Below are positions 1 through 64,000 of a stretch of DNA of 64,000 nucleotides, in pieces. The stretch spans positions 32,001 through 96,000 of IMG/VR virus record IMGVR_UViG_3300027754_005796, one strand, 5' to 3'. Source of the DNA: a virus. The position numbers and the translations under genes are program-made. Within the stretch, counting starts at the first letter, position 1; the number at the start of each line of letters is the position of its first letter. The notes beneath the pieces were generated by a model. That model was not told the origin of the DNA. It searched no databases and saw only the letters and a program-made list of their open reading frames with translations.

Positions 1-197
1 TGTTTGGCTTTCATGTGTGTCCTGACGCAGCGTACAGGGCATCCACAACGAGCCAGAGGGCATACGACAAATTCTCGTCCTTCTTCATGATTTTCAACAA
101 CATGTTGTTTGTATGCTTCAAAGTCTGTAAGGGTAAATCCACACACAAAACAGGTGTATTTTCTTAATCCGTTGTCTTTTTCAAATGGTAATGTCAT
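1..197 (-). CDS. C2H2 zinc-finger protein (5' part only; runs off window edge; missing from ORF track)
   Basis: Manual translation from ATG 197: MTLPFEKDNGLRKYTCFVCGFTLTDFEAYKQHVVENHEEGREFVVCPLARCGCPVRCVRTHMKAK...; C-x2-C-x12-H-x4-H finger plus a second finger; ATGA overlap with the upstream gene. Confidence 0.75.
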   Translation of the reverse strand, partial: MTLPFEKDNGLRKYTCFVCGFTLTDFEAYKQHVVENHEEGREFVVCPLARCGCPVRCVRTHMKAK

Positions 198-619
198 TTT
201 TTATTTGATTTCTTGGTTGCGTGTTTCATCATTTGTTTGACTGCCGACTCTCTGTCGCAAACCTTGATTTTGGGAAGGTCTTTGAGGCTGAAAACACTTT
301 GCACAGAGCTTTCGTCATCTTTACTATCAAGACATTTAAACAAATTTATTGCTGGAAATTGTGCTTCTTGCCGGAAATTTGGCATCATTGGTTCATCATC
401 ATCGTCGGTTTTAAGTTTGGCAAAAATTACCCTGCTATCTTCAGGAGCTCCAAATAACTCCTTGTCTTTATTGAAAAAAAGGATGATTTCATGCTTGTCC
501 AAAATGTCATTTAAACTGTCTTCTTGTTCTTGCAGGGCGCAATGGTGGTCCCATAGGTCCATCAAACCACGAAAACTGCTAAACGCTGGAGAAAAATTGT
601 TGCTCATATATTTGCTCAT
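194..619 (-). CDS. hypothetical protein
   Basis: 141-aa ORF, translationally coupled to the downstream gene. Confidence 0.7.
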   Translation of the reverse strand: MSKYMSNNFSPAFSSFRGLMDLWDHHCALQEQEDSLNDILDKHEIILFFNKDKELFGAPEDSRVIFAKLKTDDDDEPMMPNFRQEAQFPAINLFKCLDSKDDESSVQSVFSLKDLPKIKVCDRESAVKQMMKHATKKSNKK

Positions 620-634
620 TGAATATATAGTTTT

Positions 635-1105
635 ATGTACAAGACTTTTAGCGGTTTTAAGAGATTCATCGAAGAAATGGACCCTTCACCTGAAAAAAGG
701 CGTGATGATGCGGAATCGTCTGACGATCAAGCCAGCGCAGGTAAAGAAGACTACTTTGCTGCCTTGGGCGACGAAGAGGGGCTAGAGTGGGGAGAAATTG
801 CGAATGCGTTCCAAAGCGAACCTTGGATTAGTTCTCATTTTGCACTAGGGTCGCCTGATAAAGAGGTTTTGTATAAACTTTCGCCTTGGAAAATCGTTAA
901 GGGAACTTTGACTCCCCACGGCGCTGATATTCGCCTGAAACAACAAAAGGGCGGTAGAAGTTACCTTAAAGGAAATCGTTTAAATAAGTCAAAATATCAA
1001 GACACTAAACGATATCATTTAAATCGTTCTGAATTGGTAAAGTTTTTAACAACAGGCTGGACACCCGCTGCACAACAGGCTGGTGGTGGCAGTCAACCCA
1101 TGTGA
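635..1105 (+). CDS. hypothetical protein with N-terminal FKRFIEE (capsid-targeting-like) motif
   Basis: 156-aa ORF divergent from the 619 gene. Confidence 0.7.
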   Translation: MYKTFSGFKRFIEEMDPSPEKRRDDAESSDDQASAGKEDYFAALGDEEGLEWGEIANAFQSEPWISSHFALGSPDKEVLYKLSPWKIVKGTLTPHGADIRLKQQKGGRSYLKGNRLNKSKYQDTKRYHLNRSELVKFLTTGWTPAAQQAGGGSQPM

Positions 1106-1111
1106 GGAATT

Positions 1112-1288
1112 ATGCGCTTTAAAGAATGGCTTAAATTACAAGAGGTGGGAACCAGCACAGCAAATGTTGCTGTTTTCGCTCGTCCTCTGTTTGGCGGTCC
1201 AGCAACTCGCATGTATCCAGAACCTGTGATAATCGGTGGACGGGAAGTTACTAAGAAAAAGAAAAAGAAATATCGACATCTTCCTTGA
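1112..1288 (+). CDS. small basic protein, MRFKEWLKLQE N-terminus (not in ORF track)
   Basis: GAGG RBS; 58 aa ending KKKKKKYRHLP; shares the N-terminal motif family. Confidence 0.75.
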   Translation: MRFKEWLKLQEVGTSTANVAVFARPLFGGPATRMYPEPVIIGGREVTKKKKKKYRHLP

Positions 1289-1333
1289 TTTGTCTTAGAA
1301 TTTATTTGTCATTTTTATGCAAAGGAATTCAAG

Positions 1334-2224
1334 ATGCTGCAAGACTTGATGGATTTGGTTCCCAACAAAACAATCCAATGCCTTGACAATATCGGAGAAG
1401 TTCAATTAATCGATGTGATGCCCAGAGTTGCACCTCAAGGACAAACTGCCGATTATGCAATTGCACAGGCAGCAAGAGTTTCATACGGCGATGGCACTAA
1501 ATCCGTGAATGAAGATAGCGGCTTGGTCCGATACCTTCTTCGACACAGCCATTCGACTCCCACAGAAATGGTGGTTTTTAAGTTTAGAATAAAGGTGCCT
1601 ATTTTTGTCAGCCGACAAATGTGCAGACACAGAATGATTTCGATGAATGAAATTTCAGGAAGATATTCTGTGATGCGGGATGAATTCTATATCCCAAAGC
1701 CAGAAGACCTCAGAAAACAATCAACTGTCAATAAGCAAGGCTCTGAAGGTGTTATTGAGGCTGAAAATGCTAGTTATTTTTCAACCGCAATAGAACAAAA
1801 TTGCAAACAGGCATATGAGTTATATCTCAAAATGATTGAGGCTGGTATTGCTCGTGAGCAAGCCAGAATGATTTTACCTTTAAATCTTTACACCGAATAT
1901 TACTGGAAGCAAGATTTGCATAACCTTTTGCATTTCTTGGCTTTGCGTATGGATTCACATGCACAGCATGAGATTCGTGTGTTTGCTCAGGCCATGTATG
2001 ACCTTGTCAAGCCTTTGGTGCCTGTGACTATCCAAGCCTTTGAGGATTATCACTTTATGCGAGGTGCTGTAAAGTTGACCCGTCTGGAAGTTGAAGCTCT
2101 GCAAAAGACCCTGCAAGAGGAAGCTTCACATGTCAAGATTCCACAGATTGATACTGAGAATAAGAGAGAACAAAATGAATGGACAGACAAGGCTCAAAAG
2201 CTTGGTTTTCAACAACCAAGTTAG
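1334..2224 (+). CDS. thyX: FAD-dependent thymidylate synthase
   Basis: AARVSY motif and RHRMISMNEISGRY (RHRx7SxR signature); AREQARMILP; LRMDSHAQHEIR. Confidence 0.96.
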   Translation: MLQDLMDLVPNKTIQCLDNIGEVQLIDVMPRVAPQGQTADYAIAQAARVSYGDGTKSVNEDSGLVRYLLRHSHSTPTEMVVFKFRIKVPIFVSRQMCRHRMISMNEISGRYSVMRDEFYIPKPEDLRKQSTVNKQGSEGVIEAENASYFSTAIEQNCKQAYELYLKMIEAGIAREQARMILPLNLYTEYYWKQDLHNLLHFLALRMDSHAQHEIRVFAQAMYDLVKPLVPVTIQAFEDYHFMRGAVKLTRLEVEALQKTLQEEASHVKIPQIDTENKREQNEWTDKAQKLGFQQPS

Positions 2225-2282
2225 CCCTGTCGTCTGGTGTGAAAGACATGTTTGCGAGAATGAGCATTAAAAAACCAATCAT
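2133..2282 (-). CDS. possible small antisense ORF (49 aa) or truncated gene remnant
   Basis: Strong AAGGAG RBS before ATG 2282; hydrophobic N-terminus MIGFLMLILA; overlaps the thyX 3' end. Confidence 0.35.
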   Translation of the reverse strand: MIGFLMLILANMSFTPDDRANLVVENQAFEPCLSIHFVLSYSQYQSVES

Positions 2283-2338
2283 AACTTTCTCCTTTTTAAA
2301 TGGATGTTTGAATTATTCTAGAAAATGGGTGGTGTATT

Positions 2339-3742
2339 ATGCAACTATATTCTGATTTTATTGATGCTGATCGACAAGGACCAAAAATTAGTGTTGGTGT
2401 CGTTGGCGATGCCATGATAGATGAGTTCATGGATGTTGACATCAAGAAAATATCACCAGAATTCCCCATAATTGTTTTGCAATCTGAAGAGGAAAAATAC
2501 CAGTATCTTCCCGGTGGTGCAGCAAATTGTGCATATCAGTTTACCCATTTTAATGCAGATGCTCATCTCTATGCTTTTTCTGACGATCATGCTTCCAAAG
2601 TATTTCTCCAAAATAATTTAAATTTGTCTGGTGTTGTAGAAATTGGCAATCAAATTCCCAGAAAAAGAAGATTGTATAGTCAAGGCTTGCCAGTCAGTAG
2701 AACTGACATTGAGTCAAAAAGTTATGGATTTAGCAAAGATATTCTTCATTTACGATCCGCAGATGTTTTCAAAAATCTGAAAAACAACACGGGTTTGGAA
2801 GCTTTGATTTTGTCGGACTATAACAAAGGTTTGTTTGCCGGTTTCGATCAAGAAATAATTCGTGAATTCAAAAATGTGATTGTTGATCCAAAATGCGGAG
2901 ACTTGAATCGCTGGCGAGGTTGTACGGTTTTCAAGCCGAATCTTGAAGAGGCTCTTAGGCTAAGTGGCAAATCAACCATTCTTGAGGCTGGTGCGTATTT
3001 GTTAGACTTATTGTCTTGTCAGGCTGTTGTTGTAACTATGGCTGGTGATGGAGTTATGGTTTTCCAACAAACTAAAAATCCAATACACATTCGTGCTCAA
3101 AGAAAATTGCCTACAGCAGAGTCTGTGATTGGTGCGGGAGATTGTTTCGCAGCTTTTTATGCCATGTCTTTGGTAAGAGGCTTCAACTATGAGCAAGCTG
3201 CTGAAATATCTTTTCATGCTGGCACTTTATATGTGCAAAATAAACATAATACACCTTTAAGTCCCAAGCAATTCAAGTCATCTTACGACCCTTTTAGCCT
3301 CAAATTTGTCGATAACCCTGAGGTTTTCTTTGACAAAAGAAATTACAAACTTGTTTTTACGAATGGATGCTTTGATTTTGGCCTAACTTCTGGGCATGTC
3401 GAGTGCATCAATTTTGCCAAAAATCAAGGCGACAAGCTTGTGGTTGCTTTGAACAGCGATGATAGCGTAAAGCGACTGAAGGGAAATGGCAGACCTATTT
3501 TGCCTTTTGCTGATCGTGTCAAAATAATTTCTAGTTTGCAATCTGTTGATTATGTTATCGGATTTGACGAAGACACTCCTCTAAAAATTATTCAGCAAAT
3601 TGTGCCAGACTTAATTGTTAAGGGAGGGGATTACACCATAGATCAAGTTGTGGGCAATCATTTAGCTCAAGTGAAAATTTTTGATTTTGTTAACTCGATT
3701 TCCACAACTCAAAAAATTGAAAAAATGAATCATCTAGCTTGA
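2339..3742 (+). CDS. hldE: bifunctional heptose 7-phosphate kinase / heptose 1-phosphate adenylyltransferase (HldE/RfaE-like)
   Basis: VVGDAMID, PGGAAN, SDYNKG, GAGD (PfkB domain); FTNGCFD..TSGH, LNSDDSVKRLKG, KGGDY (NTase domain). Confidence 0.92.
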   Translation: MQLYSDFIDADRQGPKISVGVVGDAMIDEFMDVDIKKISPEFPIIVLQSEEEKYQYLPGGAANCAYQFTHFNADAHLYAFSDDHASKVFLQNNLNLSGVVEIGNQIPRKRRLYSQGLPVSRTDIESKSYGFSKDILHLRSADVFKNLKNNTGLEALILSDYNKGLFAGFDQEIIREFKNVIVDPKCGDLNRWRGCTVFKPNLEEALRLSGKSTILEAGAYLLDLLSCQAVVVTMAGDGVMVFQQTKNPIHIRAQRKLPTAESVIGAGDCFAAFYAMSLVRGFNYEQAAEISFHAGTLYVQNKHNTPLSPKQFKSSYDPFSLKFVDNPEVFFDKRNYKLVFTNGCFDFGLTSGHVECINFAKNQGDKLVVALNSDDSVKRLKGNGRPILPFADRVKIISSLQSVDYVIGFDEDTPLKIIQQIVPDLIVKGGDYTIDQVVGNHLAQVKIFDFVNSISTTQKIEKMNHLA

Positions 3743-4056
3743 CATTTTATGCACTCACAACCTGCACAACATTTGTGATCTGGACAGCAGGGGCACGGCG
3801 GGTTGTGAATAGACACACATTTGCAACATGTCTTGTTTGATCCACATCCCTTGCAACAGGTGCAATTCTCGCAGCATTGTCCAAGTTTTTCGCACCCACA
3901 AGTTGTACCGCAACAATCACATCCGCATTCGCAAGGCTTGCAAGACCTGTCTACTTCGCAGCAAGGTTTATCGCACTTTATTTTAGGCATAAATATAATC
4001 GAACCATAAGCTCCAGCTACTGCTCCGACAATAAAAGACAGAATTATCAAAATCAT
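3730..4056 (-). CDS. membrane-anchored Cys-rich, metallothionein-like protein
   Basis: N-terminal TM helix followed by 28 Cys in about 81 aa, in CC/CxC clusters; GGAG RBS. Confidence 0.7.
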   Translation of the reverse strand: MILIILSFIVGAVAGAYGSIIFMPKIKCDKPCCEVDRSCKPCECGCDCCGTTCGCEKLGQCCENCTCCKGCGSNKTCCKCVSIHNPPCPCCPDHKCCAGCECIKCQAR

Positions 4057-4101
4057 TTTGCTGCTCCTTTGCCTGCATATATAATGATTGTATATGCGAA
4101 C

Positions 4102-4380
4102 ATGAAAAGAAATAAAAAATTAATCGATAAAAAGGTCAAAAAAAGAATTGCAGGTAAATGCAAATTCTGTCCTTGCGATATTTATGAGCTTTTAGATGTT
4201 CATCGTATAGTTGAAGGCAATGAGGGCGGTCGATATACTGACCAAAATACTGTCTGTTGTTGTGTTTCCTGCCACAGGAAAATTCATGCTGGAATTATCA
4301 AGATAGACCGCCAATATCCTTCGATAAGTGGAAATTTGGTTCTTCATTATTGGATCGATGGTCAAGAATATTGGGAATGA
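4102..4380 (+). CDS. small HNH endonuclease
   Basis: CKFC...LDVHRI...GG...N..CVSCHRKIH; start moved to ATG 4102. Confidence 0.8.
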   Translation: MKRNKKLIDKKVKKRIAGKCKFCPCDIYELLDVHRIVEGNEGGRYTDQNTVCCCVSCHRKIHAGIIKIDRQYPSISGNLVLHYWIDGQEYWE

Positions 4381-4393
4381 ACTAAATATTTGT

Positions 4394-4570
4394 ATGATGA
4401 CCTTTCGGCAATTTCTTGAAGCAAAAAGCACCGGCAAATTCGGCATGGGTACAGGCCAGTCTCCCACAAAGCTGATGGCTGTTGGCGCATCAAAGCCAGC
4501 AAAACCCAGCCATTTAAAATATACTGGTTTGGCAGTAACTGGCCTTTATTCTGTTGCAAAAATTAAATAG
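4394..4570 (+). CDS. small protein, MMTFRQFLEAK N-terminus
   Basis: TAAATA just upstream; capsid-targeting-like motif. Confidence 0.7.
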   Translation: MMTFRQFLEAKSTGKFGMGTGQSPTKLMAVGASKPAKPSHLKYTGLAVTGLYSVAKIK

Positions 4571-4585
4571 TTACTCCACTACAGC

Positions 4586-5185
4586 ATGGAAGTTTCAAGT
4601 TTAGGCGACAATCTCGCCATTCTCATCAAATGTGATCACGCTCCACACCATGATTGGATGTCGTTTTTTTGCTGGTATTCCATCAGTAAAAATCTTCCTG
4701 AAGCGAAAGTTGTCGTCGCATGTTCTAGAGGCGGTGAAATGAATTTTGATATTTTCAATTGGCCAAAACGCTGTGGAGTGCAATTTGCCTACCACAATCC
4801 GGGATTAGACACCGTTAAATTCGTTCTTGATAACGATAAATTTGGAACAGGAACTCCTTTGCTTGTTTTGGAACCTTGTACTGCATGTCTTCGGGATTTT
4901 GATGAAGCGCAGTTCGATCAATCCACTCTCGCAAAAAATGAAGTTTTTAAAGCAAAAGAATTAAGTGGGTTGGTAGGTGAAGCTAAAGACGAAAATCCTT
5001 CCGTTTTCACCGATTACAGCAATGGTTGGGGCAAGTTTGTTACTAGTTCTTGGATAAATAAAGCAAGCACGCCGCTCGTGACCGGACTCAGCTTGTTTAA
5101 GCCTATGATGTCTGTCAACGAGTCAAGACTAGGAAAGTTGTGGGATCGTGCCTCTTTAATGTACCAAAGTGTATCGAGAGGATAA
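4586..5185 (+). CDS. hypothetical protein
   Basis: 199-aa ORF in operon context. Confidence 0.7.
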   Translation: MEVSSLGDNLAILIKCDHAPHHDWMSFFCWYSISKNLPEAKVVVACSRGGEMNFDIFNWPKRCGVQFAYHNPGLDTVKFVLDNDKFGTGTPLLVLEPCTACLRDFDEAQFDQSTLAKNEVFKAKELSGLVGEAKDENPSVFTDYSNGWGKFVTSSWINKASTPLVTGLSLFKPMMSVNESRLGKLWDRASLMYQSVSRG

Positions 5186-5186
5186 C

Positions 5187-5465
5187 ATGAGAAGATTTAA
5201 CTACGATGACAATGATGAGTTCCGTGAAGATATTGACAAGTTCTTCAACGACGATGAACTAGACACATACGAAGAGCTCGTTTCCCAAGAAATTGCTATG
5301 CAGGAAGCGCAAATTGATTTGTCTTACAAGGATTTGAATGTTCGCATTATGCGAACTGCTGTTAGAATCTGCGAGAAATCTTTTTGGTGGTCTTTTTATT
5401 CGCAGCCTACTCGTATAAAGATGATCGCTGACACATACAAAAAATTGAAAAGTCTAGAAATATGA
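5187..5465 (+). CDS. hypothetical acidic protein
   Basis: GAGG RBS, ATG 5187. Confidence 0.7.
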   Translation: MRRFNYDDNDEFREDIDKFFNDDELDTYEELVSQEIAMQEAQIDLSYKDLNVRIMRTAVRICEKSFWWSFYSQPTRIKMIADTYKKLKSLEI

Positions 5466-5473
5466 GGTGAACT

Positions 5474-5809
5474 GTGCCTTTTTACCAGTTTAAATGCAAG
5501 AAGTGTAAAAAAGAATATGAAGAACTTTGCCCTTACGACTCAAAAGGCAAATATTCTGATGTTCGATGCTTATTTTGTAACAGCAAGTCGAAAACAAAAT
5601 TGATGTCTGCTTGCAACTATAATTTCGCAAATCCAGAAGGTACTGATCGCTGGAACAGCGAAAGCGGTGGACACGATTACAGGTTTCACCACAATCTGCC
5701 GAAGGTTTTGTCTCAAAGACAGGCTGCTGAAGAGGCTGGCAAAGACCCAAATCCTTATAACAAAATCAATGATTTGGGAAACGACAATGCTTGGGGCGAA
5801 GTAAAGTAA
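5474..5809 (+). CDS. FmdB-family zinc-ribbon protein
   Basis: MPFYQFKCKKC...CLFC; GAGGTG RBS, GTG start. Confidence 0.85.
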   Translation: MPFYQFKCKKCKKEYEELCPYDSKGKYSDVRCLFCNSKSKTKLMSACNYNFANPEGTDRWNSESGGHDYRFHHNLPKVLSQRQAAEEAGKDPNPYNKINDLGNDNAWGEVK

Positions 5810-5831
5810 AAAAAGTTAAAAATAAATTTTT

Positions 5832-5861
5832 AACCTCGATCATTATGATCGGGGTTTTTTT
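5832..5861 (+). terminator. intrinsic terminator
   Basis: aacctcgatca-tta-tgatcggggtt stem followed by a T-run. Confidence 0.8.
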
Positions 5862-5944
5862 ATTTTATTTGCTCACTTATAATTGCTGCTGACACAGTCC
5901 ATCTATGTTTTATAAAACTGGCAGCATCAAACTTTGGAGGAATC

Positions 5945-8023
5945 ATGGCCAGCGTTCTTAAAAAGTACATCGAAAAATTCGACCGCTCTCGTTTTCGTGA
6001 GCTTAATTCGGAATTCAGTTTTGCCGAGTACATTGAGCTTTGTTACAAGAATCCAAAGCTCATTCGCAACTCTTGGCAAACCATTTATGATATGATCATG
6101 GAGAAGGGAAGCTACCAAGTCGAAGAGTATCGTAAGACTTACACCAACTACAACTTCTTTGATGACTCAGATTATCCTATCATTGGACTTACACCTATGA
6201 AGGATTCCCTTGTTAAGTTTGTCAAGGGTGCTGCCGGTGGATACGGAACTGAAAAAAGAATTCTCCTACTGCATGGTCCCGTGGGCAGTAGCAAGTCCAC
6301 TCTTTGTCGCTTAATTAAGCGCAGTATGGAAAAGTACAGCCGTACAGATGATGGCGCTTGGTATTCATTCAAGTGGATCAACTTGCCAACTGGTTCTGAT
6401 GGCCTCTATACCGATACCGAATGTCTTTGCCCCATGCACGAGCAGCCCCTAAAGCTTCTCCCTAATGAAGTGCGTCAGGAAATCGTTGCAGAACTGAACA
6501 AGATTCACGAGGAGCATGCCGCTGAATCACAAAAGCCAGACCTTTACACGCTCAAGTGCAACGATGAACTTGATCCTCTTTGCAAGCGATTCATGAAAGA
6601 TTTGCTCAAGCGATATGATGGCGATCTTGAAAAGGTGCTTGAAAATCACATTCGTGTGATTCGCAAGGTTTACTCCGAGGCTGATCGGTGCGGCATCGCA
6701 ACCTTCCAGCCCAAAGACGAGAAGAACCAAGACAGCACCGAATTGACGGGCGACATCAACTTTCGTCAAATCGGAAACTTTGGTACAGACAGCGATCCAC
6801 GAGCTTTTAGTTTTGATGGCGAATTCTGTGTGGGCAATCGTGGTATCATCGAGTTTATCGAAGCCCTTAAGCTTGATACTGCATTCCTTTATGATCTCCT
6901 TGGTGCAAGCCAAGAGCAGAGCATTAAGCCTAAGAAGTTTTCGCAGGTCAGCATTGATGAGGCAATTCTCTGTCACACTAACGATCCAGAATTCCAGAAA
7001 TTGAAATCCAATCAATACATGGAAGCTTTCCGTGATCGCACCACCAAGATCGATGTACCCTACACTCTGAGGTGGTCAGAGGAACTCAAGATTCTTGAGA
7101 AGGACTATGGTCCCGGCAAGGTGCGTCAACACATTGCCCCACACACCCTTGAAATTGCCGCCCTTTGGTCTGTTCTCACCCGTCTGGCAGATGATAAGGA
7201 TGGCAAGCTCAGTTTGGTCGAAAAGGCTGAACTATATGATGGGAAGCTTCTCCCCGGCTGGACCGAAGACTCCGTCAAGGAGTTGAAGGACAAGTATCCA
7301 GACGAAGGAATGATGTTTGGCGTGTCTGTGCGTTACTTGCAAGACAAGATTTCCAACTGTCTTGCAAATAACCATGACTATGTCAATATGTTCATGGTTT
7401 TGAATGAGCTCAGAGATGGTCTTGATCATAGTTCCTTGCTCACAAACAAAGAGCAAGTTGGTCGCTACATTACTTGTATCGACCTTTGCATCAAGAAGCT
7501 TACTGAAATCCTTAAAACGGAGGTTCAAAAGGCTTTGGTTGGAGATAAGGAAGCTATCAAACGCCTTTGCACTAATTACATAGACAATGTGATGGCATAC
7601 ATCAACAAGTCCAAGATTAAGGACCAAATTACGGGACAAGACCGTAAGCCCGATGAAAGGCTTATGCGAGCAATCGAGGAAAAGATTCAGATTCCAGATA
7701 CTGGATGTGATGATTTTCGTCGTCAAATCGCTGCTTTCATTGGTCATTTGGCGCATGAGCACAAGATTTTCCAATGGGATAGCAATCCCAAGCTTCGCAA
7801 GGCTCTTGAGGCCAAGCTGTTTGAGGATGTTAAGGACACCATCAAGTTGAGTGCTCTCAGCGTGAATGGTGCTTCTGTTGTTGACAAGGACATCCAAGAA
7901 AAGATTGATGCAGTTAAAACACGACTCATCAAAGATTTTGGGTACAACGAAAGGTCTGCTACAGATGTGCTAGAATTTGTGGGTGCGATTTTTAGCAGAG
8001 GAGACCTTGCTGAAGACGAGTAA
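5945..8023 (+). CDS. prkA: PrkA/YeaG-family AAA+ ATPase / serine protein kinase
   Basis: Walker A LHGPVGSSKST; CPMHEQPL; FQPKDEKNQDSTELTG; SDPRAFSFDGE; NRGIIEFIE; GGAGG RBS. Confidence 0.95.
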   Translation: MASVLKKYIEKFDRSRFRELNSEFSFAEYIELCYKNPKLIRNSWQTIYDMIMEKGSYQVEEYRKTYTNYNFFDDSDYPIIGLTPMKDSLVKFVKGAAGGYGTEKRILLLHGPVGSSKSTLCRLIKRSMEKYSRTDDGAWYSFKWINLPTGSDGLYTDTECLCPMHEQPLKLLPNEVRQEIVAELNKIHEEHAAESQKPDLYTLKCNDELDPLCKRFMKDLLKRYDGDLEKVLENHIRVIRKVYSEADRCGIATFQPKDEKNQDSTELTGDINFRQIGNFGTDSDPRAFSFDGEFCVGNRGIIEFIEALKLDTAFLYDLLGASQEQSIKPKKFSQVSIDEAILCHTNDPEFQKLKSNQYMEAFRDRTTKIDVPYTLRWSEELKILEKDYGPGKVRQHIAPHTLEIAALWSVLTRLADDKDGKLSLVEKAELYDGKLLPGWTEDSVKELKDKYPDEGMMFGVSVRYLQDKISNCLANNHDYVNMFMVLNELRDGLDHSSLLTNKEQVGRYITCIDLCIKKLTEILKTEVQKALVGDKEAIKRLCTNYIDNVMAYINKSKIKDQITGQDRKPDERLMRAIEEKIQIPDTGCDDFRRQIAAFIGHLAHEHKIFQWDSNPKLRKALEAKLFEDVKDTIKLSALSVNGASVVDKDIQEKIDAVKTRLIKDFGYNERSATDVLEFVGAIFSRGDLAEDE

Positions 8024-8034
8024 TGTCTAACTGA

Positions 8035-8060
8035 GAGGGGCCTAGTGCCCCTCGTTTTTT
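8035..8060 (+). terminator. intrinsic terminator after prkA
   Basis: gaggggc-ctagt-gcccctc plus T-run. Confidence 0.75.
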
Positions 8061-8072
8061 AGGAGAAGTGAT

Positions 8073-8291
8073 ATGCAAAATCCTTGGTTGAATGTTTCTA
8101 AGAGTAAGCAAACGATGAGAGAGATTGATGAAATTGCAATGGAAGTTTGGGGAGATAGTGGAACCCTGAGCGATTTCTTTGCAGCACTTACAGATGAACA
8201 AACAGATTTTCTATTCAGCATGAAAATCAAAGACTTTGCCTGCGATCTTGATGATACGACCTGTGGTTTTGAACTTTCTGATCCAGAATGA
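8073..8291 (+). CDS. small acidic hypothetical protein inserted between prkA and yeaH
   Basis: AGGAG RBS; 72 aa. Confidence 0.7.
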   Translation: MQNPWLNVSKSKQTMREIDEIAMEVWGDSGTLSDFFAALTDEQTDFLFSMKIKDFACDLDDTTCGFELSDPE

Positions 8292-8332
8292 GTATGTAAA
8301 AACAGTTTTTTGTATAGCTTATGAGGTAAAAA

Positions 8333-9544
8333 ATGTGCCCTCGCCGTATAGAAGAGGATCATAAAGATTTTCGTGATGTCGTTTCTGGACGCATCCGCAA
8401 AGCTTTAAAGAAGTTTATTAAAAGCGGACAGATCGTAAGAAATAGGGGCAAAAACGGGAAGATATCAATCAGTATTCCCAAGATTGATATTCCGCACATT
8501 GTCTACGGTGACAGCGGTGAGGGAGCAGGTCGTGGCCCCGGTAAGGAAGGCGATGTAATTGGCAAAGACCCCAAAGGTGGCAAGGGTAATGGTGCAGGTC
8601 AGGGAGAATCTGAAGGTATAAATATCAACCTTGATCTTGAAGATGTTTTGAAATTCATGCAGGACGAACTGCAACTTCCCAACCTCAAAAAGAAACCAAA
8701 TGAAATCTACGATGAAGTGAAAATCAAATACAATAAGATTTCACTTATCGGTCCAGAATCTCTTCGTCACAATAGACGCACCTTGATGCAAACCATGAAG
8801 CGTCAAGCAGCAGAGGGTACTTTAAATAATCTCAAGGTTGTTCCCGGCTTGAAAGACCCTGTACGAGTCTTGCAGCCTATTAATGAGGACAAGCGTTATC
8901 GACAGTTCAGCGAAGTAAAACTGCCATCAAGCAATGCCTTAGTGGTTTTTGCTCGTGACGGCTCAGGTTCAATGGACGAAACCAAGTGCGAAATTGTCAG
9001 CGATATGACTTGGTGGATCGATACTTGGATCAGAAGATTTTATGACCGTGTTGATAGGCTTTATGTCTGGCACGATAGTACGGCTATGGAAGTAGATGAA
9101 GATAAGTTTTACAAATATAGGTATGGCGGTGGCACTACTTGTTCGTCGGCCCTAAAATTCATCACAAAGCAATTTGAGAACAGATACCCGCCTGACAAGT
9201 GGAATATTTATGTGTTTTATTTCACCGATGGGGAAAATTGGGGTGATGACAACGATATTTTCATTAATGCCTTGGCTGAAGAATTTAAACCAAATATCGT
9301 TAATTTTACAGGCATAACTCAAATTCTTGCAGGAACTTATAACGATTCTGTCAAGCATCATGTTGATGATGCCATTAAGAATGGAAAACTTGACAAGGAG
9401 TATGTTCGCACCGTGGCTATTGGAGGCGGGAGCGGAGCAACCCCTTGGTCTATGCCTTCATTGTCTGAGCAAAATAGGAATGAACAAATAATTGATGCAA
9501 TTCAGGTGCTTCTAGGAAATCCAAATAAAGTTTCTCGTGATTGA
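8333..9544 (+). CDS. YeaH/YhbH (DUF444) VWA-domain protein
   Basis: RIEEDHKDFR N-terminus, Gly-rich linker, MIDAS-like DGSGS, GGTTCSSAL, FTDGENW. Confidence 0.93.
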   Translation: MCPRRIEEDHKDFRDVVSGRIRKALKKFIKSGQIVRNRGKNGKISISIPKIDIPHIVYGDSGEGAGRGPGKEGDVIGKDPKGGKGNGAGQGESEGININLDLEDVLKFMQDELQLPNLKKKPNEIYDEVKIKYNKISLIGPESLRHNRRTLMQTMKRQAAEGTLNNLKVVPGLKDPVRVLQPINEDKRYRQFSEVKLPSSNALVVFARDGSGSMDETKCEIVSDMTWWIDTWIRRFYDRVDRLYVWHDSTAMEVDEDKFYKYRYGGGTTCSSALKFITKQFENRYPPDKWNIYVFYFTDGENWGDDNDIFINALAEEFKPNIVNFTGITQILAGTYNDSVKHHVDDAIKNGKLDKEYVRTVAIGGGSGATPWSMPSLSEQNRNEQIIDAIQVLLGNPNKVSRD

Positions 9545-9555
9545 GAGGATCAGAC

Positions 9556-12500
9556 ATGTCCAGTAAGTTTTTTCACGGCTCCAGCGTTCTTCTTGGTGAC
9601 AACACAGTTCCCGGTGTGGGGCTTTCCAAGGAATTAAAAGAATTCATTCCCAAGATTCTCCACGCTTGTCGTGAATGGGGCTTGGATTTTCATCCCACGG
9701 TTGTTCAAATGTTGACTTACGATGAGATCAGCGAAATAGCTGCATATGGCGGTTTTCCCGTTCGTTTTCCACATTGGTCTTTCGGCATGGAATACGAAGA
9801 GCTCCAGCGTGGTTACGAATTCGGAATGCACAAAATATATGAAATGGTTATTAATTGCTTAATTTCTTCTGTAAATTTAAGCAGCACAAGGGGTTGCATT
9901 AAAGTTTCCGATGTTGAGGTTGGGGATGTTTTATTCAGCAAGAATGGACCAAGGAAGGTAGTAGCGATTAAAAAGCAACAAAAAAGCAAGGTTTGCAAAA
10001 TCAACGCAATTGGTTATGCACAAGAAACAATTTGTACGCCAAATCATAAGTGGCAAGTCTTAAGAGGGAGCAAGCCCGAATGGGTAGAGGCAGCTAATTT
10101 AGTTGAAGGCGATCTTTTGATTGCAGGTGGTAAGTATGAGAATTTCTTAGGGCTTGCCTCTCGTATTTATTGGTCTAAGGATAAGGTTTTTGAATCGACT
10201 CTGCCGAATGTTAGGTGGAAGTTGGAGGAAATTGATCCTCCAAACCACATGACCGTTGAGCTTGCTGAACTTTTGGGAATTTGCACCGGGGATGGAAGTT
10301 CAGGGGTAAGCGGTTCCGAAAATACAATTGCAATTGCTGTTGGTAAGAAAAACAAGCAATACCAATTGCACATCAAGAATTTGTTTTTTAATGTATTTCA
10401 AAAAGAATCTGCCATATACGAAAAGACGGGCGGCGACAGCGTTACGCTTTGCTCAAAATATGCTGTGGACTATTTCAATGTTATTGGTTTGAAAAAGAAT
10501 GTTACTTTTGAATCAAAAAGGGTTCCGTCTTCAATTTGGCAGTCATCTAACGAGTATAAAGCATTCTTTTTAAGAGGTGTTTTTGACACAGACGGTCATG
10601 TTAAAACTAGTTTGCAAATGTCCAGTAAGAGTTTTGATTTAGTTAAAGATGTACAGCTTTTGCTCCTTGAAATTGGCATTTTCAGTAAAGTGGTCCATGT
10701 TGAAAATAAACATAACAATATTTATGTTTTGTACATTCATGGAAGAAGCAATCAGATTGCTTTTGCAAAATATGTCAATTTTTCAATTCAATATAAGAAG
10801 GAAGCTTTAGAAAATTTGATCAATTCAGGTTATGCAATTGCTCATGGCAATAAGATGCCTGAATTGCAAAAAGAGATACTTAAAAGGTTAGAAGAACTTC
10901 CAAATCCAAGAAAAATCCTGGCTTGGATTAAGAGATGGAAATGGATTTCTAAAAAAAACGATTTGGGCTCAAACTCTTTGTGGAGTTTTGTTTCTAGGCT
11001 TAAAAGTGCGGGTTTTTTAGGCTTTGAAGATTTGCTCCAAATACTAGAAAGTCCTATGTACATAGTCGAAAGTGTTTCCGACTGTGGTGAGGACGAAACC
11101 ATAGACATTGCTCTGGACCACGACGAGCATGATTTCTTGGCGAATGGTTTAGTGTCCCACAACACTAATCCTTGCTATATCTACAATTTAGCTTCTAATA
11201 CTTTGGCCGATCACTTGACTGTTGTTGCACATGCGACTGGCCACAATGATTTTTTCAAAAACAATATTCATTTTTCGGCAACTGATACAAACATGTTGAA
11301 TAAGATGGCTAATCATGGCACTCGTATTCGCAAATATATGGCTCGTTGGGGCAAGGAGAGAGTTGTTGAGTTTCTCGATCATGTAATGCGCCTTGAAACT
11401 TTGATTGATGGTGCTGAGGCTTGGGACGATAGGATTATTAAAGAAAAAAACATTCGTGACGAAAGGCAATATCGCACGCCGAAGAGACTTGTTGTTGATA
11501 AGCAGCGAATGTACATGGAACCTTTCTTAAATACCTCTGAATATCGCAAGAAACAAAACGAAAAGTGCTACGATGCAGACATTTCGGAAGAAATCGGTTT
11601 CTTTAAGCAGCCAACCAAAAATATTCTGGGTTTTTTGAGAGACAATGCCCCTCTTAAACCTTGGCAGGCTGATATTGTGTCGATGCTTTATGAAGAGGCT
11701 ATGTATTTTTATCCTCAGAGGCAAACTAAGGTATTGAACGAAGGATGGGCCTGCGGGGAACGCAATACTTTGGTTGCTACAGATAGGGGTATTTTGACTT
11801 TAGGTGAAATCGTAGATAAGCGATTGCCTGTCACGGTTTATGACGGAGACAACGAGAGGAAGGTCGCTAATTGGTTTACTTTTGAAAACCGTGATGTTTA
11901 TCAGATAGAGACACGGCGTGGATACTTATTTAAGGGATCAAACAATCATCGGGTTATGGGAGATCAAGATTGGGTTCGTCTTGATAACATGAAGATTGGT
12001 CAATCGGTAAAAATTTCTTGTTCCAACCTTTGGACAGAAGAGCTTCAGGCAATTGAATATCAGCCGATCCAAAGGCGAATTGAATTGAAAGAAATTGCTC
12101 AAAAAGCTTCTGTTTCTGTAAGTCAGGTTGCCTACAGGAAGTATCAGTATGAGGGAGAAGAGAAGGCCGACCAATTGGGTCTGCTTTTGAAGGATTACGA
12201 TAATCAAACGGCCACAACCATGAGGAACAAGAGGAAATCTATCGTTTTTCCTTCTTTGATGGACGAGGATTTTGCTTCTTTCATCGGCTACATGATTGGC
12301 GATGGACATATAAGCAAAAAAAAGAGGACTTTGGGTCTTACTACAGGCGATAAAGAGCAATGTGATAATTATGCCTTTTTGTTGGACAAACTTTTTGGTC
12401 TGAGGTGCAAGATTCGCTGGGATAATTCGTCGAAGAATGGAAGATATAGAATTAGCACTAGCTCTAAAGAGCTTGAAGATTTGTTGGTCTATTTGGGATT

Positions 12501-13662
12501 GAAGACTGGCATATGTGCTCGAATCAAGGAAATTCCAGAAATTATTTTGAAGTCACCGAAGAGCGTGGTCGCTGCTTTTATTCGTTCTTATTTTGATTGT
12601 GATGGTTATGCTGGAAATGCTGGTGTGATTCTATCGACATCAAGTGAATCAATGTCAATACAAATTCAGAATGTTTTGCTTAATTTTTCTATCATTTCAA
12701 CAAGACGAAAGCAGCAAGATTCTTGCTGGCATATTCGTATCACCGGCAGCGAAGCAAAAAAATATCATGAACAAATTGGCTTCGGGCTGAACAGGAAGCA
12801 AGACAAGCTCGAAAAATATATTTCTGATCACAAATGGTTTATTGAACCGAAGTTGGAAGATAAAATTGTCTCTGTTGAAAAAATCGGCACCGATGTTGTT
12901 TACGACATCACGGTCGAAACCACTCATCGATATGCTGCCGCAGGGTTTGTAAACCACAACAGCACCGTAGACTCTGTAATCATGGCTGAAATGGGCTTAA
13001 TTTCTCTTGGCCAAAAGAGCGATGATGTAGGCATCGTTGAATATGCAGAGCACAAAATGGGTGTTCTTGGTGGCAAATATAGCACAAATCCTTATAAGCT
13101 TGGTTATTATTTGTTGTCTGATATTCGTGAGCGATGGGACAAGGGCAGGTTTGGGCAGGAGTGGGAGGAGTGCAACGATATGCACAAGAAAGAAACTTGG
13201 GACATCCCGACCAATCAAGGTAAAGATAAAATTTTTGAGGTGAGAAAGTATTATGACGATCTCACTTTCATTCACGAGTTTTTTACAGAGGATTTTTGCC
13301 GTAAGCAGGAATATTTTTACTGGAAACATTATCCCAACGGTGAATATCGTCTTGAGAGTCGTGATTACAAAAAAATCAAACAAATACTCATGCGAAAGCA
13401 TATCAATGGTGGTCTGCCAGATATTAAATTGACTGAGCCGAACTACTCAGGACGAGGAATTATGATGCTCCAACACGAGTATGATGGCAGGCCTTTGTAC
13501 GACCCTTACATTGGTGATGTTCTGTCTTCAATTCGATACATTTGGAACAATGATGTTGTTTTAGCCACGCAGGACAAGACTGGCAAGGAAAAGTTTTATT
13601 TTGCTTCCGGCAACAATACTGTTCAGTTATTGGATCGTCAACAGTTGAAAAAAGTTGTCTAA
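9556..13662 (+). CDS. spoVR: SpoVR/YcgB-family protein with two inteins (about 529 aa after splicing)
   Basis: AYGGFPVRFPHWSFG, KIYEMVIN, AHATGHNDFFKNN, TKVLNEGWA|S, NPYKLG; start moved to ATG 9556 after a GAGGA RBS. Confidence 0.93.
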   Translation: MSSKFFHGSSVLLGDNTVPGVGLSKELKEFIPKILHACREWGLDFHPTVVQMLTYDEISEIAAYGGFPVRFPHWSFGMEYEELQRGYEFGMHKIYEMVINCLISSVNLSSTRGCIKVSDVEVGDVLFSKNGPRKVVAIKKQQKSKVCKINAIGYAQETICTPNHKWQVLRGSKPEWVEAANLVEGDLLIAGGKYENFLGLASRIYWSKDKVFESTLPNVRWKLEEIDPPNHMTVELAELLGICTGDGSSGVSGSENTIAIAVGKKNKQYQLHIKNLFFNVFQKESAIYEKTGGDSVTLCSKYAVDYFNVIGLKKNVTFESKRVPSSIWQSSNEYKAFFLRGVFDTDGHVKTSLQMSSKSFDLVKDVQLLLLEIGIFSKVVHVENKHNNIYVLYIHGRSNQIAFAKYVNFSIQYKKEALENLINSGYAIAHGNKMPELQKEILKRLEELPNPRKILAWIKRWKWISKKNDLGSNSLWSFVSRLKSAGFLGFEDLLQILESPMYIVESVSDCGEDETIDIALDHDEHDFLANGLVSHNTNPCYIYNLASNTLADHLTVVAHATGHNDFFKNNIHFSATDTNMLNKMANHGTRIRKYMARWGKERVVEFLDHVMRLETLIDGAEAWDDRIIKEKNIRDERQYRTPKRLVVDKQRMYMEPFLNTSEYRKKQNEKCYDADISEEIGFFKQPTKNILGFLRDNAPLKPWQADIVSMLYEEAMYFYPQRQTKVLNEGWACGERNTLVATDRGILTLGEIVDKRLPVTVYDGDNERKVANWFTFENRDVYQIETRRGYLFKGSNNHRVMGDQDWVRLDNMKIGQSVKISCSNLWTEELQAIEYQPIQRRIELKEIAQKASVSVSQVAYRKYQYEGEEKADQLGLLLKDYDNQTATTMRNKRKSIVFPSLMDEDFASFIGYMIGDGHISKKKRTLGLTTGDKEQCDNYAFLLDKLFGLRCKIRWDNSSKNGRYRISTSSKELEDLLVYLGLKTGICARIKEIPEIILKSPKSVVAAFIRSYFDCDGYAGNAGVILSTSSESMSIQIQNVLLNFSIISTRRKQQDSCWHIRITGSEAKKYHEQIGFGLNRKQDKLEKYISDHKWFIEPKLEDKIVSVEKIGTDVVYDITVETTHRYAAAGFVNHNSTVDSVIMAEMGLISLGQKSDDVGIVEYAEHKMGVLGGKYSTNPYKLGYYLLSDIRERWDKGRFGQEWEECNDMHKKETWDIPTNQGKDKIFEVRKYYDDLTFIHEFFTEDFCRKQEYFYWKHYPNGEYRLESRDYKKIKQILMRKHINGGLPDIKLTEPNYSGRGIMMLQHEYDGRPLYDPYIGDVLSSIRYIWNNDVVLATQDKTGKEKFYFASGNNTVQLLDRQQLKKVV
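9856..11163 (+). mobile_element. intein 1 in SpoVR (436 aa) with LAGLIDADG homing endonuclease
   Basis: N|CLISS start; CTPNHKW block B; LLGICTGDG and FLRGVFDTDG; ANGLVSHN|T end. Confidence 0.93.
11752..12960 (+). mobile_element. intein 2 in SpoVR (403 aa) with LAGLIDADG homing endonuclease
   Basis: EGWA|CGERN start; SNNHRV; FIGYMIGDG and FIRSYFDCDG; VYDITV...GFVNHN|S end. Confidence 0.93.
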
Positions 13663-14306
13663 TGACCACAACATACCAAAAAAATGGACACATACACGGT
13701 CACTATAATCCTGTAAGAGGCGGTGTATTTGACAGGATTGGCAGGGGTGCTGCTAGTATTTTCTGGACTCAAAACGGATATGAAATCAAAGATCACGACC
13801 GTGATGAGCAGCAAAGGTTGGTATGGCAGAATACTGACTTGAGAGTTTACAAGGAAAACAAATTCATAAACATAGAAGCTGCTGCCAAAAGAGCCAATTT
13901 ATTTAGATATGTGCGTCAAGGTGTTGATGTTGAAACCAGAAAATTAAAGATGACCCGCCCAGATGAGAAATCATTTGTGTGTATGTGTGACTACATTAAT
14001 GTGAGTGGAGTCAAGACTCACGGCGATGAGATGTTGATCATTCCGATGGAATGTCTAGTCGCTGCACAAAAGGATTGTGGTGAAACCTATGACGGCCAAA
14101 GAGATGTTGCGAGACATTCCGGGTTTTCGATGCCCGACCACGGTTGTCACCGAGTGAGAAAAAGGTGTATTCAAGGCATGATGCAGACTGGTGAAATCGA
14201 GGATTTTTATCGAGTGCCATATGAGTATGTGGTGCATTATAGAAAAAACGAAAATGGCCGATATGTTTTGTTGTACAATGCAGAAAGGAAAATGAAAAAT
14301 GGATGA
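13662..14306 (+). CDS. hypothetical protein
   Basis: 214-aa ORF coupled to the spoVR stop. Confidence 0.65.
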   Translation: MTTTYQKNGHIHGHYNPVRGGVFDRIGRGAASIFWTQNGYEIKDHDRDEQQRLVWQNTDLRVYKENKFINIEAAAKRANLFRYVRQGVDVETRKLKMTRPDEKSFVCMCDYINVSGVKTHGDEMLIIPMECLVAAQKDCGETYDGQRDVARHSGFSMPDHGCHRVRKRCIQGMMQTGEIEDFYRVPYEYVVHYRKNENGRYVLLYNAERKMKNG

Positions 14307-14517
14307 TACAAACTACCTTTTGACTGATGAGTTTTTGGCTTTTGCTGAAAAGATCAAAACAGTACATGAAGATAAGAAGGCTAAAAAGGCCGAACTTAAG
14401 GTGTTCTTTGACAAGATACAAAATGATCTAAAAGCTCTAGATATTAAAGCCAAGGAATTAGAGGACCAATTCAATGCATGGAAAAAGGCACAAAGCACAA
14501 AGAGCAAAGAAGAATGA
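14299..14517 (+). CDS. small coiled-coil protein
   Basis: 72 aa, heptad-like, overlapping neighbours. Confidence 0.7.
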   Translation: MDDTNYLLTDEFLAFAEKIKTVHEDKKAKKAELKVFFDKIQNDLKALDIKAKELEDQFNAWKKAQSTKSKEE

Positions 14518-14777
14518 GCGAAACTCCAAAAAAAAGTGATTATAACGCAACATATATCGCTAATGCTTATGCTACAGGATTGGCAGTTTGTCTAGTTGTT
14601 TTCATGAAGTCTTTTTCACCATCCTATTGGGTTGCCGCAAGTGTATTGGCTTGTTTGCTGTACGCTTTTGCGGCTATCAAACAAAGAAAAGATACCGGTT
14701 TTTTTGGGATGGTGTTTCTGTCTAGCCTTTGGTTTGTAATTTCATATATGTTATTCAGTCAATTTAAGCCAATGTAG
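14514..14777 (+). CDS. small membrane protein (3 TM)
   Basis: ATGA overlap; three hydrophobic segments. Confidence 0.7.
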   Translation: MSETPKKSDYNATYIANAYATGLAVCLVVFMKSFSPSYWVAASVLACLLYAFAAIKQRKDTGFFGMVFLSSLWFVISYMLFSQFKPM

Positions 14778-14786
14778 GATTGAAAC

Positions 14787-15536
14787 ATGCCTAAGGTAAT
14801 AGATTGCTTTACCTTTTACAATGAATTCAAACTGCTTGATTTACGGCTTAAAGAATTAGATCAGATCGTAGATCAATTTGTTTTAGTGGAAGCAACAAAA
14901 ACATTCACGGGTCAAGATAAGCGTTTGTTTTTTGATGAAGTCAAGGATCGGTACAATAAGGCCAGAATAATTCATGTGGTTGTTGATGACATGCCTTCGG
15001 ACACAGACGCTTGGGGGCGTGAGAGACATCAAAGAAATTGCATAAGCAGGGGTTTGGATAGGATTTCTTTAAAAGACGATGACATTGTGGTTTTGACAGA
15101 TGTTGATGAAATACCAGATTCCCTTGCTTTAGAAATTGTATCAAAAGCTTGCATAAATGATTGCTTTGTGTTGGAAATGGATTTTTACTACTACAACCTG
15201 AATTGTAAATGGGAAGACAAATGGATGCATCCCAAGGTGTCCAATTACGGTAAATGCAAGGAGATGGGCGATTTTGAGACCATGAGAAGGTGGCCTTGTA
15301 GCATGGTTGTACCACATGGAGGTTGGCATTTTAGTTATTTTGGCGATATCGATTTTATTCGCAACAAGATTCAATCTTTCTCGCATCAAGAATACAACAC
15401 AGAAGAATACACTTCCCCAGAAAAAATTAAAAAATGCATCGATGAAGGAATTAGTTTGTTTGGAGAAAATAGAAGCACCCATGTTGATCCAGATGAAAAT
15501 AATTACTTGCCTAAAAATTGGAGGCTCTTGGCTTGA
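14787..15536 (+). CDS. glycosyltransferase family 17 (MGAT3-like)
   Basis: IDCFTFYNE, FVLVEATKTFTG, ERHQRN, TDVDEIP, GGWHFSYFG. Confidence 0.9.
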   Translation: MPKVIDCFTFYNEFKLLDLRLKELDQIVDQFVLVEATKTFTGQDKRLFFDEVKDRYNKARIIHVVVDDMPSDTDAWGRERHQRNCISRGLDRISLKDDDIVVLTDVDEIPDSLALEIVSKACINDCFVLEMDFYYYNLNCKWEDKWMHPKVSNYGKCKEMGDFETMRRWPCSMVVPHGGWHFSYFGDIDFIRNKIQSFSHQEYNTEEYTSPEKIKKCIDEGISLFGENRSTHVDPDENNYLPKNWRLLA

Positions 15537-15664
15537 TTGTTGATCAATCCATTAAGGTTTTTGCGTAGAACGGCAGAAATCGGCTTGATTAAATCAAAAC
15601 CAAATGCTTAAATCGCCCATAGGTAGATTTAAGTAGATTTTTAGGAACGGCTGAAATAAACATC

Positions 15665-17121
15665 ATGAGCAAAGAAAGATCATGTGTGGAGATAGTAGGT
15701 TATGAGCACCTACATCTCCACACAGATTCCTTGCCCCCGGCAGAATATCTGTCGGGGGCGCAAAAAACTTTAGTACGCTTGACGGATATGGGACTGTAGA
15801 GGAGTATGCCTTAAGGTCCATTTCAAATAATCAGAATTTTCTCACGGTTACAGATCATGGAATGATGGGTGTCATTCCACGGCAAATTCGAGCCTGCGAC
15901 AAGATTTGTGACAAACACGGCAAAGATAAACTATCTCCAATATTTGGATGTGAATTGTATGTAAATCGTCTTCAGCCAGCTACTGAAGGCTTGGAAGACA
16001 TGCGTAAGTTTATGGCCGATCTCAATGAGGAAGAGGCATTTGAACTCAAGGCTAGTCCTCATCTTTTGGCAATTGCATACAACGAAACGGGTTATAAAAA
16101 TCTGGTCAGACTTTCCAGTTGGGGTTGGACTAAGGGCTTTTATCGCCGCCCCAGAGTCAACTATGAACAGTTGCAAAAGTATAAAGAGGGTTTGATATTT
16201 ACAAGTTGTTGTTACAACAGCGAAATTGGTAGAGCCTATGAGGCTGGTGGCGAAGAAGCCGCCTGTGCCATGATCGAGCGATATGTTGGCATGTTTGGCA
16301 AAGAAGACTTTTATCTTGAAATCATGCTCTTGGATTTCAAGAAACAAAAACCCTATGACGCTTTCATAGTCAAAGCCAAAGAAAAATATGGTTTGAAATT
16401 AATCATTACGAACGATGTGCATTATTGTAATAAGCAGGACAGTCATTTTCAAAGATTGATGCTCATGGTTCAGACAAACAGGAGTATCAAGGATATTCAG
16501 CGTGCTTTGGCCGAAGACAATATGCGAGACTTTTTTGAATTGCAGGATTCTAATTTGTGGTTTAAGTCCGAAGAGGAATTAAATGAAAAGTGGATCGTTG
16601 AATACAGCGATGTGATTCCTTATGAGTTATTTTGCGAAGCAAAGCGCACTACTGTTGAAGTTTGCCGTAAGGCTAAAGGTGTAGAACTTGACCGGAGTCT
16701 TAAACTTCCGCAGATACCTAATGCTGATGATATTTTGAAAGATGAAGTTCTGAGGGGTGCGAAGTTCCGTGGAATTCCACACACGAGAGAATATTTAAAT
16801 CGAATCAAGGAAGAATACAGCTTGATCATTCGTAAGGGCTTTGCAAGTTACTTTTTGATACAAAAGATGATGACAGACGAGGCACGCAGAGTTTGCGTTG
16901 AGCTTCTTGGGTGGGGAGATGGTTCGCAAGCTTTGGGTCCCGGTCGTGGGAGTGCTGTGGGAGCTTTGACTTGTTACTGCTTGGGTATTACGAATGTTGA
17001 TCCCGTGAGAGAAGGATTGTTGTTCAGTAGATTTCTTTCTGAGGCCCGTGGTGGCAGGTCTTTGGTCCTTGAGTTCAAAAATATTGATCCATTGCCGCCA
17101 CATGAGGCTTTTAAAGATTAA
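15665..17121 (+). CDS. dnaE: DNA polymerase III alpha, N-terminal half (PHP domain plus start of palm); frame broken by a 41-nt insert
   Basis: ATG 15665 MSKERSCVEIVGYEHLHLHTD, then in another frame FSTLDGYG..TVTDHG..GCELY..TNDVHY..GPGRGSA..LLFSRFL; the ORF track misses the first ~52 residues of the spliced protein. Confidence 0.9.
15728..15768 (+). other. 41-nt frame-disrupting hairpin insertion in dnaE (candidate recoding element or mini-intron)
   Basis: tccttGCCCCCGGCAGA-ata-TCTGTCGGGGGCgcaaaaaac; 12-bp stem with one G-U pair; exact removal restores HLHLHTDFSTLDG. Confidence 0.85.
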
Positions 17122-17124
17122 AAA

Positions 17125-17150
17125 AAACACGGGGCATAAACCCCGTGTTT
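17125..17150. terminator. bidirectional intrinsic terminator between convergent genes
   Basis: aaacacgggg-cataaa-ccccgtgttt flanked by A and T runs. Confidence 0.8.
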
Positions 17151-17160
17151 ACTTTGTAAA

Positions 17161-18156
17161 TCAATATCCACGCATTTTGCGCATCATGGGATTATCCTTC
17201 ATGGCATCGAGAGGCTTGTGCATCTTGCGCATCATGGGATGATTCCTCATGGCATCGAGAGGCTTCTTCTTGGGCATATCCAAGTCTAAGTCTCCGTGTT
17301 CGTCGCCGTGCATGTCTTCATCATCATGGTGCATGCCTTCGTCGTCTTCGTCATGCTCATCTTCATCGCCGTGCATGTCTTCATCATCATGGTGCATGTC
17401 TTCGTCGTCTTCGTCATGATCGTCTTCGTCATGATCGTCTTCGTCTTCGTGCTCGTCGTCATGGTGCATATCTTCATCATCGTGATGATCTTCTTCATGA
17501 TCTTCGTCGCCAATTGGAGGACCGACCATTTCTCCAACCGCCTCTGCCAGTTTGCGGGCAAAAGTGTAGTCGGTTTCCATAAGATGAGTTACGACAGGCA
17601 TCGATTCTGGTTGTTGTGCCATGTATGCGAAGACGCTCTCAAAAATGCCCTTACGGCGCATTTCGAGAACAACATCAGCGATGTAAGAGTAGTTGCGTTG
17701 GCAAACAGAAACTGTCTCTCGGATTGCGTCATAAGCAACGCTTGTGCCTTCGTCCAAACCCTTCATTCGCTGTGTCCTAACTTTCTTAGCAAACTCAGCC
17801 AAGCTTAATCCCTTAGTTTTGTTGATCCATTCGCTGGTCTTGATATTGGGATAGCTCTTCAGTTCTTTATTGGAAACCGTATTTGTATGTTGGGTCTTGG
17901 GCATGTAATGGTGGCTCTTGTCTCCCTTGTGTCCGAGGCCATCTTTTCCATGTCCCTTGTTGGGGTCGGGAGCGTTTTTACCGCCTTTGTATGGGTGAAC
18001 TTTACCGCTTTGTCCTTTGCCTCCCGAGTGTTCAGGGGTTTTGCCAAATTCAGGAGCAGCGGGGCTGGGTCCATCATAATCGGAAACAACTGCAATCTTG
18101 GGCTTTTTGTTGCCTTTTTGTGTATCGAGAAACTCGTGAAATTTCATGTATCCCAT
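17161..18156 (-). CDS. hypothetical protein with MKFHEFL motif, basic N-half and His/Asp/Glu-rich C-terminal repeats
   Basis: 331-aa ORF with GGAG RBS; HHDDEDMH repeats. Confidence 0.85.
   Translation of the reverse strand: MGYMKFHEFLDTQKGNKKPKIAVVSDYDGPSPAAPEFGKTPEHSGGKGQSGKVHPYKGGKNAPDPNKGHGKDGLGHKGDKSHHYMPKTQHTNTVSNKELKSYPNIKTSEWINKTKGLSLAEFAKKVRTQRMKGLDEGTSVAYDAIRETVSVCQRNYSYIADVVLEMRRKGIFESVFAYMAQQPESMPVVTHLMETDYTFARKLAEAVGEMVGPPIGDEDHEEDHHDDEDMHHDDEHEDEDDHDEDDHDEDDEDMHHDDEDMHGDEDEHDEDDEGMHHDDEDMHGDEHGDLDLDMPKKKPLDAMRNHPMMRKMHKPLDAMKDNPMMRKMRGY
17168..17508 (-). repeat. coding low-complexity repeats (HHDDEDMH/DEDDH units; duplicated KPLDAMxxxPMMRKM)
   Basis: Repeated tcttcgtcatga / gtgcatgtcttcatcatcatggtgcat on the + strand; two ~48-nt copies at 17168-17267. 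Confidence 0.85.
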
Positions 18157-18226
18157 AATTTCATCTCCGTTCTATTGTTCAGTTCGGTGGCTTTATAAAA
18201 CTCAACCTCTGCAACTATATAATGAG

Positions 18227-18255
18227 TTGACTCTAAAAAAACTTTAGTATAAAAT
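18227..18255 (+). promoter_or_regulatory. sigma70-type promoter for tmRNA
   Basis: TTGACT-17 nt-TAAAAT ending 10 nt before the tmRNA 5' end. Confidence 0.75.
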
Positions 18256-18265
18256 ATAAAAACAT

Positions 18266-18615
18266 GGGGTTGTACTGGTATCGATTCAGACTCATAATCC
18301 CTAAGTGGCACGCAGAGGTTGGCCGAACGGACTCTTAAAAATTCGGCTGTCGATATAAACGACGAAACTGTTCACGCTTTGGCTGCTTAATTTAAGCAAC
18401 CACGAACCTAGGGGGCGATGTGGGTAGCGCCCGAAGGTTCGACGCTAAATCCTGCTGGTTTTGTGGCTCCAACGACCACTTAACGAGACAAAGTTGGTAA
18501 GGCCGAAGCAAGTTTTGTTCTTGGTACTTGCAAGGTTTGATTAAACAAAGAAACAAGCGTGTAGAGGCTTAGAGAGAGTGGTTTGAAGACAGGGGTTCAA
18601 CTCCCCTCAACTCCA
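18266..18615 (+). ncRNA. ssrA: tmRNA, tag (A)DETVHALAA
   Basis: 5' GGGGTTG-TACTGGTATCGA; 3' T-arm AGGGG-TTCAACT-CCCCT and CAACTCCA; G3-U70 Ala identity pair; tag ORF 18361-18390 ending ALAA-TAA; CCA not encoded (ACTA). Confidence 0.96.
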
Positions 18616-18617
18616 CT

Positions 18618-18650
18618 AAAAAATCCGTTGTTAATACAGCGGATTTTTTT
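18618..18650 (+). terminator. intrinsic terminator after tmRNA
   Basis: aaaaatccgttgt-taat-acagcggattttttt. Confidence 0.85.
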
Positions 18651-18711
18651 GTTTGCCTCACGGAGATTGCTTTTTTATAATATATCAAAGCCATCTTTAC
18701 AGGGGTATTCG

Positions 18712-19932
18712 ATGAAAATTTCAATTTTTACACCGACTCACAATACCAAGTACCTTGGTAGATTATACGAAACGATTAAGAAGCAAACATATCAAGATTA
18801 TGAATGGGTGATTGTGCCAAACAATGGAACAGAGATAAATCTTGAGCCTAATCCCAAAATCAAGATTTTCCCCACTAATGATTCCTCCAATATTGGATTT
18901 CTCAAGAATTATGCTTGCAGCAAGTCTACGGGCGAAGTTTTTTGTGAAGTAGATCATGATGATGAGCTCTTTCCAACCGCCTTGGAAGAGTGTGCCAAAG
19001 CTTTTCAAGACCCAACGGTTGATTTTGCATATAGCAATTGTTGTGATGTTGGAGAAAATTACAAGCCAAGGTTTTTTGGCGAGGCTTTTGGTTGGGTCAA
19101 CAGAAATACTGAATATGCTGGTCGAACTTTAATTGAGACTGTAGCTTTTCCTCCAAATCCTGAATCTGTAAGTAAAATCTGGTATGCCCCTAATCACTTC
19201 AGGGCATGGAGGGCAAGTTTCTACGCCAAAATTGGCGGGCATAACCCTAATCTTGACATCCTCGATGATCAAGATATCATGTGCAGAACTTATATTCAAG
19301 GCAAGATGCATCATATCGACAAGCCTCTTTATGTTTATCATTTGCACCCAGAGAACACATGTTACGGCGAAAAGAATGCCAAGATTCAGACCATGACCTT
19401 GGACCTGCATGATCAGTACATTTATCCGATGGTTGAGAAGTGGTGTGACATCAACAATTTGCCAAAAATTGATCTTTGCGGAGGGTACAGCAAGCCTAAA
19501 GGATATACCAGTATTGATCTTCTGAATGGCGATATAAACGCAGATTTGAATCAGCGATGGCCTTTTGAGGATGGGACGGTTGGTTTATTCAGAGCTCACG
19601 ATGCTCTGGAGCACATCAAGGACCCGATTCATGTGATGAAGGAAGCTTATCGTTGCTTGGCACCAAACGGTTGGTTTTTGACTTTTACTCCCTCCACGGA
19701 TGGCAGAGGGGCTTTTCAAGACCCAACTCACATCAGCTTCTGGAACAGCAACAGTTTTTGGTATTACACCAAGGCAGAAACTGCGAAGTACATCAACACT
19801 CCCGTTAAGTTTCAATTGAACAGGATCAAGAATTATTTCCCTAATGAGTATTGTGAATTGCACAATATTGTATATGTTAAAGCAGACTTATTGAAATTCA
19901 GCGGTCGCACTCCGGGCGCTATTGAAATATGA
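18712..19932 (+). CDS. GT2 glycosyltransferase fused to a SAM-methyltransferase-like domain
   Basis: ISIFTPTHN, EVDHDD; C-terminal IDLCGG, HDALEH, RCLAPNG, FQDPTH; start moved out of the tmRNA to ATG 18712. Confidence 0.88.
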   Translation: MKISIFTPTHNTKYLGRLYETIKKQTYQDYEWVIVPNNGTEINLEPNPKIKIFPTNDSSNIGFLKNYACSKSTGEVFCEVDHDDELFPTALEECAKAFQDPTVDFAYSNCCDVGENYKPRFFGEAFGWVNRNTEYAGRTLIETVAFPPNPESVSKIWYAPNHFRAWRASFYAKIGGHNPNLDILDDQDIMCRTYIQGKMHHIDKPLYVYHLHPENTCYGEKNAKIQTMTLDLHDQYIYPMVEKWCDINNLPKIDLCGGYSKPKGYTSIDLLNGDINADLNQRWPFEDGTVGLFRAHDALEHIKDPIHVMKEAYRCLAPNGWFLTFTPSTDGRGAFQDPTHISFWNSNSFWYYTKAETAKYINTPVKFQLNRIKNYFPNEYCELHNIVYVKADLLKFSGRTPGAIEI

Positions 19933-19998
19933 TTCAAGAGATGATTGCGGGGAAAAATATCTGGAATTTGGCTAACCCGGTAGATAAAGGTTAATTTT

Positions 19999-21537
19999 AT
20001 GATTCTTGCAGCATACGGCTACCACGATTCAAGTGTGTGTCTAAAAGATGGTGATCAATATTTTGTTTATGAGTTTGAGCGTTTTGCAAGAAGACGCTAT
20101 GCCGTATTAACTAAATGGTATATTGCACCGCACCAGATTGTTACAGATGAAGAATTTTTGGGGTTTTTCGATCACATCAAACAACAACACAAATTAAAAG
20201 AAATTGATGTATTTTATCATCATGAAATTTATCCTGATGATATCACACTCATCAAAAAACTGTTTGATGTAAAAGAATTTGTTCGATACGACCATCATTA
20301 CGCTCACGCAGCAAGTGTTTATAGACAAAGTCCTTTTCAAGACTGTTTCATCATCTCATACGATGGCAACGGCCAGAATAAAGATGATAGCATGAGTAGT
20401 TTCACCTTTTGGGAGGCGAGAAAAAATAAAATCAATTTGATCAAGGACTTTCAGCCTTGGGAACCATATAGTCTGGGCAACTGTTACATTTCGTTGTCTG
20501 GCGCTATGTCTTCAATAAAAAGCCATGAGAATTTGTCACGCCCCGGAAAATTGATGGGATTTTCGGGATATGGGACGGCAGTTGAGGCTTGGAAACCTCA
20601 TTTTGAAAAGTTTTTTGAGGGTGGTCATATCGAACACTTTGAAGAACTTCGTCACAATTTGGATATGAGTTTGGACAGAGACAGCTTGTCTGGTCAAATC
20701 GAAATGGATTTCGCAGCAACCATTCAATGGGCATTTGAAAATAAATTTTTCAAAGTTTTTAATTCTTTGAACATTCCGTCTGGTGCTAATATTTGCATAA
20801 CAGGTGGATGCGCCTTGAATATTTTGGTTAATCAGCGTTTATTCGACATGGGCTACAAGGTTTATGCTTCGCCTGTAAGTGGCGATTGCGGTCTTACTAC
20901 GGGCATGGTTGCCGATTATTATGGCGACAGAAATGTTGATGTCACATATCAAGGTTTTGATATACTAGACAAGGACTACAGAGATAGTGCTTTTACGGAG
21001 AAGCCTGTAAACACCGCAGAACTTGCGAAAATGCTTTGTTATGATCGAAAGATTCTTGGATATATTTGTGGACGCAGCGAAGTTGGACCAAGAGCTTTAG
21101 GCAATAGAAGTATTTTGTGTTATCCAGACATAGCTGGACTTAAAGATCGTCTTAATGCTGAAATTAAATTCAGAGAATGGTACAGGCCTTTTGGTGCTAT
21201 CTGCAAACTCGAATCTCTATCCAAATACTTTGAAAATGCTTGCGAATCACCATACATGAACTTCTGTCCTGTGTTAAAGCCTGAATACAGGTTTGATTCG
21301 ATTACTCATATTGACCAGACTTGTCGAATTCAGACTGTCACTCGTGAACAACACCCAGAAATCTATGATTTGTTGACAGAAATGGAAAAACTAGGCGCTG
21401 TGGGTCTTTTGTTGAACACATCTTTCAATATAAAAGGCCTACCAATTTTGACAAGACTCAAGGATGCATTTGACAGTATGCATCAAACCAAATTAGATGG
21501 TTTTTATTTCAATGGTAGGTATTTTGGAAGGAATTGA
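19999..21537 (+). CDS. carbamoyltransferase (NodU/CmcH family)
   Basis: HDSS, HHYAHA, DGNG, GKLMG, GGCALN, GRSEVGPRALGNRS, KFREWYRPF, LLNTSFN. Confidence 0.93.
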   Translation: MILAAYGYHDSSVCLKDGDQYFVYEFERFARRRYAVLTKWYIAPHQIVTDEEFLGFFDHIKQQHKLKEIDVFYHHEIYPDDITLIKKLFDVKEFVRYDHHYAHAASVYRQSPFQDCFIISYDGNGQNKDDSMSSFTFWEARKNKINLIKDFQPWEPYSLGNCYISLSGAMSSIKSHENLSRPGKLMGFSGYGTAVEAWKPHFEKFFEGGHIEHFEELRHNLDMSLDRDSLSGQIEMDFAATIQWAFENKFFKVFNSLNIPSGANICITGGCALNILVNQRLFDMGYKVYASPVSGDCGLTTGMVADYYGDRNVDVTYQGFDILDKDYRDSAFTEKPVNTAELAKMLCYDRKILGYICGRSEVGPRALGNRSILCYPDIAGLKDRLNAEIKFREWYRPFGAICKLESLSKYFENACESPYMNFCPVLKPEYRFDSITHIDQTCRIQTVTREQHPEIYDLLTEMEKLGAVGLLLNTSFNIKGLPILTRLKDAFDSMHQTKLDGFYFNGRYFGRN

Positions 21538-21538
21538 A

Positions 21539-22033
21539 ATGGAACCAATCTTGCTTTCAAAAGAGTATATTCTTGTAATCGATACTGACAAAATAGCATA
21601 TGATTTTTACAAGGAGCTTTGCTCATATTGCACGGGATTCACTCATGAGTCTGCAAGAGATAATTTGTTTAGCGATATGTTTGACGAAGAAGTAGAAGAG
21701 GCAAATTTATTTGCCGAAATGATTTCAGACAGATTGGACGATGATGGCTACCTTGCTCCATCTTGCGTCTGGTTGAACAAAAGATATCGCTGCAACGATG
21801 TCGGTAGGTATGAATTGCTGGATGAAAATAATTTCGAGGAATATTCTTGTCCAGCGCCCATGAGTATAGGAATATTTCTCAGTCAAGAGCCAGAGCAACG
21901 GCATTTGGATGTGATTAAACAAAGAGCCAAACAATTCTTTGAGAAAGTTTGGAAACCAGCCGGTGTTGTGGCAATCGAAGGTTTTAGGCTGATCGTCCAT
22001 ACCAAATATGGTGAGGAGAGGATCATAGACTAG
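21539..22033 (+). CDS. hypothetical protein
   Basis: ORF following the carbamoyltransferase. Confidence 0.65.
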   Translation: MEPILLSKEYILVIDTDKIAYDFYKELCSYCTGFTHESARDNLFSDMFDEEVEEANLFAEMISDRLDDDGYLAPSCVWLNKRYRCNDVGRYELLDENNFEEYSCPAPMSIGIFLSQEPEQRHLDVIKQRAKQFFEKVWKPAGVVAIEGFRLIVHTKYGEERIID

Positions 22034-22058
22034 ACTTTTTTCACATTTGTGTTATCTT
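22031..22058 (+). promoter_or_regulatory. possible sigma70 promoter for dnaE C-half
   Basis: TAGACT-16 nt-TATCTT with TG at the extended -10 position. Confidence 0.45.
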
Positions 22059-22085
22059 GATTTGTCGAAATAATCGAGGCAGCAC

Positions 22086-24833
22086 ATGAGTCGTGAAGAA
22101 TTTATACATGTTTTGGACAAGGCATTCAAGAATAGCGGACACGCCAATGATGTCCGTTATCAGAAAAGGTATAAGTGGGAATTTGATGAGATTTTAGGGA
22201 AAGAAAAATACCAGTATTTTTTTGATCTGTATAAAACAAAAACTCGCTATCCGCAGAATCAAAACAATCTTTTGGTCTGCAAGTTATTGGGAATTGTTCC
22301 CGATTTTGATATAGATAAAGAACCCGCCTATGTTTTTACAGGCGATTTGCCAGATATCGATATCGACTACTTGCCTGCTGTGCGTGATTATTTAAAAAAC
22401 ACTTGGGCAAGTAAGACATTTGGCGAAGAGTATGTTTGCAATATTGGGAACTACACTACTTTTGGATTAAAGTCCGCTCTGATTGACATGGCTCGTGTCC
22501 ATGATGAATCTCGTGAAGAGATAATGGCGATTACTAAAAACTTAGAGGCGAAGGATGATGAAGGTAATCCCATGACTTGGGACGCTGCCTTGCGTTTGAA
22601 TTTAGAGCTTAAGGAGTATGCTGATAAGTATCCACAGATCGCAGATGCTGCTCGTAGATTGGTGAACCGCAATCGTGGCATGGGTGTTCATGCTGCTGGG
22701 CTTATTGTTTCAAGCATTCCCCTGCATGATCTTGTGCCCTTGGTGAAAAGAAAAGATACCCCACAGGCATCGGCATGGGTGGAAGGCTTGCATGGTCAGG
22801 ACTTGCAGCCTGTAGGGTTGGTAAAGTTTGATTTACTGGTTATTTCAAACTTATTGCAGATTGCTCGGTGTTGTGAATTGGTTAAGAATCGTCGTGGCTT
22901 AAAGGGCATTTGCAATCGTCCAAACGAACCCGACTGGACAGATGTTGATCAATGGCGAAACGATCCTGAAGCACTTTCGATGGCAAATGCCGGTGATCTG
23001 AAGTGTATTTTCCAGTTTGATAGCGAGGGCATGCGAGGTCTTATCCGTTCTGGTGGTGTTGATCGATTTGAAGACTTAGTGGCCTATTCTGCGCTTTTTA
23101 GGCCGGGTTGCTTAGCGTCAGGTATGACCAAGCGTTATGTTGAACGCAAGAAGGGTCGTGAGAAATTTTCTATCCATCCTCTGATGCAGCCCATTCTTGA
23201 AAAAACTTATGGGATTATGGTCTATCAAGAACAAATCATGCAGGTATTGTATGTGGTCGGTGATATTCCTTTAAAAGACTGTGAAATTATTCGTAAAGCG
23301 ATCAGTAAGAAGAAGATTGAGGCTTTTATCAAATATAAAGAAATGTTCATTGTCAATGGACAAAGGAATCTGCAAGCTTCAGAAGAATATTTGGTTGAGC
23401 TTTTTCAGCAGGTCGAGACATTTTCAGAGTACGGGTTTAACGCTTCTCATGCAGTTGCTTACAATTACATTTCTAGCATGTTGTTGTATCTCAAAGCCCA
23501 TTATTCTCATGAGTTCTATGCTTCTATGTTGAGTTGTGAAACTCTGAGTGAAAAAATCAAGGATTACAAAATGGAGGCCAAGGTGCATGGGGTGGACATG
23601 CATCGTCTTGATATCAATAAATCTAAGGTCAATTTTGAATTGATTGGCGATATGATTTATTATGGGTTTTCAAAGGTGAAGGGAATAGGAGACAAACCAG
23701 CAGAAAAGATTGTCGCTGGGCAACCTTACAAATCGTTCGAGGACTTTTTGTATCGTTGCACAACTGACTCATCTATTTTGAAACCAATTCTTGGTTTGCG
23801 TTGTTTTCGTGATCGTGATCCAGTTGTGCTTTGGAAGTTTGCTGATCATTTCAAAGACTGCATGAAAAAGAATGACGATAAAAAAAAGCGATATGAAAAG
23901 TCGTTGGAAAAGTATGAAATGGAGTTCAAGGAGCTTGTCCCATCTGATACTAGACTTTTGAGTGATTTTTCCGGCGATCAGCCTTTTGATGCTGATGAAT
24001 GGAAAAAGTACGATGTCAACGAACTAGTGGATGTGGATCAAGAAACTGAGTGCGAGCAGTCCGAGGGAGGCGAGGCAAGGATCGTTAAGGAAGAAGTGAC
24101 AGTTGATGATACTGATGTGTTGGTTGAGCGTGAAGTCACACGCTATTTCAAGATTGTAAAAATCAAAAAGCCTAGAAATGTTTTGGTGCAATTAAAGAAG
24201 TTGTGGAAGAAGCGAAAGCTGACCATAGATCGCCGTATGAATGCGACTTTCAAGGAATTGCCTCAGTTGGTTGAGTTTAATGGTGATGAGCATCAAATTG
24301 ATGATAGTCTTTTGAAGGAATTGCGTGATCCGGTCCAATGTGAGCAGCTTTATTATGGATGGGCTTGGATACATGAATTGGAGCGCAGTCCAGACTACAA
24401 GGGGAATCTGACTTTTGATGCTCTTCGCAACAATATTGATCAAGTTGCAGGTCCTGCGGAATTACAGATTAAGAAAAGCGCATCTGTAAAGAGTCAGAAG
24501 GGAACGACATATAGGCAGATAATTGCTGAGGATGTGACTGGACAGGAGAATAAGATCAATATTTGGGCCGAGGATTGGGGGCGTTGGGCAGAAGAATTTA
24601 AAGTTGGTAACTTACTTAGAGTACGGATACAGCCTCCGTCTGGCGGGTTCAATACTTTTACTTTGGAATCGAACCAGCTAGGCAAATACCGTGGCAGCAA
24701 AAAATATCGGGACAAGGATGATGATCCAAGGGTTTTTGTCATGCAATTTGGCAAGAAAGAAGAGGAAAAATTTCTTAGCGACGAGGAGGCATTGTTACAG
24801 TTTTCGGCTTGTAAAATGAAAGAGAAACCATGA
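22086..24833 (+). CDS. dnaE: DNA polymerase III alpha, C-terminal half (catalytic palm, fingers, HhH, OB)
   Basis: LPDIDIDY catalytic aspartates; GVHAAG; GLVKFDLL; IFQFDS; RPG; TYGIMVYQEQ; YGFNASHAVAY; KVKGIG. Confidence 0.95.
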   Translation: MSREEFIHVLDKAFKNSGHANDVRYQKRYKWEFDEILGKEKYQYFFDLYKTKTRYPQNQNNLLVCKLLGIVPDFDIDKEPAYVFTGDLPDIDIDYLPAVRDYLKNTWASKTFGEEYVCNIGNYTTFGLKSALIDMARVHDESREEIMAITKNLEAKDDEGNPMTWDAALRLNLELKEYADKYPQIADAARRLVNRNRGMGVHAAGLIVSSIPLHDLVPLVKRKDTPQASAWVEGLHGQDLQPVGLVKFDLLVISNLLQIARCCELVKNRRGLKGICNRPNEPDWTDVDQWRNDPEALSMANAGDLKCIFQFDSEGMRGLIRSGGVDRFEDLVAYSALFRPGCLASGMTKRYVERKKGREKFSIHPLMQPILEKTYGIMVYQEQIMQVLYVVGDIPLKDCEIIRKAISKKKIEAFIKYKEMFIVNGQRNLQASEEYLVELFQQVETFSEYGFNASHAVAYNYISSMLLYLKAHYSHEFYASMLSCETLSEKIKDYKMEAKVHGVDMHRLDINKSKVNFELIGDMIYYGFSKVKGIGDKPAEKIVAGQPYKSFEDFLYRCTTDSSILKPILGLRCFRDRDPVVLWKFADHFKDCMKKNDDKKKRYEKSLEKYEMEFKELVPSDTRLLSDFSGDQPFDADEWKKYDVNELVDVDQETECEQSEGGEARIVKEEVTVDDTDVLVEREVTRYFKIVKIKKPRNVLVQLKKLWKKRKLTIDRRMNATFKELPQLVEFNGDEHQIDDSLLKELRDPVQCEQLYYGWAWIHELERSPDYKGNLTFDALRNNIDQVAGPAELQIKKSASVKSQKGTTYRQIIAEDVTGQENKINIWAEDWGRWAEEFKVGNLLRVRIQPPSGGFNTFTLESNQLGKYRGSKKYRDKDDDPRVFVMQFGKKEEEKFLSDEEALLQFSACKMKEKP

Positions 24834-25321
24834 GTGAGTTGGTTATAGATGAAAGCAATTTCTCCCAATATTTCAGAGATTGCCGTATGCATCGTCCAGA
24901 GCGTGGAGATGTCATGGCTTGTTATATTGCTGTTGCCGAGTTTGTTGATGGTGCGATGAAAAAGGATGTTATTGAGTTGTTGTTAAACCATGAGAAGGCT
25001 TTGGCAGCTACCAGAGTCCTAAGGAAGCTTGGTTGCGCCAAAGAAAGAGATGCCATTAGAATCTGTCGTGAAATTGCTGAAGATTTGGCAAATGGCATGA
25101 ACAAGGAAGAGGTTGAGAACAAGCCTTATGAGTATGAATTAGAGGCTTTTTATTATACCAAGAAGGAATATGTTCCAGTTGATGATTCTCATTGGTCAAT
25201 AATTAGCCTTAGCAATCTCGATCAATTCTTGGACAAGGAAAAGAAGGTGCAGATGTCTGCCAAATTTGTCCGTAATGAACACCCTAGTCAGGATAATGTT
25301 TCTGATGAAGCGCAAGTATAA
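24830..25321 (+). CDS. hypothetical protein
   Basis: ATGA overlap with dnaE-C. Confidence 0.7.
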   Translation: MSELVIDESNFSQYFRDCRMHRPERGDVMACYIAVAEFVDGAMKKDVIELLLNHEKALAATRVLRKLGCAKERDAIRICREIAEDLANGMNKEEVENKPYEYELEAFYYTKKEYVPVDDSHWSIISLSNLDQFLDKEKKVQMSAKFVRNEHPSQDNVSDEAQV

Positions 25322-25865
25322 TGAGACGATTTTTATAGAAACTCCTTACAGGCCTGAGTTGGGTTCATTTTCCAAACCTAAAGGCTTGATCGAAGGTCGC
25401 TACAAGATTGATCATTGGTTTTATTGCCGTGAGTTGTTCCACAATATTTTTTTCAGAATCAAAATGCTCTTTTTTTCGCATGGCGCTAATAAAGGCGCTC
25501 ATGTCGCTGCTTTCATGCAGGAAATTGAAAACAGGCTGAATGTGGTGCCAAGGTCGGAATATGGACCGACCCAAAGAAAAAATATTATGTGGATAAAACC
25601 TAGCAAATGGTGGCTTCAATATTCGATGCGAAGGTCTTTGTTTACAATTTTGTTGCGTACTGGAATTCATTACAACGCTACTAAGAAAAACTTTGATGAA
25701 GCAGTCTTAGCTCAAAAATATCTTAAAAGCACGCCTTATGCTTTTGAAAGATTTATGGCTGGGTGTACAAAGTATGTTGGTCACAAAAGAGGCTGGTACA
25801 AGCAGTTTTTTCACTTGAATCCCAACAAGAAAGAGATAGATAAATTGTTGGTAAAGCCTAAATAA
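25305..25865 (+). CDS. hypothetical protein, paralog of 53477-54139
   Basis: WxxCRExF, FFSH, PSKxW, RSLFTIL, RFM.G.TKYVG shared with the paralog. Confidence 0.75.
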   Translation: MKRKYNETIFIETPYRPELGSFSKPKGLIEGRYKIDHWFYCRELFHNIFFRIKMLFFSHGANKGAHVAAFMQEIENRLNVVPRSEYGPTQRKNIMWIKPSKWWLQYSMRRSLFTILLRTGIHYNATKKNFDEAVLAQKYLKSTPYAFERFMAGCTKYVGHKRGWYKQFFHLNPNKKEIDKLLVKPK

Positions 25866-26331
25866 ATAATTTTCTACATATATAAGTCGTAAGTATAACC
25901 TAAGGAATTTTTATGAACCCTACAAGCGATATGATGGACGACCTCAACAAGTACGCTGCCATCTGGGACAAGGCTGTTGCGAATGGGGTTTTTGACGATG
26001 CTTCCAAGCCTGTTGCCAAAAGGACTAGTGATTCAAACGGCTTTTTTGGCAACAGCATTAGCGACGACTATGACATGGACGGGCCTATCAACGAATAAAT
26101 AATTTGCGACATATATAAGTAATAAGTTCAATCTGAGGAATTTTCATGAACACTACCAGCGATATGATGGCAGATATTAACAAGTATGCTGCAATCTGGG
26201 ACAAGGCTGTTGCGAACGGCGTGTTTGACGATGCTACCAAGCCTGCTGTAACACAGCCCGGCGATGACGAGTCAACCGACTTTTTTGGCAATTACATGAG
26301 CGACGAATATGACATAGACAGACCCATGAAT
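25861..26331 (+). repeat. tandem duplication (~235 bp unit) of promoter plus 5' gene segment
   Basis: aataaataattt..acatatataagt..aggaatttt..ATGaac..gatatgatgg..atctgggacaaggctgttgcgaa occurs at 25861 and 26094. Confidence 0.92.
25913..26098 (+). CDS. truncated duplicate of the N-terminus of the next gene (61 aa)
   Basis: MNPTSDMMDDLNKYAAIWDKAVANGVFDDA versus MNTTSDMMADINKYAAIWDKAVANGVFDDA. Confidence 0.7.
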   Translation: MNPTSDMMDDLNKYAAIWDKAVANGVFDDASKPVAKRTSDSNGFFGNSISDDYDMDGPINE

Positions 26332-26748
26332 GAGGTAGATTGCAAGTATTGGGCCATGCTTTCTAAGAGTGCAGCCGATAGAAGCGCTTATGAACTCAAA
26401 TTTAATGAGGAGCGCAAGGTCAGCAAAAAAGAGGCGAAAGCGGCTTCCAATAAGCTTGGCAGCACATTTAATCCTGTTTATTCCAACACTCAGGGCAAGG
26501 ATCAAGATGTCATTGTCACCCAAAATTGGGGAGTTGGTGGCAAGAAGCTCAATGACTTGGAAGATTTGAAGAAGCGTCTTTATGAGTTGGAAGTCAAACT
26601 AAATTCGGCTGGGATTGTTACTGCTGATAAAAAGAAGAAAAAGAAAGATTCCGACGAGAGCACCATTCTAAAAGGACTTGCTGATCTCAAGGCCCAAATT
26701 GATGAACTTAGTAATAAACTTAATGGTAATCGCAACGACGAAAATTGA
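26146..26748 (+). CDS. hypothetical protein with C-terminal coiled coils
   Basis: GAGG RBS; 200 aa. Confidence 0.8.
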   Translation: MNTTSDMMADINKYAAIWDKAVANGVFDDATKPAVTQPGDDESTDFFGNYMSDEYDIDRPMNEVDCKYWAMLSKSAADRSAYELKFNEERKVSKKEAKAASNKLGSTFNPVYSNTQGKDQDVIVTQNWGVGGKKLNDLEDLKKRLYELEVKLNSAGIVTADKKKKKKDSDESTILKGLADLKAQIDELSNKLNGNRNDEN

Positions 26749-26801
26749 TTTGATATAGCTTAAATCCTTACAATTGTTTGTACTATTGTGAGGATTTTTT
26801 T

Positions 26802-27356
26802 ATGGCCGTTGCACCTTGGAAAGCATCCGAAGAAGTTCTTAATTTGCTGCAAAAAGTAAAGCAGAAGCACCATTCTCCTAGGTTGGATGGTGCTTCTGTT
26901 GCTATTTGCTTTATTGAAGCTAAGAGTTTTATCAAAAATAAGTTAAATCTCGGAAAGTTGAGCAAATTTGCTCCTACTGCTCGTTTGTATCAAAATATCA
27001 AACATGATTTTTGTTTGTGTATTCCATTCGATCTTTGGCAAGATGTTCTTAATGAAACGCAAAGAGATGCGTTTTTGGACCTGCATCTGACTCGATTGAC
27101 TGTGGAGTATGTTCCTGAAACCGTAGAGGAAAATGGCAAGAAATTTAAAGTGACCGATGATTGGGGTAGAATCAAGTACACAGAGGAAGTGAAGTACGAC
27201 GAGGAGGGAAACCCTTTCTGGAAGATCGAGCCTTTGGATTTAGAAGTTTTTGCCAAAAATGTGAGTAGATATGGATTGTGGCAAGAGGAATTGGTTTCTT
27301 TAAGTGAAGCCATTAAAGCAAGCGAGGGTAATGATGGGGCGCTCCAAACTGATTGA
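26802..27356 (+). CDS. phage metallopeptidase-like protein, HExxH apparently lost
   Basis: HH.PRL..A.VAI, LGK.SK, DF.L.I..D.W..L...QRDAFLDLHL pattern. Confidence 0.55.
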   Translation: MAVAPWKASEEVLNLLQKVKQKHHSPRLDGASVAICFIEAKSFIKNKLNLGKLSKFAPTARLYQNIKHDFCLCIPFDLWQDVLNETQRDAFLDLHLTRLTVEYVPETVEENGKKFKVTDDWGRIKYTEEVKYDEEGNPFWKIEPLDLEVFAKNVSRYGLWQEELVSLSEAIKASEGNDGALQTD

Positions 27357-27771
27357 GATAACTGTTTTGGGCGTGTGGTTATTAATTGCGGTTTTGTTCT
27401 TTTTTAAGACAAAATTACCACATAAAGATGAAATAGTTTTGCCAGAGGGTTTGAATACAGACACTCTTTCGAGTGTCGATAAAGGCAAGGATTTCGACCT
27501 GCGCAAAATAGTTTTGATGGAGGATGGCAGGTTTGATTTGACATTGAAAGACGATACCTCCAGCAGAATTCTTGCTGACCTGACAGTACAAATTGTTAAG
27601 GGATCTAGGGGAAAGGTTTTGGATTTCTTGAATATCATCACGAAACCGAGAGTTCTATTGAGGGAAAGAAAGTTTGATGGCAAGTGGCTGGTAGATGTTT
27701 TTGTTGTCGCTGATGGTAAAGAAATGAATCTTGCAGACTGGTTGAAGGATAACAATTTAGCTTACAAATGA
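27331..27771 (+). CDS. membrane-anchored hypothetical protein
   Basis: N-terminal TM; C-terminal DVFV..DGK.MNLADWL..NNLAY. Confidence 0.65.
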   Translation: MMGRSKLIEITVLGVWLLIAVLFFFKTKLPHKDEIVLPEGLNTDTLSSVDKGKDFDLRKIVLMEDGRFDLTLKDDTSSRILADLTVQIVKGSRGKVLDFLNIITKPRVLLRERKFDGKWLVDVFVVADGKEMNLADWLKDNNLAYK

Positions 27772-27783
27772 CTATGATATTGC

Positions 27784-28002
27784 ATGGAAAACAATTTTAT
27801 AATCCGTTGTCTTAAATGTAGATGGGCACAGTTGACTACTGGTTTGCCTGACGACTTGAAGGGTTTGTACGAGGTAGCAAATAGTTGTTCCAAATGTGGT
27901 AAACCCAGAGAATTTCGCTGCCCAAAATGTGGTCGTAATTCAAAAATGACTCGAATTCGTGGTGGTGGTCATACCGCTACAGAACAAAAAAATCCCGAGT
28001 AA
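27784..28002 (+). CDS. small zinc-ribbon protein
   Basis: CLKC, CSKC, CPKC. Confidence 0.75.
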   Translation: MENNFIIRCLKCRWAQLTTGLPDDLKGLYEVANSCSKCGKPREFRCPKCGRNSKMTRIRGGGHTATEQKNPE

Positions 28003-28006
28003 AACT

Positions 28007-29176
28007 ATGAAATTCTTTGCTTCTTGTTGCCGAACATCCGGTAACGGAAAGCTCATAAATGAACAGATGCTTGAAGAAGTGAAATTTTATCGTCACAAGT
28101 TCAATAATCGACCCATACCTCAGAATAAGAAAAAAATTCTAATAATCACCTGTTTCACAGAATTTGGCTGTGAATCTATGAGTTTAATGTATTGCATACC
28201 CAAGGCAATTGCTCACAATCCCGGCGCTTATGTGATTTGCGCTGGTTGGTGGGGTAGGGCCTATTTGTATAAGCATTTGGCAGATGAATTCTGGGAGATT
28301 CAAGAGTCTGCCATGTTTATGAGGGACTACGCAAATGCTTTCATCAACACATCAAGAAATGTTCGCAAAATTGAAAAACTTCTTTCAAATTACGGTTCGG
28401 TTTTTAATGGCGAGAAGATGGGTCATTTTTGTGTCGCCAACCGCTGCAATATCTGCAAAAAAATGTGGAACAGCGATGAATTTCAAGAGTGTTGTGAATC
28501 TTGTTATTCTACAAATATAGAACGAGCTATTTTTGCAAACATAAGATACAGTAAAAAATTTGCAGTACAGGTTCCACGACCAAGTCTGAAAGCTATGGAA
28601 TCAGTAAAAAAATATCTGAAACCGAAATCTGTTGGCATATTTGCACGCAATAGAAAGTTATATGGCAGAAATTTGGATAGCAATTTTTATTTAAAGCTGA
28701 TTCGATTGTTGCAAGACAAAGGTTACAATCCTATTTGGCTTGGCGAAAAACAAAGTATTTTGCCTTGTCCAGCAGATGATATTTTAGATTTTAGCAACTT
28801 GCCTGAAGCAAGAAATCTTGAACTTACTTTGGCTTTGATTGCCAATTTGGAGTTTACCATACAGTTTTGGACTGCCAGCACACGACTTGCATCGATGGTG
28901 GGAACGCCTTGGATGTTGTTTGAAACACCGGATCAGATTGTAGGAGCGGGCCAAGAAGGTAAAAGAATTGCTCTTACTACTGATGAAAATAAGAAAAAAT
29001 TGATATTATCTCATTATTTTAATGTAGTTGAAAAACCAGAAGAAGCTTATGGTCTGATAGACAGGGCTATTGAAGAAATGAAAAATGATAATTGGGATGA
29101 CATTGTCGGATTAGTAGAATATCCCAATATCATACAGGAAAGTTTGAAGAAACAATTAACTTGGAGGGACTTGTGA
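28007..29176 (+). CDS. GT-B / GT9-like glycosyltransferase homolog with Cys insert
   Basis: FTEFG..S, LY..LADEFW, WLGE, LALIANLEF..F.TASTRLA pattern. Confidence 0.55.
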   Translation: MKFFASCCRTSGNGKLINEQMLEEVKFYRHKFNNRPIPQNKKKILIITCFTEFGCESMSLMYCIPKAIAHNPGAYVICAGWWGRAYLYKHLADEFWEIQESAMFMRDYANAFINTSRNVRKIEKLLSNYGSVFNGEKMGHFCVANRCNICKKMWNSDEFQECCESCYSTNIERAIFANIRYSKKFAVQVPRPSLKAMESVKKYLKPKSVGIFARNRKLYGRNLDSNFYLKLIRLLQDKGYNPIWLGEKQSILPCPADDILDFSNLPEARNLELTLALIANLEFTIQFWTASTRLASMVGTPWMLFETPDQIVGAGQEGKRIALTTDENKKKLILSHYFNVVEKPEEAYGLIDRAIEEMKNDNWDDIVGLVEYPNIIQESLKKQLTWRDL

Positions 29177-30315
29177 GTTCCCTAGTAGAATTTTTAAAGC
29201 GTGCTGCTGAAAGAAATGGTTTTCGCAGAGATCGTTTTGATGAAAAGCGAATACCAACTGATTTCACAAATGTATGTATTTTGCCATTTTTTGGCGATTT
29301 GCGTGGCAGCATGGTTCTCAGTTCTTTCTTGTTGAAAAGATATCGGGAAGAAGTCCGTGGCTCCAAGTATTTCATTTTGGCATCGTGGCCGGGACAACAA
29401 GGTTTGTTTCCTTTTGTTGATGAATACTGGTCATTCACCGATGAAGCCGTACTCAAGAAATTCTTCGGAGACAGCGAGGGGTTCAGAAATAAATCAAATT
29501 TTTATACGATTTATTGTCGGAATTTAAATGAGTTTTTTAGAGATGTTATTGATTTGAGTGATGTTGAAAAATATTACAGAAATGGTTTTACAAATTATTT
29601 TTTTGAAAAATTCAAGGATACAAAAAGATTCCTGCCTTTTGTTCCGAGTGTTTCTATTTTGGGTAGGGATTTTAATCGAGAGCTTGCAACAAGATCGGGC
29701 TACAAGGTTTTTATAAATCCAGCGATATACAGCAGATTTTGGCATAACGGCATCAGCGATTCTATTCGTGTTCAGAAAGAGTTTTACATTGAATTGTGTA
29801 AGTATCTCTTACAGAACCAAGTGATGCCTGTGATTTGGCAGCATAATCTTGCTTATGATTTGGTTGCAGAATTGTCTGATTCTTGCATTATGTTGAGAGA
29901 AAACGATACGATTCGTGTGCTTTCTGCCATGAGGGCTTGCAGTTGCGTTTTAGACACCTTTAACGGAACTTCAAGATTGGCTCTTTTTGCTAGATCACCA
30001 TTTTTGTGTGTCGATGAGCGTTCAAGATATGCGGGCACCAAAGAATTCGAGATAGATGATTTGTGTGCAGATAAGTTACCACATCAATATATTTTTACTT
30101 TTTCCACTATCTTAACTGAAGGAAAACTATCTTTCTGGGAGCAGGATATTTTTCCTACCATCAAGCGAAAGTTGGATGGTTTTCTTCCCGGTTTGAACAG
30201 GGACGCTTTGCCCCCTACGGCAGAATCACATGAGTTGGTGCCATATCACCATTTCGTGCAGCCTAAGAAGAAAAAGAAAATGGGTATGCGATTTATTAAA
30301 ATTACACATGATTGA
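29161..30315 (+). CDS. GT9-like glycosyltransferase homolog (paralog of the preceding gene)
   Basis: FFGDL..S, LFPFVDEYW, LSAMRACS.VLD.F.GTSRLA. Confidence 0.55.
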   Translation: MEGLVSSLVEFLKRAAERNGFRRDRFDEKRIPTDFTNVCILPFFGDLRGSMVLSSFLLKRYREEVRGSKYFILASWPGQQGLFPFVDEYWSFTDEAVLKKFFGDSEGFRNKSNFYTIYCRNLNEFFRDVIDLSDVEKYYRNGFTNYFFEKFKDTKRFLPFVPSVSILGRDFNRELATRSGYKVFINPAIYSRFWHNGISDSIRVQKEFYIELCKYLLQNQVMPVIWQHNLAYDLVAELSDSCIMLRENDTIRVLSAMRACSCVLDTFNGTSRLALFARSPFLCVDERSRYAGTKEFEIDDLCADKLPHQYIFTFSTILTEGKLSFWEQDIFPTIKRKLDGFLPGLNRDALPPTAESHELVPYHHFVQPKKKKKMGMRFIKITHD

Positions 30316-30324
30316 GGATTTGAA

Positions 30325-30615
30325 ATGGCTTGTAGAGTTGAACTAAGAGATTTGCCTCCCAACCCCAGTTGGTATGAGCGTGAAGTTGCTTTTAAGAAGA
30401 TGTTTTCTGCTTTTAAGAAGCAGGTTGCAGAAGCTGGCATTTTGCACGCCTATAAGGAGCGTGAGTTTTACGAGAGTCCCGGTCGGGAGCGCCGTAGAAA
30501 GAGCCGTGAGGCCGAGAATCAGCGTATGAAAGAGAAGTTGCGTGAGAACTTCCCAGAGCGTAGAAAGCCCAAGAAGAGCGACAATAAAAAGCCCAAAAAG
30601 CAAGGTGAGGCATGA
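30325..30615 (+). CDS. rpsU: ribosomal protein bS21
   Basis: FKKMFSAFKKQVAEAGIL..YKEREFYESPGRERRRK. Confidence 0.88.
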   Translation: MACRVELRDLPPNPSWYEREVAFKKMFSAFKKQVAEAGILHAYKEREFYESPGRERRRKSREAENQRMKEKLRENFPERRKPKKSDNKKPKKQGEA

Positions 30616-30872
30616 GTAAGAAAGGCACGATTATGAGTCTTTCAATCGATTCTGACATTCAGGAGCGAATGAAAGCTGTTGCAAAAAAGAGAAACATCAG
30701 CGTTTCTAAGTTGATTCGTGATTTGGCTGAAAAAAATCTTCCTGTTGATGAAAACGAGGAAACCGATACTGTTATTTTTAAGATTCCCGCTGCTGCCAAG
30801 GTAAGTACAGATGTCTTAAAACAATGGTTTCATATTCGTGTGGACGCTGTAGTAAAGGCTTTGATTTTATAA
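30612..30872 (+). CDS. ribbon-helix-helix (CopG-like) DNA-binding protein
   Basis: IMSLSIDSDIQERMKAVAKKRNISVSKLIR. Confidence 0.8.
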   Translation: MSKKGTIMSLSIDSDIQERMKAVAKKRNISVSKLIRDLAEKNLPVDENEETDTVIFKIPAAAKVSTDVLKQWFHIRVDAVVKALIL

Positions 30873-31364
30873 ATGGCAGAACCTCTTGTAATTTTGCCTG
30901 CTGAAGAGATTCCAAAAGCTAAGGATGCGCTTTTGGATGATCCCATGTCCTTATTCCGTCTCGCAGCCAATATGGAGCCTGTCTGTGAAAGGGAAGAAGG
31001 AATCGGCTTGTCAGCAGTTCAGGTCGGGGTGCCTTTAAAATTTTTCATCATCAAAGTGGGTCGAAATTTTGAATATTTTGTAAATTGCGAATATGATGGT
31101 GTTGGTGAAAAACAAAAATCTATTGAAGGATGCTTGTCTTTGAAAAAAGAGGATGGATCGTTCAGGCGATTTGAAGTAGATCGTTTTTCTGCTATAAAAT
31201 TGACAGGCAAGCAGTTGAAAATCACAAACACACCATCTGTTGTTTTAGAAGATGTATCAAGGTTGGAGATTGGACTGCGAGCTATTGTTTTACAGCACGA
31301 AATTGATCATGGCAACGACATTTTGATTAGTCAAATAGGCAAAGAAATTGAATTTTTAATGTGA
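30873..31364 (+). CDS. def: peptide deformylase
   Basis: GIGLSAVQVG, EGCLS and QHEIDH motifs. Confidence 0.95.
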   Translation: MAEPLVILPAEEIPKAKDALLDDPMSLFRLAANMEPVCEREEGIGLSAVQVGVPLKFFIIKVGRNFEYFVNCEYDGVGEKQKSIEGCLSLKKEDGSFRRFEVDRFSAIKLTGKQLKITNTPSVVLEDVSRLEIGLRAIVLQHEIDHGNDILISQIGKEIEFLM

Positions 31365-31373
31365 GGTCTTTCG

Positions 31374-31649
31374 ATGTTGAGTTTGAAACAACTTAAAGAT
31401 GTTTGCTTGTTGGACGACAGCACAAGTGATCGCTGTAAGTATTTGTCTCAGGACGAAAACGATTCCTCAAAATATTTTTGCCTCAAGCTTTCTAGCAAAG
31501 GTAGGGAAATTGATGAAGAAATCGAGTCTTATTTGAATGATATTCGCAAGAGAGGCAAAGATCCAAGAAAAGATAATTTGCCGCTTAGTGACAATTGTCC
31601 CGGCTATCCTGTTCTCAGAAATATAGAGCAGGGATACGATTACGATTGA
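31374..31649 (+). CDS. hypothetical protein
   Basis: GAGG RBS; 91 aa with 4 Cys. Confidence 0.7.
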   Translation: MLSLKQLKDVCLLDDSTSDRCKYLSQDENDSSKYFCLKLSSKGREIDEEIESYLNDIRKRGKDPRKDNLPLSDNCPGYPVLRNIEQGYDYD

Positions 31650-32680
31650 ATTTCACAAACAAATTCCTCGTGTTTGTAATTTGTGAAACTTCGTTGATGT
31701 CTGACTTCAACATGAATAGATGTTTGTAGCATTTTTTGAACCTCTAATTTCAGTTCATTTTCTTTTTCTGCTGTGAGCGGAGGAGATACGATTTGAAGCT
31801 CAAGAAAATCCAGTTTTTTCTGTATGGCTTTGAATTGTTTAATTCCGTATTTTTCATTGAAGGTAAGACTGCCTAGTAGGGGCCATTTCTTTTGCCCATT
31901 GGGCATGACAAAAAAGTTTCTAACTCTGCCATAAATTTTTGTGATGGTTTGTAGTGATCGGCCACAAGCACACGATCCTAGCAATGCAACATCTCCATTT
32001 TTATATCTTTTAATATAAGGATTTGTCATGGTGGTTAGAATAACTTCGTCGTTATCGGTCGTCTCAATTACTTGATTTTCCATGACATGGTAATTCTGCT
32101 TGTTTGATGGGCATTGTATTGCGATATTTCCACATTCTTCGCTGGAGTAGGCAGCAGCCCCGTTTTCGCCTGTGCCTTTGGTGTCGATGAGATTTGTTAA
32201 TCTGGTCAAATCCAATTGTTTTAGAATGCTAGGAGTACAATGGATGTAATGGGGATTCTTTTTCTCTAGCCATGTTTGAATTTCATCTAGTGTTTTATAT
32301 GGAAAATGATAGCACTTGCCTTGATTGCTTGCCAAACTCAGAGGAAATCCCCAAGTTTCAGATTCTTTTTCCTCGAAAATATTTGGCTTGATAATGGCAA
32401 GTGTTTTTGACAAATCCCATTTGCGCCACTTTAGTTCTCGCAAGTTTGTGGCAATATACCAAATGTAATCATCGATAGTTTTTTCAACGGTAACGGGTTC
32501 ACCGGTCGAACCAGAGCTTCTTGTCTGATAAAACAAGCTCTGCATTTTCATGTTTCTAAGATCATCTCTAGTGATTATCGGCAAGTGTTGAAGTTTTTCT
32601 ACATTTGGAATGTAGTTGTACTGCGTTGTTTCAAAAGCCTCTAGTAGCTTTTTTGCTTCTACTGCAACATCAATCTTCAT
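31640..32680 (-). CDS. phenylacetate-CoA ligase / CapK-like adenylate-forming enzyme
   Basis: LPIITRDDL, RSSGSTGEP, YSSEECG, RYKNGD, CACGR, GR; start moved to ATG 32680. Confidence 0.88.
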   Translation of the reverse strand: MKIDVAVEAKKLLEAFETTQYNYIPNVEKLQHLPIITRDDLRNMKMQSLFYQTRSSGSTGEPVTVEKTIDDYIWYIATNLRELKWRKWDLSKTLAIIKPNIFEEKESETWGFPLSLASNQGKCYHFPYKTLDEIQTWLEKKNPHYIHCTPSILKQLDLTRLTNLIDTKGTGENGAAAYSSEECGNIAIQCPSNKQNYHVMENQVIETTDNDEVILTTMTNPYIKRYKNGDVALLGSCACGRSLQTITKIYGRVRNFFVMPNGQKKWPLLGSLTFNEKYGIKQFKAIQKKLDFLELQIVSPPLTAEKENELKLEVQKMLQTSIHVEVRHQRSFTNYKHEEFVCEIQS

Positions 32681-33134
32681 TTTGAAAATCCCATATGAAA
32701 AAACTGTACTCTGCAAATTTGATTGTTTTGGACGGTTTGATTGATAAAGTGTTTTCGTCTGCAAAATAATTTGCAATTTTCATGGTGGGCAATTTAAAGT
32801 TAAATGACCGGACAATCAATCTTTGGCAGCGATTTTGAGCCATTTTTAATACACCGTTGGCAAGTTCTTCTGTGAAATTAAGAACTCCATCTCCAATAAT
32901 GTTTGTATAGTTTTCCGTATTCAATCTCCAATCTAGCTTGATTACCGTGGGAGAAGCAAACCACGGATCGTGATCCATTTGTTTATCGCTAAGTTTCAAT
33001 AATAAATGTGTGCAGCCCAACAGTAAGGTTGTGCCTGCAATTTTGTTTTGATAATAAATTTCAACATCGTGTTGATTTGGAGAATATGGAGGAGTCAATT
33101 GAGTCCTCCAATATTCTTTATCGACATAGTGCAT
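32670..33134 (-). CDS. hypothetical protein (possible degenerate methyltransferase)
   Basis: TLLLGCT, IIGDGVLN. Confidence 0.6.
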   Translation of the reverse strand: MHYVDKEYWRTQLTPPYSPNQHDVEIYYQNKIAGTTLLLGCTHLLLKLSDKQMDHDPWFASPTVIKLDWRLNTENYTNIIGDGVLNFTEELANGVLKMAQNRCQRLIVRSFNFKLPTMKIANYFADENTLSIKPSKTIKFAEYSFFIWDFQNED

Positions 33135-33140
33135 GTTGTT

Positions 33141-33623
33141 TTATTCTATGTATTTCTTTAAAAGGGAATAAACCTGTTTTGCATTATTTGTTTTAATAGC
33201 CTCTTTTAAAATAGCGTCATTTAACTCAGGATCATTCAATTTAGCTATTTCTTTGGCCATGACCTCTGCGGTCTTTTCGGATTTGACAGCCCTGTCTCTG
33301 TACCAGAAAAGAAGCATGGCGATGACGATAATTGAGAAGACAAAAATTAAAGCTCCGTCTCCTTGAATGATTTGAACACCTGTATTTTCATTCCTTGAAA
33401 TTGCTGCGTTAATGTTCAGCATTCCATTTTGAATTTCTTTCAGTTTGCTGTTTTGCACTTGGACATCTTGTCGCAATTTTCCTATTTCAGCTATAATGCC
33501 ATTTTGGTTGGTTTTCATATCTTCTATTTTACCGTTATTGTCTATTCTGGGCTGATTTCTCGGATTGAAATTTGAACATCCAGACAACAAAAGTAAACTG
33601 CACAATATGGCTAATTTTCGCAT
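33141..33623 (-). CDS. lipoprotein with coiled coil and internal TM helix
   Basis: Lipobox LLSG|C; TM segment ALIFVFSIIVIAMLLFWY. Confidence 0.75.
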   Translation of the reverse strand: MRKLAILCSLLLLSGCSNFNPRNQPRIDNNGKIEDMKTNQNGIIAEIGKLRQDVQVQNSKLKEIQNGMLNINAAISRNENTGVQIIQGDGALIFVFSIIVIAMLLFWYRDRAVKSEKTAEVMAKEIAKLNDPELNDAILKEAIKTNNAKQVYSLLKKYIE

Positions 33624-33712
33624 CGTACCCCCGATTTATGTATTTACGATTAGTTTTTTTTGTGTTAGATTGGTCTGCCACTTTAATCCTTAACCCGTTG
33701 GAGGACGAAAGC

Positions 33713-34153
33713 ATGGAAGTTTGCGATGCCGATGTCATGGATGATGAAGAGTGCGGAAATGGCGACTACCTCGGCCAATTGACTCTTGATCCTGTTAGAG
33801 AGAATAAGTTTTTTTACCAAAATCGTGAAATTGAAAAGGCCAAACATCACACGGATCGCTTTTTTGCCAATCATCGTTTGCACACGGGAGGCAAGATATC
33901 CAAGACTTTTTTGTATAATGAACGCAGAATGTACATGATTATGAACTATGATATCATGAGGGGAGTTTCTCATGCCTACAATCAGTTGGAGGCCGAGTTT
34001 GGATCGCCTCCCAAGAGCATAGCAGAGATAACTCAAGACATTCGGCTTGTGTTGGATGTTCTTAACATGCTGTCTCGTTCTGGTGTGCCTCAGGAGTATG
34101 CCGGGGGTATGCTTTGTGTTTATTTGGAATTAGTTGAAGGTGTAGCGTTTTGA
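33713..34153 (+). CDS. hypothetical protein
   Basis: GGAGG RBS before ATG 33713. Confidence 0.7.
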   Translation: MEVCDADVMDDEECGNGDYLGQLTLDPVRENKFFYQNREIEKAKHHTDRFFANHRLHTGGKISKTFLYNERRMYMIMNYDIMRGVSHAYNQLEAEFGSPPKSIAEITQDIRLVLDVLNMLSRSGVPQEYAGGMLCVYLELVEGVAF

Positions 34154-34452
34154 ATCGTGATTGGCTGTTTCTCTCTAGGCAATATGAAACTTATCAGTTG
34201 CCTAGAGAGAAACTTTATTTGTTAAAATATTTTGATTCGCCAATTCAGGAGGCATTTCTTAAATATTTTTTTCTTTTTGGTGACACGGAAAACTTTGTAG
34301 ATCACACAGGCTTTTATTGCCAAGAGCGTTGGGTAAAGCTTCTTCACAAAAAGCTTCGTATTTTGCAAACCGCCAACGCCAAAGCCCGAGCAGAAATAGA
34401 CTTGGCTGGATTGGTTCTTATTGAAACAGGTAAATTTAAATATAAGCTCTAG
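34150..34452 (+). CDS. hypothetical protein
   Basis: TTGA overlap; 100 aa. Confidence 0.65.
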   Translation: MNRDWLFLSRQYETYQLPREKLYLLKYFDSPIQEAFLKYFFLFGDTENFVDHTGFYCQERWVKLLHKKLRILQTANAKARAEIDLAGLVLIETGKFKYKL

Positions 34453-34467
34453 AGCGCTAAATATGGT

Positions 34468-34698
34468 ATGGCACTCATATCATTTAGCGATTACAGGAAA
34501 AAAATTGACGAGGCGAGCCCAACAACTCGTCTTCGCAATGGCATCATGATGGGAGCTTATCCCATGACTGCTGCTGGAATGTCTCGTTCAACTCCAAGTC
34601 CTGCCTTTGTTCAAAAGGCAATTGACACATTCGGAGCTCCAGAGCACCCTAATAAGAAAAAGCGCAGGAAGAAAAAACACAAGAAAAAACAGGACTGA
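34468..34698 (+). CDS. small basic protein (ISFSDYRKKIDE N-terminus)
   Basis: TAAATA upstream; poly-Lys tail. Confidence 0.7.
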   Translation: MALISFSDYRKKIDEASPTTRLRNGIMMGAYPMTAAGMSRSTPSPAFVQKAIDTFGAPEHPNKKKRRKKKHKKKQD

Positions 34699-34699
34699 G

Positions 34700-35131
34700 A
34701 TGAAGTTGTTCAGCGAATGGTTGGTTGACAAGTTTGATGAAGCGGTTCGTCGTAAAAAGCGCATCGGTTTTAAAAAGCGTTTGCCCTCTGCTGATATCAG
34801 CATGGATGCTTGGATCAAAGCTGTAGAGGCTTTGGCCAAAGACCTTGAAGAGTACAAGAAAGCCAAAAAGATTGCTGATCAGAAGGCTAAGGAGCAAAAG
34901 CAAAAAGATTTGCAGAAGGCTAAGGAGCAAAAGCAAAAAGATTTGCAGAAGGATAAGGAATTGGCCAAAAAACCTAAGCCTGAAACTGTCAAGGGTTTAA
35001 AAAAGCCTGAAAGCGAAAAAGATACACAAACTGTTGGAAAAGATAAGCTGGAAAATAAAGATAAGAAGCAGCTTCCCAAAAAAGCTCCACGCAGCGCTTA
35101 TAATAATAAAGGACGGCGTGGAGATCGGTAA
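34700..35131 (+). CDS. Lys-rich protein (MKLFSEWL N-terminus)
   Basis: Start moved to ATG 34700; contains a 33-nt tandem repeat. Confidence 0.75.
   Translation: MKLFSEWLVDKFDEAVRRKKRIGFKKRLPSADISMDAWIKAVEALAKDLEEYKKAKKIADQKAKEQKQKDLQKAKEQKQKDLQKDKELAKKPKPETVKGLKKPESEKDTQTVGKDKLENKDKKQLPKKAPRSAYNNKGRRGDR
34880..34959 (+). repeat. 33-nt coding tandem repeat (QKAKEQKQKDL, about 2.4 copies)
   Basis: cagaaggctaaggagcaaaagcaaaaagatttg twice plus a partial third copy. Confidence 0.9.
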
Positions 35132-35596
35132 ATGTCAGAAGAATTAGACAGATTAATGGGTTTGTCTGAAAATGTCGTGATCTCCGATGATATGCTTCAA
35201 AAAGCGTCAAAAGATTCCCACCGTAAACTTATTGTAAAGCACTCCCAACAGAAAACATATGTGATTGTGGTTGCTGTTGACCAAGATGTCGCTAAGAATT
35301 TCATCAATAAAATAAGCTGCAAAAGAGGCGTGCCTTTGGGTGGTTATGTCTATGATGCTCAGTCCGATGCCTATTACATAGACTGTGCTGATTATTTGCA
35401 TTTGGGATATGTTCCTTTTTCTTTAATTGTAACTATGTCTGAAGTGGATGATTGGGAATTGCAAATTCCTATGCCAGAAATTGTCATCAAGAAGTATTTG
35501 AGCTCCTTGCAAAAAAAAGAACTTCGTAATTTTAAAAATCATTTTAAATCTGAAAATTTTTCTATCCATTACATTCAAATGGTTGATCCCAATTGA
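35132..35596 (+). CDS. hypothetical protein
   Basis: 154-aa ORF with GGAG RBS. Confidence 0.7.
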   Translation: MSEELDRLMGLSENVVISDDMLQKASKDSHRKLIVKHSQQKTYVIVVAVDQDVAKNFINKISCKRGVPLGGYVYDAQSDAYYIDCADYLHLGYVPFSLIVTMSEVDDWELQIPMPEIVIKKYLSSLQKKELRNFKNHFKSENFSIHYIQMVDPN

Positions 35597-35604
35597 AAAA
35601 AAAT

Positions 35605-36030
35605 ATGCTACAAATTGATAAGCATGACTATTGGATGGCGATGTGTTGCTTGTTTGCTTCACGGTCGCCTACTAGCCATTCTGCTTTAATTGTTGAATTC
35701 GACGGCAATTTGATATCAGTAAGCGATAACAGACCATCAATTCCCGATCTTTTTTTGGTGTCGAGTGAATTTACCGCTATTCTCAACTGCAATTCTAATT
35801 TGCAAACCGCCACATTGTACACCACTAGACCTCCAAGTCCTGCTGTTGTTGAGCTTGCGGTTGCCAAGCAGGGTTTAAGGAAAATAGTTTTCTTGTCTGA
35901 TGGAACAGATTTAGTTTTTCCCGATAATTTTAAAAATGGCACTTATTTTGAAGTTATCAAATTTGAAGGAAATCTCAATTGGGTCAGGGATTATGTTGAT
36001 TCTTTCGATTATTTGTCGAATATGACATAA
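35605..36030 (+). CDS. dCMP deaminase-fold protein lacking Zn ligands
   Basis: DYWMAM..L.A.RS, ALIV..DG.LIS, SSEFTAI (cf. HAExNAI), TLYTTRPPSPAV (cf. PCxxC), GLRKIVF. Confidence 0.7.
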   Translation: MLQIDKHDYWMAMCCLFASRSPTSHSALIVEFDGNLISVSDNRPSIPDLFLVSSEFTAILNCNSNLQTATLYTTRPPSPAVVELAVAKQGLRKIVFLSDGTDLVFPDNFKNGTYFEVIKFEGNLNWVRDYVDSFDYLSNMT

Positions 36031-36037
36031 ATAATAT

Positions 36038-36859
36038 ATGAGTTGCAATTCACCTATTTCTTGTTCATCTACAACTCCCTCTGGTTGTGCCGATCAGTAT
36101 GGATGTATCAGCGGAATTTGTCCAGATTTTACGATCCGTAGGCATGATACAAAGCCAGAATTCAAAGTTCGTATTGATGATTGCGATGGTCCTTTGGATT
36201 TGGAAGATTTAGTTCTTGAGGCCTCAATGTGGGCCAAGGGTAAGTTAAAAATATCTTTGGATACGGACGATACTGTAATTGCTCTTGCCGATGGTATTGG
36301 TTTCAATCAGATAATGGTAGACGATGTCATTTATATGGATCAAGCTAGATTGCCTGAGAAAATGTTAGTGACTGGCTTTGATGAACCTAACAGGTTGGTT
36401 CATGTAGAAAGAGGCTATGGTGACACTTCAGTTCAGGCATGGAAAAAAGGCACTCCTCTTCGCATCATGAAGTTTGTCAATAATTCCGCAAGCACAGAAA
36501 TGGTTTATCAAGATATCTTAGAAATTGATGGAACCACTACTTCAGATGTTTTAACTGATAGTTTTTTGATTTATACTTGGTCTGCAAACGATACTTGCCT
36601 TCCCGGTTGCTATTACATGGAATTTAAGTTAATGAAAATGGTGGAAGCCTTGATGAGGGCTCAGGTTTCTGTGCCAGATGATGAAATACCTGAAGAAATT
36701 GCAGCAAATGATGTAGTGCCCAATTTTACTGATCCTAGCCTTACTCCTACTGACTTTGGATGCGATAAGGCAGCGGAAATTGAATGGATAAGAAGATTTC
36801 CAGTTGATTCCGAAGGATTTTATATTAAAATATATAATTCACCCACCGTGGATGATTGA
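36038..36859 (+). CDS. probable virion structural protein (BppU/baseplate-like N-terminus)
   Basis: FTIRRHDTKP, VERGY, YTWSANDT..PG.Y.MEF; TAAATA upstream. Confidence 0.55.
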   Translation: MSCNSPISCSSTTPSGCADQYGCISGICPDFTIRRHDTKPEFKVRIDDCDGPLDLEDLVLEASMWAKGKLKISLDTDDTVIALADGIGFNQIMVDDVIYMDQARLPEKMLVTGFDEPNRLVHVERGYGDTSVQAWKKGTPLRIMKFVNNSASTEMVYQDILEIDGTTTSDVLTDSFLIYTWSANDTCLPGCYYMEFKLMKMVEALMRAQVSVPDDEIPEEIAANDVVPNFTDPSLTPTDFGCDKAAEIEWIRRFPVDSEGFYIKIYNSPTVDD

Positions 36860-36911
36860 TTCTGACTTGTAAATAAAATTATAATTAACTGGGAGTTTGA
36901 CCAAAAGATAT

Positions 36912-37475
36912 ATGATGAATAACCCGAATTTTGGCAAAAGGCTTAGCAGGGACTCACGGCAGGAAAATGAACACAGAATAAATTGGCAAATCAGAGTGCC
37001 ACAGGTGCGAGTTGTTCGTGAAGAGGAACAACTCGGATTAATGTCTACCGATCACGCACGAAGGTTGGCAGAGGACGAAGGATTGGATTTGGTTGAAATT
37101 GCTCCGACAGCAAAACCGCCAGTTTGTCGCATCATGGATTATTGTCGATACAGATACGAACAAAACATCAAGAAGAAGGAAAATGCTAAAAAGCAGAGAG
37201 AATCTCATGTGCAAATGAAAGAGATTCGTTTGCGACCCTTGATTGCAGACCATGACACCGAGACAAAAATCAATCAAGCCAAGAAGTTTTTGTCTGATGG
37301 TTGTAAAGTCCAATTTAATTTGCAATTCAAGGGCAGACGGGAGTTGAGCCATAAAGAACAAGGTTTTGTGGTGATGCATAAAGTTATGGAATCTCTTGAA
37401 CAAGCAGGTGTCTGCGAAAAAAGACCTACTATGGAAGGAAACAGGATAGTTTGCTTCTTCACGCCTAAAGTTTGA
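36912..37475 (+). CDS. infC: translation initiation factor IF-3
   Basis: RINWQIRVPQVRVV, GLDLVEIAP.AKPPVCRIMDY, KEIRLRP.I..HD..TK, FKGR.E. Confidence 0.96.
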   Translation: MMNNPNFGKRLSRDSRQENEHRINWQIRVPQVRVVREEEQLGLMSTDHARRLAEDEGLDLVEIAPTAKPPVCRIMDYCRYRYEQNIKKKENAKKQRESHVQMKEIRLRPLIADHDTETKINQAKKFLSDGCKVQFNLQFKGRRELSHKEQGFVVMHKVMESLEQAGVCEKRPTMEGNRIVCFFTPKV

Positions 37476-37482
37476 GGTGTAT

Positions 37483-38730
37483 ATGTTTGATGATGCAATC
37501 AGTTATGAGGCAAGAAGCTTTCAAGCTGAATTTTTAAAGAGATTGCATCGAGTTGGTGGTTATCGCCATGATCCCCAAATTCCCGCATTACTAGAAAAAT
37601 TACAGAATACGGAAAGCACTATCCTTGAATTTGCCTTAGGCGATTACGGCAAAGTTTTGTCTGGTTTTTGTGAAACCTTGGACCTAGAACATCCAGATAT
37701 TGCATCTTTTTTTGATGGGTTTTTTTGCGATGACAATCTGTTTGCTCAGCGATGTATGGAATTGATTGAATTGGCCAAGATCGCTAAAGATGCTAATTTC
37801 AAAACTATTTTCCCATTAATTGGGAAAATGTTGTTGGAAGAATCGATTGAAAAAAATATCTTGAAAAGATTAGATGCTACCAATCAATGCAAGTTTCATG
37901 TGCGCTTGATAAAAGATTCTGCTCGGCGTGAAGAAATCAGATGCACTAAGAAGATGCAGGTAATTGATTTGCAGGCTTTGCAAAAAAAAGGTGAAGAAAT
38001 TTGGAATTCACAGCCCTCAGACTTCAAAAAATTTCTTAGATTTGATGCAGCTTACACAGCCGAATTGCGTCAGGCAGAAAGAAAAATGCGTCGATATGAG
38101 GAATTGGGTTGTTCCTCATTAGCAACCGAAATTAAAAAGAGCATAGCTTCATTTCGTGACAACATGGACCAGTCTTACTATGGTTTCAACCGTATCACGA
38201 TGACCAACATATCGATCATTCTTGCTAAGTCTTTGGGATTTCGCTACAATCCCAAGAATTTCGATTCAGTTAGTTATATGACTCGTTTTGAACCGATGAT
38301 TTCTGTTCCAAAAAGTTTTTTCAATGGGTATAATTTTGATCCTATAACGACCCCTGAGTACATTCCTGTCAGTACATCAACAATTTATTGGCAATCTAGG
38401 TCTGATTTTTATGCGTATGAACCTAGGGTTTATCCTTTGCATGAGTTGCAATCGGTTATGCCCAAGTCTGCATCCGAAATAATTGATACTCTGGAAAATT
38501 TTCCAGATGCTGAAGGTAGACCTATTTTTGATCATTTTGGAATTATTGTGCCGGGCATATCATATATCTTTCATCATTTTGTTAACACAGAAGGCTGTCT
38601 TGAGTCTTACAACTCGTCCGAAGAATGCTGTAAGGCTATGGACAGATTGTTCATTCAGAACAAATTTTTTTATCCTGTCATAGTTGGCGAGAAAGACGGG
38701 AAATGTTTTTTTGTGTCGTATTGGATGTGA
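37483..38730 (+). CDS. hypothetical protein
   Basis: GAGGTG RBS; about 415 aa. Confidence 0.75.
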   Translation: MFDDAISYEARSFQAEFLKRLHRVGGYRHDPQIPALLEKLQNTESTILEFALGDYGKVLSGFCETLDLEHPDIASFFDGFFCDDNLFAQRCMELIELAKIAKDANFKTIFPLIGKMLLEESIEKNILKRLDATNQCKFHVRLIKDSARREEIRCTKKMQVIDLQALQKKGEEIWNSQPSDFKKFLRFDAAYTAELRQAERKMRRYEELGCSSLATEIKKSIASFRDNMDQSYYGFNRITMTNISIILAKSLGFRYNPKNFDSVSYMTRFEPMISVPKSFFNGYNFDPITTPEYIPVSTSTIYWQSRSDFYAYEPRVYPLHELQSVMPKSASEIIDTLENFPDAEGRPIFDHFGIIVPGISYIFHHFVNTEGCLESYNSSEECCKAMDRLFIQNKFFYPVIVGEKDGKCFFVSYWM

Positions 38731-38737
38731 GGGATTT

Positions 38738-38995
38738 ATGAAATACGAATTTACCCGTGATCAGCTTTTGGAATTTTCAAAATTGGTTTTTGAGAAAGCA
38801 ATCAACAGTTATCTTGATTTAAAAGAAGTGACTTGCGAGTCATTGCTGGACAAGTTTTTGGAAGATAAAAAAAGTATCATGCCTCTTACTCATTTGAGTA
38901 TGAGCCCCATAGTCACGGTTGATGGAACCTATTTCTATAGTGGCACAAATGTAGTGGTTACGAATTCGCAGGATTCGATTTTTTCGATACCCTAA
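38738..38995 (+). CDS. hypothetical protein
   Basis: GAGG RBS. Confidence 0.65.
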   Translation: MKYEFTRDQLLEFSKLVFEKAINSYLDLKEVTCESLLDKFLEDKKSIMPLTHLSMSPIVTVDGTYFYSGTNVVVTNSQDSIFSIP

Positions 38996-39014
38996 TAAGA
39001 AAGGTTTGGTAGAG

Positions 39015-39386
39015 ATGGCTAAGAGCAAGATTTTGACTCCTTCCGGTGAGATTTTTGGCACGGATTTGGTTCCTGTAGGCTCCAGAATCCCCAAGCTTAG
39101 TGAGTGTGTGCCCTGTGGCGCTCAAGTGCTTGTTGAAATTCTCACTCCTCAAGAAATGATGGGAACGGATTTGACCGTATCTGATAAGTTGGATTTGAAA
39201 GTCCCTCTTCAAGGTTATGTTCGTGCTGCTGGTCCTAGCTTCAATAGTGAAAGTTGGGGTTTTTGCATTGGTAATCGAGTTTTGATTTCCGGTGGTGGCG
39301 TTATGGCTCCCAATTATGACGGTTGCCACAGAGACCGATTCTTCATGGAACCTCACGCAATCAAGGCTGTGCTGGTTGAAGAATGA
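39015..39386 (+). CDS. GroES-like co-chaperonin
   Basis: PCGAQVLVE...QGYVRAAGP...IGNRVLI..GG...IKAVL pattern; adjacent to dnaJ. Confidence 0.75.
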   Translation: MAKSKILTPSGEIFGTDLVPVGSRIPKLSECVPCGAQVLVEILTPQEMMGTDLTVSDKLDLKVPLQGYVRAAGPSFNSESWGFCIGNRVLISGGGVMAPNYDGCHRDRFFMEPHAIKAVLVEE

Positions 39387-40441
39387 AAGACCTGTACGCA
39401 GTCCTTGGAGTTTCAAGAAATGCTACCAAAGACGAAATTTTAAAAGCTTATCGCAAAGGGGCAAAGACGCATCACCCGGATGTAAATCCGGGTGACCCCG
39501 ATGCGCCACGCCGTTTTGGCGAGATACAAGAATCTTACGATATTCTATCCGACCCGAAAAAACGGGCGGAATATGATGCAAGTGGCAGCAGGATGAACTT
39601 TCGTCGTCGTGATTCGGGAATGGGAAACCCGTTCAGCGATGTGATGAATGATTTTTTCGGTAACAACACATTCCGTGGTAGAAATGTACAGATAAGGTTA
39701 GAGATTGATTTAGAAGAAGCCTATACAGGCTGCAAAAAAATCATCAAAGTCAAAAGCAAAAATAAATGTGAAACCTGCAAGGGACAAGGAAGCGTCAGTA
39801 CAGATGTGTGTCAAGCCTGTAAGGGCGAAGGTTTCATCAAGGTGCAAAATGCTCCTTTTGAGTTTAGAAAAAGCTGTGGCGATTGCGACGGTAGTGGCAA
39901 GGTCGATTTAAAACCTTGTGACGATTGTCAAGCCACAGGAACCAAAGCAGGCTATGTAGAGCGTGAAATCGAAGTCGAAGTTCCTATGGGCATGGATAGC
40001 GGTATGCAAATCCGCTTGCCGGGATATGGCGAAGAGTCTATCAAGGGTGGAAAACCGGGCGATTTGGTTGTTTTTATAGTCGTCAGGGATCATGCTCTTT
40101 TTCAAAGAGATGGAATTGACTTGATGATTGATATTCCTGTTTCTTTTACACAGTTAGCTTTGGGTTGCGAACTTGAAATTCCCACTTTGGCAAATGAGCG
40201 TTTAAACATCAAAGTGCCAGCCGGTACGCAATCCCATAGTAAATTTAAGCTTAGAGGTAAGGGTTTGCCTGTTCCCCAAGGATTTATTGGCGATCTTATA
40301 GCAACCGTCAAAGTTGAAATTCCGAAAAATACAAACAAGGATTACGAAGACGCTTTAAAAAATCTTGTAAATTTTGAGCAACAAAATATTGGCCCCAAAA
40401 AAGAGCTTTGGCTAAAAAATATGTCAAAAGCCAATAGATAA
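39383..40441 (+). CDS. dnaJ: chaperone DnaJ
   Basis: J-domain with HPD, four CxxCxGxG repeats, C-terminal domain. Confidence 0.96.
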   Translation: MKDLYAVLGVSRNATKDEILKAYRKGAKTHHPDVNPGDPDAPRRFGEIQESYDILSDPKKRAEYDASGSRMNFRRRDSGMGNPFSDVMNDFFGNNTFRGRNVQIRLEIDLEEAYTGCKKIIKVKSKNKCETCKGQGSVSTDVCQACKGEGFIKVQNAPFEFRKSCGDCDGSGKVDLKPCDDCQATGTKAGYVEREIEVEVPMGMDSGMQIRLPGYGEESIKGGKPGDLVVFIVVRDHALFQRDGIDLMIDIPVSFTQLALGCELEIPTLANERLNIKVPAGTQSHSKFKLRGKGLPVPQGFIGDLIATVKVEIPKNTNKDYEDALKNLVNFEQQNIGPKKELWLKNMSKANR

Positions 40442-40473
40442 CCGTAAAGGATTTTCTTCATTCAGGGGTAAAA

Positions 40474-40677
40474 ATGAACAATATAAACAACAAGTTTTTT
40501 TGGGTTGTCGTTGCCTTGACCGGCTTTATGCTTGTCGTGGGCGTTGGTGGCAAGTTTTTTGTTGACAGAGTTGCTGATGTTGTTGTGGAAAAACTTAAGA
40601 AGAAATATAGCCCTTCTCCCTATGGTCCGGGGCTTGATCCAGACAAAATCGATGTTTCCAAGCTTCAAGGCAACTAG
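40474..40677 (+). CDS. small membrane protein
   Basis: One TM; YSPSPYGPG.DPDK tail. Confidence 0.7.
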   Translation: MNNINNKFFWVVVALTGFMLVVGVGGKFFVDRVADVVVEKLKKKYSPSPYGPGLDPDKIDVSKLQGN

Positions 40678-41021
40678 AAGACCTGACAACTTTGTATTGG
40701 CGACGGCTTGTCCGAGTGATCTTGTGGCAATCTGAATAGTTTGGCTACCATCGTTTTACCAATTACCGGCACGCCTTTTATTCTTTTGAATTCATCGTTT
40801 GTAAAAAACAATTTTGAACCATCATCCAACTGCACAAAGATTGGATTTTTTTTGTTAATCAAAATAATTATTTTACCTTTTTTGGTTACCGATGGAATAT
40901 CGAGTTCCATATTAGGAATTTGAAACTCTTTTGCCCAAGAATAATCTTCGACGCAAATTGCCCCATATTTGACAAGTCCGTCTTTAATATTCACATATTC
41001 TTGAAAATTGTTAATCATCAC
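40674..41021 (-). CDS. hypothetical protein (NNFQEYV N-terminus)
   Basis: 115-aa ORF. Confidence 0.7.
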   Translation of the reverse strand: MMINNFQEYVNIKDGLVKYGAICVEDYSWAKEFQIPNMELDIPSVTKKGKIIILINKKNPIFVQLDDGSKLFFTNDEFKRIKGVPVIGKTMVAKLFRLPQDHSDKPSPIQSCQVF

Positions 41022-41065
41022 TACTCTTTTAAATATATTATCTTACAGGGTTATTTAGCAGACAA

Positions 41066-41368
41066 ATGGAAAGAAAATACAATATTACATCCGGTTCAGT
41101 AGTTATGTCGATGGTCTTTACGGTCCAAAAGGTTGATACTTCTGACGAGTTGCTGACCATACATGCAGCAGTTGATATGGGCAATGAAAAAGTGTACTTT
41201 GTTGGTGATCAAATACCGGATATCGATTACAAGGATTTAGAGCTTGAGATTTTGCATTTTATTCAACCACAATTGACCGAGGGTCCAGAATTATCGCCTG
41301 ATATTCTTGCTCGAGTCGCTGAAATTCGTAGTGGGCAGTTTGAAGGTAAGAATATTCGACAGTTTTAA
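41066..41368 (+). CDS. hypothetical protein
   Basis: 100-aa ORF. Confidence 0.65.
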   Translation: MERKYNITSGSVVMSMVFTVQKVDTSDELLTIHAAVDMGNEKVYFVGDQIPDIDYKDLELEILHFIQPQLTEGPELSPDILARVAEIRSGQFEGKNIRQF

Positions 41369-41375
41369 GGAAAAC

Positions 41376-41744
41376 ATGGCTACAAACAACACAGAATCAG
41401 TAAATTTCAAAATTACCGCTACAGGCAATTCAGATGCCGATGAAAGAAAGCCCTGCAACCTGCACAGGTTGACTTTGGAAAAAGTCCATAAATGGCTGGA
41501 TGCTAGAGAATTAGACGAGGCGACTAGAAAGCGCCTCAAGAAAATGTGCAGTACATATCCAGAAGAGGCATTGGAAAATTGGTTGAATAATTTTACAATT
41601 CATTTATCCAGAGCTCGTCAGTATCTTGCCAAAAACACCAAGCCTAAGACTGTAGAAGAAAGTTTTGAGGATGTTTTTCCAGAATTGATTAAAGACAATC
41701 ACACAAACCCCGGTGCAGTCCCACATGTCGAAGAATTTGAATAA
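41376..41744 (+). CDS. hypothetical protein
   Basis: AAGG RBS, ATG 41376. Confidence 0.7.
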   Translation: MATNNTESVNFKITATGNSDADERKPCNLHRLTLEKVHKWLDARELDEATRKRLKKMCSTYPEEALENWLNNFTIHLSRARQYLAKNTKPKTVEESFEDVFPELIKDNHTNPGAVPHVEEFE

Positions 41745-42216
41745 CAGATTACACGGTCACAAAGTGGATGTTCAAATTGTGGCTGATAGTCCAGAATTTA
41801 TACCAGAATACAAAACAGTTGGTAGTGCTGGCTGTGATTTAATGGCCAATATCCCAGCAGATGATACGGGTCGTCGTGTTGTCATGGTAATGCCAAACCA
41901 AGTTGAATGCGTAGATGCGGGATTCAGAATGGTTTTGCCTTTCGGTTGGGAGGCTCAAATTAGACCCCGTAGTAGTTTGTCTCTCAAAGGTTTGCAAGTC
42001 ACTAATTCACCCGGAACGATTGATTCAGATTATTTGGGCAGAATCAAAGTGATCGTTAGCAACACCAGTAAAAACATCATTAACATTCAGCATGGCGAGA
42101 GATTTGCACAGATGCTTATCAAGCCTGTTTGGCAAATAAATTGGATTGCTGTTAATAAAATTGGCATCACTACAGAACGAGGCGATGGCGGTTTCGGATC
42201 AACTGGTTCAAAATAA
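41725..42216 (+). CDS. dut: trimeric dUTPase
   Basis: AGCDL, IRPRSSL, NSPGTIDSDYLG, ERFAQ, RGDGGFGSTG. Confidence 0.96.
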   Translation: MSKNLNNRLHGHKVDVQIVADSPEFIPEYKTVGSAGCDLMANIPADDTGRRVVMVMPNQVECVDAGFRMVLPFGWEAQIRPRSSLSLKGLQVTNSPGTIDSDYLGRIKVIVSNTSKNIINIQHGERFAQMLIKPVWQINWIAVNKIGITTERGDGGFGSTGSK

Positions 42217-42224
42217 GAGGAAAC

Positions 42225-42434
42225 ATGAAGATATTTGCTATTTTAAGCGTGGCTAGGCAGGTTCAAGGAGAATATGTTTGCATAAAAGCCGAAAAGGCTT
42301 TTTTGACGGCAACCAAGGCCGAAGAACATGCAAATAAGTTGTCAAAACAATTTGCCGAGACTATTTCTACGCCTGTTGGGCCTATAGAATGTGTTTGTGA
42401 GCGTGGCGTATTTGAATTAGATGTTGAGGAGTAA
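42225..42434 (+). CDS. hypothetical protein
   Basis: GAGG RBS. Confidence 0.7.
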   Translation: MKIFAILSVARQVQGEYVCIKAEKAFLTATKAEEHANKLSKQFAETISTPVGPIECVCERGVFELDVEE

Positions 42435-42436
42435 AA

Positions 42437-43174
42437 ATGGCCGATCCTATTTCCGTACACAACCCTCTTGAGGGTGAGCGTCCTGAGTTAACTGTAAAAC
42501 TGCACGAAAACACCGATGATCATATTTCAATCATCGTTGTTCACAAAGACAGACCAGAATATCTGAATATTTGTTTGCAATCAATTGCAGTAACAAGCTT
42601 CAATAACAATTACGAAATCATAGTTGTTGACAATGCTAGTGGCAAGGATTCACAGGAATTCCTCAAGGACATTCAGACTGAAGTCAAAGTTGTTCGCAAT
42701 GATAAAAACCTCTTTTGGTCTGCTGCCTGTAACTTGGGCGTTCAAGCTGCCGACAAGAATAGCAAATATTTTCTGTTTTTGCATTGCGATGTTGTTGTAC
42801 TCAATCCAGCATGGATTGATCTTTTGGTAAATGTCTCCGAGGCACAGCAAAGTGGTTTCGTGGGAATTGATACCCAAAGTTACATGATGGGAAATCAGAA
42901 GGTTGATTTCTTGCAAGAATATGTGTTGTTGATGACCCGTGATTGTTGGAATGATATTGGTCCTTGGCCCGAGCAATTACCGCAAGTCGGTCCTTGTTTC
43001 ATTATGACCATGAAAGCACAACAAAAAAACCATAAGCCTCAGATCATGAAGAACCAGATCGTTCATCATTATAGAATTTTTAGCATGGACATTTCCGAGT
43101 ATGAGAGGATGACCGAACAGGCTATGGTGACCTTGCCAAAGTTGCTTACCGATATTCAGGCAAAACCAGTATGA
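42437..43174 (+). CDS. GT2-like glycosyltransferase
   Basis: ISIIVV, YEIIVVDNAS, ACNLG, FLHCD. Confidence 0.85.
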   Translation: MADPISVHNPLEGERPELTVKLHENTDDHISIIVVHKDRPEYLNICLQSIAVTSFNNNYEIIVVDNASGKDSQEFLKDIQTEVKVVRNDKNLFWSAACNLGVQAADKNSKYFLFLHCDVVVLNPAWIDLLVNVSEAQQSGFVGIDTQSYMMGNQKVDFLQEYVLLMTRDCWNDIGPWPEQLPQVGPCFIMTMKAQQKNHKPQIMKNQIVHHYRIFSMDISEYERMTEQAMVTLPKLLTDIQAKPV

Positions 43175-43863
43175 AAGCAACATTTAAGAATGAAGTAGCT
43201 GCGGTATTTGACGATGTCTTTGAGCCAGACATCTACAAATACTTCATCAGTTTTTTCAATTCACAGAATTTTTCATTTCGTAGCTCTGGGCCTTGGCATA
43301 AAATTTGGAAAATTAATGACGGTGAATTTTTAGCTGGTCAGGAAGTTTCCAGCACGCAGATGCCTTTGAACAATCCTTATGATTGGCTCTACACTCAGAT
43401 TCACGGACTTGCCACTAATCACCTTAAAGACATCGTTGGAGAGGAAGGCAAAGATTGGTGTGAGATCGCAATTAGACCTTACATTTATCCCGCTGGAACT
43501 AAAATTTCTTGGCATGATGATTACGGTTATACTGCTGCTTGTATTTTTTATTGCCACCAAGAGTGGAATCCATTCTGGGGTGGTGAATTGATGTTGGCCA
43601 ATACTCCACCTCATGATGTTCTTGATACAACTGTTGGAAACGATGACAGTATCAATCGTTTATACAGCAAGCAGTTACTAAATCACTATGGCTTTGGAAT
43701 GTATTTTTCACCCAATCCCAATCGTTTGCTTTTCACCAAGGGTGGCGTTTGGCACGCAATTAATCGTGTAGATCAGTCTGCTGGCGACAATATTCGTGCA
43801 TCCGTGGTTGCTTTTTTCAGGAAGACTCCTTGTCAATCAATGGAGCAACCTTCTCAGTCATAA
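43171..43863 (+). CDS. 2OG-Fe(II) oxygenase (prolyl-4-hydroxylase-like)
   Basis: ISWHDD, WGGEL, PNRL, WHAINRV, R.S. Confidence 0.9.
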   Translation: MKATFKNEVAAVFDDVFEPDIYKYFISFFNSQNFSFRSSGPWHKIWKINDGEFLAGQEVSSTQMPLNNPYDWLYTQIHGLATNHLKDIVGEEGKDWCEIAIRPYIYPAGTKISWHDDYGYTAACIFYCHQEWNPFWGGELMLANTPPHDVLDTTVGNDDSINRLYSKQLLNHYGFGMYFSPNPNRLLFTKGGVWHAINRVDQSAGDNIRASVVAFFRKTPCQSMEQPSQS

Positions 43864-44308
43864 ATTTGTGCCACTCTGGATTGTTCCAGATGACCGGCGC
43901 ATGATTTGAGTATGTTGCTGCATAACTCATGCAAAAAACTTCTTCGTCATTTTGTTTCAAGGCCTCTTTTTGAGCTTTTTTATCAAATTTAGACATTTGT
44001 TCTTTTTTGGTTCTCGCAACTAATTCCGACCACTCTTTTCGCAATTTTGCCGACATCAAATATTCCCAGACTAAATGTGCAATTTCATGAAGAGTGGTGA
44101 AGCTACGACTGTAGTTCCAAGGGGCTGCTACAACGATTTTATCTTTGTGAATATATCCTATGTGTTGGTTGTCACCATTGAGTGTGTTGCCGGGGGTGTA
44201 TCTAAATTTGTAACCTTGCAATAGTTTTCTGTGTCCAGCGGGTAAGATGGATAACAGCTTTTCAACATTGCGTTTTTCTTCAGATTCTAAAAATTGTTTA
44301 AAATTCAT
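43817..44308 (-). CDS. zincin-like metallopeptidase with MNFKQFLESEE N-terminus
   Basis: TTLHEIAH and downstream EEVFC; TATAAATA upstream. Confidence 0.75.
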   Translation of the reverse strand: MNFKQFLESEEKRNVEKLLSILPAGHRKLLQGYKFRYTPGNTLNGDNQHIGYIHKDKIVVAAPWNYSRSFTTLHEIAHLVWEYLMSAKLRKEWSELVARTKKEQMSKFDKKAQKEALKQNDEEVFCMSYAATYSNHAPVIWNNPEWHKFMTEKVAPLIDKESS

Positions 44309-44331
44309 CCCTGCCCCTTTTTATTTTAAAT

Positions 44332-44339
44332 TATTTATA
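44332..44339 (-). promoter_or_regulatory. T4-type late promoter TATAAATA
   Basis: Perfect octamer 23 nt upstream of ATG 44308. Confidence 0.55.
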
Positions 44340-44363
44340 CAAATTTGTCACTAAATTTATAAT

Positions 44364-44630
44364 ATCATGGGCCGTGAGGCGGGAACCGATTGCCCTAATT
44401 ATCGGGATTTTTTTGTGTTTCTACTAAAAACACAACGCTTGTCTCCCTGCGAATGGGTGTCGGGTAACGAAAATGACCCTAATAGTACGGAAAGCCTTGA
44501 AAGAGCAGCAATCTTTCAACTGTGATTTGAATGAAAGTCGTCCATGATTTGTAAAATCAGCCTTGTGCCGGAAAGTTTCTGTGGACTGTCAATAATTCAA
44601 AGGAGCCTTGTGGCAACACAAGGCTCTTTA
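44364..44630 (+). ncRNA. candidate structured ncRNA or leader upstream of phoH
   Basis: TATAAT at 44358; closing stem atcatgggc/gtccatgat; several internal hairpins; terminal GAGCCTTGTG-GCAA-CACAAGGCTC hairpin. Confidence 0.55.
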
Positions 44631-44659
44631 AATTAAATGTTCTAAACTATAGATAAAGC

Positions 44660-46426
44660 ATGGCAAAACAAAAACCAAAAAGAGTTGTAAAGCAAGAAAA
44701 ACCAGCACCAGAGGCAGGCAGCAGAAGACCCTTCCATCTTGAGTTCAAAACACCGGCTCAAAAGATGGCGTGGGCAGCATTCGATCAACACGATGTGTTG
44801 TTCTTGCTGGGCGCTCCGGGTACGGGAAAGGCTTTAACATTAAATTCAAAGCTTTATACTCGTAATAGATACATTTTGATGAGAGATGTAAAAGTTGGCG
44901 ATGAAATTGCCAATCCAGATGGTAATTTTTCTAAAGTAACAGGTGTTTTTCCTCAGGGAAAAAAGCAAGTTTGTCGAGTTCATTTTAGCGATGGTACTTA
45001 TGTAGATTGCTGCGAGGAACACCTGTGGACGATTTCTCAGACAGCTAGTAGAGGCTGGAAAAATCAGGTCAAGACAACTGCATATATTGAAAAAAATCAT
45101 TTAAGAAGCGATGGTCATAGAGCATTTTCTGTTATAGCCACTAAACCATTGAATTTTGATAGGCAAAAATTTTTGATAAATCCTTATTTGCTGGGTGTTT
45201 TTATTGCTGAAGGAAATTTGACTAATGCAAATGTAGTCTTTAGTTCTTGTGAGTCAGAAATTGTTTCGAGGATTGCAAATTCACTTTGCGAAGGTTATGT
45301 TTGTAAATCAAAAACAAAATTTAATACAGAAGCTGCCGATCATCGGATTGTAAAAAAGAATAGAAGTAGCTGTAAGAACATCTACAAAGAGAACTTAAAA
45401 GATTTGGGCCTTTGGGGTAAAAAGTCTTACGAAAAGTTTATACCGCTTGAATATCAATATTGTGCTGTCGATCAAAGAATCGCCTTGTTGCAAGGACTTA
45501 TGGATGGTGATGGCACAATAGATAAAAACGGTTCTTGTAGTTACTGCACAACTTCATACCAATTGGCTCAAGATTTTTGTCAATTGATATATTCTTTGGG
45601 TGGATCGACAAAAATAAAGATAAAAAAAGGTTCTGCTAAACCCGATGGTACTCGTCACAGAATTTCCTATAGATGTCATGTGAATCTTCCGGCAGAAATA
45701 GAAATTTTTTTCTTGAATAGAAAAAAAAGATTGGTAAAAGCAAGGTCCAAGTATTTCCCCAAAAGAATGATCGACCGTGTGGAAAGATTGAATTACGAAG
45801 ACATGCAATGCATTACTGTTGATCATAAAGATTCTTTGTTTTTAACTGACAATTTTACTGTGACTCACAATTCACATCTGGGTTGTGCTTTTGCAATCAG
45901 CGAGGTACTTGCAAAAAGAAAACAAACAATTGTTCTAACAAGGCCGACTGTGGAGGCTGGAGGGGAAAGCCTAGGATTTTTGCCGGGAAATGCAGATGAA
46001 AAAATCCATCCTTACATGCTCCCACTTTTTGACTGCATGGACAGGTGCTTGGGGAAATTTTCGCCTCAGAGAGAAATAATTAACAAAAGCGTTGAACTGG
46101 CTCCCATGTGTTTCATGAGAGGTCGCACATTCCACGATTCGGTGTGTATTTTGGACGAAGCTCAAAATTGTAATTTTACTCAGTTGAAATTATTCTTAAC
46201 GAGATTTGGAGAGAACAGCAAAGTCATCATCACGGGAGACCCGATGCAAAGTGATTTGCATCCTAGGGACAGAGCTTTGATGAATGTTGTTGATAGGCTT
46301 TCTACATTGAAGGGTGTGGGTGTTATACAGTTCAAATCCAACGCAATCGTGCGACATCCGCTAATTGCTGGTATTCTCGAAAAATTGGAAGCAAAGGAGG
46401 AGCATGGCTCTAGTAGTACCGAATGA
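44660..46426 (+). CDS. phoH: PhoH-like ATPase with intein (about 241 aa after splicing)
   Basis: GAPGTGK|...|SH, LTRP.VE, LGFLPG, FMRGRTF, ILDEAQN, LTR.G, TGDP.QSDL, IVRHP. Confidence 0.95.
   Translation: MAKQKPKRVVKQEKPAPEAGSRRPFHLEFKTPAQKMAWAAFDQHDVLFLLGAPGTGKALTLNSKLYTRNRYILMRDVKVGDEIANPDGNFSKVTGVFPQGKKQVCRVHFSDGTYVDCCEEHLWTISQTASRGWKNQVKTTAYIEKNHLRSDGHRAFSVIATKPLNFDRQKFLINPYLLGVFIAEGNLTNANVVFSSCESEIVSRIANSLCEGYVCKSKTKFNTEAADHRIVKKNRSSCKNIYKENLKDLGLWGKKSYEKFIPLEYQYCAVDQRIALLQGLMDGDGTIDKNGSCSYCTTSYQLAQDFCQLIYSLGGSTKIKIKKGSAKPDGTRHRISYRCHVNLPAEIEIFFLNRKKRLVKARSKYFPKRMIDRVERLNYEDMQCITVDHKDSLFLTDNFTVTHNSHLGCAFAISEVLAKRKQTIVLTRPTVEAGGESLGFLPGNADEKIHPYMLPLFDCMDRCLGKFSPQREIINKSVELAPMCFMRGRTFHDSVCILDEAQNCNFTQLKLFLTRFGENSKVIITGDPMQSDLHPRDRALMNVVDRLSTLKGVGVIQFKSNAIVRHPLIAGILEKLEAKEEHGSSSTE
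44831..45871 (+). mobile_element. Ala-1 (class 3-type) intein with LAGLIDADG endonuclease in the PhoH P-loop (347 aa)
   Basis: GK|ALTLNS start; CCEEHLW, QCITV, VTHN|S; LLGVFIAEG and LLQGLMDGDG. Confidence 0.9.
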
Positions 46427-46826
46427 GGGAGAATTAGAACTCCTTAAAAAACTTTTGATCAATGCGACAGATAGTGAAAACTATTTAGTTCGTCTTTACC
46501 AGAATGATCCAACTTTGGATGATGCTACAACTCTGACAGATTTTACTCAGACTACCTTTACAAGCTACGCTGAAACAACTATGGTTCGTGGCGTTGCTGG
46601 AAACTGTTGGGCCACTCCATCTACGGTTTCAGACAAGGCCCAATCTAGCGGAACTGCACAATCATGGACTTGTGGCGCAACAGGAGACACCATCATTGGT
46701 TACTATGTCGTAGGAAGTTCAAGTAATAAGGTTTTGTGGGCTGAGAAGTTCAGTACGGCTAGAGTTCTCGCTTCAGGCGACATTCTCAATCTTACTCCAC
46801 AATTCACTCTGAACAGCGCAAACTAA
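46404..46826 (+). CDS. probable virion/tail structural protein
   Basis: GGAGG RBS; Thr-rich beta protein MALVVPNEGE..LY.N..GYYV..WAE.F. Confidence 0.6.
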   Translation: MALVVPNEGELELLKKLLINATDSENYLVRLYQNDPTLDDATTLTDFTQTTFTSYAETTMVRGVAGNCWATPSTVSDKAQSSGTAQSWTCGATGDTIIGYYVVGSSSNKVLWAEKFSTARVLASGDILNLTPQFTLNSAN

Positions 46827-46840
46827 TTTTTAATATCATA

Positions 46841-46868
46841 AAATCCCCGGTCTTTGGCTGGGGATTTT
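46841..46868 (+). terminator. intrinsic terminator
   Basis: aaatccccggtc-ttt-ggctggggattt plus T-run. Confidence 0.75.
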
Positions 46869-46893
46869 GTTTTTTGTCAGAGTACATATTTAC

Positions 46894-48561
46894 ATGCCTG
46901 AAGAATTTGATGAATATGCTGATGGTGGTGTACTCGCCGGAGGATCATGGGGGACCACTTTCCCCATCACGGGTTCCGGTGGAGTTACAATTGCTGGTAA
47001 TTCCACATCTAATATAAGTGTAGCATTTGATCTTGAAGGTGAATGGTATGTAAACGCCTATGTATTCTTTGATTTGGAAGCCAATTGGGGTTTAGGCGAA
47101 CAACCATTAAGTTGGTATAGGGTACAAGGATGCTGCAATTATCCAACCGCTGCTGGAAGTGGATTGCCAACAGGTCCACAATATCCCGGCGGTTGCGATG
47201 TAATGGGCATTCAGACCGATGATGCCAATTGCGTTGGTGCGATAGGAAAGCAGCAGTTTATTCAAAATATTCTTGCAAGAAGCGTAATCGATGTTTGCAA
47301 CGAATTGACTAGAAGCAAGTTGCGATGGCAGATTTGTAGTATAAAAAAGTGGAGTCGTCCTGCTGATCCCACTTATATATCTGCCGAAGATACCTGCAAT
47401 ACTCTTACTGAAGTTCCTTATTCTTCGATACCAGAGTGTATAGAATTTGTTCTTCAGACCAAAGCCACGGTTATGATTGGCGTAACCATCACTTTATACG
47501 AAGATTTTCAGGTAGCCTCATCTCAAAGCGGAAAAACACGGCTGTCATATGTCGGTGGCAGTTATTTGGACGGTATGCAAAATATCGTTACCGGTCCAAC
47601 AACAGTTCAAACCGTGAGTGTTTTTGGAAATGCAGCAACGATTATCCAAAGTGGTGGTACAACTCCGACCACAAATGAATACTTTTTTGGGAGCAATGGC
47701 GGTGCTAAATGTGGTGGAGTAGCAGTAGTTGCCCACTTGTCTCAAAGCGGTGTCTCTAAAGATTTGGCAGAATATCTCGTAAGTATTGACTGTAAAGTAT
47801 TCATTCCAGATAATCCAAATACAGGTTTGCCATTTGAAGAAATTATCTTTGGCGAACCGACAATTACCACCGCTTCTTTGATTTTGCCTACAGGTATTGT
47901 GACAACAGCTTGCGGATCATGTGATGCAATGCCGTTGAACATTTATATGCAACACAATTTGGCAAATGCTGGTGTGTTAAATAATTTCTTGATCAGAAAT
48001 GGTTTGACTTTTGCAAATGTTTTGCAATTAAGCTACAACAGTAATTTAAGCATGTGGGTTGCTGTTCAGCATTTCAATGGGATTGCCGATGATAATGCTA
48101 ACACAGAAGCTTGGCGATTTACATTTGATCTAGATTGCACAAATGAAGTTGCAGGAGATTCAACGGGTGCTTCTGTAATTAAATTTGGTGTGACGGTGAC
48201 GAGAAAAAACAACTTCACAAATGTTGTTTATGACAGCAGAATTATGATTCTGTTGCCTTCGATTGACACATGCAATTTCATCAGAAATTTTTATACAGAC
48301 TTGAACATATCATTAAATACAAAAACTAATTACATTTTGAATGACGCTCAAGTTGTCCCAGATACTGTTATCCTTTATGATAAGATAGGAATGTTTGCCA
48401 CGACTTACTGGAACAAAAGCCCTGAAATATTGTTAAGATTTTCAAGGCAAAACATGGAAATTAAGTACGATAGGCGAAACATCGGAAGCCTGTTCCCGAA
48501 GGCTGTGAGCTATCGAGGAGTCGGTTCTCAGGTCAGTCCGACACCCACGGCAATTGCTTAA
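46894..48561 (+). CDS. probable virion structural protein
   Basis: Gly/Thr/Cys-rich, GG(V/A)xxGG motifs; follows a structural-type gene. Confidence 0.55.
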   Translation: MPEEFDEYADGGVLAGGSWGTTFPITGSGGVTIAGNSTSNISVAFDLEGEWYVNAYVFFDLEANWGLGEQPLSWYRVQGCCNYPTAAGSGLPTGPQYPGGCDVMGIQTDDANCVGAIGKQQFIQNILARSVIDVCNELTRSKLRWQICSIKKWSRPADPTYISAEDTCNTLTEVPYSSIPECIEFVLQTKATVMIGVTITLYEDFQVASSQSGKTRLSYVGGSYLDGMQNIVTGPTTVQTVSVFGNAATIIQSGGTTPTTNEYFFGSNGGAKCGGVAVVAHLSQSGVSKDLAEYLVSIDCKVFIPDNPNTGLPFEEIIFGEPTITTASLILPTGIVTTACGSCDAMPLNIYMQHNLANAGVLNNFLIRNGLTFANVLQLSYNSNLSMWVAVQHFNGIADDNANTEAWRFTFDLDCTNEVAGDSTGASVIKFGVTVTRKNNFTNVVYDSRIMILLPSIDTCNFIRNFYTDLNISLNTKTNYILNDAQVVPDTVILYDKIGMFATTYWNKSPEILLRFSRQNMEIKYDRRNIGSLFPKAVSYRGVGSQVSPTPTAIA

Positions 48562-48572
48562 AGGTTGATCAC

Positions 48573-48914
48573 ATGGAATTTTATGGAATTATTTTTATTT
48601 TGATTTTAGGTTTTTTAAATTTAACCCTACTTTTCTTTCTTGGAACATTTATTGTTCGCATGAACGAGAGGCTTAATTCAATTCTGACCGATCTTGTTGA
48701 TGTGATAGGCTCGAGCATGACTACGGTTCCTCCAGATGATTCGGATGTACAGCAAAAAACATGGGATCAGAAATTTGAAGAGCAAATAGATGCTGCTACT
48801 CGGCGCATGAGGGCCACATCAAATCTGAAGGATTTGCCTGTTGGAGCAACCTATGAATCGCAGAATACTTTGAACAAAAAAGCTAATGATGGCTTGATTA
48901 TTATTGATAAATAA
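48573..48914 (+). CDS. membrane protein
   Basis: N-terminal TM. Confidence 0.7.
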   Translation: MEFYGIIFILILGFLNLTLLFFLGTFIVRMNERLNSILTDLVDVIGSSMTTVPPDDSDVQQKTWDQKFEEQIDAATRRMRATSNLKDLPVGATYESQNTLNKKANDGLIIIDK

Positions 48915-48928
48915 TTTAATTTTGTGGC

Positions 48929-49966
48929 ATGGGGGTTATCATGACGCAAAGGCGATTGAAGTACAAGAAATTTGATTCTGGGCGCAGGTTTGGTGTTGAA
49001 ATTGAGGTCGGTAGCGACATCAAGAAAAAAGAAGTCCAGCAGGCAATTAAGACTGTTTCAAATTTGCAAGTTTATGTTTCCAGATATTCCCTTACAACAA
49101 ATAATATTTATTGGCATGTCAAGGACGATTCAAGTTGTGGAAACAGGGGAAGAACTGGTCCCAAAGGTGTTGAAATTGCATCTTTTATTGGAAGAGGAGT
49201 TGCGGATATCAACCACATCTGTGAAGTTGCTGCAAAACTCAAGGAAATAGGTTGCAAGGTAAATGATTTTTGTGGTTTGCATATTCACGCAGAAGTTGTT
49301 GATCTTTCAATCAAACAAGTGGCTACGATTGCGGCCTATTGGATGAAGATAGAAAATGTTTTGTCCATGTCTCTTCCTCCAAGAAGAATTAGAAATCACT
49401 TTTGTCAGTTCATGTTCGATCCCAGAAGTATTCATCTTTTTAAAGAAGGAGTGGAATCATTTGGTCAAATCTTAAGTCGCCAATGTCGTTACAGTCCAGA
49501 AATTTTTTGGACTGTAATTTGCCCGAAAGACATATCTTTTTATGATAATGCGGAGCGTAGGTTTAATTTAAATCTTGTCAACTTCGTCAGAGCAAGAAAA
49601 TATCCGGCTTCAGCCCGTGGCACTATTGAATTGCGGTGGCCAGAGGGCACTCTTGAACCACTAGACATCCGTTGTTGGATCAAATTATTTTTAAATTTCA
49701 TCGAATCGTGTAAAAATAAGCCTATGCCCAAGAATCTTTTGCCATGTGATTTGAAGACAGCACTTGAGTACCTTGGGTTGCATCACAATAAAAAATCATT
49801 TTTTGTTCTTAGTTCTGGCATTCATGAAACCAAAACTTGGTTTCTAAACAGAATATTACAAATGCCACCAAGTGATCAACTCAATGAGTCTGTTCAAGAG
49901 GAAATACGGTTGGATGCAACTAGTATTCTGAACGACATGTGGAGTCCCATCAAAAAATACTCTTGA
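48929..49966 (+). CDS. putative amidoligase (COOH-NH2 ligase family)
   Basis: RFGVEIE, WHVKDDSS, GVEIAS, CGLHIH, TIELR. Confidence 0.85.
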   Translation: MGVIMTQRRLKYKKFDSGRRFGVEIEVGSDIKKKEVQQAIKTVSNLQVYVSRYSLTTNNIYWHVKDDSSCGNRGRTGPKGVEIASFIGRGVADINHICEVAAKLKEIGCKVNDFCGLHIHAEVVDLSIKQVATIAAYWMKIENVLSMSLPPRRIRNHFCQFMFDPRSIHLFKEGVESFGQILSRQCRYSPEIFWTVICPKDISFYDNAERRFNLNLVNFVRARKYPASARGTIELRWPEGTLEPLDIRCWIKLFLNFIESCKNKPMPKNLLPCDLKTALEYLGLHHNKKSFFVLSSGIHETKTWFLNRILQMPPSDQLNESVQEEIRLDATSILNDMWSPIKKYS

Positions 49967-50023
49967 ACCACTATCATACATTGACTGTTTAACTTTAACT
50001 TTAAAAACCACAAAAGGAACTTT

Positions 50024-50557
50024 ATGAAACTCACAGACCGTAATCAATTGATTTCAGGGAACATGGACTTGGCGAGAAAGGTTGCTCGCTACAAAAAAAA
50101 GAGTCTTTTCAATGTTTACTTAGAAGACTTAGAGGCAGCAGCTTTTCTGGGTCTTGTTCAGGCAGCAGGGTCTTTTCAACCGGAAAAATGCGAAGACTTT
50201 CAGGCTTTTGCTGTTCGTCGCATAATTGGCGCAGTTCAAGATTATTTGCGGGAATTGTCTTGGGGCAAGAGAAGCAATTGCTGGAATCGTGAAGATTCAG
50301 ATGAACTGTTGAAGTTGGAATATGAGCCACAAAGACAACATGATTTTGAAATTTTCGAGACAATAATAAGCTGTTTGCCGCATCGTTGGAAAATAGTAGT
50401 CAGAAAGTATTATCTGCACGGCGAATCATTAAAAATGATTGCAGAATATTTGGGCATCACAGAGGGTAGAGTTTCGCACTTGTTGTCACAAGCCAAGATG
50501 AAAATGCAAGTTTTTTGGGAAAAAGACAACATTCAATTATGGGAGTCTGTGGCTTAA
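50024..50557 (+). CDS. RNA polymerase sigma factor (FliA/WhiG-like, regions 2 and 4)
   Basis: EDL..AA.LGLVQAA.SF.P..F.AFA.RRIIGAVQDYLR; SLKMIAEYLGITEGRVSHL. Confidence 0.9.
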   Translation: MKLTDRNQLISGNMDLARKVARYKKKSLFNVYLEDLEAAAFLGLVQAAGSFQPEKCEDFQAFAVRRIIGAVQDYLRELSWGKRSNCWNREDSDELLKLEYEPQRQHDFEIFETIISCLPHRWKIVVRKYYLHGESLKMIAEYLGITEGRVSHLLSQAKMKMQVFWEKDNIQLWESVA

Positions 50558-50582
50558 ATACAGCATAGAAGCGGAGAGCATT

Positions 50583-51446
50583 ATGAAAAAATATCTAAGC
50601 ATTTCTTTGATTATGTTTTTGCTTGTTCCGACATATGCTCAAGAGCCAGCAACTGAAACGCCTCCCGTTGATCCAGAACTAAAAGATTTGTCTTGGAACA
50701 GGTATGCAACAAAAAGTTTCACAATTCTCAGCATAGACAATGAAAAGGGCAAATGGCTTTCGGAAAATGTTGAGGAAATCAAAGCCTCCTCTTTAACTCG
50801 ATGGGGATTCCCAGATGTAAAATTCAGCAAGGAATGTCGTCTTTTTGCTGTGCCTAATTTTAGCTTGTTGCAAAAGCTTTTTAATTCGACTGCTCCAAGA
50901 GTCCAGTTTAGAAAAGAACTCAATGCAGCATGGTTGGTTGTTGATGATAAACCAAATAAAACCGTTCTTCCATATGTGACTCAGGTGGCTCTGGCAGAAT
51001 ATGAAAATGGACACAACACCACGCTGCCTTGGTGGTTTAAAAGAGGGGCAATCAACCTCAACTCTTCGGTTGTTGATGTGCGACAAAGTTTAAAGAATTT
51101 CTATGATTTGGCAAGAAAAGAGCAGTTTTCTTTTACGACCGAGCAGATGTTGCAATTCACCGAAGATGATTACAACAAGCAAAACATGGACAACAAGAAG
51201 ATTTTTGATCAGCAGTCCATGTGTCTGTGTCTATTGCTTCGCAAGGAGTTTGGCGAAGCCAAGTTGCAAGGTTTTTTAAGAATGCAAAGTAAGAATAAGC
51301 CCGAAGATGTTTTGAATGTCGTGTATGGCTTTAAAAGTTACTCTCAGTTTGAAAAAAGTTATATTCAATTTATGAAGGACCTTACTTCCGATGTTGACGA
51401 CAACGATTGTCCAGATGCCTATCTGGAAATAATCGCTGCTCGATGA
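50583..51446 (+). CDS. secreted peptidase-MA-like protein, HExxH apparently lost
   Basis: Signal peptide; VLPYVTQV..LPWWFKRG where active members have HExxH..PxWxxEG. Confidence 0.5.
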   Translation: MKKYLSISLIMFLLVPTYAQEPATETPPVDPELKDLSWNRYATKSFTILSIDNEKGKWLSENVEEIKASSLTRWGFPDVKFSKECRLFAVPNFSLLQKLFNSTAPRVQFRKELNAAWLVVDDKPNKTVLPYVTQVALAEYENGHNTTLPWWFKRGAINLNSSVVDVRQSLKNFYDLARKEQFSFTTEQMLQFTEDDYNKQNMDNKKIFDQQSMCLCLLLRKEFGEAKLQGFLRMQSKNKPEDVLNVVYGFKSYSQFEKSYIQFMKDLTSDVDDNDCPDAYLEIIAAR

Positions 51447-51464
51447 CAAAGGTTAGGAGAACAA

Positions 51465-51761
51465 ATGCTATTGATTTTATCTTGGTTATTATTTGGTTTG
51501 CTGGTAGGATATTTGTCCAAGTTGCTACATCCGGGTGATGACCCTGTTGGATTTCTACCCACTTTGGGAATTGGAGTTGTTGGTTCATTTATCGGTGGTT
51601 TTATCAATTGGTTATTGAGTTTTGGGAATGGCCCATTTCAGGCATCTGGATTGATAATGTCTGTACTTGGCGGTGTTGTTTGTTGCGTGGCTTACCGATA
51701 TTATCGATTGAAGATGAAGTCGGATGGTCCCAGAAGTTTTATAAGTGGCAAAAAGCTCTGA
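51465..51761 (+). CDS. GlsB/YeaQ/YmgE (transglycosylase-associated) membrane protein
   Basis: WLLFGLLVG.LSK.L.PG....G...T..IGVVGSFIGG...G.IMSVLG. Confidence 0.88.
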   Translation: MLLILSWLLFGLLVGYLSKLLHPGDDPVGFLPTLGIGVVGSFIGGFINWLLSFGNGPFQASGLIMSVLGGVVCCVAYRYYRLKMKSDGPRSFISGKKL

Positions 51762-51799
51762 TAACTTGAATCATCGCCAGCATTTGGATAAAATTTGAT

Positions 51800-52021
51800 A
51801 TGTTAGACCAAAATGTTGTATCTAAACTAAAAGAAAAGTATTTGCACTTGCATCCGCTGCTTTTTGCACGGTCTGTTGAACGAGCACGAAGCAACGGCGA
51901 TCTTTTCGATATTGTCGATACTGTTCCAAAAAATTTTCCTATTGTTTGGAATGAAAAAGAGCGTCGATGGCATTCCTTTTCTGACTTGTATCTCATCAAA
52001 GAACTTCATGAGCTCCAATAA
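51800..52021 (+). CDS. hypothetical protein
   Basis: 73-aa ORF. Confidence 0.65.
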   Translation: MLDQNVVSKLKEKYLHLHPLLFARSVERARSNGDLFDIVDTVPKNFPIVWNEKERRWHSFSDLYLIKELHELQ

Positions 52022-52026
52022 TAAAT

Positions 52027-52674
52027 ATGCGTTTATATGAAGAGTACCTGCAAAGGCATCAACTAACTGATATTCCAGTAGTTCATCATTGTCAAGCAGC
52101 ATCCGTGTTGCTGAAAATTAATGATATGGATTTGTTTTCAAGCGCACTCGAAAGAGACTTGTCTTCAAACATGCCTCCGTATGGTATCTTAAATTTGAGA
52201 TGGGAATATAACGATCATCATCCGGGTCATTATGAAATATTTTTTAGCTATCCTATTCATGATGGCTATAAAAACAATCCTTTTTCCACATGTTTGATAT
52301 CTACCATAAAATGGCATGAGTACGAGTCTTTTGTTCTTGGTTTTTGTGATAGGGTTAATGGTGTGACACCCGTAAGGGATCAAAAAATCATAAGTCTTGC
52401 TGCTTGGGAAATGTTTGTTTACTCTTATGATCATTGGTTTTTTAGTCAAAATGGCGAAATAAAATATTTGTTGTTTGAAAGTCTTGACAAAGACAACGAG
52501 TATGAAAAAAGATTAGGTTTTTGTCAAGAACTGGTCAGAAAATTATCTATAAACAATAGTCCTATCGTGCGTGTTTGGAAAAACGAGGTGTGTAATAAAG
52601 TCCAATATCATGCAGACTGGCTTGCAAATTTGATTGAAAAAAAATGTCAAAAAAATATTCTCCTGTTAGGCTAA
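52027..52674 (+). CDS. hypothetical protein
   Basis: 215-aa ORF. Confidence 0.7.
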   Translation: MRLYEEYLQRHQLTDIPVVHHCQAASVLLKINDMDLFSSALERDLSSNMPPYGILNLRWEYNDHHPGHYEIFFSYPIHDGYKNNPFSTCLISTIKWHEYESFVLGFCDRVNGVTPVRDQKIISLAAWEMFVYSYDHWFFSQNGEIKYLLFESLDKDNEYEKRLGFCQELVRKLSINNSPIVRVWKNEVCNKVQYHADWLANLIEKKCQKNILLLG

Positions 52675-53480
52675 GAAACCCTAACACAAAAAATCATACT
52701 GTCCGTCTCTTGTCTGGCCAAAAACTACATTTGGTTTTTGACGGGGAAAAATTTCTGGAATACAAACTTGACTTAAAAAGCTCATTCTTGGTTATTGAAG
52801 AAATTACGGAAATATCAAACGGTTGGATGGCATTTGTATCACAGGAATCCGTACCAAACTTTGATGAAAACACTCTCTTTCTTGGCGAGATTGACCTGTA
52901 TAGCGACAAAAACGAGATTGATGCATCTTTGTGCATCCTGTCTCAAAATCAAAACAATGATTTTTTAAGAATAATCAATCCAGTAAGCCAATCTTGTGTG
53001 CTCGAGCCAAATCAAGTTTTGGATGTTGTGTTCCAATCAGACGACTTATCAAAAAAGTTTTATCCCATAGTTGCCGGTAGCGATCTAGAACTTGAACTGA
53101 TTCAGCATCTGGTCCGAACTCCAAGAGTTCCTTTAAGCAATGCAGCCTGTGTTGAAAACTTTTTCAGGTTTAGATTTACATCTGAAAGCATTCATTATAT
53201 TTCCGAACAGCCTTACGCAAAATATAATGCTGGTATGATTCAGTTTGCGACAAATAAAAACGATGCTCATGAATTGAAAGTTGTTTGTTCATGGCGTGGC
53301 AAGCCATCCGTGTACAAAGCTCTTTTGTTGCCAAAAATTCCAAACTGCGATCTTGGTCAAGTGCGGAAATGTAAAAGGCAGATGATGCAGTCAAATGTGG
53401 TAGTTAAAAATGTAGATAGTGATAGTTTGGAAGACGGTTGTAATGTTTTGCTTTCAAAAAGCAATAGAGGCTTTTTATGA
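52644..53480 (+). CDS. hypothetical protein
   Basis: 278-aa ORF; possible internal duplication (LRNP..L..GQ.L.LVF / IINP..L..NQ.L.VVF). Confidence 0.7.
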   Translation: MSKKYSPVRLRNPNTKNHTVRLLSGQKLHLVFDGEKFLEYKLDLKSSFLVIEEITEISNGWMAFVSQESVPNFDENTLFLGEIDLYSDKNEIDASLCILSQNQNNDFLRIINPVSQSCVLEPNQVLDVVFQSDDLSKKFYPIVAGSDLELELIQHLVRTPRVPLSNAACVENFFRFRFTSESIHYISEQPYAKYNAGMIQFATNKNDAHELKVVCSWRGKPSVYKALLLPKIPNCDLGQVRKCKRQMMQSNVVVKNVDSDSLEDGCNVLLSKSNRGFL

Positions 53481-54139
53481 CGGCTGTCCTGCTTCCATCA
53501 AGAAATGTCATTCTTGCCTATTGTTCACCGCCCACCGGCAATTTTGGACTAGAGGCGGATGTGGCAGATAGAGTGGCAACTTGGGATCATTGCCGTGAAC
53601 AATTTGCAGCCAAGTTCAACGATAAGACCAAGGGTTTTTTCTTTTCACACAAAGATTGCAAAACTCAGGAACTTGCTGATTTTATCATTAGGTTTGAACA
53701 AATTGCACAGAGCAGTCGGAAAAATTTCCGCTTCAAATATTCGCAGTTTTCCCCGACATCATCAGTTAATATCACATACATTCAGCCGAGTAAATTTTGG
53801 CTTGATTGTTATTTTAAAAGGTCTTTGTTCACAATCTTATGTAGATGTGCAATCAATTACGAAGCAACTACAAGAAAATTTGAAGATGTTTTGTTTGACT
53901 CCAGAGTCAAAGATTCGGCATATTTAGTCGAGACTAAACCTGCGGTTTTACGATTTATGTTTGGTTTTACCAAATATGTGGGAATAAGTCCGGTTTTGGG
54001 AGAAAGCACCGTGATTAAGCATGGTTGGGTTGAAGAATTTCAAAAGTTAGATATACAAGCAATTAGAAAAAGGTTGGTTTTGCCAGACAATATGAAAAAA
54101 TACTCAAATATAGTTGGTACTGACTCTCTTTGGAATTAG
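53477..54139 (+). CDS. hypothetical protein, paralog of 25305-25865
   Basis: Shared WxxCRExF, FFSH and RSLFTIL motifs. Confidence 0.75.
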   Translation: MTAVLLPSRNVILAYCSPPTGNFGLEADVADRVATWDHCREQFAAKFNDKTKGFFFSHKDCKTQELADFIIRFEQIAQSSRKNFRFKYSQFSPTSSVNITYIQPSKFWLDCYFKRSLFTILCRCAINYEATTRKFEDVLFDSRVKDSAYLVETKPAVLRFMFGFTKYVGISPVLGESTVIKHGWVEEFQKLDIQAIRKRLVLPDNMKKYSNIVGTDSLWN

Positions 54140-54166
54140 CTATCATACATAACGAAGGGAGGCATT

Positions 54167-54721
54167 ATGGAAGATAGCAACTTGGATGTGGTCAACATAC
54201 AAGTAAGAAAAAAAGACAAAGATCACGATGATTTTGCGCCAGTTTGGATCAAAATTTTTGGCGGTTCCATACTAAGCGTGTCTTTTCTTTGTGCGATTAC
54301 TGTCACAGGTTATATTGTAGCCAATTTAAATAGTCTGCAATCTCAGATCAACACTCTGAATTCCCAGATGGTTACTAAAAGCGAACACAACGAGCGACAA
54401 AAAATACTATGGGATGGTTATACAAATCAGACAAAACAGTCTTTGGATGTTTTTTCCTCAGCTAAAGAAAGAATTAATTTTTTGGAGCAAGGATTGAAAG
54501 ATAGGCAAGCCTCTATTGAAAAAATTGAGATAAAACTAACAGTTCAAGAAAAAGCATTAGAATCTGCCAACAAGGAATTGGCTGGGCAAAAAGAGCGGTC
54601 CAACAGCTTGGAATCGAACAATTTGCAATTGCGAGATGAAATTAAAAGTGTTCAAAAGGATTTACAAAATTTTCGTGAGAGAGTTGCCAGCATCGAGGCA
54701 AAACTTGGCGAAAAAAAGTAG
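54167..54721 (+). CDS. membrane-anchored long coiled-coil protein
   Basis: GGAGG RBS; TM followed by ~130 aa of heptads. Confidence 0.75.
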   Translation: MEDSNLDVVNIQVRKKDKDHDDFAPVWIKIFGGSILSVSFLCAITVTGYIVANLNSLQSQINTLNSQMVTKSEHNERQKILWDGYTNQTKQSLDVFSSAKERINFLEQGLKDRQASIEKIEIKLTVQEKALESANKELAGQKERSNSLESNNLQLRDEIKSVQKDLQNFRERVASIEAKLGEKK

Positions 54722-54732
54722 GATCATAACAA

Positions 54733-55530
54733 ATGTCTTGGTTTTTCACAGCCGATACCCATTTTAGTCACGGCAATATTATCAAATATTGCAAAAGACC
54801 TTTCCTTGATTTTGTCGATCAAGGAATTTGCGATCTCATCTCACTAGGAACAATTCCAGCCCGAGAATTTGTTGTTTCGGAACAAACTGTGGCTGAAATG
54901 GATTCTTGTATCATTGATAGCATCAATTCATTAGTTGATAAACATGATAATTTGGTTATTGTAGGAGATTTTTGTTTTGCTAAGGGCAGAAGCAAAGTTG
55001 AGAAAGCTAGGAGTTACAGAGAAAGAATTAATTGTCAAAATGTGTATTTGATATTGGGAAATCATGATAATCGTGATGTATTGAAGCCTCTATTTAATGC
55101 AATTTACGAAAACTATCTATTTCAGATTGATGGGCAACAAATATTTGCAAGTCATTATCCTGCAAGATCATGGAACAGGGCAGCTTATGGAAGCTGGATG
55201 GTTTACGGCCATGTACATAATTCATTGCATTCTGAGGACAATGGAGAATTGTCACGATACAAAAAAAAGATTTATGGAGAGGGATTTGCCAAAGTTCTTA
55301 GGGAAAAGCTTGATTTACAGGTAGATGATGCCTTGATTAATGCTCTTTTGGAGGTATGCGCCTCAACTAATGGCGTTGATTTAACAGTCGATGTGGGAGT
55401 TGATAATCATCGTGCTGGTACTACATTTGGCACCCCTTGGAGCATGGATGACCTCAGAAAATACATGTCTCAAAAGCGTGTACTATGGGGAATTAGAAAC
55501 AAAATTTTTCAAGAATTGAAAAGATGTTGA
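54733..55530 (+). CDS. calcineurin-like metallophosphoesterase
   Basis: DTHFSH, VGD, GNHD, SHYP, GHVH, DVGVD. Confidence 0.9.
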   Translation: MSWFFTADTHFSHGNIIKYCKRPFLDFVDQGICDLISLGTIPAREFVVSEQTVAEMDSCIIDSINSLVDKHDNLVIVGDFCFAKGRSKVEKARSYRERINCQNVYLILGNHDNRDVLKPLFNAIYENYLFQIDGQQIFASHYPARSWNRAAYGSWMVYGHVHNSLHSEDNGELSRYKKKIYGEGFAKVLREKLDLQVDDALINALLEVCASTNGVDLTVDVGVDNHRAGTTFGTPWSMDDLRKYMSQKRVLWGIRNKIFQELKRC

Positions 55531-55636
55531 CATGCGACAACATTCGTGCAATATTGTTTTCTCTGGCGCACACTTGGTTTCAAGTTGCAGGTATAAGGAT
55601 GCGTCACCTTAACCTGAAGTTTGTGAGATTCGACAG

Positions 55637-56029
55637 ATGAACAGGAAGTTTGTTGCTCTTGCTCTGGTTGTTGTCGTCGCTTCTTCTGCATCTGCTGGTC
55701 CTTTCGGGCTGCTTGGCAGACGGGGTGGAGGTACGACAGCCACAAGCAATCAAAACACTCAAGGAGGAACTGTTTACCAGCAATCTAGGTTTACAGTAGC
55801 CAACGCTTTTCTGGGATCGGCTCAGGGCGTGGCAAATCATCTCGCCTCTCTGGGCAGAATTGGGCACTTTGGTGGCAATTCTTACGCTTATGAAGGTGTA
55901 GGAATGGGAGTTTCCCCCGATCACGCTCTTCATAATTGCTGCAACAATGGTGGCGCAGTTGCAGACTATGGAGTGTGCCAAGGGGTCAATGGCATGTGGT
56001 ATGCGTGTAAACGCTATCACAGTAGATAG
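55637..56029 (+). CDS. secreted small Cys-containing protein (CAP-like C-terminus)
   Basis: Signal peptide; GHFGG..YEGVG.G.SP..A..NCC...WYAC.RY. Confidence 0.65.
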   Translation: MNRKFVALALVVVVASSASAGPFGLLGRRGGGTTATSNQNTQGGTVYQQSRFTVANAFLGSAQGVANHLASLGRIGHFGGNSYAYEGVGMGVSPDHALHNCCNNGGAVADYGVCQGVNGMWYACKRYHSR

Positions 56030-56054
56030 TTTCGCATTTTTAGCATTTTTGCTT

Positions 56055-56089
56055 AGGGAGACCGAATTCAATTCGGTCTCCCTTTTTTT
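56055..56089 (+). terminator. intrinsic terminator
   Basis: agggagaccgaat-tca-attcggtctccct plus T-run. Confidence 0.85.
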
Positions 56090-56186
56090 GTAATCACACT
56101 ATTTTAAATACAAGCTTGTTTTTTTTAGTTCGACTCTCAATAACTCTCGTCTTATAATTTATTGCCCATAATAAAAGGAACATAAT

Positions 56187-56996
56187 ATGCAGTATCGATT
56201 TTTTGTTGGTCAGGATTTGGTGTTTCAGAACCAGAAGGTCGTGGTTCGTAGACTTGGCGCAACAACGAATGGTCAACCAAAATATTTTTGCGAGGTTGGC
56301 GAAGCATCCCTTACAATGTGGATTCCCGAGCCACAACTGGATGTTGGTCCTGCGGTTGGGCCAGCAGCGGTCTCGTATAACAGGCGTATGCCTCATCTTT
56401 GCATCGTTGATAATTTCTACAAGAATCCCGATGAGATTCGTGCATTCGCACTTGAGCAAGAGTATGAAAGCGATCTTCGCTTTTATAAAGGCAAAAGAAC
56501 TAAGGACAGGTTTTTGTGGGGTTTCTTGAAGGAGGAGTTTGAAAGGCTTTTAGGCCGATCAATTGTTGACTGGCTTGAACAGCCTGCAAATGGTTGTTTT
56601 CAAACTACAGGATATGATGATCCTCTTGTGTACCACAGCGATGTGCAAAGCTACGCTGCTGCCATTTATCTCAGCCCTCATGCTCCAGTAAGCGCAGGCA
56701 CTAGTTTCTGGCAGGACAAGAAATATCATGCTCGTCGTCCAACCAATCATCCTTTGGAGTTTGAGCGTTATCCCAACGATCAAGCACGCATGGATGCCCT
56801 GAACGAGATTTATACGGCTTACAACATTACTCATCCAGACAACTGGGAGCTTGTTGATAAGGTAGGCGCTGTTTACAATCGATTGGCCATCTGGGATGCC
56901 CAATTGATTCATTCTGCAAGCACATACGAAGGTCTTAGTAGTGAAGTAGCTGCTCAGGGCCGTCTTGTGCAGTTGTTCTTCTTTACGGTGCGTTGA
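56187..56996 (+). CDS. 2OG-Fe(II) oxygenase-like protein (DUF6445-type)
   Basis: IVDNFY.NPD.IR.FAL, YHSD, AAIYL.P, GTSF, YNRL, HSA, RLVQLFFF. Confidence 0.8.
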   Translation: MQYRFFVGQDLVFQNQKVVVRRLGATTNGQPKYFCEVGEASLTMWIPEPQLDVGPAVGPAAVSYNRRMPHLCIVDNFYKNPDEIRAFALEQEYESDLRFYKGKRTKDRFLWGFLKEEFERLLGRSIVDWLEQPANGCFQTTGYDDPLVYHSDVQSYAAAIYLSPHAPVSAGTSFWQDKKYHARRPTNHPLEFERYPNDQARMDALNEIYTAYNITHPDNWELVDKVGAVYNRLAIWDAQLIHSASTYEGLSSEVAAQGRLVQLFFFTVR

Positions 56997-57007
56997 AATT
57001 GAGGCGT

Positions 57008-57041
57008 TGTCGCTGCAAGAGACCTCTTGCAGCGACACTTT
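57008..57041 (+). terminator. hairpin, probable terminator
   Basis: tgtcgctgcaaga-gacc-tcttgcagcgaca, 13-bp stem. Confidence 0.7.
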
Positions 57042-57057
57042 TATGTTAAGGTCTCCT

Positions 57058-57630
57058 ATGTATTCTTGGCAGTCTGCACTAGAGTTAGTTGCTAATTATT
57101 ACAAAATAAATCAAGATTTGCTTAGAACTGTTTCCATTCCTCTTCCTGTTTTGGAAGACCTCAAACCATATTTTTCTGGCAATGGTTTGCAAATAGGTGG
57201 TTTCGTTGGTTTGACGCACTTGTACATTGCCAACCATTTGAAAAGCATTGGTGGCACCATTTGCACGATTGATCCAAATCTTATGCACGAAGATGTTAGC
57301 AATTGTTTTAACATAATGTCTTTCTTGACTATGAAATATAAACTTCATACAAATTCTTTGTTGGTTTGTGGATATTCTGATCCACAAATAAAAATTTTGC
57401 ATCAAATGGGTGCAAGGTGTGATTTTGTTTTAGTAGATGGATACCATGATAGAACAAATGTTGAAAGAGATGTGGAACTAGCTGATCAAATTTTGAAAAA
57501 TGGTGGCCATTTAATTTTAGATGATATTGATTTTTGGAAAGAACCAAGAGATTATTACAACAATTTCTCATTAGATGGTTACGAGAAAATCCCTTGCAAT
57601 CCCCGAGTAGGACTGCTGAAAAAACTTTAG
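57058..57630 (+). CDS. class I SAM methyltransferase (Methyltransf_24-like)
   Basis: LQIGGFVG, TIDP, DFVLVDGYH, LKNGGHLILDD. Confidence 0.8.
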   Translation: MYSWQSALELVANYYKINQDLLRTVSIPLPVLEDLKPYFSGNGLQIGGFVGLTHLYIANHLKSIGGTICTIDPNLMHEDVSNCFNIMSFLTMKYKLHTNSLLVCGYSDPQIKILHQMGARCDFVLVDGYHDRTNVERDVELADQILKNGGHLILDDIDFWKEPRDYYNNFSLDGYEKIPCNPRVGLLKKL

Positions 57631-57774
57631 GAGTGGAAGTTGACCAGATCGGAGGAGTGGATGATAACTCTGATGCTGATTCTGGTAACCATCATAGGTC
57701 CACTAATTTACCTGTTTATTTGGAAAAAATACATAGACGATTGATTTCTGCATAAATTTTGCATTTTTAACACA

Positions 57775-58017
57775 TTAGACAAGTTCAAGCACTTTTGGCT
57801 CTTTTCCAATATATGTCTCATAGCAAGCTATGGCTTTCGAGCCCGTGAGTGTAAAAACATCTCCGTGACGCAGAGGATTTTTCCAGTAAGGAATTAAAAC
57901 CTCTGCGCTTTGCAAAGCAAGTATGATGTTTTCCATTGAGTTGGGCAGAGTTTGGCTGCTCAAAGCTATTGGATCGATGGTATTGACCCGAAATGTGTAT
58001 TTCGGGTGATTGTTCAT
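57775..58017 (-). CDS. small protein homologous to the C-terminal domain of 58031-58885
   Basis: PKYTFRVNTIDP...NIILAL...LRHGDVFTLTG versus PKITFKVKTYDP...NIIKAL...LKHDDTFVLYG. Confidence 0.7.
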   Translation of the reverse strand: MNNHPKYTFRVNTIDPIALSSQTLPNSMENIILALQSAEVLIPYWKNPLRHGDVFTLTGSKAIACYETYIGKEPKVLELV

Positions 58018-58030
58018 GTTTTGTATCAAC

Positions 58031-58885
58031 CTACACTTCCTCTTCTGGGACAATCTCAACTACACTCCATCCGCTGTTCAATTGTGGCAATTGATTTTTT
58101 AGGTCAAGTGCCGTTTTGCCATAAAGAACAAAAGTGTCATCGTGCTTCAAAGCATAATCAACATGAGGTAGCCATACTGTTTGTTCTTTTAGAGCTTTGA
58201 TAATATTGTCTAAATTGCCGTCTGGGGACAAAGTGCCTGCGAGCAATGATGGATCGTAGGTTTTGACCTTGAATGTGATTTTCGGCAAAGGATAATTAGT
58301 AGTTTCTGCTTCAATTTGCAAGTATGTAAAATATCCAGTATTTGAATCATCGGCATCGGCATCAAAACCAATGCGATAGGGACCGGCTGGAAGCCTTTCG
58401 TTGAGGGTGTAGGTTGCAAGCAGAGTGTTATTTGTACTTGTTCCTTCGTACACTTCTGTAATAACTCTTGAGTTTGCGGGTGTGTAAACCACTTTAAAAG
58501 TGAATGGAACACCGCCCTCTCCTAAGTTGATACCCCCTTCAGATGTTGTTAGACCATTAACTTCAACATCATCGCAATTCATGTTTACTGAAATTCTGCT
58601 ATTGCATGGTTCAAAGTCCCAACCCGGTTCTACTCCGGTGTTGAAAAAACACATGCCTTGATCCGTGCAAGAATCTTGAATTATCGTGTAAATTACCGTG
58701 ACTAGGCTTTCAGAAGGAATGTCATAATTCAGTCTGATTGGAAATGAAACACCACCACAGTTACCGGCAGTTCCAGAGAAGAACATGCCTGTGCCATCAA
58801 ATCCGTAGTCAACTCCTACTGTGTTTTTGTTGTCAGTTGCATAATAGCTCAGCCAGTCTGGCTTAGATGTAAGATTGCTTTGCAT
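58031..58885 (-). CDS. beta-rich (lectin-like) protein, possibly virion-associated
   Basis: Gly/Thr/aromatic beta pattern plus shared C-terminal domain; TAAATA upstream. Confidence 0.6.
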   Translation of the reverse strand: MQSNLTSKPDWLSYYATDNKNTVGVDYGFDGTGMFFSGTAGNCGGVSFPIRLNYDIPSESLVTVIYTIIQDSCTDQGMCFFNTGVEPGWDFEPCNSRISVNMNCDDVEVNGLTTSEGGINLGEGGVPFTFKVVYTPANSRVITEVYEGTSTNNTLLATYTLNERLPAGPYRIGFDADADDSNTGYFTYLQIEAETTNYPLPKITFKVKTYDPSLLAGTLSPDGNLDNIIKALKEQTVWLPHVDYALKHDDTFVLYGKTALDLKNQLPQLNSGWSVVEIVPEEEV

Positions 58886-58936
58886 TTTGTACCTCAGAGA
58901 ACTTATAATTTATTTATTCAACTATTTGAGGTTTTT

Positions 58937-59494
58937 ATGGGCTGTCTGGAAACTTTGAGTGTTATTTGCTTTGATGTAGGCGCACTTAAAAATCAATACG
59001 GTTGTTCCGTCTTCGTTGAAACGGGCTGTTATCTGGGCACTTCTTTGCGATTTGCTTTGACTTTAGGCTTTAAAAAGGTGTTGAGTTGCGACATAGTAAA
59101 AGCAAATATTGATCATTGTTTGACTAAATTTCAGGACCCTTCTCTTGAAATTTATCATCTTCTTTCTGTTGATTTTCTAGAAAAAATTCTACCACAACTG
59201 GCAGACGAGCATTCGATCATGTTTTGGCTTGATGCCCATTTGCCAGACAATCGTCTTGGTCAAAAATACGATTTGCCTTTGGAAGAGGAGTTCGCCATCA
59301 TCAACAAATATCGTCCAAATCAGCCAGATGTGGTTTGTGTGGATGATTTAAGAATCTACGAGGATGGGAATTACTCGGGCGGTAGCTGGGATCGTGGAGA
59401 TTACAATAATTTAAGCTTATCTTTCTTGGAAAAATACAACTACAGCATTCAGAAGTTCTATCACGAAGAGGGTTATATGGTGATTACACGCTGA
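58937..59494 (+). CDS. methyltransferase-like protein
   Basis: VFVETGCYLG.S, FWLDAH, VDDLR. Confidence 0.75.
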   Translation: MGCLETLSVICFDVGALKNQYGCSVFVETGCYLGTSLRFALTLGFKKVLSCDIVKANIDHCLTKFQDPSLEIYHLLSVDFLEKILPQLADEHSIMFWLDAHLPDNRLGQKYDLPLEEEFAIINKYRPNQPDVVCVDDLRIYEDGNYSGGSWDRGDYNNLSLSFLEKYNYSIQKFYHEEGYMVITR

Positions 59495-60461
59495 TTTTGT
59501 CGTACCAGTATTTCAAAAGGTCTGCGAGAGTTTTGTCGATGGAGTAACTTGCAGACCATTCGGTGTCTCTGACCAACTCAGTCGAATCGCCGTGTTGGTA
59601 GTGGATGTCTATCGGTCGGTAAAATTGTGGATTAATTTCTTTTTTTACATCTTTTAGACCGCTAATTTCGATTAGCTTATCAGTAAAGAATCCCATCTTG
59701 TGGGGTTCATCTCCGCAAACATTGTAAACATGCGAAAGATTCGAGTTCGCCATAGCCAGATAGTAGGCGTTTACCGTGTCTCGAACATCTATGACCACAC
59801 GGACTGATTCAAGATTTCCGACTTGAAGGGTCTTGTCTTGTACGCCTCTCATCATTCTTGCAATTTGAAAAGCATCGGATGAAATGCTGAAGTTTTTTCC
59901 TCGGCGTGGTCCTGTGTGGCTAAAAGCTCTGGTGATGAAGCCTTTGATTTTTTTGTTGGCAATTCTTTCTTGCATGTACAGATCGGTTGCAGCTTTGGAT
60001 ACACCGTAGGGGTTTGCTGGCAAAATTGAGTCTTTAGTGGTGATTTTTCTGCCATCAAGTCCTATGTTCCCGTACACTTCGCTTGTAGAGCAAAACATCA
60101 ACTTGCAGTTTGGTTGATAATCGGAGATGGATTGGATCAAGTTTGCAGAACCTGTGACATTTTCTTCCATAGTGCCCACAGGATCGACAAAACTAGTGGG
60201 AGGGTGTGATTGTGCAGCAAGATGAAATACCCCGTCAAATTGATTTTTCAAGAAAATTTGATTGAGCATTCTTGCATTTTTTAAATCGGCATATACAAAT
60301 TTAATTGCTTGGAAAACTTCATCTTTAACCACATCACGAATGTCGTTTTCTCGACCGTTGCTGCAACGGACTAGTCCATAGATTTGATGGTGGTTTTCAT
60401 GCAGCAAGTTGGCAAGATGCGGGCCTGCAAAACCTGTGATGCCTGTGATAAGGAATTTCAT
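59484..60461 (-). CDS. GDP-mannose 4,6-dehydratase / GDP-6-deoxy-hexulose reductase (SDR)
   Basis: LITGITGFAG, HLAAQSH, STSEVYG, PYGVSK, GNLES.R, RP.D. Confidence 0.9.
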   Translation of the reverse strand: MKFLITGITGFAGPHLANLLHENHHQIYGLVRCSNGRENDIRDVVKDEVFQAIKFVYADLKNARMLNQIFLKNQFDGVFHLAAQSHPPTSFVDPVGTMEENVTGSANLIQSISDYQPNCKLMFCSTSEVYGNIGLDGRKITTKDSILPANPYGVSKAATDLYMQERIANKKIKGFITRAFSHTGPRRGKNFSISSDAFQIARMMRGVQDKTLQVGNLESVRVVIDVRDTVNAYYLAMANSNLSHVYNVCGDEPHKMGFFTDKLIEISGLKDVKKEINPQFYRPIDIHYQHGDSTELVRDTEWSASYSIDKTLADLLKYWYDKISV

Positions 60462-61177
60462 TCTTTTGCGCCTATGAGTCTTTCAAATGATTCAATATAC
60501 AGGAGTTTTCCTTTTCTGTTTTTGTAGTAGTGCTTTTCAAATGAGTATTCGATTGGTTTGTTGTCCCAGTTTGTCATACTATCTTCCCATATGACAAAAT
60601 GAGATTTATTTAGCAGGTCTGCAATATTTGATACACCTGTGAAAGTCGAAACAAAAGGCATCTCGGATTTTGCGATGATGTAAGTGTTGGTCAGTAAGTC
60701 TAAATTGAAATCGATAAAATTAAAATTTTGTAAATGCCCGAAGATTTCCGATCTTCTTCTGTTGTCAGTCTCTTGGCTCCTTGACCACCTATCTCCAACA
60801 TAAAATCCGGGTTTCACTTCGATGTTTGAATTTGGGTATTTGAGCAGAAATTCATCATCAACATCAAAATCCAACCCGTAATTATCTTTCAAAAAGTTTT
60901 CGTATCGACAGGTTTCAATCGGGCGAATATCTGAGTTTTTATCCTCACGGGTCAACGAATTGAGTTTCAAGAATTCTGTTGTTTCAATTTCATCGTCAAA
61001 GTTGACTGAGTTGAAAATATTTTGATATAACAAAAATTCTTTGATTCCTTTGAATTTCCTCATGGAATTCAATATGCAAAGATCAAGTTTGCCAATTTTT
61101 TTACTCAAGCCCGACAGCACGGGAATTGAGTTGAGAAAGTCGCCAAGATTGCCAATAGGATTAATGTATAAGCGCAT
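60458..61177 (-). CDS. GT9-like glycosyltransferase homolog
   Basis: GNLGDFLN..PVL, FVSTFTGVS.IA. Confidence 0.6.
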   Translation of the reverse strand: MRLYINPIGNLGDFLNSIPVLSGLSKKIGKLDLCILNSMRKFKGIKEFLLYQNIFNSVNFDDEIETTEFLKLNSLTREDKNSDIRPIETCRYENFLKDNYGLDFDVDDEFLLKYPNSNIEVKPGFYVGDRWSRSQETDNRRRSEIFGHLQNFNFIDFNLDLLTNTYIIAKSEMPFVSTFTGVSNIADLLNKSHFVIWEDSMTNWDNKPIEYSFEKHYYKNRKGKLLYIESFERLIGAKE

Positions 61178-61955
61178 TGAAATCCTTGAATGCAACAAAC
61201 CAGTTTTCTGTTGGATGAATCTCAAACAATTCGGGTTGTGTCAACCAAGATTTTAAAAGAAGTGATTGATCATCATCTATCAAGTTGTTGGACATGAGTT
61301 CGTTCATGTTGTGGAAGAAGAGACGATCTAATTCTTTCCACAGCCTTTTACCAGCAACGATGCATGGTCCTGTGACATAAACTAAATTATTTGCGATAAT
61401 AGACAGATGATCGGTTCCATCATAGTCTTGAACGGTGAATAGATGTATTTTTTCAGGATTGAAAGGATAGCTCCAAGTTTTGACACCGTTTAGAGTTCGC
61501 TCATCTCGACAGTAACCGAAATCAAGCCATGCGACCAAATCGTGGCTTGTCGTGCCGAATTCTATGGCTGTTTTTGCGAATCTTGATTTCAGGGCGTTGA
61601 CAAGCACATAGTCAGGGTTCCAATACTCTGGATTGTGTAATTGATTAGGGCTTATTTTGGAAATGAAAAAATCTGATTTTTGAATTTGTTCTATTTGGAC
61701 ACGCAAATCCATACAGATTTTTTCAAATTCTATACAAATAACATTCGTCTTGCGATCCCCTCTTAGTGCTCGAACTGCTGGCGCAAGTTCTTCTGAGGTG
61801 AAGACGGTCATGTCGTTTTCAAGACGAGCAAGAATTTCAAATCTTTGAAAATATGTGTCGGTTGTTCTGTGTAGATATTCTGGCAGAGATTTTTGGTCTT
61901 TCCAAGTTCCACGACCGATGTCAAAAAAAGCCGTTACTATGCTAATTCCGTTCAT
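61161..61955 (-). CDS. HtrL/YibB (WlaTC)-family protein
   Basis: IVTAFFDIGRG.W, PEY...Y, AWLDFG, DDDQ. Confidence 0.85.
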   Translation of the reverse strand: MNGISIVTAFFDIGRGTWKDQKSLPEYLHRTTDTYFQRFEILARLENDMTVFTSEELAPAVRALRGDRKTNVICIEFEKICMDLRVQIEQIQKSDFFISKISPNQLHNPEYWNPDYVLVNALKSRFAKTAIEFGTTSHDLVAWLDFGYCRDERTLNGVKTWSYPFNPEKIHLFTVQDYDGTDHLSIIANNLVYVTGPCIVAGKRLWKELDRLFFHNMNELMSNNLIDDDQSLLLKSWLTQPELFEIHPTENWFVAFKDFNALIH

Positions 61956-62680
61956 CAGTAGTGGTCCTTATAATTGTGGAGGATTTCAATATTATCAGGT
62001 AAAGATGCTATGTCAAATGGCATCACTAAAGGAAAGTTATTGTAGAGTTTGTCGTTTTGCACTAAGGTTTTGCCACAAAGCATGTAAAACACGCACATCA
62101 TGCAATCCATCCATCCAATGGTTTTATAAATGCGTTGTTGGATAAAGTCAAAATTCGTTTTAAGAAAATGTCGCACATGAAAATAATTTTCAACGAATGT
62201 TTTGGTTTTGAAGATTGATCCACCACCTGTGGTGTAGTAGTCGTGAATCGGCTTTACTCCTGAAAAAGTGTGCATGATGTTTAAAAATTCTGGTGGCATC
62301 TGTGGTACTTGCCCCTCATAAAGCCGCATTTGGCCGACGCATTCCCATTCTGGTTGGAGAGTGACGGGCCTCATTAGAATAATATCATCTTCCAGCATCA
62401 TGAAAAACTCAGTATTGAGAAGCGTGACTCCTCTGTACATCCGATCCAACCATTCAATAATTTGATTTTTGTTCCAGCCCCATTCTGTCGTTGGATATCC
62501 GATAGTTGTTGTGTTATGGTGATAAAGAACATTAAGTTCTTTACACATATCTGTGAAGTCGAAACCATTGTCGCACGAAATTACAATTGGATTGTCGGGA
62601 TAAATTTTACGAACACTCTCAAGGCATCCACGAGTGGCCTTGGGTTTTGTGTTCACATGGTTATAAAAGCCTAATTGCAT
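61955..62680 (-). CDS. glycosyltransferase-like protein (GT-A fold)
   Basis: SVRKIYPD..I.ISCDNG.D, MLEDD, GGSIF. Confidence 0.7.
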   Translation of the reverse strand: MQLGFYNHVNTKPKATRGCLESVRKIYPDNPIVISCDNGFDFTDMCKELNVLYHHNTTTIGYPTTEWGWNKNQIIEWLDRMYRGVTLLNTEFFMMLEDDIILMRPVTLQPEWECVGQMRLYEGQVPQMPPEFLNIMHTFSGVKPIHDYYTTGGGSIFKTKTFVENYFHVRHFLKTNFDFIQQRIYKTIGWMDCMMCVFYMLCGKTLVQNDKLYNNFPLVMPFDIASLPDNIEILHNYKDHY

Positions 62681-62696
62681 GGAATATTTCCTTTAA

Positions 62697-63254
62697 CTAT
62701 TTTTTCCAAATAGCAAATATATTGCTGTCGGTGTGTTTTGTATGGTTTGAATTATACTGATGTGTAAATGCGTGATCTTTGCAAAAGTTTTTGAATAGAT
62801 CGACAAAACTTGGATCTTGTATGTCTTCTATGACCAATACTCCACCATTTTTCAATTTGGGTAAATAAAGATCCAAGCATTTGATTTGGTGTTCGACAAG
62901 ATGCGATCCATCATCTATAATGATGTCAAATTCTGGAAGTCCTTGCGCAAAAACATTTTGATAAGCATCTGCTGCAAAAATGTAGCAATTTTTAATATTT
63001 TTGTGCACATCTTCGACGGAATCTTGTATGTCAACGCCATAGATTTCCGCTAATGGAAAGTAGTCTCTCCAAAGAGCAAGGCTGCTCCCGGCAGCAATTC
63101 CTATTTCAAGAAGTTTAATTCTTTTGTTGTGAAATTTAAAAAAGCAAGGATCGTAAAAGGTTGAGCAGTATTGATGCCTAGACTCTTTGTCACAGCCTAC
63201 ATGATTTTCGGTTTTGTAGTTTTCATTAGCCAGCAAAAGCTCCACAAGAGTCAC
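62697..63254 (-). CDS. class I SAM methyltransferase
   Basis: LLEIGI..G.SL..W.DYF, GVDI, FDIIIDDGSH, GGVLVIED; GTG start at 63254 by GTGA coupling. Confidence 0.88.
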   Translation of the reverse strand: MTLVELLLANENYKTENHVGCDKESRHQYCSTFYDPCFFKFHNKRIKLLEIGIAAGSSLALWRDYFPLAEIYGVDIQDSVEDVHKNIKNCYIFAADAYQNVFAQGLPEFDIIIDDGSHLVEHQIKCLDLYLPKLKNGGVLVIEDIQDPSFVDLFKNFCKDHAFTHQYNSNHTKHTDSNIFAIWKK

Positions 63255-63319
63255 ATCAACCTCTCTTTCCAAATTTTTGGAGTGAGTTTGTTCATGATTT
63301 CAATGTATTCGACACTCAC
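63251..63319 (-). pseudogene. 22-codon remnant duplicating the epimerase C-terminus
   Basis: VSVEYIEIMNKLTPKIWKERLM* versus upstream LEIQNDLTPKVWKDRLL*. Confidence 0.7.
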
Positions 63320-64000
63320 AGCAATCTATCCTTCCAAACTTTCGGCGTTAGATCATTTTGAATTTCGAGAGGGTATGTGTAGTCAAATTCCTTTACGCCA
63401 CGATTTTTGATATATTTTATTGTTTCTTCAACTCCTGTTGAAAGTAAAGTTTTAGTTTCATAGCCCAAATACTTTTTGGCTTTGTCGCTGCTGCAAGTTG
63501 CATATTTAACTTCTCTTGGACGATCAGGCATGTATATGGCCGTGCCTTGAAAACCGGTTTTTTCCATAATTATTTTTGCTAGTTCGTTAATTGTGGTCGC
63601 TTCTTCGTCTGGTCCTATATTGAAGATATCATTTTTTATATTATTGTTAAAAGCTAATTGTTCCAAACAATATACACAATCATCAATATAGGAGAAGCAG
63701 CGCATTTGATTGCCATCTCCATAGATGATCGGAGGCTTTCCTTGCAGGCACCTGTTGATCATAATACTCATAACATTTCTAAAAGGATCGTCGTACCTTT
63801 GTCGAGGTCCTACGATGTTGTGAGGCACAGCAATATTCCATTCAATTCCGTTGAGATTGCAAAGATTCTTAAGAACATCTTCTCCAGCAACTTTGGCTAT
63901 TCCGTATGGGTCTACGGGAGCAGGATTCATGCTTTCTGAAAAAGGATGTGCTTGTGATCCATATCTTGCCATTGATGAGCAATAAACAATCTTTTTTACT
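63316..64000 (-). CDS. NAD-dependent epimerase/dehydratase (5' end outside the window)
   Basis: VYCSSMARYG, PYGIAK, HNIVGP, YGDG.Q.R.FSY.DD; frame open to the edge. Confidence 0.92.
   Translation of the reverse strand, partial: VKKIVYCSSMARYGSQAHPFSESMNPAPVDPYGIAKVAGEDVLKNLCNLNGIEWNIAVPHNIVGPRQRYDDPFRNVMSIMINRCLQGKPPIIYGDGNQMRCFSYIDDCVYCLEQLAFNNNIKNDIFNIGPDEEATTINELAKIIMEKTGFQGTAIYMPDRPREVKYATCSSDKAKKYLGYETKTLLSTGVEETIKYIKNRGVKEFDYTYPLEIQNDLTPKVWKDRLL

Follow-up and report, generated by a model that had tools for sequence, protein, structure and literature searches.

A putative translational bypass element in the PHP motif of split dnaE genes of uncultured phages

How could a replicase subunit be produced from a gene whose reading frame is broken inside its PHP motif? 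This question is raised by the N-terminal half of dnaE in a 64,000-nucleotide stretch of DNA (hereafter the window), which corresponds to bases 32001-96000 of a 172,833-bp IMG/VR record (~40% GC). As the estimated completeness of the record is only ~40%, its length points to a jumbo phage origin. No close cultured phage was identified for this gene; the best match, LR756511 (595 kb, uncultured), shares 54% identity and is uninterrupted.

Organization of the interrupted dnaE gene

The frame opened by ATG 15665 encodes MSKERSCVEIVGYEHLHLHTD through GAT 15725-15727 and closes at a TAG codon (15797-15799). The continuation of the protein, FSTLDGYG...VTDHGMMG, begins at TTT 15769 in the -1 (+2) frame and extends to a stop at 17119-17121. 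Pfam identifies a PHP domain (2.3e-32) and the first part of DNA_pol3_alpha (1.6e-21) in this second segment. The coordinates and frames, the 41-nt insert and its 12-bp stem with an ATA loop had been described in the original prediction, and this description was confirmed in every detail. The split polymerase is completed by a separate gene located further downstream. The features of the locus are as follows, with the take-off and landing codons named according to the bypass model discussed below:

15665-15727, plus strand: dnaE N-half, coding segment 1; 21 codons, MSKERSCVEIVGYEHLHLHTD, including the HxH of PHP motif I
15683-15724, plus strand: 5' stem-loop, based on the predicted fold and on pairing and covariation across relatives
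15725-15727, plus strand: predicted take-off codon GAT (Asp), inferred; final codon of the conserved motif ahead of the insert
15728-15768, plus strand: putatively untranslated coding gap (insert) of 41 nt, absent from 47 related loci
15733-15759, plus strand: gap hairpin with a 12-bp stem and the loop ATA, 5 nt past the take-off codon, with compensatory changes in relatives
15766-15768, plus strand: predicted landing codon AAC, inferred; part of GCAAAAAAC
15769-17121, plus strand: dnaE N-half, coding segment 2; FSTLDG...TDHG, PHP and the beginning of the polymerase core, ending with the stop codon
22086-24833, plus strand: dnaE C-half, a separate gene of 915 aa (PF07733 positions 100-259; PHROG DNA polymerase, 7.7e-132)

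A conserved ORF of 331 aa follows the N-half and could not be assigned to any family in Pfam, PHROGs or Atlas. An alternative genetic code was rejected as an explanation for the break, with long ORFs remaining open under table 11 and no stop codon present in the insert of the window. A His-leader attenuator was likewise dismissed, and the Rfam match (28 bits, with a cut-off of 49 bits; E 0.27) was judged to be due to chance.

The stem of the gap hairpin is formed by GCCCCCGGCAGA (15733-15744) and TCTGTCGGGGGC (15748-15759), which form 12 base pairs including one G.U around the ATA loop, and is followed on its 3' side by GCAAAAAAC. Together with a second hairpin located upstream, it contributes to a predicted fold of positions 15675-15790 with a free energy of -54.1 kcal/mol, compared to -27.1 +/- 3.1 kcal/mol for shuffled sequences (z = -8.7). 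An alternative pairing (ACAGAT/ATCTGT) was discarded, as it is not conserved in the related locus L021. The hairpin sequence occurs as a single copy in both the window and the 172,833-bp record. A scan of the contig collection recovered it at the dnaE junction only, and a looser hairpin scan yielded just chance matches in unrelated genes. A MITE- or REP-like repeat was ruled out on these grounds.

Both flanks of the break are under purifying selection comparable to that of uninterrupted genes, in agreement with the absence of decay noted in the original prediction. In the 12 codons preceding the break, pN/pS is 0.12 among 18 distinct interrupted sequences versus 0.16 among 11 uninterrupted ones, and in the 28 codons from LDG to DHG past the break it is 0.26 in both groups (35 interrupted, 31 uninterrupted). 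No consistent ATG, GTG or TTG was found in interrupted relatives between the break and the Met following DHG, and the first in-frame start past the break in the window is ATG 15862, located beyond the LDG and DHG motifs. Constraint on both flanks, combined with the lack of a start after the break, implies that ribosomes must enter segment 2 from segment 1.

Interruptions at the same site in related loci

Scans of viral and metagenome contigs yielded 129 related loci with protein identities of 48-89%, 117 of which contain both anchors (EH.H.H upstream and LDG..DHG downstream) and represent 71 distinct junctions. The junction is uninterrupted (HLHLH-T/S-D-F/Y-S-x-LDG) in 47 of these 117 loci. 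Inserts of 5-9 nt were identified in 52 loci, with either TAG or TGA right after the last His codon or the arrangement CTY-TAA-CTN or CTT-TAG-CTA around a Leu codon. Hairpin inserts of 40-48 nt are present in 10 loci, group I introns in seven, and a duplicated N-terminus in one (L093). A group I intron was confirmed by Rfam (RF00028, 85-102 bits) in the five intron loci that were scanned out of the seven (L030, L048, L123, L127 and L129), and the intron of L127 is located exactly between GAT and TTT, the junction interrupted in the window itself. In a maximum-likelihood tree of the N-half, insert types are scattered, requiring at least 18 changes, and near-identical genes differ in type, which indicates that the site turns over much faster than the surrounding gene.

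The hairpin inserts of the window, L021, L053, L060, L022, L082 and L083 are all located after GAY and before (T/A)TT. Versions homologous to the 41-nt insert of the window are found in L021 (40 nt), in L053 (42 nt; four further contigs, from other samples, are identical to it) and in L060 (44 nt), the closest relative with 89% protein identity. The insert of L053 is in phase but contains an in-frame TAA in the loop, and that of L060 contains a TAA in the zero frame. The 40-nt hairpin of L022, L082 and L083 is unrelated to these and has a TAG in frame. Relative to the gap stem of the window, a C-G pair is replaced by T-A in L021 and a G-C pair by T-A in L053, and the G.U pair is replaced by G-C in both. 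The window, L021 and L053 share the same 3' flank, GCAAAAAAC, and in all five hairpin variants the hairpin starts 5-6 nt after the putative take-off codon. An alignment of dnaE homologues, which had been suggested along with the original prediction, thus revealed both the presence or absence of the insert among relatives and compensatory changes in its stem. With all three phases covered and zero-frame stops in three versions, no single frameshift or readthrough event could serve all of these genes. Judged from these sequences, HTD-F/YSxLDG is restored in all versions only by skipping or removing the whole insert.

The insert likely originated at a hot spot for mobile elements, as suggested by the occurrence of group I introns at the same junctions and by the exchange of insert types between near-identical genes. 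Group I introns occupy both junctions that are used by hairpin inserts, and inteins are present elsewhere in dnaE in L047 and L050. Further features around the site are the split of dnaE, variable neighbouring genes, mosaic insert types and the replaced N-terminus of L093. In the gene 60/MobA cassette, the insert shields against nicking (bioRxiv 10.1101/2022.08.31.505936), and it could be conjectured that the dnaE gaps similarly represent immunity indels against homing. Pfam searches of the nearest neighbours (62 upstream and 69 downstream ORFs) did not identify any free-standing homing-endonuclease family. The nuclease-type matches obtained there, one LAGLIDADG and one intein-splicing domain, were assigned to the inteins of L047/L050, and the neighbours of the window's own gene gave no endonuclease match.

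A stem-loop upstream of the break

In addition to the gap hairpin, a second hairpin that had not been part of the original prediction was identified upstream of the break. TGTGTGGAGAT (15683-15693) pairs perfectly with ATCTCCACACA (15714-15724), with an inner extension GTAGGT/ACCTAC, and its 3' arm ends right before GAT. Across relatives, the 11 nt located 5' of the predicted take-off codon match an upstream 11-mer at 11 of 11 positions in all 26 distinct short-insert junctions and in five of six hairpin-insert junctions (10/11 in L053), and at 10 of 11 positions in the CTY-TAA-CTN forms. At the same positions in 31 uninterrupted relatives, the best match averages 7.4-8.2 of 11. The 5' stem is hence associated with the interruption. 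The uninterrupted pair L065 and L068 retains the 5' stem, a possible sign that the insert was cleanly lost not long ago.

The end of the 5' stem follows the position of the break. It precedes CAY at junctions with the insert after His and GAY at those with the insert after Asp, the latter being observed in the window, L021, L053, L060 and L022. Synonymous codons within the repeated CAY-CTN-CAY decide which copy pairs, so codon choice in this repeat places the stem end at the putative take-off codon. The arms themselves differ between loci while remaining complementary, with AGTGTGG... and ...CACACT in L021, AGAGTGG... and ...CACTCT in L060, and GGAATGAAGAT and ATCTTCATTCC as 5' and 3' arms in L022. 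In a formal count of 20 short-insert sequences, 220 of 220 cells are paired and three pairs (18 cells) have changed on both sides. The covariation score of the 5' stem is 0.267, compared to 0.130 for shuffled alignments, none of which (0/500) reach the observed value, and only 40-51% of cells are paired in slid controls. The presence of G.U pairs makes the 5' structure specific to the sense strand, indicating RNA rather than a DNA cruciform.

Models for expression of the interrupted gene

We consider it probable that the 41 nt represent a programmed translational bypass (hop) element with take-off at GAU and landing at AAC, an interpretation reached without RNA, protein or ribosome data. Bypass between these two codons was among the options put forward in the original prediction, and it is the one favoured by insert lengths in all phases, the stop codons within inserts, selection on both flanks, and the covarying 5' stem that ends at GAY. 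Translation would start at ATG 15665 and proceed for 21 codons, until the mRNA entrance is obstructed by the GC-rich hairpin, which begins 5 nt downstream, and the ribosome stalls with GAU (15725-15727) in the P site. The hairpin may thereby stand in for the stop or slow A-site codon that is missing in the window. Peptidyl-tRNA(Asp) would then release GAU, and the 5' stem-loop, located partly inside the ribosome, could refold behind it and favour forward movement. For gene 60, mRNA pairing behind the ribosome has been proposed to favour forward movement (bioRxiv 10.1101/2024.12.09.627546). Once the hairpin has been passed, the tRNA is predicted to re-pair with the near-cognate AAC (15766-15768) in an A-rich stretch 6 nt past the hairpin. 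An SD-like anchor could be provided by the G-run of the hairpin 3' arm, which precedes AAC by 7 nt. Decoding would restart at UUU 15769, and the inferred single polypeptide would contain the canonical HLHLHTD-FSTLDG. The roles of the two hairpins and the efficiency of bypass are likewise inferred.

The putative take-off and landing codons were assigned from the end of the 5' stem, the motif to be restored and a rule that recurs in relatives. GAU and AAC match in two of three positions, the second and the third, and the codon after GAU in the window is the sense codon UCC, leaving no stop in the A site; in relatives, TAG, TGA or TAA immediately follows take-off. The pattern CAY -> NAY applies to 10 of 15 distinct short inserts. 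Matched Leu codons flank the stop in L035, L041 and L044 (CTY TAA CTN) and in L103 (CTT TAG CTA), L064 and L087 contain CTC-stop...ATY, and L060 could use either GAT -> GAA or TTT -> TTT. A cognate GAC (Asp of LDG) is located 15 nt beyond AAC in the window. Landing there would remove FSTL, and the conservation of F/Y-S-x-L argues against this possibility. The sense codon UCC, the match of two codon positions out of three, the downstream cognate GAC and the short nascent chain are nevertheless weak points of the bypass model, and with only 21 residues synthesized before take-off, a tunnel signal like that of gene 60 is doubtful. It also counts against bypass that the replicase subunit affected is apparently essential and that the efficiency of such an event is not established.

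Removal of the insert at the RNA level would likewise explain why any insert phase is tolerated, and true group I introns are located at the same junctions in relatives. The insert would in this case be a micro-intron that some unidentified activity of the phage or its host cuts out before rejoining the ends, with both hairpins as possible guides. The original prediction had listed excision as an option and compared the hairpin plus A-run to the P2 start of a mostly deleted group I intron. Excision was not excluded, but it found no support here: RF00028 has no match in positions 15000-25000 even at E <= 1, no similarity between the inserts and group I intron ends was detected by eye, and 41 nt is far below self-splicing size. 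Moreover, the 5-9-nt inserts, which are located at the adjacent codon and share the same 5' stem-loop, are not removed by any known splicing system, and stops right after take-off as well as near-cognate landing codons are traits of translation, not of splicing. We regard excision as quite improbable, and the same holds for its more general form, in which inserts of 5-48 nt would be removed by an unknown cut-and-ligate activity recognizing the 5' stem-loop and the junction. If true, it would constitute a micro-intron system in bacteria or phages that descended from, or competes with, the group I introns of the same junctions. Slightly less improbable, yet still unlikely, is that the N-terminal segment remains unjoined, with translation starting at ATG 15862 or with a 21-44-aa peptide complementing the protein non-covalently. 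The dnaE product is already encoded by two genes and needs to be assembled, and ATG 15862 is in frame. However, the 28 codons between the break and ATG 15862 are constrained as in uninterrupted genes without having a start of their own, the upstream 12 codons are constrained as well, and an unjoined segment would leave unexplained why a covarying stem follows the position of the break.

A -1 frameshift on the A-run (CAA AAA ACU) would yield the junction peptide HTDSLPPAEYLSGAQKNFSTLDG and leave approximately 14 extra residues (SLPPAEYLSGAQKN) in a PHP loop. There is indeed a run of six A at the end of the insert, and the phase required in the window is -1, but the zero-frame register lacks the canonical heptamer pattern X XXY YYZ, and the A-run has the hairpin upstream of it instead of downstream. 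Furthermore, L021 would need a +1 or -2 shift despite its identical GCAAAAAAC, zero-frame stops precede the end of the insert in L053, L060 and L022, and the coding content of the insert is not conserved. This option of the original prediction is disfavoured by the phase of L021 and these stops, and we consider it highly improbable. Least probable of all is that the allele is dead or the insert an artefact of assembly, even though the window derives from one metagenomic assembly. Non-intron interruptions are present in 62 of the 117 related loci, homologous inserts with compensatory changes were recovered from independent assemblies, one variant is identical in five samples, and both flanks lack decay. 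An assembly error in particular appears very unlikely from the sequence comparison alone.

With bypass as the preferred reading, the dnaE element can be compared to known cases. To our knowledge, very few systems are established in which bypassing is utilised: T4 gene 60 with its homologs, the mitochondria of Magnusiomyces and, probably, the Hau3 terminase. The 50-nt bypass of T4 gene 60 was reportedly described by Huang in 1988, and its homologs reside in topoisomerase genes of Myoviridae (Manning and Atkins, bioRxiv 10.1101/2022.08.31.505936). Like the dnaE element, T4 gene 60 combines a replication-related phage gene with a gap of similar length (50 nt compared to 41 nt in the window), a stable hairpin at the gap start and a 5' stem-loop upstream of take-off, has variants in which take-off is followed by either a stop or a sense codon, and is found in a setting rich in mobile elements (bioRxiv 10.1101/2022.08.31.505936). 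There is no sequence homology, however, and the window's gap interrupts the PHP motif of dnaE only 21 codons from the start, rendering a long nascent-peptide signal impossible. In addition, the hairpin of the window starts 5 nt after the take-off codon, whereas that of gene 60 includes the codon, and the 5' stem-loop is not conserved among gene 60 homologs but is the best conserved element of the dnaE gaps. Take-off and landing pairs of gene-60-type cassettes are fully matched (bioRxiv 10.1101/2022.08.31.505936), in contrast to two of three positions in the window. Membership in the gene 60/MobA cassette family was rejected for the dnaE gap, as dnaE is not the topoisomerase II large subunit, Pfam identified no free-standing endonuclease family among the nearest neighbour ORFs, where a MobA, GIY-YIG or VSR endonuclease gene would be expected, and the cassette does not resemble gene 60 in sequence.

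For the terminase gene of Streptomyces phage Hau3, mass spectrometry has confirmed a 10-nt bypass with a 5' stem-loop in E. coli (Antonov et al. 2023, PMC10732093). As a short phage gap with a slow or stop A-site codon and a 5' stem-loop as proposed stimulator, it is similar to the 5-9-nt inserts found in relatives. It differs in its trigger, a rare UUA codon, and in the gene affected, and the gap of the window has four times its length and includes a hairpin. The mitochondrial byps of Magnusiomyces capitatus (Lang 2014; Nosek 2015, as cited in PMC5009743) are similar in that they are hairpin inserts of 27-55 nt which interrupt conserved genes in any phase, allow an imperfect match between take-off and landing codons, and are suspected to derive from mobile elements. 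Byps are organellar and present in dozens of copies per genome, in contrast to the dnaE gap with one site per genome that is not repeated in the record. Stop-hops have been reported for synthetic constructs (Weiss et al. 1987, as cited in PMC5009743). The relatives L103, L035, L041 and L044, with matched Leu codons around a stop, resemble these constructs, unlike the long hairpin form of the window. A 2016 review stated that no natural stop-hop was known (PMC5009743), and a literature search on bypassing and hopping did not reveal any case in dnaE. Our best reading of these comparisons is that the dnaE element would work like gene 60, the Hau3 gap and the mitochondrial byps while being homologous to none of them.

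Gene callers truncate dnaE genes of this kind or label them as pseudogenes, which affects their annotation. The suggestion made in the original prediction that the interruption is a regulatory checkpoint on the replicase remains speculation. If the bypass reading holds, one replicase site in a widespread clade of uncultured jumbo phages from lakes, the ocean and soil would provide a natural gap series, ranging from 5-9-nt stop gaps and matched-codon stop-hops to hairpin gaps of 40-48 nt. These ready-made, naturally selected variants could be used to test whether forward sliding is driven by mRNA that folds behind the ribosome, what degree of codon match landing requires, and whether a hairpin can replace a stop codon. 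The group I introns at the same junctions further suggest that the gaps either originate in a contest with mobile elements or offer protection against one.

Organization of the split dnaE locus

In the window, dnaE is encoded as two genes, with the split point located directly upstream of the PDID catalytic motif and 5 kb separating the two. This interval contains genes for a glycosyltransferase/methyltransferase and a carbamoyltransferase as well as a phage-encoded tmRNA gene:

15665-17121, dnaE N-half
17161-18156, minus strand, 331-aa ORF directly after the dnaE N-half and on the opposite strand to it
18266-18618, plus strand, tmRNA gene (Rfam RF00023, 130 bits)
22086-24833, dnaE C-half

The N-half ends at roughly the same point in the related loci checked (L011, L015 and L093). 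The 331-aa ORF had no match in Pfam, PHROGs or the Atlas, but many relatives keep it beside dnaE, at 30-53% identity.

Further interruptions of dnaE in relatives

One related locus, L064, contains two gaps within a single gene (~1391-1510), with 15 nt between them: first an 8-nt TAG insert following His, then a 48-nt double-stem hairpin insert located after CTC TGA and ahead of (I/L)DG. A related 46-nt insert occupies the site of this second gap in L087. Furthermore, in L047 and L050 the dnaE N-half is broken elsewhere by inteins, which lie upstream of the tblastn match and were identified by LAGLIDADG and intein-splicing Pfam matches and a ...VHN|C junction.

N-terminal extension, 5' stem and N-terminus duplication

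Interrupted forms with short inserts carry an N-terminal extension of 8-12 codons, which contains a conserved AAAGGAG(G) motif (K-G-G/D) ~40 nt upstream of the predicted take-off codon (e.g. L005 2930-2945). The window version of this motif is degenerate (AAAGAAAGA, 15671-15679). The motif could act as an internal SD-like element or as another start signal, or it could belong to a nascent-peptide signal. In L065 and L068 (~1440-1500), dnaE is uninterrupted, yet the extension is retained and the 5' stem is paired at 11/11 positions (AAGATGGAGAT/ATCTTCATCTT), a state which may mean that a short insert was lost recently and precisely. L093 encodes a duplicated dnaE N-terminus (381-540), in which the old copy has decayed (MEILGFEHLHIDTDFSVLDQ..., with TAA at its end) and shares an ATGA overlap with the new start MDIVGFEHLHLHTDFSLLDG. 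This duplication resembles the trace that replacement of a 5' cassette would leave.

A phage tmRNA between the dnaE halves

The tmRNA gene of the window, which encodes the tag peptide DETVHALAA, lies between both dnaE halves, and the same placement is kept in relatives, where tmRNA genes were identified in L030 (6703-7061) and L022 (4887-5230). It is pure speculation that ribosomes failing the putative bypass could be rescued by the phage tmRNA.
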